A stretch of 37,913 nucleotides of DNA from Sphaerobacterales bacterium (GCA_040376155.1 JBEIRG010000002.1:1-37913), one strand, 5' to 3'. Counted from the first letter of the stretch, positions 1 through 37,913 are shown. The notes: generated by a model not told the origin, from the letters alone. Numbers and translations: made by a program.

Positions 1-2
1 CA

Positions 3-2123
3 TGGGGAATCGAGGCGACGCTTCGGTTCGATGGCCTGGCCTCCCTCTATGCCCTGCTTGCAACCGGTATCGGGCTGGCGGTGCTGATCTACGCCAGCGC
101 CTACATGCCGATCCACCTCCATCACGAGCACAAACCGGAGCGGGACGGGGTCAGGTTCTGGGTGCTGATGACCTCGTTCATGGCCGCGATGGTGTGGCTG
201 GCGGCCGCGCAGGACCTGCTGGTGCTCTTCGTCGCCTGGGATGTGACGGCGGTCGCGTCCTACTTCCTGATCGGCTTCGATTCCGAAAAACCGGCCGCGC
301 GCCGTGCCGCGCTGATGGCCCTGTTCGTCACTGGCGTGAGCGCGATCGGCATCCTGATTGGCGCGGTGATGCTTCGGACGATCTATGGATCGCTGGAGAT
401 CGGCGTGCTCGCCGAGCGAGTGCAGCCGAGCGCGTGGACCACCGTCGCGCTGGCGCTGATCGCAATCGGAGCGCTTGCGAAGAGCGCGCAGGTCCCGTTC
501 CACTTCTGGCTGCCGCGGGCGATGGCCGCGCCAACGCCGGTCTCCTCCTACCTCCATTCGGCGGCGATGGTGGCCGCCGGGGTCTACCTGCTGGCCCGGG
601 TGTATCCGCTGCTGGCGGCCGCGCCGGACGTGCGGGAGGCGCTGGTCGTCATCGGGTTCCTCTCGATGATAGTGGGTGGGCTTCTTGCTCTCGGCGCGGA
701 CGAGTTCAAGCGACTGCTGGCCTACTCGACGATAGCCCAGTACGGCTATGTGGTGGTCATGCTGGGGCTGGGCGGGAAGTACGGAATCGCGGGGTCGGCG
801 CTTTACGTGCTGGCGCATGCGCTGGGGAAGTGCGGGCTCTTCCTGACGGCTGGCGCGGCAACCGAGGCAACCGGCGAGAAGGCCCTGTCGAAGGTTGGCG
901 GGCTGGGGGCGACGCAGCCAGTGCTGGCAGTTGCCTCGGGCCTGTGCGCGGCAACGCTTGCCGCGTTTCCGCTGACGATCGGGTTCTTCAAGGATGAGGT
1001 GTTCTTCGAGGCGGCGCACCATCAGGGTCGCCTGGTGACCGCCCTGGCGGTGCTTGCCGCAGCCTCGACGTTCGGGTACATCGCGCGGTTCTGGACCGGC
1101 ATCTTCCTCGGCGCGCCGAAGCAGGGAGCCCATGCGCTTCCGCGACGGCTCGTCCTGCCGATCCTCGCGCTTGGAGCGATCGCGGTCGTTGGGGGGGTGA
1201 AGGTCGGGCCGTTCGCGGCCATTGCGTCCGCGGCGGGGCAGGCCTCATCACCGGGACTGAAGCCGTTGACGCTGGCCTACCATCTGGAGGCGAGTCCGGC
1301 GAACCTGATGGCGGTGGCGGCCTGGGGGCTGGGCATCGCAGTCTTCCTCGCCGCGCGGCATGGACGGGCGGCGCTGGATGCCTTTGCCGCGCTGGGGAAG
1401 CGGTTCGGGCCGGAACACGGGTATATCCGGGTGCTCGGTGGCGCAAACCGGCTCTCCGACGTGATTCACGACTTCGAGGTGCATGATCTCCGCAGCCGGA
1501 TGGCGGCGCTCCTGCTGCCGGCTGGAGTGCTGGTGGCGTTGGCCGTTCTCGCGACGCCCAACGAGAACGCCTGGAGCGTTGGCGTGATGTCGATGGCCGA
1601 TTTGCCGCTGGTGCTCGCGATGATCGCGGCGGCGATCGTCGGTCTGGCGGCGACCATCCCGCGGGATCACCTCCTGATCGGATTGCTGCTCTCCGGGGTC
1701 GGGTATAGCCTGACGATTGTGTATGCGTTGACCGGCGCGCCGGATGTCGCGCTTGTCGCAGTGTTGGTGGAGACGCTGTTTTCGTTGCTCTTCATCGGGA
1801 TGCTGGCCGCGATGCCCCCCCGGTTGCTCGATCGGGCAGCTGGAGCGGTCAGCACCGACATCCGCAGGCGGCGTGACGTCGGGATCGGCGTGATTTCCGG
1901 CATTCTCGGTTTCGTGGTCTGCTGGGGCGCGCTGTCACGACCCGCCGCGGTCGAAAGCGCTGCCGAGGAGCAGATCGCGCTGGTGAAGGCAGCGCACGCG
2001 AAGGATGTGGTCACGGCCATCCTCGCCGACTTCCGAGGGTTGGACACGATGGGCGAGATCACGGTCATCGGGATCGCGCTGATCGGGCTGCTTGCGCTGC
2101 TCCGGCGGAGGCCGGCCCGATGA
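3..2123 (+). CDS. mrpA: Na+/H+ antiporter Mrp/Mnh subunit A (NuoL-like), 5'-truncated by the window edge
   Basis: Frame 3 is open from nt 3 (GIEATLRFDGLASLYALLATGIGLAVLIYASAYM...), so the M at 81 is internal. Polytopic NuoL/MnhA-type sequence (WDVTAVASYFLIGF, AQVPFHFWLPRAMAAPTPVSSYLHSA). Followed by mrpB-G in canonical order. Confidence 0.85.
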   Translation, partial: WGIEATLRFDGLASLYALLATGIGLAVLIYASAYMPIHLHHEHKPERDGVRFWVLMTSFMAAMVWLAAAQDLLVLFVAWDVTAVASYFLIGFDSEKPAARRAALMALFVTGVSAIGILIGAVMLRTIYGSLEIGVLAERVQPSAWTTVALALIAIGALAKSAQVPFHFWLPRAMAAPTPVSSYLHSAAMVAAGVYLLARVYPLLAAAPDVREALVVIGFLSMIVGGLLALGADEFKRLLAYSTIAQYGYVVVMLGLGGKYGIAGSALYVLAHALGKCGLFLTAGAATEATGEKALSKVGGLGATQPVLAVASGLCAATLAAFPLTIGFFKDEVFFEAAHHQGRLVTALAVLAAASTFGYIARFWTGIFLGAPKQGAHALPRRLVLPILALGAIAVVGGVKVGPFAAIASAAGQASSPGLKPLTLAYHLEASPANLMAVAAWGLGIAVFLAARHGRAALDAFAALGKRFGPEHGYIRVLGGANRLSDVIHDFEVHDLRSRMAALLLPAGVLVALAVLATPNENAWSVGVMSMADLPLVLAMIAAAIVGLAATIPRDHLLIGLLLSGVGYSLTIVYALTGAPDVALVAVLVETLFSLLFIGMLAAMPPRLLDRAAGAVSTDIRRRRDVGIGVISGILGFVVCWGALSRPAAVESAAEEQIALVKAAHAKDVVTAILADFRGLDTMGEITVIGIALIGLLALLRRRPAR

Positions 2124-2560
2124 CGACGCTGGTGACGCGGATCGTGTCCCGCGGGTTGCTGGCGCCCGCCTTCATGGTGGCGTTCGCGATCATGATCAAG
2201 GGGTACGTGGACACCGGCGACGGGTTCGCGGCTGGATGCATCGCGGCGCTGGCGGTGCTCCTTCAATACGTCGCCTTCGGTCCGGACGTGGTCGAGCGGA
2301 CGCTTCCGGTGCGGTATGCGCCGGGGGCGGTGGCGGTGGGGCTGGCGATCTCGCTGGTGGTCACCTTCTGGCCGGTCGTCATTGGCAGGTCGATCCTGAC
2401 CCACGCGCCGCTGCCCGATCAGCATGCGATCCACTTCGGTGCGTTGGAGCTGCTGACGGCGATGGCGTTCGATGTCGGCGTCTTCCTCGTCGTGCTGGGG
2501 TTTTCGGTATCCACGATCCGGCTGATCGCCGGCCTGGGCCAGGGGAGGTCGTCCCGGTGA
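2120..2560 (+). CDS. mrpB: Na+/H+ antiporter Mrp/Mnh subunit B
   Basis: 146-aa membrane protein (MnhB-like: GYVDTGDGFAAGCIAALAVLL). ATGA overlap with the mrpA stop. Position in the cluster fits. Confidence 0.8.
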   Translation: MTTLVTRIVSRGLLAPAFMVAFAIMIKGYVDTGDGFAAGCIAALAVLLQYVAFGPDVVERTLPVRYAPGAVAVGLAISLVVTFWPVVIGRSILTHAPLPDQHAIHFGALELLTAMAFDVGVFLVVLGFSVSTIRLIAGLGQGRSSR

Positions 2561-2967
2561 CGCTCTTCACCTCTCTGATCGTGGCGGTGCTCTTCGGCGC
2601 GGGATGCTTCCTGCTGATGAAGCGGGACTTGCTGCGCGTCGTGGCGGGGACGATTCTCGTCTCCAACGCGCTGAACCTGTTCATCATCTCGGCGGGACTC
2701 TCGCGTGGCGCGGTGCCGATCCTGCCGTTTCCGGATGGCGAACTCGCCGACCCGCTCGTGCAGGCGATGGTGCTGACCGCCATTGTGATCACCTTCGGCG
2801 TGGCGGCGCTGCTGTTGAGCCTCGTCTACCGGGTCTACACCTCGCACCTGTCGCTGGATCTCGAGGACCTTGCGGCTGCGGAGGAACGGGAGGCGGAAGA
2901 CGACGACCGGCCAGATCCGCAAGCGGACGAAGACGAACTGTGGACCACCGGGGAGGACGAACGATGA
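2557..2967 (+). CDS. mrpC: Na+/H+ antiporter Mrp/Mnh subunit C (NuoK-like) with an acidic C-terminal tail
   Basis: GTG at 2557 overlaps the mrpB TGA (GTGA). The sequence VTLFTSLIVAVLFGAGCFLLMKRDLLRVVAGTILVSNALNLFIISAG is NuoK/MnhC-like. The longer track ORF from 2092 is an upstream extension overlapping mrpB. Confidence 0.8.
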   Translation: MTLFTSLIVAVLFGAGCFLLMKRDLLRVVAGTILVSNALNLFIISAGLSRGAVPILPFPDGELADPLVQAMVLTAIVITFGVAALLLSLVYRVYTSHLSLDLEDLAAAEEREAEDDDRPDPQADEDELWTTGEDER

Positions 2968-4352
2968 TCGTGCTGCCCCTCGCGTTGCTCTGGATCGGCG
3001 CGCTCGTCACCGCCTGCCTCGACGGGAGGAAGCGCTCCACGCAGGCCATCGCGCTGGCGGTGTTGCTCGCGGCGTTCTGGCGGGTGATCGAACTGGCGCG
3101 GGCGGTGGTGCGGTCCGGACCGTTCGAGACGACCGCAGGCGGCTGGCCGCCGGGCATCGGCATTACGCTGCGGGCGGACGCGCTGGGGGTGACCTACGCG
3201 GCGCTGTCGCTGGGCGTGCTCTTTGCGGCGCTCGCGTACGAATCGGCCGGGCGAGTACGGTCGCGCTCCTTTCCGGCGCTGGTGCTGGCCATCGGGCTCG
3301 GGCTGACTGGCGTTTTCCTGACGGCCGATGCGTTTAACTTCTACGTGTTCTTCGAGATTTCGATGATCGCGGCGTATGTTCTGACCAGCTATGGCGAGCG
3401 CACGCGGCAGTTGCGCTCGGCCACGATCTTCTCGCTGGTGAACCTCGTCGGGTCAGCCTTCTTCCTCTTTGGCATCGTCGCGCTCTATCACGCGACGGGA
3501 ACGCTGGACATGGTGGAGATCGCCGGCCGGCTCGATCTGGCAGGGCAAAACTCCTCGGCGTTGATCGGGACGATGATCTTCGTCGCGTTCTCGATCAAAC
3601 TCGGCATCTTCCCTTTCCACCCGTGGCTGCCTCCGGTTTACACGGGAACACGGGTCGCGGTTGCAGCGATCCTGAGCGGCGCGTTGGCGAATATCGGGTC
3701 CTACGGGCTGCTGCGGTTCGGCGCGGGGATGATGCCGAAGCAACTGGAGTTGGCGTCGCCGGTGCTGGTCGTGCTTGGCGTTGCGAGCATTCTCTACGGT
3801 GGAATCCTTGCCATCTCGCGGCATGAACCGGCGGAGGTGATCGCCTATTCGTCCATCGGGCAGGTCGGGTATGTGCTGGTGGCGGTCGCCATTGGCGGGC
3901 CGGCCGGGTTTTCGGCCGCGATCCTCATGGCGATCGTGAATGCGCTGGCCAAGCCGCTCCTCTTCATGTCCGCGCCCTTGCGCGGATGGGCGCTCGGCAT
4001 TCCATTCGCGGTGGGCGCCTTCAGCGTGGCGGGGATTCCCCCGGCGGCAGGGTTCTGGGGCAAGGCATCGCTGATCGATGCCGCGCTGACGACGGGGTCG
4101 AGCATCGAGCGGGTGTCGCTGATCGTGCTCATCCTCGTTGGCAGCGGACTTTCGGTGTTCTACATGTTCCAGGCATACCAGCGGGAATACTGGGAACCGC
4201 ACGAGCAGGAGGGGCGACCCAGCGCGCGCGGGCGGCTTGCGGTTGTCGCCGGGCTGGCGGTCCTGGTTGTCGCCCTTGGTGTCTGGCCGGAGCCGATGCT
4301 GGCGGCGGCAAAGGCTGCTGCGGCGGTGCTTGCGCCGGGAGGCGGATCATGA
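2964..4352 (+). CDS. mrpD: Na+/H+ antiporter Mrp/Mnh subunit D (NuoM/N-like)
   Basis: ATG 2964 overlaps the mrpC stop (ATGA). MIVLPLALLWIGALVTA..., with proton-pumping-subunit motifs (FFEISMIAAYVL, KLGIFPFHPWLPPVY). The track ORF from 2604 is an out-of-context extension. Confidence 0.85.
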   Translation: MIVLPLALLWIGALVTACLDGRKRSTQAIALAVLLAAFWRVIELARAVVRSGPFETTAGGWPPGIGITLRADALGVTYAALSLGVLFAALAYESAGRVRSRSFPALVLAIGLGLTGVFLTADAFNFYVFFEISMIAAYVLTSYGERTRQLRSATIFSLVNLVGSAFFLFGIVALYHATGTLDMVEIAGRLDLAGQNSSALIGTMIFVAFSIKLGIFPFHPWLPPVYTGTRVAVAAILSGALANIGSYGLLRFGAGMMPKQLELASPVLVVLGVASILYGGILAISRHEPAEVIAYSSIGQVGYVLVAVAIGGPAGFSAAILMAIVNALAKPLLFMSAPLRGWALGIPFAVGAFSVAGIPPAAGFWGKASLIDAALTTGSSIERVSLIVLILVGSGLSVFYMFQAYQREYWEPHEQEGRPSARGRLAVVAGLAVLVVALGVWPEPMLAAAKAAAAVLAPGGGS

Positions 4353-4843
4353 GCGCCTTCATCCTCCGCGTTGCCTTGCTGACTGCCGTCTACATGCTGG
4401 TGCTGGCGAGCCATGAGTGGCAGGACGCGGTGGTTGGCGCAGTGCTGGCGACGCTGGTGCTGGCGGGGACCCGCGCGTTTCGCCAGACGGATCGGGTGTC
4501 GCAGCGGTCGTTCGACCTGCGGACCGTGATCGCGTTCGTACCGTTCACGCTGGCCGTGCTGGTGGACATCCTGAAGGGGAGTGCCCAGGTTGCCGCCTAT
4601 GTGTCCGGGATTCGGCCGCTGGTCAAGCCCGGGATCGTGCGCATCCCGTATGGAGAGCGGACGCAGCAGGGGGTGGTCGTTTCCGGCATCCTGCTGACGC
4701 TGGCGCCGGGGTCGGTGCTGGTCGATCTGGATGACGAGCGGCGGGAGATGATCGTTCACGCAATCGATGCGAGCGACCCGGCGCAGGTGATCGCAGGGGT
4801 GCAGGAGTTTTACGAGCGGCATCAGCGACGGGTGTTCCCGTAG
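4349..4843 (+). CDS. mrpE: Na+/H+ antiporter Mrp/Mnh subunit E
   Basis: ATG 4349 overlaps the mrpD stop (ATGA). MSAFILRVALLTAVYMLVLASHEWQDAVVG... is MnhE-like. Position in the cluster fits. Confidence 0.75.
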   Translation: MSAFILRVALLTAVYMLVLASHEWQDAVVGAVLATLVLAGTRAFRQTDRVSQRSFDLRTVIAFVPFTLAVLVDILKGSAQVAAYVSGIRPLVKPGIVRIPYGERTQQGVVVSGILLTLAPGSVLVDLDDERREMIVHAIDASDPAQVIAGVQEFYERHQRRVFP

Positions 4844-4850
4844 GGAGGGC

Positions 4851-5123
4851 ATGAGCATGCCGGTGCAACTGTTCGTTTTCGCGACCGTCTGGGTGACGGC
4901 GCTCATCGCGGCGCTGGTGATCGGGATGATCGGCGCGCGCTCGAGCATGACCAAACTGCTGATGCTGGACACGGTTACGCTTTGCCTGGCGACGCTGCTG
5001 ATTCTTTACAGCGACTCGGTCAACCGGCCGTATTATGTGGATGCCGCGCTCGCCCTCGCGCTGCTCTCGTTCATTGGCACCATCGCCGCGGCGCACTACT
5101 ACGGCGACCGGAAGGTGTTCTGA
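4851..5123 (+). CDS. mrpF: Na+/H+ antiporter Mrp/Mnh subunit F
   Basis: 90-aa, three-TM small subunit. GGGAGGG SD just upstream; the second ATG at 4857 has better spacing and may be the true start. Confidence 0.75.
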   Translation: MSMPVQLFVFATVWVTALIAALVIGMIGARSSMTKLLMLDTVTLCLATLLILYSDSVNRPYYVDAALALALLSFIGTIAAAHYYGDRKVF

Positions 5124-5452
5124 TGAGTCACACACTCGACCTGATCGGAGATGCCCTCGTTATCGGGGCGTTGCTGGTGCTGACGATCGGGGTGTTCGGC
5201 GTCGTGCGGATGCCGAACCTGGCGCTGAAGATCCACGCGGCCTCGATGATGGTCGTGCTGGGAGCGGTGGTGATCGCGCTCGCATCTGCCGCGACCGGGA
5301 TTCCGGGCATTGCAGCCCGGGGGGTGCTGGTGGCGGTTCTTCTTCTGATGACGACCCCGGTGGCCGCGCACGCGATGGCGCGGGCCGCGTGGCAACGTGG
5401 GGAGTTGATGGAGGAAGAAGACGGCGCAGGTTGCATGCATCTGCCGCGCTGA
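5123..5452 (+). CDS. mrpG: Na+/H+ antiporter Mrp/Mnh subunit G
   Basis: ATG 5123 overlaps the mrpF TGA. MSHTLDLIGDALVIGALLVLTIGVFGVVRMPN...TTPVAAHAMARAA is the MnhG/PhaG signature. Confidence 0.8.
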   Translation: MSHTLDLIGDALVIGALLVLTIGVFGVVRMPNLALKIHAASMMVVLGAVVIALASAATGIPGIAARGVLVAVLLLMTTPVAAHAMARAAWQRGELMEEEDGAGCMHLPR

Positions 5453-5567
5453 CCTCCGGTGCTCCGGGCGCTCTGTTTCGGCCGCGGGCGGCGCACTTCG
5501 CCATCGTCGGCAGGATGAACGTGCCGATGCTCGCGGATGGCTGGGGCAACCTGATTCAATCCCGGGG

Positions 5568-7538
5568 CTACTCTCCGTTATCGGGCGCGATCGGGAAGGT
5601 CATCGTGGCGCGCGTGCCGAGGCCCCCCCGCTCGAGGGTGAACGATCCCTGCAGGTCCGAGGTCACGAGCCGCTGCACAATGCGCATGCCCAGCCCGGTG
5701 GACATGTCGGGCGTGAATCCGTCAGGCGGCTGATTGCCGTCGTTCTCCACGGTGACGGTGGCGATGCCCTTGTCCTGGGTGGCGGCGATCGAAATGTGGC
5801 CCCGTTCCGATCCCGAGAAGCCATGCCGGACGGCATTGGCCACCAGTTCATTGACCAGCAGGGCCATGATGGTCGCCTGCTTCGATGGAAGCATGACGTC
5901 GCTGGGGGCGATGTCGAACTGGACGGTCAATCCCGGCGGGATGAGCGTGCGGTGGGCCTCGTCGGCGACATGGCGAGCGATGACGTCGGCGGTGGTGCCG
6001 GCGAGACGGGTTTCGTCACTGAGAAGGTCGTGGATGGAGGCGATGGCCTGCACGCGGCTGACTGCCTCGCGGAGGGCGCCCGCCCACGGGGCGTCCTCGT
6101 TCTTGCGAAGCTGGAGCGAGAGCAGGGCAGCCACCGTCTGCAGGTTGTTGCGGACGCGGTGGTGCATCTCCTGGAGCAGGGCGGATGCGGTGACATAGCC
6201 CTGGAGGGCGTCCTGGTAGTGAGTCGCGTTTTCGATGGCGAGGGTGGCGGCATCGGAGAAGGCCTGCAAGAGGTTGAGTTGGTCTTCCGTGAGCTCGGTT
6301 TCGGTCGCGAGGCGAAGGCAAAGCGCGCCGAGGGTTTCCCGCGCCGAGCGGAGGGGCATGCAGAACAGGCGAGCCGATCCATCGGTGTATTCGAGATCGA
6401 CCGAACCGGGTTCGCCGGACTGGACGACCGAGGTGATCGCGGCGTCGCGGCTGGGTTCGTCAACGGCCTCGCGCATGCGTCCGACGCGGTACTCGATGGT
6501 GGGTCCGGCAATGCTCCCACCGCGGCGCTTGGGCAGGCGAAAGATGCCAGCGGATTCGACGTTGACCAGTTGCACGGCCTGTTCAGCGATGGAGCGGAGT
6601 ACATCGCCAAGATCGAGGTTGGAGGCGATGGTATGGGAAACCCGCTGCAGGGTGCCGAGCTCCGCGATCTTCTGCTGGAGCCGTGCGTCGGTCTGGCTGT
6701 AAAGCCGGGCGTTTTCGATGCTGATGGCGAGTTCACCGGCCATTGTCTCGAGGAAGGCGATTTCGTCAGGCGGATACCTGCGTTGCTCGACGGAGAGAAT
6801 GTTCATCACCCCGACGAGGCGAACGGTGTCTGAGCCGTGGCCGATAAGGAGCGGGACCGACACCTGGGAGGTGTAAAGGTCCTCGCCGGTACTTGGAACC
6901 GGTACGTAGCTCGGATGGTTACGAGCCTCCGGGGCGACGATGACGCGTCGGGTGAGCGCCGCTTCGCCGGTGATGCCGTGCCCGAGGCGCCCGGTGACGA
7001 CGCCGATAGCGGATGGGTTGATGCCGACTGCTGCCCGAAGCGAGAGCGTGCCGGTGCCCTCGTCGTAGAGGGCGAGGGCGCAGGCGTCCGCGCCGGTGGT
7101 CTCGGCGACGACGCGGACGCACGATTCGAGCCGGGTCGCGAGGTCGAGGCTGGCGGTGGCTGTGCGGTTGATGCGGTGCAAGGCCTCCAGCCACGCGATT
7201 GGAGCATCCTTGAGACTTGCTTCCTGGAGGTCGACGGGCGCCTCGGCGGCATGAAACCCGTCCGCGACCCCGGCGAGCGCGATTCCGGCGGCGAGGGTGA
7301 CGGACGCATCGGTGCCGCCGGGGCTGATCCGGTGGAGTGCGCTCTGGAAGACGTCGATGCCTGCCGCCATGGCGTCCTCGAGGGGAACGCTGGCGGTGCG
7401 GGCGGCCATTCCAAACTCCCGGAAGGCTTCGCGCATGGGAGCGGCGCCGATGGTGGCGGCGCCTGCTTCGGAATAGGCGGATCGGATGCGGCCGAGCAAG
7501 TCGTCGGCGAGGGTGTGGATCGAGGTTGCGGAAACCAT
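5568..7538 (-). CDS. Sensor histidine kinase with GAF domains, HisKA_2-type dimerisation/phosphoacceptor domain and HATPase_c
   Basis: 656-aa ORF. H-box LLQEMHHRVRNNLQTVAALLSLQL (HisKA_2 type). ATPase G-boxes (VENDGNQPP, GLGMRIVQRL). Two GAF-like segments. GGAGA SD 8 nt upstream of the ATG. Confidence 0.8.
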   Translation of the reverse strand: MVSATSIHTLADDLLGRIRSAYSEAGAATIGAAPMREAFREFGMAARTASVPLEDAMAAGIDVFQSALHRISPGGTDASVTLAAGIALAGVADGFHAAEAPVDLQEASLKDAPIAWLEALHRINRTATASLDLATRLESCVRVVAETTGADACALALYDEGTGTLSLRAAVGINPSAIGVVTGRLGHGITGEAALTRRVIVAPEARNHPSYVPVPSTGEDLYTSQVSVPLLIGHGSDTVRLVGVMNILSVEQRRYPPDEIAFLETMAGELAISIENARLYSQTDARLQQKIAELGTLQRVSHTIASNLDLGDVLRSIAEQAVQLVNVESAGIFRLPKRRGGSIAGPTIEYRVGRMREAVDEPSRDAAITSVVQSGEPGSVDLEYTDGSARLFCMPLRSARETLGALCLRLATETELTEDQLNLLQAFSDAATLAIENATHYQDALQGYVTASALLQEMHHRVRNNLQTVAALLSLQLRKNEDAPWAGALREAVSRVQAIASIHDLLSDETRLAGTTADVIARHVADEAHRTLIPPGLTVQFDIAPSDVMLPSKQATIMALLVNELVANAVRHGFSGSERGHISIAATQDKGIATVTVENDGNQPPDGFTPDMSTGLGMRIVQRLVTSDLQGSFTLERGGLGTRATMTFPIAPDNGE

Positions 7539-7560
7539 GACGGACGTCTCCGGGAACGCG

Positions 7561-9615
7561 CTACAGGTGGGAGTCGAACCAGCCGATGAGGTGATGAAGC
7601 CGTGCGAGGCGACGGCTTGGGGTCCCGGTGCGCGAGAGGTTGTGGTCCTCGTCGGGAATCCGGATGAACCGCGTCTCCCGTTCGAGCCGCTTGAGCGCCG
7701 TGAAGAGTTGTTCCGCCTGCTCGATTGGGCAGCGAAGATCGGCTTCGTTGTGGATGATCAGCAGCGGCGTGCGTATGCTTCCGGCGTAGGTGATCGGAGA
7801 GTGCTTGAGGAGCAGTTTGGCGTCATCCCACGGATTGCCGCCGAATTCGTATTGGCCGAAATCGAAGCCAATGTCGCTGGTGCCGTACATCGAGTGGAAG
7901 TTTGCGACGCACCGCTGCGTGACGGCCGCCGCGAATCGGTCGGTATGGCCGACGATCCAGTTGGTGAGGTAGCCGCCGTATGAGCCGCCAGTCACGCCGA
8001 TGCGATCGGGATCGACGAAGCCCAGCGCGACCGCCGCGTCTACCGCGCCCATGATGTCGGGCATGTCCGCCTCGCCCCAGCGGGCGCGGGTGCAGGTGGC
8101 GAACTCCTCGCCGTAGCCTGCGGAGCCGCGCGGGTTGGTGAAGAGGACCACGTGGCCGCGCGCCGCCATGAGCTGCATCTCATGAAAGGGCGCATGGCCA
8201 TACATGGCGTGTGGGCCGCCGTGGATCTGGACGATCATCGGATGCTTCACCGCAGGGTCGAACCCCGGAGGCGTGATGATCCAGCCTTGAATATCGCGGT
8301 CGCCTGCCGCGCTGCGGAAGACGATCTCCTCTGCGGGGGAGCGTGTGACCTCCGCGAGGAATTGTTCGTTGTGATTGGTCAGCTGCCGCCAGCCCGAACC
8401 GTCGGCCTTGCAGGCGTAGAGCTCGAAGGGGGTCACGCTATCCGCAGCAAGGCAGACGATCTGCTTGCCCGCCGGGGCGAACGCGGCGATGCGGCGCGTG
8501 CCGGAGGTGATCGGTTTCGCGTCGCCGCCTTTCGCCGCGATCTTCCAGATGTGGGTCTCACCGCGGGCTGAACCGAGCGTGAGGATCGCCTTGCCATCGG
8601 GGAACCAGACCGGCCGGGAGTCTGACGCGACAAAGAGGTCGCTCATGCCCTCGTCGGTGAAGGTCTGGTCGATGTCGGAGGTCAGGCAGCGTGGTTTGCC
8701 GCCGCCTGTCTTCGCGGTCCAGACGCGAACGATGCGTCCCGAGGCGTTGGCGGTCTCGTGCCCGAGGAAGGCAATGCTCGCGCCATCGGGCGCCCATGCG
8801 GGAGCGCCGAAACTGGCGTCGAGTTCGGCGATCGCGCGGATGTCGCCACCTGCGGCGGGGACCGCGTAGATGGCGGAAATGGCATTGAGACCGTTGCCTG
8901 CGCTTCGGTTGCCGGTGAAGGCGATCAACCTGCCGTCCGGGGACCATGCGAGGTCGCCATCATCGACATCACCGAAGGTCAACTGGACGGGGTCGCCGCC
9001 TGCAGCGGGGATGGTCCAGATGTGAGTCCGCTTTCCCGCGACGAATCCGCGGCCATCGTGCCGGTAGCGGATGGCTTCGATCACGCGCTCGTCCGCGACC
9101 GGGTCGGTGACGGTAGGGCGGTCCCGGTCATCCTTTGCCTCGACGGAGGAAAGGAAAGCGATGGCGCGTCCATCCGGCGACCAGTCCGGGGAGGATGCGC
9201 CAAGTGGACGGTTGGTGAGTTGACGCGCCTCGCCGCCTGTCACGGAGATGGTCCAGATCTGCGGCGGGTGCTTGTCTCCAGGGTCCTCTTTTGCGTTTTC
9301 CGGCGCCCGGTGCGGCGTGCGGGTGGAGGAAAAGGCGATGGTCTGGCCATCTGGTGACCAGCGCGGGTGGCTGTCGCGTCCGTCGCCGCTGGTCAATTGC
9401 CGTGGCTCGCCGCCATCGAGGTGTACCAGCCAGATGGATGACCGGTACGCATCGGCGGCCTTGTCGAGGCGGGTGACGACGTAGGCGACGCGCTTCCCGT
9501 CGGGAGCGGGTCGGGGATCGCTGACAAGGGCAATGGCGAACAGGTCGTCCGGGGTGACAAGGCGACCGCCGGGAGTCGATGGCGCGGGGGGGTTCGGGGC
9601 GCGGTTGCGGGGCAT
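7561..9615 (-). CDS. S9 family serine peptidase (prolyl oligopeptidase/acylaminoacyl-peptidase type) with an N-terminal beta-propeller
   Basis: 684 aa. Repeated 'SPDG..IAF' propeller blades. Catalytic nucleophile elbow GGSYGGYLTNW, with downstream D and H (DEDHNL). AGGAG SD 9 nt upstream. Only 22 nt from the downstream kinase gene. Confidence 0.85.
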   Translation of the reverse strand: MPRNRAPNPPAPSTPGGRLVTPDDLFAIALVSDPRPAPDGKRVAYVVTRLDKAADAYRSSIWLVHLDGGEPRQLTSGDGRDSHPRWSPDGQTIAFSSTRTPHRAPENAKEDPGDKHPPQIWTISVTGGEARQLTNRPLGASSPDWSPDGRAIAFLSSVEAKDDRDRPTVTDPVADERVIEAIRYRHDGRGFVAGKRTHIWTIPAAGGDPVQLTFGDVDDGDLAWSPDGRLIAFTGNRSAGNGLNAISAIYAVPAAGGDIRAIAELDASFGAPAWAPDGASIAFLGHETANASGRIVRVWTAKTGGGKPRCLTSDIDQTFTDEGMSDLFVASDSRPVWFPDGKAILTLGSARGETHIWKIAAKGGDAKPITSGTRRIAAFAPAGKQIVCLAADSVTPFELYACKADGSGWRQLTNHNEQFLAEVTRSPAEEIVFRSAAGDRDIQGWIITPPGFDPAVKHPMIVQIHGGPHAMYGHAPFHEMQLMAARGHVVLFTNPRGSAGYGEEFATCTRARWGEADMPDIMGAVDAAVALGFVDPDRIGVTGGSYGGYLTNWIVGHTDRFAAAVTQRCVANFHSMYGTSDIGFDFGQYEFGGNPWDDAKLLLKHSPITYAGSIRTPLLIIHNEADLRCPIEQAEQLFTALKRLERETRFIRIPDEDHNLSRTGTPSRRLARLHHLIGWFDSHL

Positions 9616-9637
9616 GACCTGCCGCTCCTGGTGACGT

Positions 9638-9671
9638 GCAAAGGGGTCGCGCCGGCGCCCGGCGCGACCCC
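9638..9671 (-). terminator. Candidate intrinsic terminator downstream of the aldehyde dehydrogenase gene
   Basis: Perfect 13-bp GC-rich stem ggggtcgcgccgg/ccggcgcgacccc (9643-9671) with a 3-nt loop, followed on the minus strand by TTTG. Confidence 0.5.
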
Positions 9672-9691
9672 CGCGGATGAGAGGCCCGCGG

Positions 9692-11179
9692 TCAGTCGAG
9701 CGGAACGGCCTGGCTCGCGAGGCGATTGATGACCATGAGGCGCGGTTCGGTCATGTCCTCGATGGCGTAGCGGAGACCCTCGCGGCCGAGACCGGAGTCC
9801 TTGACGCCGCCGTATGGCATGTGATCGATCCGGTAGGTCGGGATGTCGTTGATGACGACGCCGCCAGCCTCGATGTTTTCCCAGGCGACCATCGCCTTTT
9901 CGAAGCTGTTGGTGAATACGCCTGCCTGCAGGCCGAAGGAGGAGTCGTTCACGAGCCGGATGGCTTCACCGAAACTCTTCACCGGGAAGAGATTGACGAG
10001 CGGCGCGAAGGCCTCCTTGGAGCAGGCGGGGCAGGCGGGGTCCGTACCCTCGAGCACGGTGGGCTGGAAGAACCGGCCTTCACCGGCGCCGCCGGTGAGG
10101 ACGCGCGCGCCCTTCGAAACGGCGTCGGCGATCCACTGCTCGGTGCGGGCCGCGGACTTGTCGTCGATCATCGGGCCGAGATCGGTGGCGCGGTCGAGCG
10201 GGTCGCCGCTGACGATCTTTTCGACCTCGGCGATAAACGCCTTCGTGAAGCGTTCGTACACGTTCTCGTGAACGAAAATGCGCTGGACCGAGATGCAGAC
10301 CTGGCCTGCGTAGGCGAACGCGCCGACGCGGGAGCGGGCGGCGGCGAACTCGACGTCGCTGTCATCGTCCACGATTACGCCGGCATTGCCGCCGAGTTCG
10401 AGCACGACCTTCTTCTTACCGGCCTGCGACTTCATTTTCCAGCCGACATCCGGGGAGCCGGTGAAGGAGAGAAGCTTGAACCGGTCGTCCTCGACCATCA
10501 TGTTCCCGGCCTCGCGGCTCATGGGGAGGATGCTGACCGCGCCTTTCGGCACGCCCGCAGCGTCGCACATCTCGGCGAACAGGAGCATCGTCAGAGGGTC
10601 GAGAGAGGGTGGCTTGAGGACGATGCTGTTGCCTGACGCGATGGCGGGGGCGATCTTGTGAAGGGCGAGGTTAAGCGGGAAGTTGAAGGGCGAGATGCCC
10701 GCGACGGGGCCGACGCCGAAGCGCTTGACGATGCCCATCCGGCCCTTGCTGCTCGGCATGAGGTCGAGTTGCATGACCTCGCCTTCGATGCGCTTGGCCT
10801 CTTCGGCGGCGGTCTCGAGGACGAATGCGCCGCGGTCGGTTTCGATCTCGGCGTCGCGGATCGGCTTGCCCGCCTCGGTGGCGATCATCCGGGCGACCTC
10901 GTCCCGACGGGCGCGCATCTGGGCGGCGAGCTTCTTCAGCAGATCCACCCGCTCGTAGATCGGCATGGCCGACATGATCTTCTGGGCGGCGTCGGCGGCG
11001 ACGATGGCCCGCTCGAGCTGGGCTTCGGTGGCGTTGAAGGTGACCCCGACGACGGAGCCGTCAAACGGGTTGGTGACGACGAGCGGGTCGTCGGATTCGA
11101 CCCATTCACCGGCGAGATAGATGGGGTAGCGCTTTGCAGTAGCCGCCGACGCGGCTGCGTGCTGGACGGTCGTCGCCAT
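9692..11179 (-). CDS. NAD(P)+-dependent aldehyde dehydrogenase family protein
   Basis: Start taken at ATG 11179 (MATTVQH...), with AAGGGAGA SD 6 nt upstream. ALDH motifs ELGGNAG and catalytic Cys in AGQVCISVQRIF. The track ORF extends to 11410 but that part overlaps the next gene and is Pro/Ser/Arg-rich junk. Confidence 0.85.
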   Translation of the reverse strand: MATTVQHAAASAATAKRYPIYLAGEWVESDDPLVVTNPFDGSVVGVTFNATEAQLERAIVAADAAQKIMSAMPIYERVDLLKKLAAQMRARRDEVARMIATEAGKPIRDAEIETDRGAFVLETAAEEAKRIEGEVMQLDLMPSSKGRMGIVKRFGVGPVAGISPFNFPLNLALHKIAPAIASGNSIVLKPPSLDPLTMLLFAEMCDAAGVPKGAVSILPMSREAGNMMVEDDRFKLLSFTGSPDVGWKMKSQAGKKKVVLELGGNAGVIVDDDSDVEFAAARSRVGAFAYAGQVCISVQRIFVHENVYERFTKAFIAEVEKIVSGDPLDRATDLGPMIDDKSAARTEQWIADAVSKGARVLTGGAGEGRFFQPTVLEGTDPACPACSKEAFAPLVNLFPVKSFGEAIRLVNDSSFGLQAGVFTNSFEKAMVAWENIEAGGVVINDIPTYRIDHMPYGGVKDSGLGREGLRYAIEDMTEPRLMVINRLASQAVPLD

Positions 11180-11309
11180 GATCGACGTCTCCCTTGCCAA
11201 AGCCCATGCGGGCCGTGCGAACTCCTGAACTGACGGGGAATCATACGGCAGGAGCCCCGCGTCGCGAGCGGCGCGGGGTTCCTCCACGGATGGGGCAGAT
11301 GATCGGAAG

Positions 11310-12266
11310 CTATTTCTGATGGTTATCGATATAGATGATCGCCTTGGCCGAGTCGGTTTTCCCGCCGTTGTCGATGATGGTGTAGGTGAAGGTGGCCTTA
11401 CCCGAGACATTCTTCTTGGGCCGGAACTTGAACGCTCCGTCGCGGAAGATCTTGATCGAGCCCTTGTCGTTCTTCATCTTCCCGCGGCTGTCGATCCTGA
11501 TGGTGTCCTTACCGTCAGCGTCGGTGGCGTTCTTGAGCAACCCGTCCTTCGCCTTGACATCGAGTTGCACGTTCACCTCGGTGTGGTACTTCTCGTTCTT
11601 GGCATGGGGCTTGGTGTTGGTGGTGGTCAGAATAAGTTCCCAGCCGTAGACGAGCTGGCCGTCAGCGCTGTTCACCGTGTCATCGAGAATGTAAAGCGAC
11701 CAGGTGCCGCGAGGGTCGGTGTTGTCATAGCCGGAGAGATCGACGATGTTGGGCGCGGGCGCGCCGCTGGTGAAAATCGCATTGGTGGGGGCAAGGAAGT
11801 CGCTCGGCTTGTAGGTGCCGGAGAGAATGGTGCCGGGATTCGGGAGTTGGGTTGCGGCTTCGTCGTCGAAGGTCAGGTAGGTATTGACGATGGTGTCGGC
11901 GTTGCCCGCATCGCCCATGACCACGATGGCCTGACCTCGCGGGCCGACAAGCATGACGGCCAGATCATCCGGGGACTGGTGCTCCAGAGCCCGAAGCTTC
12001 ACATCCACATCAACCACATACCCCTTGAGCGAGTCAGGGATCGTGATGGTGGAGACCGGGGTGACCTGGGCTCCATCGAGGATGGACTGAGGGGCGCTGT
12101 TCTCGTACTTGACTACCGCCTTCGGCTCGGGAACGAAGGTCTTTCGGGCGGTGGCCGGGAGAATGGCTGTCGAGGCAAGGAGCACCAGCGCCAGGATCGC
12201 GCCGGCGGTTCGGCGGATGCATTGGACGTAATGTCCCGTGGAATGGAGGATCATAGGATTATCCAT
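11310..12266 (-). CDS. Secreted protein: signal peptide + stand-alone proprotein-convertase-type P-domain + cadherin-like/VCBS-type Ig domain
   Basis: N-terminal hydrophobic signal (AILALVLLASTAILPATA). P-domain pattern (VVDVDVKLRALEHQSPDDLAVMLVGPRGQ ... LTFDDEA ... GTWSLYILDDTVNSADGQLVYGWELIL). C-terminal DADGKD...GKATFTYTIIDNGGKTDSAKAIIYI is typical of bacterial cadherin-like repeats. Visibly lower GC and Lys-rich. The start could be 12254 (MILHS). Confidence 0.6.
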   Translation of the reverse strand: MDNPMILHSTGHYVQCIRRTAGAILALVLLASTAILPATARKTFVPEPKAVVKYENSAPQSILDGAQVTPVSTITIPDSLKGYVVDVDVKLRALEHQSPDDLAVMLVGPRGQAIVVMGDAGNADTIVNTYLTFDDEAATQLPNPGTILSGTYKPSDFLAPTNAIFTSGAPAPNIVDLSGYDNTDPRGTWSLYILDDTVNSADGQLVYGWELILTTTNTKPHAKNEKYHTEVNVQLDVKAKDGLLKNATDADGKDTIRIDSRGKMKNDKGSIKIFRDGAFKFRPKKNVSGKATFTYTIIDNGGKTDSAKAIIYIDNHQK

Positions 12267-12452
12267 GGCGTGAAAACCCCCTGCGGACGTGCAGTCAGCA
12301 GCATCGCGAACCGAGGCGGATGCTCGCCAAAGTTCAATCGGTTAACGATACCAGCGTGTAACGCCGGCAACTTCCGTACGAACAGACTACAGGTCACGTT
12401 CCGCCTCGGCTTGCTCACGATCTGCGGCCAAGGGAATCGGCGGCAACGCCAA

Positions 12453-12476
12453 GGGGCGGCCCTGACGGACCGCCCC
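12453..12476 (-). terminator. Weak candidate terminator hairpin after nuoI
   Basis: 7-bp GC stem (ggggcgg/ccgcccc) plus 2 further pairs after one mismatch, 25 nt past the nuoI stop. Only a short TT follows on the minus strand. Confidence 0.3.
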
Positions 12477-12500
12477 GATGCTGCTGCGGTTCTCCGGTGG

Positions 12501-13001
12501 TCAGCGCCCGAGCAGGACATCACCCTGGCGGCTGCCTGACCATGCTTCCGGCACCCCGGCGTACTTGCCGACGCCATCCTCCCACCAGGACGCGTTCTGC
12601 CTTCCGATGGCGGAAAGTTCAGCCTTGGTGTAAATGAGGCCGTCGCGGGTGAAGGTCGCGAGTTCGTACTCCTCGCTCATGGTGATGGCGTCGACCGGGC
12701 ACACCTGGGAGCAGAGGCCGCAGAACATGCAGCGACCGGCGCGAAGGATGAACTCGCCAAGTTCGCGGTCACCTTCCTCCGACGGGATGACGTGCATCTC
12801 CAGGCAGGAGGTCGGGCAGATGCGGGCGCAGAGACCGCAAGCGACGCACAGCGCCTCGCCGGTATCCGGATCGGCGCGAAGGGATGGCAGGCCGCGGTAG
12901 CGCGGCGCCATCGGACGCTTCTCCTCCGGGTAGCTGATGGTGATGTTCGGCTTGACGAACCGCTTGATGGTGACGCCGAAGCCCTTGACCTCGTCGAACA
13001 T
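12501..13001 (-). CDS. nuoI: NADH-quinone oxidoreductase subunit I-like 2x[4Fe-4S] ferredoxin
   Basis: 166 aa. N-terminus FVKPNITISYPEEKRP is NuoI-like. Two CxxCxxCxxxCP clusters (CVACGLCARICP, CMFCGLCSQVCP). 21 nt downstream of nuoG. Confidence 0.75.
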   Translation of the reverse strand: MFDEVKGFGVTIKRFVKPNITISYPEEKRPMAPRYRGLPSLRADPDTGEALCVACGLCARICPTSCLEMHVIPSEEGDRELGEFILRAGRCMFCGLCSQVCPVDAITMSEEYELATFTRDGLIYTKAELSAIGRQNASWWEDGVGKYAGVPEAWSGSRQGDVLLGR

Positions 13002-13022
13002 GGGAGGGATGTCCTTTCAGAA

Positions 13023-15428
13023 CTACCGGCGCGCGGCGGACAGGGCGGGAACGACGCCTGCCATGCCCGGCGCTCCGGGGGTGAGGATCGGGGTGCCCGC
13101 GTCGGTGAATGAACCGGTCGGAACGCTGATGCCTCCCCGCTCGAGACGGGCGTAGGTGACGCCGCCGTAGCCGGGAACGAGTGCGGAGATGTCGCCCATC
13201 ACCTGCGAGGCGTGGCGCTCGGGAACCATGTATCCCATGCGGCGGCAGATGCGACCGAGGATGTCGTTGCCGGATTTTGCTTCGCCCATGGCCGGGATGG
13301 CGGCGCGAACGCGCTGGACGGTTCGGTCGAAACTGGTGAGCGTGCCATCCTTCTCCATCGCCATCGCGAGTGGAAGGACGACGTCGGCGAGGCGACCGAG
13401 CGGGGTGTCCTTGTAGTGATCGGCGACCACAAGGAACTCGAGTTTCGGCAGAACCGCGTAGAGGCGCGGGTCGATCTCGGCATCGCGGCCAGCGACGGTG
13501 TTTTCAATGTACATCGCGGTCACATCGCCCGATTCGATGGCGGCGACGAGGCGGTCGATCTGGTGACCGTTCTCTGCCGGAAGGGCGCGAACCGGAACGA
13601 AGCCGTTGCTGGTGGTGGCACGCTCGCCCCACCGGGCGAGCAGGGCCTGCTCGAAGCGGGCGCGAAGCTCGTGATCGCCAACGTGGCCACCTCCGGGGAA
13701 GCGGAGCGGGTGGGCGCCCATGTCGACCGCGCCCTGGTAGTTGGCCGGGCCGCGAGGCGTGGCGACGCCGCCTCCCGGGCGGCCGAGATTGCCGGTCAGG
13801 ATGGCGAGATCGATGCAGGCGGCGACGATCTCGCCGGCATCCTCATCGCCCTCGCCGAGGTGGGCGACGGTGCTGTAGATGAGGGAGGGGCCGTAGCCGC
13901 CCTCGGGTGTTTCGTGCTTGATGCCGGCGCCGCCGGTGCCGAAGATGACCGCGGCGCGGTCGATCAGGTCGGCGTCGCAGCCGGTGGCCGTGGCGACCTG
14001 ATCGAGGGTGTGGTCGCGATGGCGGTGATGGGCCTCCGCGCCGGGCGCGGCGAGACCGAGTTCGACGATGCGGTTGGTGATGCCGCGAATGAGGGTTGCG
14101 ATCGTGCCGCGGTTGGGGTTGAGCCAGACCGGGGCGCGGTGGCAGAGGGCGTAATCGTCGTGGGAGATGACGACGTACTTCGCCTCGCGATAGAGCGTCG
14201 AGTGGTAGAACCAGTAAGAGGCAACCGGCTCGGTCCGGGCGATGCTCGGCCCGACGACAAGCCCCGCCCTGGCGTCGGTAAAGAACTCCTGCATGTTGTT
14301 CGTGGCCGTCACGTCGCGCCCAAGTCCGAGGGCGGCGGCGCGCTCGACAGCTCGCTGGGCCGGAGTGAGCAGGCGGTCGATGTTCGGGCTGGCCATTACT
14401 GCGCGGGTAAAGGCTTGCAGGGAGAAGATCTCTTCGTTGGTGGAGTCAGGCGAGGCGAGCGCGGCGAACGTGCTGCCCTGATGGTGGGCCAGCGATTCGG
14501 CGACCAGATCGACCGCATCATCCCACTGCACTTCATAGGCAAGGCCGGTCTGGTCGTCCCTGACGGCGGGGTAGTAGAGCCGATCCTGATGCTGGACCTG
14601 CTCGTGTCCCCAACGGCCGAATTCGCAGGTATAGCCGTGATTGACGCCGCGCTCCCAGAGGTGGGTGGTGCGCCGGGCAATGCCGCGGTTCGCCTCGACG
14701 TTGATGGTGCAGCCGACGTCGCAGAAACCGCAGATGGTCTCGGTGCTGTCGAGCTCCCACGGGTGGTGCCCGAAGTGGCGGTCGGTGAGCGCGCCAACCG
14801 GGCAGACGGCGATGCACATGCCGCAGTTGGTGCAATTGGTCTCGGAGAGGTCCTCGCCGAAGGCAGGAGCAATCGTGGCCTCAAGCGAGCGATTCTGGGA
14901 CTCGATGGCGAGTGCGCCGATCATCTCGTCGCAGACGCGGGTGCACCGATTGCACATGATGCACCGGTCCCACTTGTAGTCGATGAGTTCGCTGAAGTGC
15001 ACGTAGGGCTGGCTGAACTTGGGCCTGCGGTAGGGATTGGCGTTGATGTTATGCAGATACGTGTTGTCCTGGAGATAACACTCGCCGGACTTGTCGCAGG
15101 TGGGGCAGTCGAGCGCGTGGTCAATCAGGTACATCTGGAGGATGAATTGACGGGCTTCCATTACCTGTGGCGAGTGCGTGAGCACGTCGATGCCTTCAGT
15201 GAACGGAGTGGCGCAACTCTCGATCAAACCGCCGCGCCTGCCGAGGACCTCGACCGTGCAAATTCGGCAGGAGCCCCAGGTGCGGAGCAGGGGCTGATAA
15301 CAGAGGTTGGGAACCTCGATGTCGGCCATCCGGGCCGCCTCGAGGATGGTGGTGCCGGCCGGCACGGTCACATCGAGGCCGTTGATCTTGCCGGTGACCA
15401 TTTTCTGCTCGGTGCGGGTCGTCACCAT
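13023..15428 (-). CDS. nuoG: NADH-quinone oxidoreductase subunit G-like (2Fe-2S/4Fe-4S N-terminus + molybdopterin-oxidoreductase-fold domain)
   Basis: VTGKINGLDVTVPAGTTILEAARMADIEVPNLCY...GSCRICTVEV is the NuoG 2Fe-2S module. Followed by HxxxCxxC and Cys clusters (CIMCNRCTRVC, CTNCGMCIAVCPVGAL). ATG 15428 is preferred (GAGG 12 nt upstream); the track starts at GTG 15446. Confidence 0.8.
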   Translation of the reverse strand: MVTTRTEQKMVTGKINGLDVTVPAGTTILEAARMADIEVPNLCYQPLLRTWGSCRICTVEVLGRRGGLIESCATPFTEGIDVLTHSPQVMEARQFILQMYLIDHALDCPTCDKSGECYLQDNTYLHNINANPYRRPKFSQPYVHFSELIDYKWDRCIMCNRCTRVCDEMIGALAIESQNRSLEATIAPAFGEDLSETNCTNCGMCIAVCPVGALTDRHFGHHPWELDSTETICGFCDVGCTINVEANRGIARRTTHLWERGVNHGYTCEFGRWGHEQVQHQDRLYYPAVRDDQTGLAYEVQWDDAVDLVAESLAHHQGSTFAALASPDSTNEEIFSLQAFTRAVMASPNIDRLLTPAQRAVERAAALGLGRDVTATNNMQEFFTDARAGLVVGPSIARTEPVASYWFYHSTLYREAKYVVISHDDYALCHRAPVWLNPNRGTIATLIRGITNRIVELGLAAPGAEAHHRHRDHTLDQVATATGCDADLIDRAAVIFGTGGAGIKHETPEGGYGPSLIYSTVAHLGEGDEDAGEIVAACIDLAILTGNLGRPGGGVATPRGPANYQGAVDMGAHPLRFPGGGHVGDHELRARFEQALLARWGERATTSNGFVPVRALPAENGHQIDRLVAAIESGDVTAMYIENTVAGRDAEIDPRLYAVLPKLEFLVVADHYKDTPLGRLADVVLPLAMAMEKDGTLTSFDRTVQRVRAAIPAMGEAKSGNDILGRICRRMGYMVPERHASQVMGDISALVPGYGGVTYARLERGGISVPTGSFTDAGTPILTPGAPGMAGVVPALSAARR

Positions 15429-15645
15429 CGTGCTCGTTCGCCTCACAGGTTCGCCCGAAAACCAGCCCGTTCAGGCATGAACGGACCGCCGGGTCGCGTC
15501 GCTCGATCCGTCGGCGATTCTAGCATAGGGAGGCGCAGACTCCCGGTGCGCGGCGGTCATTCGGGGTACGGACGCGTGCTAAACTCTGGAGTTGGTGCCG
15601 CATCCATCCGGGGGGCGGCGACGCATCGCGGCAAGGCGGGGAATC

Positions 15646-17115
15646 GTGGGTCGGACGGACGCGCGCACGGTGGAACTGGAAACGGTCATCGGGCTCGAGG
15701 TTCACGCTCAGGTTCTCACCCGCTCGAAGATGTATTGCACCTGCTCGGCCCGGTACGCGGACGCCCCGCCGAACACGCATGTCTGCCCGACCTGTTGCGG
15801 GCTTCCCGGTGCGATGCCGGTGATGAACCGGGCGGCAATCGAGAGCGTCATCCTGACCGGGCTCGCCCTCAACTGCGAGATCCCGGGCTTCTGCAAGCTG
15901 GACCGCAAGAACTACGTCTACCCCGACCTCCCCAAGGGGTACCAGATCAGCCAGTACGACCTTCCGCTGTGCGTGGACGGCTGGCTTGAATTCGTCGTGG
16001 ACGGCGAGACCGTCCGCGCCGGCATCACGCGCGTGCACATCGAGGAGGACACCGGGCGGCTGGTTCATCGGACGGACGCCATGGGAGCCGAGATCAGCCT
16101 CGTCGATCTCAACCGCTCCGGCGTGCCGTTGATGGAAATCGTGGGCGAGCCGGACCTGCGTTCGGCTGATCAGGCGCGGGAGTATCTTGTCGCGCTTCGG
16201 CAGTCCCTGCGCTACATCGGCGTCAGCACGGGCAACATGGAGGAAGGCGCGTTCCGCTGCGACGCCAACATCTCCGTGCGTGAGGTGGGCGGCCCACTCG
16301 GCTCGAAGGTCGAGATCAAGAACATGAACTCGTTCCGGGCCGTCGAGCGCGCGCTTCGATACGAGGAGCAGCGGCAGCGTGAGGCGCTCGCGGTGGGAGG
16401 AACGATCCCGCAGGAGACGCGTGGCTGGGTCGAGGCCCAGGGGATCACCGTTTCCCAGCGCTCCAAGGAGCAGGCGCACGACTATCGCTACTTCCCGGAG
16501 CCGGACATCCCGCCGATGCACGTCGGGGCCGAATTGGTGGAGGCCGTTCGGGGCAGACTGCCGGAACTGCCGAACGCGCGGAGGTCCCGCTTCATGGAGG
16601 ACTACGCGCTCTCTCCGGCTGACAGCGCCCTGCTGACGTTGGAGCGGGAGATCGGGGACGTCTACGAGGATGTGGTGGCAGGCGGAGACCGGGACCGTGC
16701 CCGGCAGGCGGCCAACTGGATCGTCAACGATGTGATGGGCCTGCAGAAAGCGAAGGGACTGCCGGCGGATACGCTGCCGCTGACGGTGGCGCAGCTGCGC
16801 GATCTGCTGGATCTCGTCGGATCCGGGGCGGTGTCGGCGCGGGCGGCGAAGGAAGTCTTGCCCGAGCTTGCCGACGGCGAGATGCCGCGCGATGCGGCGG
16901 CGCGGCTCAACCTGTTGGCGCTCGAGAATGAGGATGAGGTGCGACAAGCGGCGATCGAAACGCTTGCGGCCTATCCTGCGGCGGCGGCGGATTTCCGTGG
17001 CGGCAAGCAGGCGGCCATCGGCCGCCTCATCGGCGAGACGATCAAGCGGACGGGCGGCCGGGCGAAACCGGATCAGGTCCGGGCACTGCTGATCGAGGAA
17101 CTCGGCCGGCAGTAG
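15646..17115 (+). CDS. gatB: Asp-tRNA(Asn)/Glu-tRNA(Gln) amidotransferase subunit B
   Basis: [23 protein letters not shown]..., [11 protein letters not shown], and a C-terminal YqeY/GatB domain. The start is uncertain: in-frame GTGs at 15592, 15646 and 15670. The last gives an N-terminus of typical GatB length. Confidence 0.85.
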
Positions 17116-17212
17116 CGACGTCATGACAGAACGTGGCGGCTGGAGTGGTCCGGCCGGTCGATCCGGGAATCGGCCCGAAGGCGAGCCGATCCTCGCGGAG
17201 GGTTGTCCCATT

Positions 17213-18496
17213 ATGGTCTCGCAGGTGACGGGCGTGGACGCGCCGCAGTCCGAGCATCGCGATCTGTTCGACGTCGCGGTGGAGCAGTTTGAGATCGCCG
17301 CCGACGTGCTGGGCCTCGATGAGGACATGCGGAAGATCCTCAGCCACTGCCAGCGGGAATTGACCGTCAATTTTCCGGTCGAGATGGACGATGGCTCGGT
17401 GCAGGTCTTTACCGGGCACCGGGTCCAGCACAATGGCGGCCCCGGCCCGACCAAGGGCGGAATCCGCTATCACCCCTCCGTCACGCTGGCCGAGGTCAAG
17501 GCGCTCGCCATGTGGATGACGTGGAAGTGCGCGGTCGTCGGGTTGCCATATGGCGGCGCGAAGGGGGGAGTGACGGTCAACCCAAAGATTCTCTCCCAGA
17601 ACGAACTGCAGAACCTGACGCGCCGGTACACGGCGGAAATTTCGATCATGATCGGTCCGAACAAGGACATCCCGGCTCCTGACGTGAACACAAATCCGCA
17701 GATCATGGCCTGGCTGATGGACACCTACTCCATGACCATGGGGTACTCCGTCCCGGGCGTGGTGACTGGCAAGCCGATCGTGCTGGGCGGCTCGGAGGGG
17801 CGCAACGAGGCGACCGGGCGCGGTCTGGTGTACGCAGTGCAATCGGGCGCCGCAGCCCTCGACATGGATCTGTCGAAGACGGCAACCGTCGTGCAGGGGT
17901 TCGGCAACGTCGGCGGCACGGCTGCGCGGCTGATGGCGGAAGCCGGGTCGAAGGTCGTCGCGGTGAGCGATCAGCATGGAGGCCTGTACAACCCCGCGGG
18001 ACTGGATCTGGCAGGGGTGACGGCGCACCTTGCTCGCACCGGGTCTGTGGTCGGGTATGCCGGGGCAGACGCGATCACGAACGATGAACTGCTGGTGCTG
18101 CCCTGCGACATCCTGATTCCCGCAGCGCTCGAGAATCAGATTACCGCGGAAAACGCCGACAGGATCACGGCGAGGATGATCGCCGAGGGCGCGAATGGCC
18201 CGACCACGCCGGAGGCGGACAAGATCCTCTACGACAAAGGCGTCTTTGTGCTGCCGGACATTTTCGCCAATGCCGGCGGCGTGACAGTGTCCTACTTCGA
18301 GTGGGTTCAGGCGCTGCAGGCTTTCCCGTGGACGGAGGAGCAGGTCAACGAGCGGTTGAAGCAGATCATGCATCGCTCCTTTGACGCGGTGTACGAGATG
18401 GCCCGAAAGCACCACGTTCACATGCGGACGGCGGCGCTGATGCGTGCGATCGACCGGGTGGCGGAGGTGCAGCGGCTGCGGGGCATCTACCCGTAG
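17213..18496 (+). CDS. gdhA: Glutamate dehydrogenase (Glu/Leu/Phe/Val dehydrogenase family)
   Basis: GGAGG 11 nt upstream of ATG 17213. Catalytic region GPTKGGIRYHP, PYGGAKGG. Rossmann motif VQGFGNVG. Confidence 0.85.
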   Translation: MVSQVTGVDAPQSEHRDLFDVAVEQFEIAADVLGLDEDMRKILSHCQRELTVNFPVEMDDGSVQVFTGHRVQHNGGPGPTKGGIRYHPSVTLAEVKALAMWMTWKCAVVGLPYGGAKGGVTVNPKILSQNELQNLTRRYTAEISIMIGPNKDIPAPDVNTNPQIMAWLMDTYSMTMGYSVPGVVTGKPIVLGGSEGRNEATGRGLVYAVQSGAAALDMDLSKTATVVQGFGNVGGTAARLMAEAGSKVVAVSDQHGGLYNPAGLDLAGVTAHLARTGSVVGYAGADAITNDELLVLPCDILIPAALENQITAENADRITARMIAEGANGPTTPEADKILYDKGVFVLPDIFANAGGVTVSYFEWVQALQAFPWTEEQVNERLKQIMHRSFDAVYEMARKHHVHMRTAALMRAIDRVAEVQRLRGIYP

Positions 18497-18620
18497 GCCC
18501 GCCTGCGGCAGTACTGGCCAGAGGCGGGCGCGGCGGCGATGCCGCGACCGGGCGCATGGTCTCCGAACGGCAGCAGGGCGTATCCTCAACGGCAGCAGGT
18601 TGACCCGGAGGCGCGCCACG

Positions 18621-20138
18621 TTGAACCCCATCGAGCGAGAGATCGACCAATCGGGCGGCGTTGCCGGGTCGACGACCGAATCCGACGGTTCCTCACCGGA
18701 GGACCAGTCCCCGGGTGGAACGGTCGAGTCCGGCCGATTCTGGCGATGGCTGTTTTTCGGCTCGATCGTGGCGCTGGCGGTGGTGCTGGCCTTCGGCGCG
18801 GGGATGATCGCCGAGCGGGTGCTCTTTGCCGGCGGGGGGCTCTTCGACCGCGCGCGCGCGTCCGGAGGGCTGACGACCGGTCAGCAACAACTGCCGGAGA
18901 GCGTCTACCCGCGCTATGCGGAGACCCGCGATCTGCTCGAAACCGAGTTTCTCTTCCGCCCGGACGGCGCGGAGGCGCAGGCTACCTTCGCGGCGCAACT
19001 GGACCAGGGCGCGATGGCAGGGGTGGCGGCAGCCGCGGCGACTCCGGTTGCGTCGTTCGAGGAGTTCCAGCGCAATCTCGACTACGGCGCCGTGCAGGGG
19101 ATGACCGGGACGCTCGAAGATCCGTACACAACCTTCCTCGCGCCGGTCGATCATGCGCCGCTGCAGGAGGAGCTGAGTGGCGAGTACGAGGGAATCGGCG
19201 TCTGGGTCGAGCATCCTGAAGGAACTTACACGATCGTCGCGCCGATTCCGGGGTCTCCGGCGGATGAAGCGGGCATTCGCCCGGGCGATGTGCTGCTGAA
19301 GGCCGACGGCAAGAACCTGACGGGCATCCCGGACGATGAGGCGCTGCGGCTGATTCGCGGGCCGGCAGGGACGTCGGTCGTCCTGACTATCCAGCGGAAG
19401 GGACGAGAAGAGCCGTTCGACCTCGAGGTGGCGCGACGCGCCATCACGGTGCCGACGGTAATGAGCACCCCGCAGGCCGATGGCCGGGTGGCATGGATTC
19501 AGGTGGGCATCTTCGGCGACAAGACCACCGCGCAACTCGATGAGGCGCTTGTGCAGGCAAAGAAGGACGGCGTCTCCGGCATCGTGCTCGACCTTCGAGG
19601 GAATGGCGGCGGCTGGGTGACGGCGGCACAGGAGATGATCGGACGGTTCGTCCCGGCCGATCGCGGCGCTGCGCTCTACGAGGACGCCACGATGTCGAAG
19701 GATGATGAGATGCGCGCCGAGCCGATCGTGGGCGGCGGCACGGAGATGTTCGACATTCCGCTGGCGGTGCTGGTGGATGGCGGGAGCGCGAGCGCGTCCG
19801 AGATCGTCTCCGGAGCGCTGCGGGACTATGACCGCGCGAGATTGGTCGGAGAGACGACTTTCGGCAAGGGCCTCGTGCAGCGGGTTCACGATTTCGACGA
19901 CGGCAGTTCCGCCCGGATCACCTTCGCGCGGTGGCTGACGCCCGAGAAGCTTCCGATCACTGAGGATGGGATCGTGCCGGATATCGTCGTCGCCTACCCG
20001 GACCCGCCCAACGGGACCGATCCGCAACTGGCGGCGGCGGTCGATCTGGTGCTGCAGGAGGCGGGATTGCCTGCCGCCACGCCGCCCGCGCCGGTTGCCA
20101 CGCCGGAGGATCTGCCGCAGGCGACGCCGGTTTCGTAG
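18621..20138 (+). CDS. S41 family C-terminal processing peptidase with PDZ domain and N-terminal membrane anchor
   Basis: PDZ (PGSPADEAGIRPGDVLLKADGKNL). S41 motifs DLRGNGGG, SASASEI, TFGKG. Proposed TTG start at 18621, 10 nt after GGAGG. The track ORF from 18444 overlaps the gdh 3' end. Confidence 0.8.
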   Translation: MNPIEREIDQSGGVAGSTTESDGSSPEDQSPGGTVESGRFWRWLFFGSIVALAVVLAFGAGMIAERVLFAGGGLFDRARASGGLTTGQQQLPESVYPRYAETRDLLETEFLFRPDGAEAQATFAAQLDQGAMAGVAAAAATPVASFEEFQRNLDYGAVQGMTGTLEDPYTTFLAPVDHAPLQEELSGEYEGIGVWVEHPEGTYTIVAPIPGSPADEAGIRPGDVLLKADGKNLTGIPDDEALRLIRGPAGTSVVLTIQRKGREEPFDLEVARRAITVPTVMSTPQADGRVAWIQVGIFGDKTTAQLDEALVQAKKDGVSGIVLDLRGNGGGWVTAAQEMIGRFVPADRGAALYEDATMSKDDEMRAEPIVGGGTEMFDIPLAVLVDGGSASASEIVSGALRDYDRARLVGETTFGKGLVQRVHDFDDGSSARITFARWLTPEKLPITEDGIVPDIVVAYPDPPNGTDPQLAAAVDLVLQEAGLPAATPPAPVATPEDLPQATPVS

Positions 20139-20162
20139 CCTTCGCCGCTCCCCGGATCGCGA

Positions 20163-20181
20163 TTTAACAATTCCTCTAACA
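20163..20181 (+). promoter_or_regulatory. Candidate Pho-box-like direct repeat in an AT-rich patch upstream of the response-regulator/pst operon
   Basis: TTTAACA (20163-20169) and TCTAACA (20175-20181) are direct repeats with a 12-nt period, resembling TT[ATC]ACA PhoP/PhoB half-sites. TAcccT at 20201-20206 could be a -10 box. Confidence 0.3.
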
Positions 20182-20212
20182 TTTGCTGGCCGCGAACCAG
20201 TACCCTGCGGGC

Positions 20213-21007
20213 ATGGAGATGGAGCGATCCGGCAGCCAGCCGTCCCAGATCAAGATGGAGCGCAGGCAACCGACGGAGGGTAGCCCGGTTGTGCTCGTCG
20301 TCGAGGATGACCCAGTGCTCCGGAGCACGCTCTCCTGGAACCTCGGCCGGGACGGGTATGCGGTGTTGACAGCCGCGGATGGGCCACGTGGCCTCGAGCT
20401 CGCGCGGAGGGAGCCCGGCGAGGTCAGCATCGTGTTGCTCGATGTCATGCTTCCCGGACTGAACGGCTTCCAGGTGTTGCGGGAGTTGCGCCGGTCCTCG
20501 CAGGTCCCTGTGCTCATGCTGACGGCGCGCGGCGGCGAACAGGACCGCATCGATGGTCTTGAACTCGGCGCTGACGATTACATCGTGAAACCCTTCGTGA
20601 TGCGGGAGTTGCTGGCGCGGGTCCGCGCCGCCATTCGCCGCTCTGGGCAGCCGTCCGTCAAGCCGCCGGTGATGATCAGCCGAGGCGATCTGACTATCGA
20701 ACTCGACCGCCAGCGGGCGACGGTGAATGGCACGGAACTCGCGCTGCGTCCGAAGGAGTTCGGCCTGTTGGCTGCGCTGGCCATGGAACCTGGCCGAGTG
20801 TTCAGCCGGACCGAGTTGCTGGATGCGATCTGGGGCGAGGAGGCGATCGTCGATGAGCGAACGGTGGACGTTCACATTTCGTGGTTGCGGGGAAAACTGA
20901 GCGACGCCGGACTGGGTTCGGGGACGATCAGAACCGCCTATGGCCGGGGTTACCGGTTTGCCCTCCCCGGCGACGCCCCGGATCCTCCGGTGGGCAGGCG
21001 AGCGTGA
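20213..21007 (+). CDS. OmpR/PhoB-family response regulator (REC + winged-helix), probable phosphate regulon regulator
   Basis: VVLVVEDDPVLRS, LLDVMLPGLNG, LMLTARG, ADDYIVKPF. C-terminal ...LRPKEFGLLAALA...VDVHISWLRGKL...IRTAYGRGYRF. The start is ambiguous (TTG 20183, ATG 20213/20219/20255). Immediately upstream of pstS. Confidence 0.85.
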   Translation: MEMERSGSQPSQIKMERRQPTEGSPVVLVVEDDPVLRSTLSWNLGRDGYAVLTAADGPRGLELARREPGEVSIVLLDVMLPGLNGFQVLRELRRSSQVPVLMLTARGGEQDRIDGLELGADDYIVKPFVMRELLARVRAAIRRSGQPSVKPPVMISRGDLTIELDRQRATVNGTELALRPKEFGLLAALAMEPGRVFSRTELLDAIWGEEAIVDERTVDVHISWLRGKLSDAGLGSGTIRTAYGRGYRFALPGDAPDPPVGRRA

Positions 21008-21068
21008 GTTGCGTGGTCGTTGACGGCTCCCGGGATCGGGCGGCCGAGCAGAGAGAGGAGATCGATCG

Positions 21069-22061
21069 ATGAATCTGACGGGTACGATGGTGAAGCGCGG
21101 AGCGACGAGCCTTGCGGTGGCGGCGATGGTCTGTGGCGGCATCTGGTCGCCGGCCTTCGCACAGGACGCGGATCTCTCCAAGCTTACCGGCGAGATCGTC
21201 GCCGATGGCTCCTCCACGGTTGGCCCGATTACGCAGGCCGTCGCCGAGGAGTTCAATGGTGCTGCTCCCGACGTCAAGATCAGCGTGGATATCTCCGGAA
21301 CCGGCGGCGGATTCGAGCGGTTCTGCAAGGGTGAGACCGACATTCAGGACGCTTCGCGCCTGATCAAGGACGCTGAGGCTACGGCCTGCGCCGATGCGGG
21401 TGTTGAGTACCTCGAGTTCGAGGTGGCCTACGACGGCCTCACCGTGGTCGTCAACGAGAACAACACGACGGTGACCTGCCTCGACATGGCCACCCTGAAA
21501 CTCCTCTGGCAGAAGGAAAATCCGGCCATGACCTGGGCGGATCTGAACGCCGAATGGCCCGCGGAGACCATCTCGCTCTACGGCCCGGGCACCGACAGCG
21601 GCACGTTTGACTACTTCGTCGAGACGGTGCTGGGCAAGGACGGGGAAATCCGGGAGGACTTCACCCCATCCGAGGATGACAACGTGCTGGTCGAGGGCGT
21701 GGCCAACGACGAGAACGCGCTGGCGTACTTTGGGCATGCCTACTTCGAGGAGAATCAGGATCTCCTGAACGCGGTCGCGATCGACGGCGGGAACGGCTGC
21801 GTGGAGCCGACCACCGAGGGAATTCAGGACGGCACCTACGCGCCGCTGAGCCGGCCGCTCTACGTCTATGTCAAGGAAGAGAGCCTGGCGCGGCCGGAAG
21901 TGCAGGAGTTCATGAAGTTCTACATCGCGAACGCGCCGGAGCTCGCTCCGGAGGTCGGGTTCGTGGCATCGCCGGATGAGGCGTATGTTGCGGACGCGGC
22001 GGAACTCGAGGCTGCACTGGGCGGCGCACCGGCCGAGGCGGCGGCGACCCCGGCCTCCTGA
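21069..22061 (+). CDS. pstS: Phosphate ABC transporter substrate-binding protein
   Basis: Signal peptide ending AFAQD. DGSSTVGPI and GTGGGFERF motifs of the PstS/PBP-like-2 family. GGAG SD 8 nt upstream. Confidence 0.85.
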   Translation: MNLTGTMVKRGATSLAVAAMVCGGIWSPAFAQDADLSKLTGEIVADGSSTVGPITQAVAEEFNGAAPDVKISVDISGTGGGFERFCKGETDIQDASRLIKDAEATACADAGVEYLEFEVAYDGLTVVVNENNTTVTCLDMATLKLLWQKENPAMTWADLNAEWPAETISLYGPGTDSGTFDYFVETVLGKDGEIREDFTPSEDDNVLVEGVANDENALAYFGHAYFEENQDLLNAVAIDGGNGCVEPTTEGIQDGTYAPLSRPLYVYVKEESLARPEVQEFMKFYIANAPELAPEVGFVASPDEAYVADAAELEAALGGAPAEAAATPAS

Positions 22062-22075
22062 CCCGGAGACCATGC

Positions 22076-22109
22076 GGAACCGGCAGCGGCAGGTGCCGCG
22101 GCCGGTTCC
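22076..22109 (+). promoter_or_regulatory. Intercistronic stem-loop between pstS and pstC
   Basis: ggaaccggc-a-gcggc aggt gccgc-g-gccggttcc: 9 + 5 bp around one A/G mismatch, 15 nt after the pstS stop. No T-tract. Confidence 0.5.
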
Positions 22110-22148
22110 ACCTGATCCGCACGGCGGATCGTGAAGGAGAACGCCCGG

Positions 22149-23090
22149 GTGGCGAGCAATCCTCTGGCATCGGACGGTTCGTCCGATCTCGACCTGAGCG
22201 GACAGGTGGCGCATGGGATCGGCGAGCGCGTCATCGGCGCGCTCCTGTTTGCATGTGGCATGGTGTCGATCCTGACCACGGTCGGGATCATCGTCATTCT
22301 CGCGGAGCAGGCGTTCGAGTTTTTCCGGCAGGTGCCGCTGCCGTCGTTCCTGTTCGGGACGTCGTGGACGGCGCTGTTCAAGACCCCCGCGTATGGGGTG
22401 TTGCCGCTGGTCGCGGGGACCCTCTGGATCACGCTTATCGCCCTGCTGGTTGCCCTGCCGCTCGGGCTGTTGAGCGCGATGTATCTGAGCGAGTACGCCA
22501 GCCCGCGGGCGCGGAACATCATCAAGCCTTCGCTGGAACTGCTGGCCGGGGTGCCGACGATCGTCTACGGCTTCTTTGCGGTGACGTTCATTCGGCCAGA
22601 GATCCTCAAGCCTCTCTTCCCGAAGATCGGGCCGTTCAGCGCGTTGGCGGCGGGTATCGCGGTTGGCATCATGATCATTCCGCTGGTTGCGTCCCTGAGT
22701 GAGGATGCCCTGCGATCGGTGCCTCGCTCCCTGCGCGAGGGGGGGTTGGCGATGGGCGCAACCCGGTCCGAGGTGTCGTGGCAGGTTGTGGCGCCGTCCG
22801 CGTTGTCGGGGATCGTGGCATCGTTCATTCTCGCGGCGTCCCGGGCGATTGGTGAAACGATGATCGTGGCGCTCGCGGCCGGGTCGAAGGCGCAGCTTTC
22901 GGGCAACCCCCTCGAACCGATGCAGACCATGACCGGGTTCATCGTGCAGGTCTTCTCCGGGGACGTCGTCGCCGGATCGACTCCCTATCTCTCGCTCTTC
23001 GCGGTCGGACTGCTGCTGTTCCTGATGACGCTGGGGTTGAACATCTTCAGCCAGTGGGTGGTGTCCCGGTTCCGGGAGGTGTACGAATGA
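22149..23090 (+). CDS. pstC: Phosphate ABC transporter permease PstC
   Basis: Six-TM permease with an EAA-type loop ([27 protein letters not shown]). GTG 22149 lies 9 nt after AAGGAG; the track start GTG 22131 is the alternative. Confidence 0.85.
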
Positions 23091-23998
23091 GCGCGCAGGT
23101 GCTGTCGAGATCGGCCGAGTCGCGCAACGAAACGCTGGACGCGGGAAACCTGCCCGGACGGCAACGGCGATCGCGCGTCATGACCGGGGTGCTCATCGCC
23201 GCGACCGGGATTGCCGTGCTGGCGCTGATCGCACTGCTTGCATCGATCTTCAAGGATGCGCTTCCCTGGCTGCGGCCGGATCTGCTGACCAACATGCCGT
23301 CCCGGAAGGCGGAAAAGGCGGGGCTGTACCCGGCGTTGATCGGGAGTCTCTGGATCATCGGGTTTACGGCGCTGTTCGCCTTCCCGGTCGGGATCGGCGC
23401 GGCGATCTACCTCGAGGAGTATGCGCCAAGGAACCGCCTGACCCGGCTGCTGGAGGTGAACATCGCGAATCTTGCGGGCGTGCCGTCAGTGGTGTACGGG
23501 TTGCTCGGTCTCGGAGTCTTCGTAACCTGGCTGAACCTCGGCCGTTCGGTGCTGGCCGGGGCGCTGACCATGGCGCTGCTCATCCTGCCGGTGGTCATCA
23601 TCGCGAGCCGGGAGGCGATCCGGGCGGTGCCCCCATCGCTCCGCGAGGCGGCCTATGGCGTTGGCGCGACCAAGTGGCAGGTGACATCATCCCACGTGCT
23701 GCCGACGGCGATGCCGGGCATCCTGACCGGAATCATCCTCGCGACCTCCCGCGCGCTTGGCGAGACGGCTCCGCTGATCGTGGTGGGTGCGGCGGCCTAT
23801 GTGACGTTTCTGCCATCCGGGTGGCTCGACAAGTACACCGTGCTGCCGATGCAGATCTACGAGTGGTCGCGGCGTCCGCAGGATGAGTTCCAGGGATTGG
23901 CGGCGGCCGGGATCGTGGTCCTGCTGGCATTGTTGCTCGCGCTGAATGCAGTGGCGATCTGGCTTCGGGCCCGCTCGGCGCGCAAGGTGAGGTGGTAG
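23087..23998 (+). CDS. pstA: Phosphate ABC transporter permease PstA
   Basis: ATG 23087 overlaps the pstC TGA (ATGA), with GGGAGG 7 nt upstream. Permease loop [26 protein letters not shown]. Confidence 0.85.
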
Positions 23999-24859
23999 AT
24001 GAGCCTGACGACGGAACGAGCCGGGATCGATCAGATCACCGGCAACGCGCGCGATGCGATCGGCGCAGGCGTCCTGCCGGAGCCTGGAACCGACCGGAAC
24101 GTGGTGATTTCGCTGCGCGACCTGAACGTCCACTATGGGCGATTCCATGCGGTGGGAGATGTGAATCTCGATATCCCGCGAAACCGCATCACGGCCTTCA
24201 TCGGACCCTCCGGCTGCGGGAAGAGCACGGTGTTGCGGTCGATCAACCGGATGAACGACCTGGTGCCGACGGCAAAGGTCGATGGGACGATCTGGTACCA
24301 CGACCGGAACATCAACGGACGGGACATCGACCCGGTGATGGTGCGGCGACGGATCGGGATGGTGTTCCAGAAGCCGAACCCGTTCCCGAAGTCGATCGCC
24401 GAGAATATCCTGTGGGGCGCGAAGATCAATGGCTTCACCGGCAACAAGGCGGAGCTCGTGGAGTCCTGCCTGCGTCGCGCCGCGCTGTGGGATGAGGTGA
24501 AGGACAAACTGGATGCGAGCGGTCTCGCATTGTCCGGCGGGCAGCAGCAGCGGTTGTGCATTGCGCGGGCGTTGGCGAACAATCCCGACGTGATCCTGAT
24601 GGATGAGCCCGCCTCGGCGCTCGACCCGATCTCCACGCTGAAGATCGAGGACCTGATGCGGGAGCTGGCGCGGAACTTCACGATCGTGATCGTGACCCAC
24701 AATATGCAGCAGGCGGCGCGCGTCTCCGATCAGACCTGCTTCTTCTCGTTGAACGAGCAGCGTATGGGGTTCATGGTCGAGGCGTCGCCGACGACGGAGT
24801 TGTTCACCAATCCGAAGGACCGGCGCACCGAGGACTACATTACCGGCCGCTTCGGCTAG
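23999..24859 (+). CDS. pstB: Phosphate ABC transporter ATP-binding protein PstB
   Basis: Walker [10 protein letters not shown], signature LSGGQQQRL, Walker [13 protein letters not shown]. Starts immediately after the pstA TAG. Confidence 0.9.
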
Positions 24860-24884
24860 CCACCTTCCCGGGAAAGGGCACCAC

Positions 24885-25550
24885 ATGACACGAACCGATT
24901 ACATCCACCAGATCGAGCTGCTCCGCGGATCGGTGGTTGCCATGTCCAGCATGGTGGACAAGTCGATCGAGCGGGCGATGGATGCGCTCCGGCGGCAGGA
25001 TTCCGCGCTGGCGCAGACCGTCGTCGCCGGTGACACCGCGATCAACGAAAACCGGTGGAAGATCGAAGAGCAGGCGCTGACGATCATCGCCACGCAGGCC
25101 CCGATGGCGAGTGATCTGCGGCAGATCCTCTCCGCGATCAGCATTGTGACCGACATGGAGCGGATGGCGGACCATGCGGCTGGCATCGGGAAGATCGTGA
25201 TCCAGACCGCCAGCGAGCCGCCGCTGAAGCCGCTGGTGGATTTGCCGCGGATGAGCGACATCGCGCGGGAAATGCTTTCTGGGGCGATTGGCGCGTACAT
25301 CGCCAACGACCCGGACGCCGCCCGCGCCGTGGCCGAGCGGGACGACGATCTGGACGATCTCTACAACCAGATCTACCGGGAGCTGTTGACCTACATGATG
25401 GCGGACCCGGCGACGATCAACCGCGCCACCCACCTGCTCTGGGTGGCGCACAACATCGAGCGCATCGGCGACCGGGTGACCAATATCTGCGAGCGGGTCG
25501 TTTTCTCGGTCACGGGGGATATGCGCGAGAGCTCGGTGTCGATGCGGTAG
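24885..25550 (+). CDS. phoU: Phosphate signalling complex protein PhoU
   Basis: 221 aa with two PhoU repeats (DLRQILSAISIVTDMERMADHA; THLLWVAHNIERIGDRVTNICE). Confidence 0.9.
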   Translation: MTRTDYIHQIELLRGSVVAMSSMVDKSIERAMDALRRQDSALAQTVVAGDTAINENRWKIEEQALTIIATQAPMASDLRQILSAISIVTDMERMADHAAGIGKIVIQTASEPPLKPLVDLPRMSDIAREMLSGAIGAYIANDPDAARAVAERDDDLDDLYNQIYRELLTYMMADPATINRATHLLWVAHNIERIGDRVTNICERVVFSVTGDMRESSVSMR

Positions 25551-25577
25551 CAGCCCGGACGGGCGCCGCGAATCGAA

Positions 25578-25612
25578 ACGGCCGGTCCAATCCGGACCGG
25601 CCGTCGTTCGTT
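25578..25612 (+). terminator. Candidate intrinsic terminator after phoU (between convergent genes)
   Basis: Perfect 11-bp stem acggccggtcc/ggaccggccgt with a 5-nt loop (25578-25604), followed by cgTTcgTT. Confidence 0.5.
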
Positions 25613-25627
25613 CCTCCGCGAGACCCG

Positions 25628-26644
25628 TCAGTGACGGATTGACCTGCCGGACGAAAGGGCGATCATGGCTGTGGCGATGCCAGCGATCAGGCCGAGGGTA
25701 GGGAGCAGGGGAATTCGCGAACCCGATCCGGTTGCAGGAACCGCGCTGATGTAGGGTGACTGCCGCGGCAGCGAGGAGCAGGCGTAGGCGTCTCCGTTGG
25801 GGTCGAGGTTGTACGGGTCGGTCGGATCCTGATCGAACATGGCCTGGGCCTCTTCCTGATAGGTGAAATCAACGCAGTCGAGATCCTGCGGAGGGACGTC
25901 GGCAGCGCCGCCCGTAGCCGTGGCTGGCTGATCTGTCGGGACGGCGTCCTCGCCCTTTTTCCGATCCTTCTTTCCGCCCTTGTCGCCGCCGGAGAGTTCC
26001 TCGGATTCGCAGGCGATGCCGTCGCCGTCGGGGTCGATGACCGCGGCGTCGGCAGTTCCGGCCTGGAGGGCGGCCTGTGCTTCCTCCTGGGTGACAGAGT
26101 CACAGGTGATGATGACCTCGTCCCTGTTCTTGCGGTCCTTTTTCCCGGCGTCCTGGGCGGCCTGGTCATCGACTGGTGGTTCAGCCTGCGGGTCTGCGGG
26201 CTGATCGACGGCAAGATCGGCCGCTGACGGAAGGAGCGCGCAGGCGATGCCGTCGCCGTTCGGATCGAGGTTGTGAGGATCGTTGGGCTCCGCGTCGAGA
26301 GCGGCCTGGGCTTCCTCGCGGGTGGTGAAGTCGATGCAGTCGAGATCGTCGGTAGGGTCGCCGCCGTCGGCGACCGGCGTTGCTGCCGGGTCGCTTGCCG
26401 TGGCGGGGTCCTCTGTTGCCGCGTCAGCTTTCTTCCGGTCCTTCTTGCTGGCTTTGGCGCTTCCGGCGTCCTGCTCCGCGCCCGCTTCCGGGGTGGCTTT
26501 CCTGGCGAAGGCGATGTTGGCGCTCCCTTCCGCCGCGGGTGCGCCGGGCAGTCCGGCAAGCGCCAGCCACACGATGACGAGGAGTGCCGCGAGGGCCGGA
26601 AACATCCTGCGGAGCGGCGGTGGCAGAGGTGAGAACGCGTTCAT
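25628..26644 (-). CDS. Secreted acidic protein with three Excalibur-type calcium-binding domains and a C-terminal sorting-signal-like tail
   Basis: Signal peptide (FPALAALLVIVWLALAGLPGAPAAEG). Three copies of the C..F....EAQA......DP..LD[PG][ND]GD..AC pattern (DCIDFTTREEAQAALDAEPNDPHNLDPNGDGIACA; TCDSVTQEEAQAALQAGTADAAVIDPDGDGIACES; DCVDFTYQEEAQAMFDQDPTDPYNLDPNGDAYACSS). C-terminus VPATG + hydrophobic stretch + RSIRH. Confidence 0.7.
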   Translation of the reverse strand: MNAFSPLPPPLRRMFPALAALLVIVWLALAGLPGAPAAEGSANIAFARKATPEAGAEQDAGSAKASKKDRKKADAATEDPATASDPAATPVADGGDPTDDLDCIDFTTREEAQAALDAEPNDPHNLDPNGDGIACALLPSAADLAVDQPADPQAEPPVDDQAAQDAGKKDRKNRDEVIITCDSVTQEEAQAALQAGTADAAVIDPDGDGIACESEELSGGDKGGKKDRKKGEDAVPTDQPATATGGAADVPPQDLDCVDFTYQEEAQAMFDQDPTDPYNLDPNGDAYACSSLPRQSPYISAVPATGSGSRIPLLPTLGLIAGIATAMIALSSGRSIRH

Positions 26645-26777
26645 GCAATCCCCAGCGAGCGCCGAGTGGCCATGGGGCTACCCGGATGAGTAGTGGTTCG
26701 GCTTGTCGGGAGCGCGGGCGACTGCGGATTGCCCGAACCCGTCGCGGGGCGGCACGCCCGTGACTGCGTGGAACATG

Positions 26778-26786
26778 AGTATATCA
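26778..26786 (-). promoter_or_regulatory. Candidate extended -10 promoter element for the Excalibur-domain gene
   Basis: The minus strand reads TGaTATACT in a locally AT-rich patch directly after the receiver-gene stop. No convincing -35 box. Confidence 0.25.
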
Positions 26787-26791
26787 GCACG

Positions 26792-27265
26792 TCAATTTGC
26801 CACCTTTCCGGCGAGGTTGGCGGCATCGGCCCAGGGGCGGTCGGGGTGGGCATCCCGCCAGGTCAACACGGCGTCGAGGAGGTGCGGGGCGAGGTCCTCA
26901 AGGTCGATTGGCGCCGTGATGAGGTCATCTGCGCCGGCCGCGCGTGCGGCGTCGGTCGTCATCTCGTCGATGCTGCCGGCGACGAGGACGATCGGGATGT
27001 CGGCGCGTGGTGAATCCGGCGCGCGGTCGGACGTCCCGCGGAGGCGATGTAGCGTTTCGAGGGCGCCGGGGCCACCGAGCGCGGCGTCGAGGAGGACAAG
27101 ATCGAACGTGCGCAACCGGAAGACCTCGAGGGCCTGGAAGGCGCTGGCGATGGCGCTGGTCCAGAATCCGGTCATGATGAGCCCCTCGGCGAGGAAGCCG
27201 GAGAGACCGGGGTCGTCGCTGACAACGAGGATGTGGGGCCGTACAGTCGGTTGGCGCTTGGTCAT
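26792..27265 (-). CDS. Single-domain response-regulator receiver (CheY-like) protein, atypical
   Basis: 157 aa. ILVVSDD (acidic pair) and DLVLLD (phospho-acceptor Asp) are present. The positions normally T/S and K (LTA ... KP) read LVAG ... ITAP. Confidence 0.6.
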   Translation of the reverse strand: MTKRQPTVRPHILVVSDDPGLSGFLAEGLIMTGFWTSAIASAFQALEVFRLRTFDLVLLDAALGGPGALETLHRLRGTSDRAPDSPRADIPIVLVAGSIDEMTTDAARAAGADDLITAPIDLEDLAPHLLDAVLTWRDAHPDRPWADAANLAGKVAN

Positions 27266-27309
27266 CGTGCTCCCCGGAAGGAATGAGCTCGGGGCGGTAG
27301 GCGGTCAGT

Positions 27310-27912
27310 ATGATCGCTGGCGTATGCTCCCCGCCGCCGGACGAGAGGAAACGGGAACTGCCGACGATGCTGCTCGACGTTGAAGACGAAGAGACGATCC
27401 ATCTGCTGCTGCACTATGTCGTTCGGTTGTCGCTGCCGACCGGGCAATTGAAGGTGACCACCAGTCGCGCGACTTACGGCGGGTGGCTTGGACGTTCGAT
27501 CCCTTCGACGTATGGCGGAGCCTATGCGTTTCTCACCCGCACGAAGGAGCACGCGGTGCTGATCCACCTGGAGCGGATCGACCGCTCGAAGCCACGCGCG
27601 CTCGAGGTCGTGGTCGCCGAGGAACTGGTTCACATGCGGGACCGGCTCGATGGCGACCTGAGGCGGCACGCAAAGCACGGGCACGACCGGATCGCGCACA
27701 ACGTCGCCGCGCTGACCGGGGCAAGTCTCGACGAAATCCGAAGCGCCCTGCTGCCGGTCAATCGACGTCCGCTGCGGTACACCTACGAGTGTCCCACCTG
27801 CCGCGGGCAGGTGCGGCGGCGAGTGCGGGGAACGTGGTCCTGCAGCCGGTGTTCATCACGGTTCGACCGCAGGCACGTGCTGCGTCTCGTCGCGGACGAT
27901 GGGGCGCAGTGA
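27310..27912 (+). CDS. SprT-like domain protein with a C-terminal zinc ribbon
   Basis: C-terminal YTYECPTCRGQVRRRVRGTWSCSRCSSRF (CxxC...CxxC ribbon), as in SprT-family proteins. The core reads AEELVHMRD...HAKHGHD, where SprT has HExxH...H. The start is uncertain (ATG 27310 or ATG 27367). Confidence 0.45.
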   Translation: MIAGVCSPPPDERKRELPTMLLDVEDEETIHLLLHYVVRLSLPTGQLKVTTSRATYGGWLGRSIPSTYGGAYAFLTRTKEHAVLIHLERIDRSKPRALEVVVAEELVHMRDRLDGDLRRHAKHGHDRIAHNVAALTGASLDEIRSALLPVNRRPLRYTYECPTCRGQVRRRVRGTWSCSRCSSRFDRRHVLRLVADDGAQ

Positions 27913-27943
27913 CCTGCCTGTCCGTGCATCGGATCGGGAGGGT

Positions 27944-29452
27944 TCAGGCAGGCTCCACGCCGAGCAGATCGACGATGGTTCGCGCGAGGATTTCCGCGCC
28001 GACGGCGATCTGGTCGCGCTCGACGAACTCGTGCGGCTCGTGGGCAAAGGCGCCCGCCGGGCCGTACTCGACGATGCTGCGAATGAGGCCCTGGTTGATC
28101 ATGATCGTGGCGTCCGTGCCGCCAGGGGCGGTTTCGACCCACGGCTCGAATCCGGAAATCTCCGCGCCGTGGCGCAGGATTGGACCGACGAGCGGGTCGT
28201 TCGCTCCGGCCTCCGGGTTGGCGAGAATCGCGCAGGGAGGGCCGCCGCTCAGGACATCGACGCTCAAGGCCTCCGCTGGAAGACCGGTTCGGGACAGCAT
28301 GAAATCGCGCAGGGTTGCGGCAACACGCTCGCGGATGGTGGAGACATCGCCATCGGCAGGCCGGGGGTGGCGACAATCAAGGGTGGCTTCGCACCAATCG
28401 GGCACGACGTTGACGCCACCGCGGGTGACGGTCCGGCTGCCACCCTCGGTGCTGACGGACTGGATGCCCCCTCCGCCAATGGTGGTGCCGATGGCGACGG
28501 TCGCAGGTTCGAGCAGGCCGTCCGCGAAGAGCGGCGCGAGCGCGGCGTTCATGGCGTCGGGATCGGAGGCGAGCGCGTGGAGCGCAGCCGCCATCCGGGT
28601 GACGGCATTGACGCCGAGGTGCGGGGTGGCGGCGTGGGCAGCCTGTCCGGAGGTGCGGACGAGCAACTGGGCGATGCCGCGGTGGCCGACGACCGGGACG
28701 AAGCCGTAGGAGCCGTCGAGGGCAACGCCGAGAATGCCGTCGCGGAGTCCGTCCGGGCCGATCGCGGCGGGGAGCAGGCCGTGACGGTCGAGCCAGCAAC
28801 CGGGGCCGCCGGCAAGCGCCTTCACCCCGGCCATGCCGTCCTCCTCGTCCACGGTAAAGCCGCAGACGAGGGCGCCGCGCAACCGGAGGCGGCGCTCTGC
28901 GAGCGCGCGGGCAAGAGCCACCGTAGCGAGCCAGGCAACGGCGACCGGCCCCTTGTTGTCGAAGCTGCCGCGGCCGTAAATGACGGGAACGGAGGGGATG
29001 CCCCGAGCCTCCCACATTCGGCCGAGGCGTCGGCGCACCGGGCGCTCGACCCGGAGCGATCCGATGTCGAGGCGCACGCGGTCGGCGCCGAGATAGGTAA
29101 CCGTTCCGTTGGCTGCAGAGTATGGGTCACCATCGAGCCACTGGCCGGGATCACCGGGGGGAACGGTGTCGGTATGGGCATCGAGAACGACAACACCTGG
29201 ACCATTGCCGCGAACGACGGCGATGATGTTGTCCCGGCCCGGTTCGACGGTATCCGCGTGTCGCTCGGCGCCCGGCAGGCCCGCGAGGGAATCGAAGAGC
29301 CTTCCCGCTACCGAGGCATGGACGCCAGCCGAGCCTTCGGCGCCGGTGACGCTGGGCGTCTGGATCAGACGGCGAAGCAGCGCGAGCGCCTCCGGTTCGG
29401 AGGCGCTCACGGCGGCATGAAGCGTTTCGTGGAAGTCGTGCGAGTGCGTCAC
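27944..29452 (-). CDS. M20 family metallopeptidase (ArgE/DapE/ACY1/CPG2-like)
   Basis: GTG start 9 nt after CAGAGG. Motifs LDAHTDTVPPG, GRGSFDNKG, TVDEEDG. A C-terminal ...GGTDA... metal ligand region. Confidence 0.75.
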   Translation of the reverse strand: MTHSHDFHETLHAAVSASEPEALALLRRLIQTPSVTGAEGSAGVHASVAGRLFDSLAGLPGAERHADTVEPGRDNIIAVVRGNGPGVVVLDAHTDTVPPGDPGQWLDGDPYSAANGTVTYLGADRVRLDIGSLRVERPVRRRLGRMWEARGIPSVPVIYGRGSFDNKGPVAVAWLATVALARALAERRLRLRGALVCGFTVDEEDGMAGVKALAGGPGCWLDRHGLLPAAIGPDGLRDGILGVALDGSYGFVPVVGHRGIAQLLVRTSGQAAHAATPHLGVNAVTRMAAALHALASDPDAMNAALAPLFADGLLEPATVAIGTTIGGGGIQSVSTEGGSRTVTRGGVNVVPDWCEATLDCRHPRPADGDVSTIRERVAATLRDFMLSRTGLPAEALSVDVLSGGPPCAILANPEAGANDPLVGPILRHGAEISGFEPWVETAPGGTDATIMINQGLIRSIVEYGPAGAFAHEPHEFVERDQIAVGAEILARTIVDLLGVEPA

Positions 29453-29468
29453 GGGCAGCAGCCTCTGG

Positions 29469-30332
<864 letters not shown>

Positions 30333-30696
30333 TTCGGGGTCCTCCCTCAGTGGTGCGGAACGCCGACGCCAACCCATGCAGGGGCGCTCCAGCACGTCTC
30401 GATTGCAATGCGGGGTGGGGCGTCCGGGCGGTGCGGGAGCCCGGAGCGAACGGACATGTGCCTAAGAGGCACCGAGTGTTGGGACCAGACGGATACCCCT
30501 TGCGTCTTTGTCCGTCGAAACGTACCCTACCACAACTCTTGGTGCCGGAGCGGGGAGCGCCGGTTTCAACGGGGACCGAACAACTTGCAGTCAGCACGAT
30601 GCCGCAACGCCATCCTCGCCTGCCGATGACTCGAAGGCGACGATGTTTGGGACCCTAGCGTCGTCCACCTGACCTAGATACCTGGGCGAGGTCGCA

Positions 30697-30957
30697 ATGC
30701 GGTTCATCAGTCTGAACCTGGATCTGGAAGATGCGGCGATTCTGCGGCGAGCGCTGGTCGGTGTTCTGGATCGGCGCACCGGGCCCACGCTGAGCGCGGT
30801 CGATGATGATTACCGCGCGCTGCACGCGATGGTTGGGGAACTCGACAGGCTCATCGACTCGCCCTCACAGCGCCGCCTCGGCGCGGTGGTCAACGGTGCG
30901 CCGGTCGAGCCGGCTTCCCGGCTGACCCTGCTTCAGGGCGGTCTCGCCGAGGACTGA
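30697..30957 (+). CDS. Hypothetical small protein (86 aa)
   Basis: GAGG 5 nt upstream of the ATG. Followed 25 nt later by a strong terminator hairpin. No recognisable motifs. Confidence 0.45.
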   Translation: MRFISLNLDLEDAAILRRALVGVLDRRTGPTLSAVDDDYRALHAMVGELDRLIDSPSQRRLGAVVNGAPVEPASRLTLLQGGLAED

Positions 30958-30982
30958 AGACCGAGAAGGAACAAAGGAACGC

Positions 30983-31013
30983 GGGCGGCGGGAGTAATCC
31001 CGCCGCCCGTTTT
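30983..31013. terminator. Intrinsic terminator shared by convergent genes
   Basis: Perfect 11-bp stem gggcggcggga/tcccgccgccc with loop gtaa, followed by gTTTT on the plus strand. T-containing sequence also follows on the minus strand. Confidence 0.7.
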
Positions 31014-31029
31014 CGCGCGCCCGATGTTC

Positions 31030-32040
31030 TTACCGGGGCGACTGGATCATCGGTGCGACGCGCTGACCCACAAGCTGGGTGGTTTCCTCGTCAAACGGGT
31101 CGAGGGTCTGAACGACGAAATAGGAGACGCCAACGTCGGCGAATCCCTGGTAGTACTCTGCGATCTGTTCCGGCGTTCCGCGGACAAGGTAGGCGCCCCA
31201 GAAGGCATCAAGACCGTTCGGGAAGTAGTGCGCGACCTTCGCGGCGACCTCTTTCTCCGTTTCCGCGGCAATCAGCCAGTGGGTGAAGTGGGACCGAAGG
31301 ATATCGCCGGGATCGCGGCCCGCGACGTTGCAGGCGGCGTCGAGCAGCGCGAGACGAGCCGCGGCGTCAGCCGGGGTGTCGGTGTGGCCAGCGGGTCCGG
31401 GGCCGAAGTTGCAGGCATCCGCGAGGCGGGCAACCTGACCCAGCGTGCGCTTGCCGCCGCCCGCGATGACGAGCGGTGGACCGTCCGGCTGGACGGGTGG
31501 GGGTATAGATGCCTCGTGCGATCGGTAATGATCGCCGGTCCAGGTGAAGGGTTCTCCGCTCCACAGGCCGCGAATGAGCGAGATCGCCTCCTCGAGGGCG
31601 GCCTGCCGCTCGGGGGTTGATGGATAGGGAATGCCCATGCGGTCGAACTCGTTCGCGCCAAGGCCGTAGTCGGCGGCGTTCCAGCCGATGCCGAGCCCGA
31701 GGATGGACCGGCCCCCGCTGAGGTGATCGAGATCGGACTGCAGCCGCGCGGTGACCAGCGGCGTGCGGTAGGGAACGGCAGCGACCATCTGACCGAGGCG
31801 AACCCGCTCGGTCGAGAGCGCGACGGCAGCGAGGTGCATCCAGACGTCGGGCGCCCAGGCCGGATGATCGCCGAGGAAGAAGGCGTCGAATCCATGCCGG
31901 TCCGCGAGTTGTCCCGCGTGAATCAACTGGCGCCCGGGCGGGGGACCGCTCTGGCGGGCGACGGCCTGCAAGGCGAAGCCGATGGTTCCACGCAGGTGTT
32001 CCACCCAGGGGTGGCGGCCGCGAATGGATGCTGTAGGCAT
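31030..32040 (-). CDS. Luciferase-like monooxygenase (LLM) class oxidoreductase, possibly F420-dependent
   Basis: ATG 32040 lies 5-6 nt after AGGAGGA. HGFDAFFLGDHP, GRSILGLGIGWNAADYG, and GTPEQIAEYYQGFADVGVSYFVV are typical of the LLM family. The track ORF is extended upstream to 32256. Confidence 0.75.
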   Translation of the reverse strand: MPTASIRGRHPWVEHLRGTIGFALQAVARQSGPPPGRQLIHAGQLADRHGFDAFFLGDHPAWAPDVWMHLAAVALSTERVRLGQMVAAVPYRTPLVTARLQSDLDHLSGGRSILGLGIGWNAADYGLGANEFDRMGIPYPSTPERQAALEEAISLIRGLWSGEPFTWTGDHYRSHEASIPPPVQPDGPPLVIAGGGKRTLGQVARLADACNFGPGPAGHTDTPADAAARLALLDAACNVAGRDPGDILRSHFTHWLIAAETEKEVAAKVAHYFPNGLDAFWGAYLVRGTPEQIAEYYQGFADVGVSYFVVQTLDPFDEETTQLVGQRVAPMIQSPR

Positions 32041-32189
32041 GTCGATCCTCCTGCGTGATGTGGCGGAAACTCCGGGCCGCCGGAAGGGCGCGGCGCGCCG
32101 CGAATCGTGTGGCGGCCCGGGCAGTCCGTCAAGCGGGGTGGACTCGGGGGAGGCGCTCCCTCCCACCGCGCGCGGTATGCTCCTTTGGC

Positions 32190-32912
32190 ATGGAGACCCG
32201 GCGCTGCCGGGAGGGGAACCGGGAGGAACGTGGCGCAGTGGGAGAGCGGGAGGCATCGGCGGCAGGATTCGGAGCGGCGGACCGGCGGGCGCTGGCGAAG
32301 GCGTCGCCCGTGAAGGAGCATCGCTGGCCCCGGACCGAGCGCAGGCAGGAGCGGATCGCGGGGGTTCTGGCGCGCAGGCAGCCGGATCTCACGGTGGTGC
32401 TCGAAAACGTGCACGATCCGCACAACGTGAGCGCGGTGCTCCGGTCCTGCGACGGGGTGGGCGTGCTGCGGGTGCATACCGTCTACTCCGAGGAGGAGCG
32501 CCCGGATGCGTTTGCGAGGACCACCTCCGCGAGCGCGGCGAAGTGGATGGAGGTCGTGCACCACGACGCCATCGAGGCGTGTTACGACGTGTTGCGTCGG
32601 GACGGCTTCCGGATTCTCGCGACCGCGCTGGAGGGCGACAGTCTCGATCTTTACGAGACGGACCTGACAGCGCCGACGGCCCTCGTATTCGGCAACGAGA
32701 TGCGCGGCATCTCGCGGGCAGCAGGGGAAGGGGCGGACGGCACGCTGTTCATCCCGATGATGGGGATGGTGCAGAGCCTGAACATCTCGGTGGCCTGCGC
32801 GGTGACGCTCTACGAGGCGCTGCGGCAGCGGCGGGTCGCCGGAGCCTATGACGTGCCCAGACTTGATGCAGCGACCCTCATGGGAATGGAAACGGACTGG
32901 CTGAACCGGTAG
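32190..32912 (+). CDS. trmH: SpoU/TrmH-family RNA 2'-O-methyltransferase
   Basis: LTVVLENVHDPHNVSAVLRSCDGVGV, ALVFGNEMRGIS, IPMMGMVQSLNISVACAVTLYE (SPOUT knot motifs). The start is uncertain: ATG 32190, GTG 32238 (after GGGAGGAA) or GTG 32310. Confidence 0.8.
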   Translation: METRRCREGNREERGAVGEREASAAGFGAADRRALAKASPVKEHRWPRTERRQERIAGVLARRQPDLTVVLENVHDPHNVSAVLRSCDGVGVLRVHTVYSEEERPDAFARTTSASAAKWMEVVHHDAIEACYDVLRRDGFRILATALEGDSLDLYETDLTAPTALVFGNEMRGISRAAGEGADGTLFIPMMGMVQSLNISVACAVTLYEALRQRRVAGAYDVPRLDAATLMGMETDWLNR

Positions 32913-32930
32913 CCGCTCATGGTGTTGCGG

Positions 32931-33431
32931 TCAGTCCTGATCCTCGGCGGGCGGCAGTGGAGTCAGGCTCGCGTGTGGCGCGTGGTGCGGTGCGATGAAT
33001 TGAGGTTCCTCGACGTATTTCTTGACGAGGTAGAGGGCGGCCGTCGTCGCGATGGTGGCGACGGCGGCGATCATGAGGAATCCTGCCCCGGTGAGCAAGC
33101 CGACAGCGGCGACGACCCAGATGCCTGCTGCCGTGGTGAGACCGCGGACCTTGCGGCCGGTGGTGAGGATGACCCCGGCGGCGAGGAAACCGATGCCCTG
33201 CACGATGGTCGAAGCCACGCGGCCGGGATCGCTGAGTTCTCCGATGCCTGCCATTTCGCGCGAAATCAGGAGACCCGCAATCATGAACAGCGCCGCGCCC
33301 TGCGAGACGAGCATGTAGGTGCGGATGCCCGCTGGCTTGTCGGCGCGTTCGCGCTCCAGCCCCACGAACGCCCCGAGCAGCATGGCGATTGCCATCCGCT
33401 TCAGGGCCTCGATGTCATCGATGGGGATCAC
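32931..33431 (-). CDS. mgtC: MgtC/SapB family membrane protein
   Basis: GTG 33431 lies 6 nt after GAGGAG. RMAIAMLLGAFVGLERE...GIRTYMLV...IVQGIGFLAAGVIL...GLTTAAGIW is the MgtC signature. The upstream part of the track ORF contains a strong hairpin. Confidence 0.8.
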   Translation of the reverse strand: MIPIDDIEALKRMAIAMLLGAFVGLERERADKPAGIRTYMLVSQGAALFMIAGLLISREMAGIGELSDPGRVASTIVQGIGFLAAGVILTTGRKVRGLTTAAGIWVVAAVGLLTGAGFLMIAAVATIATTAALYLVKKYVEEPQFIAPHHAPHASLTPLPPAEDQD

Positions 33432-33496
33432 GCGGCACTCCTCGCAGACGCTCGGCAATCGGTGGCGGGCGGCGCGGGCAGGAATCCGGGATGGCT

Positions 33497-33530
33497 GCGG
33501 GGTGGAACCGGACACCCGGTTCCACCCCGC
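33497..33530 (-). terminator. Very stable hairpin between the Grx-PDZ gene and mgtC
   Basis: Perfect 15-bp stem gcggggtggaaccgg/ccggttccaccccgc with a 4-nt loop, extendable by 2 pairs, 12 nt after the upstream stop. No U-tract. Confidence 0.45.
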
Positions 33531-33541
33531 GGGATCGGGTG

Positions 33542-34096
33542 CTAGAACTGGAGTCGGGCGATGTGCTCTTCCTTGCCGCGCCAGAAGTGCACGCTCACGC
33601 TGTCACCGGCCTTGAGGGTGTCGATGAGACCATCGAGCTTGCTCATCGTCGGGGTGCGCTTGCCAGCGACGCCGCTGATGACGTCTCCGGGTTCGATCCC
33701 GGCGCGGGCCGCGACGGTGTCCGGGCGAACCTTGCCGACGTAGACGCCCTTGACGCCCTCGGGCAGGCCCGAGGCCTTTTCCGGGTGGCGGGTCAGGTAT
33801 TCGTCGGCATCGGCGGCGAGAATCCCGAGAGGCGGCCGCTTTTCGCCGCCATACTTCTGCGCGAGGCGCATGAAGGCGGCGCGATCGAACCCGAGAATCA
33901 CTTCGCCTTCGGCGACGGTGACCGGGACGCCCTGCTGGCGGCTCAGCTTGACCATTTCCATCGCCGCGTTGTAATCACGGGCGACATCCTTCTCGACGTA
34001 GGGCACATTGTTCTGGCGAAGGAACTCCTTCGCGCGATCGCACCACGGTCAAGTGTCGGTGTAGTAGACCGTGACGGGAGCGGTTTGCTCACTCAT
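33542..34096 (-). CDS. Glutaredoxin-like (YruB/NrdH-type) + PDZ fusion protein with an in-frame TGA at the first redox Cys (candidate selenocysteine, U-P-W-C); alternatively a fresh pseudogene
   Basis: ATG 34096 (GGAG 9 nt upstream) gives MSEQTAPVTVYYTDT-[TGA 34049-34051]-PWCDRAKEFLRQNNVPYVEKDV... This is in frame with the track ORF 33542-34006, whose first codon is an internal GTG. The rest of the Grx fold follows (GVPVTVAEGEVILGFD), then a PDZ (GVYVGKVRPDTVAARAGIEPGDVISGVAGK). Confidence 0.6.
34016..34033 (-). promoter_or_regulatory. SECIS-like stem-loop downstream of the in-frame UGA
   Basis: The mRNA reads GCGAAGG-AGUU-CCUUCGC: a perfect 7-bp stem starting 15 nt after the UGA. The loop begins 22 nt after it, with G as the second loop base. 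Confidence 0.4.
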
Positions 34097-34193
34097 CGTG
34101 TCGTTCTCCTGCTGGTGAGCGCCCAGCGCTCAGGGCATTTCCTGCCGTTATGGTAACAGGCTCAGCTGGCAAGCCGGGAGGTTCGCGTGGGGA

Positions 34194-35810
34194 TCATTCC
34201 CACTCGATGGTCGCCGGTGGCTTGGAGGAGATGTCGTAGACGACGCGGGTAATCCCGCGGACCTCGTTGACGATGCGGTTGCTGGCGCGGGCGAGCAGAT
34301 CGTAGGGGAGGCGCGCCCAGTCGGCCGTCATCGCATCCTCGCTGGTGACGGCGCGCAGGGCGCAAACGCGACCATAGGTTCGGTCGTCGCCCATGACGCC
34401 AACGGACCGGACGGGCAGCAGGACGGCGAACGCCTGCCAGATCTCGGCAGCGAGTCCTGCGGCGTCGAGTTCGGCGCGGAAGATGGCGTCTGCCCGGCGC
34501 AGGAGGTCGAGGTCGTCCGGGGTGATTTCGCCGATGATGCGGACGGCAAGGCCGGGTCCCGGGAAGGGGTGGCGGCCAACGATCTCCTCCGGCAGGCCGA
34601 GCTCCCGGCCAACGGCGCGGACCTCGTCCTTGAAGAGGAACTTCAGCGGTTCGAGCAGTTTGAATTGCATGTCGGCCGGCAGGCCGCCGACATTGTGGTG
34701 GGTCTTGATCTTTGCGGCTGCCTTGGTGTCGGCGGTCGTGGATTCGATGACATCCGGGTAGAGCGTGCCCTGCGCGAGGAACTCGAAGGGGCCGGCTCTT
34801 TCGGCCTCGGCCTCGAAGACGCGGACGAAGGTCTCGCCAATGATCTTTCGCTTCTGTTCCGGATCGGTGACGCCAGCGAGGCGGGACAGGAAGCGATCGC
34901 TCGCATCCACGGCGACGAGGTTCATTCCGAAGTTGCGGGAAAAGACGTCCCGGACGAGATCACCCTCGCCAAGGCGCAGCAGGCCGTTGTCGACGAAGAC
35001 CGGGGTGAGGCGGTCGCCGATGGCGCGATGGATGAGGGCGGCAGCGACCGCCGAGTCGACGCCGCCGCTGAGACCCAGCAGCACGCGGCCCTCGCCGACC
35101 CGGTCGCGGATGTCGCGGACGGCTGCGTCGATGAACGATTCCGCGGTCCAGGTCGTGCGGCACCCGCAGACATTCACGAGGAAGTTCCGGATGACGTCCG
35201 ACCCACGTGGGGTGTGGACGACCTCCGGGTGGAACTGGATGCCCATGGTCGACCCGCGCCCAATGGCGGCGACCGGGGCATTCGGCGTGCTCGCAAGCAC
35301 CGCCCAGCCATCCGGGGCCTGCTCGACGTGATCGCCGTGGCTCATCCAGACGTCGAGGGTTTCGGGCAATCCGGAGAAGAGCGGGCAGGATCGGTCCGAG
35401 ACGGCGATGGTGGCGGGGCCGTACTCCCGCTGATCGGCCGGGGCCACGACGCCGCCGTGCGCGCGGGCGAGGAGTTGCAGACCATAGCAGATGCCGAGGA
35501 CGGGCAGACCCGACGAAAGAACCCAGTCCGGCAACTGGGGCGACCCTTCGCCATACACGCTCGCGGGACCGCCGGAGAGGATGACGCCCCTGGGCCCAAG
35601 GGGGGCGACCTCGTCCCAGGTTACGTCATGCGGCAGGAGTTCACTGTAGACCCCGGCCTCGCGGACGCGGCGGGTGATGAGTTGCGCGTACTGGCTGCCG
35701 AAATCGAGAACGACGACGACATCGAATGCTGCGCCCGATTCGGCGACCAGCGCGGCTGCATCGCCGATGAAGGCATCGAGTTTGGCGTGATCGTGGGCAT
35801 CAGGGGCCAT
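34194..35810 (-). CDS. guaA: GMP synthase (glutamine-hydrolysing)
   Basis: GATase domain [20 protein letters not shown]...ICYGLQLL...HPE. ATP-PPase P-loop [12 protein letters not shown]. Canonical C-terminus [12 protein letters not shown] 35810 chosen; the track ORF extends to 35912. Confidence 0.9.
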
Positions 35811-35922
35811 GGTCACCGGCTGGCGATCCTCTCGCGTGGCCACCTGGGCGGCGAAAGCGCCCTGCTGGCGGCAGATGAAACCATTGTGCCGTGAACCCGC
35901 CGCCGGGGCCATGCACAGGAGG

Positions 35923-36384
35923 TCAGGTTTCCGCGGGGTCCGGGCCGTCGAGCAGCACGTAGGTCCGATCGAACTCCCATTCGGCGATGGTTTCGATCTC
36001 GACCTCGAGCCGGGGATGAAGCGGATCGATCTTTTTCGTCAGGTGAAGATCGACGACGGTTCGGTCATCGAAGCCGAGCGCGCGGCCGAGGGCGTCGAGG
36101 GTGATCTTGAGGCCGCCGTCGAGGTCGCGCCGGTAGGGCGTCTCGAAGTGAAAGGTGAGGTAGACCCCGAGCAGGCTGTCGCCGAGGGCGCGCTCGAGCG
36201 CAGGGGTAACCACTCCCGACCGGCGCAGCCCCTCGATCAGCTTGCCCACGTCCTTGCCGAAGGTCTTCGCGGTCTGGCTGAGCACCCGGCGCTTGCCGAC
36301 CGTAGCGTACTGGTTGTTGACCCCCGGCGGCATCGGCAGGGTGAGCCGGAGCGTGACGGGAGCAGCAGGCTGGTTTGGCGCCAT
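35923..36384 (-). CDS. rusA: RusA-family crossover junction endodeoxyribonuclease (Holliday junction resolvase)
   Basis: 153 aa. PPGVNNQY, and an acidic catalytic cluster [16 protein letters not shown]...[13 protein letters not shown], match the RusA pattern. Confidence 0.65.
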
Positions 36385-36449
36385 GCCGAATCCTTCCAGG
36401 CGGGTCGTGCGTCAGGCAGGGAGTGTACGGTCCGCGGTCAGCATCATGG

Positions 36450-36863
36450 TCAGGGCCGGGTGTTGGGCTGGGAGGGGTCGAAGCTGCCGGTGTCGCTGGC
36501 GAGATCGTCGTCGAGCCGATCCGGGCGAGCGGCGTACCGGTCGGACTCCTCGCCGGGCGGGGTATCGCCGAGGCCCCAGTCGACATCGGGCCGGGGGGTG
36601 AATGCGCCGAGGGTCATGAGGGCGGCCTCGCGCAGGTCGAGCGGGGCGGTGGTCATCAGCACTTCAGCGAGGCGCTGGGCCTGCCGCGAGTCGACGCCGG
36701 CGTCCGGAGCGAGACCAAACTCCCCCGCCATCGCTGCGAGAACGTGCGGCAGGCCGACACCGAAGGCGCGCGCGATGGCGTCGGCCGTGAACCGGGCGTC
36801 GATGCCCTGCGATTCGCCTGCCGGGAGGGGAGCGTCGTCTGGATTGCCGGAACTGGCGGACAT
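36450..36863 (-). CDS. Hypothetical protein with a possible helix-turn-helix and an acidic disordered C-terminus
   Basis: ATG 36863 lies about 8-9 nt after GAGGG. FTADAIARAFGVGLPHVLAAMAGEFG looks HTH-like. The upstream part of the track ORF (to 37151) is antisense to rnz. Confidence 0.4.
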   Translation of the reverse strand: MSASSGNPDDAPLPAGESQGIDARFTADAIARAFGVGLPHVLAAMAGEFGLAPDAGVDSRQAQRLAEVLMTTAPLDLREAALMTLGAFTPRPDVDWGLGDTPPGEESDRYAARPDRLDDDLASDTGSFDPSQPNTRP

Positions 36864-36966
36864 GATGGTGGCCCTCGTCTGGTCGCCCGTGCCGCCGTCG
36901 GCCCGGAGCCCTACACTCGCGGGTGCAGGATACATGGCCCAACGCGGCGCATGGGCGGGAGGATCG

Positions 36967-37881
36967 ATGCTGGAGCCGGTGCTGCTGGGGACGGGAGGGA
37001 TGTTGCCGCTGCCCGGGCGCTGGCTGTCGAGCCTGCTGCTCCGGCATGAAGGCGACCTTATGCTCTTCGATTGCGGCGAGGGAACGCAGGTCGCCTGGCG
37101 GGTGACCGGATGGGGATTCAAGCGTCTGGCTGCGATCTGCATCACGCACACGCATGCCGATCACGTCTCGGGATTGCCGGGGTTGCTGCATGCCGTGGCG
37201 AACGCCGGGCGCACCGAACCGCTCCCGATCTTCGGGCCGGTTGGGACAAAGCGCATCGTGCGGGGCCTCCGGACCATCGCGCCGGATCTGCCGTTCACGG
37301 CTCCGGTCCGGGAACTCGCCGGTGGCGTGCCTTTTTCGCTGCCGGGAGGCCTGCGCGGGTCGGTGGCAGCCGGGTCACATGCGCTCCATGTGCTGGCGTA
37401 TCGGATCGACGTGCCGCGAGGTCCGAGGTTCCTCGCCGAGCGCGCTGCCGATCTCGGCGTGCCGAGGGCCGACTGGGGGCGGCTCCAGTCGGGAAAGCCG
37501 GTCAGGGTGGGCAGGGCGCGGATTGCGCCGGAGCAGGTGCTGGGGCCAGCGCGCGAGGGGCTTTCGTTCGCCTACGTAACGGACACCCGGCCGCTCCCGG
37601 CCCTCGCCGCGCTCGCGCGCGGGGTGGATCTGATGGTCTGTGAGGGAACGTACGGCAACCCGGACGATCAGCGAAAGGCGATCGAACGCTGCCACATGAC
37701 CTTTGCCGAAGCCGCGACACTGGCCAGCGACGCCGCCGCGCGGAGGCTCTGGCTGACACACTTCAGCCCGGCGCTCGATGATCCCGTCGCGTGGCGCGAG
37801 CAGGCGGCGGCGATTTTCCCCACGGTGGAAATCGGCTACGCGGGACTGAGGACGCTGCTCTCATTCAGGGAGGATGAGTGA
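36967..37881 (+). CDS. rnz: Ribonuclease Z (metallo-beta-lactamase fold tRNA 3' endonuclease)
   Basis: MLEPVLLGTGGMLPLPGRWLSS.., histidine motif ITHTHADHVSG, C-terminal LWLTHFS. GGGAGGA just upstream of ATG 36967. The 690-aa track ORF from 35809 is an artefactual N-terminal extension antisense to rusA and the hypothetical gene. Confidence 0.85.
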   Translation: MLEPVLLGTGGMLPLPGRWLSSLLLRHEGDLMLFDCGEGTQVAWRVTGWGFKRLAAICITHTHADHVSGLPGLLHAVANAGRTEPLPIFGPVGTKRIVRGLRTIAPDLPFTAPVRELAGGVPFSLPGGLRGSVAAGSHALHVLAYRIDVPRGPRFLAERAADLGVPRADWGRLQSGKPVRVGRARIAPEQVLGPAREGLSFAYVTDTRPLPALAALARGVDLMVCEGTYGNPDDQRKAIERCHMTFAEAATLASDAAARRLWLTHFSPALDDPVAWREQAAAIFPTVEIGYAGLRTLLSFREDE

Positions 37882-37913
37882 CCTTGGTGGGAGCCGTGGC
37901 GATGGCGCGCACC

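Follow-up and report, generated by a model that had tools for sequence, protein, structure and literature searches.

An in-frame UGA at the redox-active position of a glutaredoxin-PDZ gene points to a widespread, mis-annotated selenoprotein of the Chloroflexota

Introduction

Selenocysteine (Sec)-containing glutaredoxins with a UxxC motif are an established, experimentally verified family (Kim et al. 2011, as cited in PMC13188914; PMC1794560), examples of which include Grx1 of Clostridium sp. OhILAs/C. oremlandii and WP_010943784.1 of Geobacter sulfurreducens (PMC13188914 table; PMC1794560). They have been reported from few organisms: three in 2006 and, ten years later, five out of over 5200 genomes (2016). 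The redox Cys position is the classical site of Sec/Cys exchange (PMC1794560), and repeated loss of Sec to Cys has been described as a general tendency among bacterial selenoproteins (PMC1794560). Published rules for bacterial SECIS (bSECIS) elements call for a stem of 4-16 bp, a loop of 3-9 nt with a G in its first two positions, a spacing of 16-37 nt and a minimum free energy (MFE) at or below -7.5 kcal/mol (PMC13188914). In a literature search that left the contents of BSepDB outside its scope, we found no paper describing a fusion of a Sec-glutaredoxin to a PDZ domain, or listing one for the Chloroflexota.

Here we analyze a gene on the minus strand of a 37,913-nt stretch of DNA from a Sphaerobacterales bacterium (GCA_040376155.1; hereafter, the window). 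A sequence-only reading of the window had singled out this gene as a candidate unannotated selenoprotein with an in-frame TGA at its active site. The evidence gathered here makes it very likely that the gene, at 34096-33542, encodes a predicted 184-residue cytoplasmic thiol/selenol-disulfide oxidoreductase, in which a glutaredoxin (Grx) domain with Sec in its redox motif (U16-P-W-C19) is joined to an HtrA-type PDZ domain.

Results

Translation of the minus strand from ATG 34096-34094 yields MSEQTAPVTVYYTDT, a TGA codon (34051-34049), and then PWCDRAKEFLRQNNVPYVEK, continuing to ...IARLQF and a TAG stop at 33544-33542. The TGA is the sole interruption within the 184-codon frame, and the frame is the same on either side of it, exactly as the sequence-only reading had described in every detail. 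The resulting coding sequence is full length when compared with Cys homologues of 181-190 aa. Its upstream start is preceded by a Shine-Dalgarno sequence (Table 1), comparable GGAG/GAGG motifs precede this start in most Sec-form loci, and an in-frame start is found 10-18 codons 5' of the TGA in every Sec locus. The mechanical ORF list places the start instead at GTG 34006, again in agreement with the earlier description, and reports a 154-aa product. In an alignment of 21 full-length homologues, the TGA falls on the invariant C16 of the C16-P17-W18-C19 motif, confirming the proposal that the stop occupies the first Cys of a CxxC. This match to the catalytic Cys position is far beyond chance.

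Table 1. Features of the Grx-PDZ locus, in window coordinates.
Feature	Position	Strand	Basis and remarks
Grx-PDZ coding sequence	33542..34096	-	184 codons with the Sec codon counted, then TAG stop; Pfam; direct translation
Shine-Dalgarno sequence AGGAG	34106..34110	-	9 nt 5' of ATG 34096-34094; direct reading
UGA codon 16	34049..34051	-	Opens the U-P-W-C redox motif; aligns with invariant C16
TGC codon 19, predicted resolving Cys of U-P-W-C	34040..34042	-	Invariant in homologues
Predicted bacterial SECIS core hairpin, GCGAAGG-AGUU-CCUUCGC	34016..34033	-	Fold; bSECIS rules; covariation
GTG, Val31 in context	34004..34006	-	False start chosen by gene callers; 154-aa shortened product
Glutaredoxin-fold domain, residues 8-82	33851..34075	-	PF00462; AF2 model of a same-length homologue; sequence matches to PDB glutaredoxins
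HtrA/DegP-type PDZ domain, residues 92-183	33548..33823	-	Pfam PDZ families; DegP PDZ1 profile matches; Foldseek
MgtC-family membrane protein gene	32931..33515	-	Pfam MgtC; directly downstream of Grx-PDZ

When Cys replaces the stop, the protein matches the Pfam Glutaredoxin family (PF00462) at residues 8-67 over profile positions 1-60 of 60, scoring 52.9 bits (cut-off 22.9). This domain is complete only if the 30 codons 5' of the called start are included. The domain follows the order beta1-alpha1-beta2-alpha2-beta3-beta4-alpha3, and its cis-Pro motif, V57-P58, is invariant in homologues. Structural assignments were taken from the AF2 model of a Cys homologue of the same length as the window protein (P0003; mean pLDDT 90.6), in which beta1 spans residues 8-12 and residue 16 lies at the N-terminus of helix alpha1 (residues 17-28). 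Assignment to the Pfam Glutaredoxin family is backed by the score above the gathering threshold, by the UxxC at the N-terminus of helix alpha1 and by the cis-Pro loop. Since beta1 and alpha1 both precede Val31, a product begun at that residue would lack the core of the fold; the AF2 model thereby upholds the earlier claim that a protein started at GTG 34006 is missing the first strand and the redox helix.

On the Cys-substituted protein, Pfam also reports a PDZ domain at residues 110-178. A conserved K-R-P-P-L-G-[IL] segment, lying just before and at the start of the PDZ domain, aligns with KRGELGI of DegP PDZ1, and profile positions 80-183 match DegP 254-352, which comprises the PDZ region only. 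Foldseek returned matches to isolated HtrA PDZ domains, with target TM-scores of 0.75-0.80, and no solved structure matching the Grx and PDZ domains together. Pfam detected no trypsin-like protease domain N-terminal to the PDZ domain in the window protein. We therefore rejected identification as an HtrA/DegP (S1-C) serine protease, the name given by JGI to shortened calls, because the similarity to DegP/HtrA is confined to the PDZ domain and no protease domain is present.

In the NCBI, JGI, ENA and Logan-derived protein sets, TGA alleles appear as proteins of 109-154 aa designated either 'PDZ domain-containing protein' (e.g. MFM9107595.1, HEX5500732.1 and HEU0114489.1) or 'S1-C subfamily serine protease', and none of the 120 best protein matches is a U-containing entry. 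The description of the gene as an unannotated selenoprotein thus holds for the public records examined, all of which are shortened PDZ or serine-protease calls.

Protein searches revealed hundreds of Grx-PDZ proteins of 181-190 aa in the Thermomicrobiales and other Chloroflexota. Among the 120 matches listed, 102 carry CPWC and six carry variants such as CPYC, while the closest relatives among them (83-85% identity) are all called as 137-154 aa fragments devoid of the Grx domain. At the DNA level, two of these relatives (L002 and L003) contain the same in-frame TGA; their upstream codons differ synonymously, and one downstream stretch is identical in nucleotide sequence. To survey alleles more broadly we used one genome per species, which returned 80 Chloroflexota loci. 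In these species-representative genomes, codon 16 is TGA in 50 and TGC or TGT in 29, with one locus unresolved; the Thermomicrobiales-like half of the loci comprises 18 Sec and 19 Cys forms. The orthologue alignment that had been proposed as a check on the selenoprotein interpretation hence reveals interchange of Cys and TGA at exactly codon 16. The synteny guaA/Grx-PDZ/MgtC/SpoU methylase (the last on the opposite strand) is common to Sec and Cys alleles in the Thermomicrobiales, which identifies the two forms as orthologues, rather than paralogues.

On a neighbor-joining tree of 80 sequences, Fitch parsimony required at least 14 changes between Sec and Cys and placed Sec at the root. Together with the recognizable hairpin remnants that two Cys alleles (L042 and L052) retain, this tree suggests repeated loss of Sec to Cys, in agreement with the general tendency noted above for bacterial selenoproteins. 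The ancestral state of the Grx-PDZ family appears to have been Sec, followed by many independent Sec-to-Cys replacements.

The same data bear on the competing explanation named in the sequence-only reading, by which the TGA would be a TGC-to-TGA nonsense mutation, or a sequencing or assembly error, and the gene a pseudogene or an artefact. The codon is a single base away from TGC, the codon 16 alleles of 29 related species are TGC or TGT, and gene callers do take the TGA as a stop. Against this stands the recurrence of the TGA. Using the exact product of the miscalled ORF, we gathered same-species contigs from at least nine independent assemblies, namely a JGI metagenome plus eight Logan assemblies built from separate SRA runs. 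The TGA is present in all of them, with 1-4 SNPs per 575 nt. These assemblies, derived from different runs, stand in for raw reads, and the same codon is found in 50 species-level genomes. Pseudogene decay predicts additional disruptive mutations in relatives, and the 80-locus set contains no further frame disruption, with ORF lengths clustering at full length except in two loci with shorter recovered sequence. The frame upstream of the TGA is under purifying selection and a SECIS-like hairpin is specific to TGA alleles, as detailed below. The probability left to a mutation or an error is vanishingly small, and we regard this explanation as effectively refuted.

To characterize constraint along the gene, we computed pairwise pN/pS in three segments. 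Values were 0.46-0.54 over the nine codons that precede the TGA, 0.27-0.40 over the 14 that separate it from the miscalled start, and 0.30-0.38 beyond the miscalled start, demonstrating purifying selection on the frame at both sides of the UGA. These values are relevant to a second alternative, in which the UGA is a true stop that ends a 15-residue leader, a separate PDZ-only protein is made from GTG 34006 or another start, and the hairpin serves in regulation or re-initiation. Public annotation does list a PDZ-only product of 137-154 aa, and the hairpin does sit between the UGA and the internal GTG. However, GTG 34006 has no SD-like sequence upstream, and the called internal start is not conserved, since the orthologue products differ in length (137, 139, 147, 151 and 154 aa). 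Codons 17-30 are as constrained as the rest of the gene, the internal-start product would be a Grx fragment without beta1 and alpha1, and the orthologous Cys alleles encode an uninterrupted fusion. Termination at the UGA followed by independent synthesis of a PDZ protein is accordingly very improbable.

Downstream of the UGA, the window folds into an 18-nt hairpin that starts 16 nt past the UGA, with a 5' arm at 34033-34027, a loop at 34026-34023 and a 3' arm at 34022-34016. The stem has 7 bp, the predicted energy is -10.4 kcal/mol, the distance from UGA to loop is 22 nt and the loop presents G at its second position, followed by U. By virtue of its stem, loop G, spacing and energy, the hairpin agrees with all four published bSECIS rules. 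A hairpin occupies the same place in 51 of 53 TGA alleles, with a spacing of 21-23 nt, the exceptions being two divergent loci (L038 and L039). Two registers can be distinguished: GC[G/U]AAGG-AGUU-CCUU[C/A]GC in the Thermomicrobiales, with a 7-bp stem and an AGUU loop, and G[C/U]GAA[A/G]GA-GU[U/A]-UCUUUC[G/A]C in the Anaerolineae and Chloroflexia, with an 8-bp stem and a GUU or GUA loop. The loop G33 and T34 are invariant in all 51 aligned Sec-form sequences.

The hairpin stem overlaps the conserved peptide AKEFL, and conservation alone is therefore confounded by coding; the argument rests on compensatory pairs and on the contrast with Cys forms. In two alignments, 98.1% and 97.3% of cells form a pair, versus 38-71% with slid partners. 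Compensatory exchanges are evident at one pair (UA in 13 sequences, GC in 9) and at another (CG in 12, UA in 12), and the observed covariation score exceeds that of each of 500 shuffles. Cys alleles code for similar peptides and do not form the hairpin: the mean local hairpin energy is -9.7 kcal/mol in Sec forms versus -5.5 kcal/mol in Cys forms (Mann-Whitney p = 3e-9). Under a strict test on the isolated hairpin, the bSECIS rules are passed by 30 of 53 Sec forms versus 1 of 29 Cys forms. With the minimal hairpin scored alone, the remaining 23 Sec forms fall short of -7.5 kcal/mol: 14 of them lie at -7.1 to -6.7 kcal/mol, and the other nine lie at -6.2 kcal/mol or weaker or have no qualifying hairpin. 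No Rfam family matched the window at gathering thresholds; at E-values up to 10 the only match was SECIS_3, with E = 2 and 14.7 bits where the gathering score is 63, which is not evidence. The search for a SECIS element 3' of the TGA suggested at the outset has thus produced a hairpin at the right distance that is rule-compliant, covarying and specific to TGA forms.

ARAGORN found no tRNA-Sec in the window, nor in the related loci, which amount to ~1.18 Mb. Searches of the same sequences by tblastn with E. coli SelA, SelB and SelD gave a single match, a SelA-like stretch in locus L065 (31% identical), which we do not count as SelA: its ORF of 400 aa is shorter than the 463-aa E. coli protein, and the match spans only SelA residues 190-343. 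In PLSDB, no Chloroflexota SelB was present in the best 40 of 422 records matching E. coli SelB by tblastn.

Low-level read-through of UGA is known in bacteria and, with the Sec machinery not seen in the window or in the related loci searched, lends some weight to a third alternative, in which the UGA is read through without a Sec system, by near-cognate Cys or Trp insertion or by lineage-specific reassignment, to give a protein of CPWC or WPWC type. Nevertheless, UGA ends ordinary genes in these contigs and other orthologues of the Grx-PDZ gene themselves terminate in TGA, and this use of UGA as a terminator in the same loci indicates that there is no general reassignment. The position of the hairpin, its loop G-U and its stem length are those of the SelB-binding bSECIS type, and the codon lies exactly at the redox Cys, where Sec and Cys classically exchange (PMC1794560). 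Furthermore, cultured Thermomicrobiales are reported to possess the machinery: Sphaerobacter thermophilus, Thermomicrobium roseum and Nitrolancetus hollandicus have been catalogued as SelD+, SelA+ and SelB+, with 9, 5 and 8 known selenoproteins, respectively (Peng et al. 2016, PMC5029168 Tables S1 and S2). With these three members, the Sec trait is established for the Thermomicrobiales at the order level, the genome of the window apart, and Anaerolinea, Chloroflexus, Herpetosiphon and Ktedonobacter are also catalogued as Sec users (Peng et al. 2016, PMC5029168). Read-through in the absence of Sec insertion is hence quite improbable.

A crude scan of the whole window for in-frame TGA codons accompanied by hairpins yielded the Grx site as the sole convincing candidate. 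An FdhF-like ORF at 13026-15446, with 28% identity to E. coli FdhF, was considered as a second selenoprotein and rejected, as it has a NuoG-type domain set and no TGA. By eye, the stretch of this ORF opposite the FdhF Sec140 motif contains neither Cys nor Sec.

The MgtC neighbor of the Grx-PDZ gene is conserved in the Thermomicrobiales, with synteny in 35 loci that include Sec and Cys forms. A perfect 15-bp hairpin follows the Grx-PDZ stop codon, and relatives present structurally analogous hairpins, unrelated in sequence, after theirs. These post-stop hairpins favor a transcript boundary over tight co-translation and weaken the idea of a Grx-PDZ/MgtC operon.

Discussion

The results presented above leave very little doubt that the in-frame TGA is a genuine Sec codon, placed at the active site of the Grx-PDZ protein. 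The interpretation put forward in the sequence-only reading is supported by the split of orthologues into Cys and TGA forms, by constraint on both sides of the codon, by a covarying hairpin specific to TGA alleles and by the presence of the codon in nine assemblies. Taken together, this comparative evidence describes a predicted selenoprotein, both widespread and systematically mis-annotated, that joins the known Sec-Grx family as a new member with an added PDZ domain and, in all appearance, an ordinary bacterial SECIS mechanism.

By the pathway established in bacteria, SelB loaded with Sec-tRNA(Sec) would bind the hairpin with the ribosome positioned at the UGA, and Sec would be inserted without termination. 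By analogy with the chemistry of Grx and Trx proteins, Sec16, which would head helix alpha1, would attack a substrate disulfide or another oxidized sulfur, Cys19 would resolve the intermediate to a selenenylsulfide, and a reductant, either thioredoxin reductase or a low-molecular-weight thiol, would recycle it. The PDZ domain might tether the enzyme to a C-terminal or hydrophobic client peptide, a role that is plausible but speculative; the MgtC-family neighbor would be one candidate client, through a functional link that we only infer.

The finding corrects a systematic annotation error, in which shortened calls conceal the redox domain as well as the dependence on selenium, and it extends the selenoproteome of the Chloroflexota, including that of soil Thermomicrobiales, by a widespread protein. 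The Sec and Cys orthologues, which share a syntenic locus and have switched at least 14 times, also make up a large and naturally matched series that should be useful for asking what leads to retention or replacement of Sec and how SECIS elements are lost by decay. The joining of Grx to PDZ suggests disulfide or selenenylsulfide chemistry directed at particular clients. Understanding of the Sec recoding mechanism is unchanged by this finding, which will be no surprise in kind to the specialist. A broader proposal, which we advance tentatively and consider somewhat doubtful, is that Grx-PDZ might represent a distinct, uncatalogued selenoprotein subfamily, ancestral in the Chloroflexota, in which the PDZ domain targets a selenol-based reductase to clients, possibly the MgtC neighbor. 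On this proposal, the subfamily would be among the commonest selenoproteins of the largely aerobic soil and desert Thermomicrobiales, and the protein would be a substrate-tethered seleno-oxidoreductase without a characterized counterpart.

In the E. coli fdhF SECIS element, the loop G-U lies at positions 23-24 from the U of the UGA, whereas in the window it lies at positions 27-28, and the window hairpin has neither a bulged U nor sequence similarity to that of fdhF. It shares with fdhF and with bSECIS elements in general (Zhang and Gladyshev 2005, as summarised in PMC13188914) a stem-loop that lies within the coding region immediately after the UGA, a small apical loop in which U comes after G, a spacing of 16-37 nt and an MFE at or below -7.5 kcal/mol.

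Several described families resemble parts of the window protein. YruB (TIGR02196) is the best NCBIfam match of its N-terminal domain, residues 8-76 aligning to profile positions 2-70 of 74, and many Cys homologues are named 'glutaredoxin-like YruB-family protein' by JGI; however, the window protein scores 79.2 bits, below the cut-off of 88.55, and YruB is a single domain without PDZ. Related NCBIfam matches mix Grx3, NrdH, mycoredoxin and YruB, and glutathione dependence of the window protein is therefore not to be assumed. The Trx7/PDZ selenoprotein (NF041199) likewise combines a redox domain of the thioredoxin superfamily, a PDZ domain and Sec, and is similarly prone to mislabeling as a serine protease, but its motif is CxxU, as opposed to UxxC, and its profile extends over 390 positions; on the window protein it yields 25.3 bits, where the cut-off is 300, in the PDZ part only. 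NF041199 and the 'putative secreted serine protease MucD' of the GOS survey (PMC2398784) are probably one family, judging from the shared CxxU and PDZ/protease-like naming. Identity of Grx-PDZ with the GOS MucD selenoprotein family was rejected, given the CxxU motif of MucD.

The UXX-star families (NF041212, NF041114, NF041211 and NF047338) share the Grx-like fold, and one Cys homologue (P0107) scores 66.9 against the NF041212 cut-off of 66 and is named accordingly by NCBI. The window protein, in contrast, scores 59 bits against that cut-off and 30-38 bits against cut-offs of 72-100 for the subfamilies. UXX-star family 1 is described with UxxT and two Sec residues, the second of which, as the family name suggests, would lie in a C-terminal U-x-x-stop, whereas the window protein has a single predicted Sec (in UxxC), a PDZ domain and a C-terminus, ...IARLQF followed by TAG, with no U-x-x-stop.

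The closest parallel is with the Sec-glutaredoxins of PF00462, with which the window protein shares the Grx fold, predicted Sec in place of the attacking first Cys of CxxC, a coding-region hairpin right after the UGA and the existence of Cys orthologues. It departs from them in architecture and in distribution: the known Sec-glutaredoxins have been described as small oxidoreductases from few organisms, whereas the window protein is a 184-aa fusion to an HtrA-type PDZ domain with the motif U-P-W-C, and the predicted Sec form of Grx-PDZ is found in 50 of the 80 Chloroflexota species examined.

Hairpins associated with the Grx-PDZ gene

Alignments A3 and A4 of the homologous Grx-PDZ loci in related Chloroflexota that carry TGA at the first CxxC position (Sec-form loci L002-L083) revealed two registers of the SECIS hairpin, distributed along the phylogeny. 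The Thermomicrobiales register presents an AGUU tetraloop on a 7-bp stem, and the Anaerolineae/Chloroflexia register a GUU/GUA triloop on an 8-bp stem. Two loci (L038 and L039) harbor a third, interrupted form, in which GGAG-UAC-CUCC lies inside CGCG/CGCG. Near-intact SECIS-like hairpins are also retained in two Anaerolineae alleles encoding Cys at this position, L042 and L052 (GUGAAAGAAUUCCUUUCAC and GCGAAAGCGUUCCUUUCGC), and resemble remnants left by a recent change from Sec to Cys. The Rfam SECIS_3 match overlapping the UGA in the window stayed below the gathering score of 63 with 14.7 bits (E = 2); it is not significant and carries no evidential weight.

The hairpin following the Grx-PDZ stop codon (GCGGGGUGGAACCGG-GUGU-CCGGUUCCACCCCGC) overlaps the start of the longest possible MgtC ORF (33515). 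The 66-nt segment has a folding energy of -36.3 kcal/mol (z = -4.0) and lacks a U-tract. Relatives present hairpins of equal strength but unrelated sequence at the same position. This element may act in termination without a U-tract or in stabilising the mRNA.

Features identified in the window and in homologous loci
Feature	Position	Strand	Description
SECIS-like hairpins	L042 and L052, codons 7-13 past CxxC Cys		in Cys-encoding orthologues
SelA-like ORF	L065, 5692-6894		400 aa; 31% identity to central E. coli SelA over 160 aa
807-aa protein	window, 13026-15446	minus	2Fe-2S, 4Fe-4S and molybdopterin-oxidoreductase domains
S41 (Ctp-type) peptidase	window, 18444-20135	plus	PDZ at residues 249-329
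Post-stop hairpin	window, 33497-33530	minus	perfect, GC-rich, 15 bp; immediately 3' of Grx-PDZ TAG stop
SECIS_3 match	window, 34034-34079	minus	Rfam
690-aa ORF	window, 35809-37881	plus	metallo-beta-lactamase-fold matches in C-terminal residues 407-652 only
RusA-like gene	window, 35923-36384	minus	conserved

Other genes and selenoprotein candidates

The S41 peptidase is the second PDZ-containing protein in the window, and is unrelated to the Grx-PDZ finding. The 690-aa ORF is overlapped by the RusA-like gene, and its true start is probably well downstream of 35809.

In a Chloroflexi genome (L065), a TGA-type Grx-PDZ gene is preceded at approximately 3 kb by the SelA-like ORF. With E. coli SelA measuring 463 aa, the ORF is the shorter of the two and its match is confined to SelA residues 190-343; there is thus no evidence that it encodes the true selenocysteine synthase. 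The 807-aa protein shows 28% identity to E. coli FdhF across 572 aa, and its domain set is of the NuoG type. Where it aligns with the active-site motif of FdhF, inspection by eye found neither Cys nor Sec. It was rejected as a second selenoprotein.
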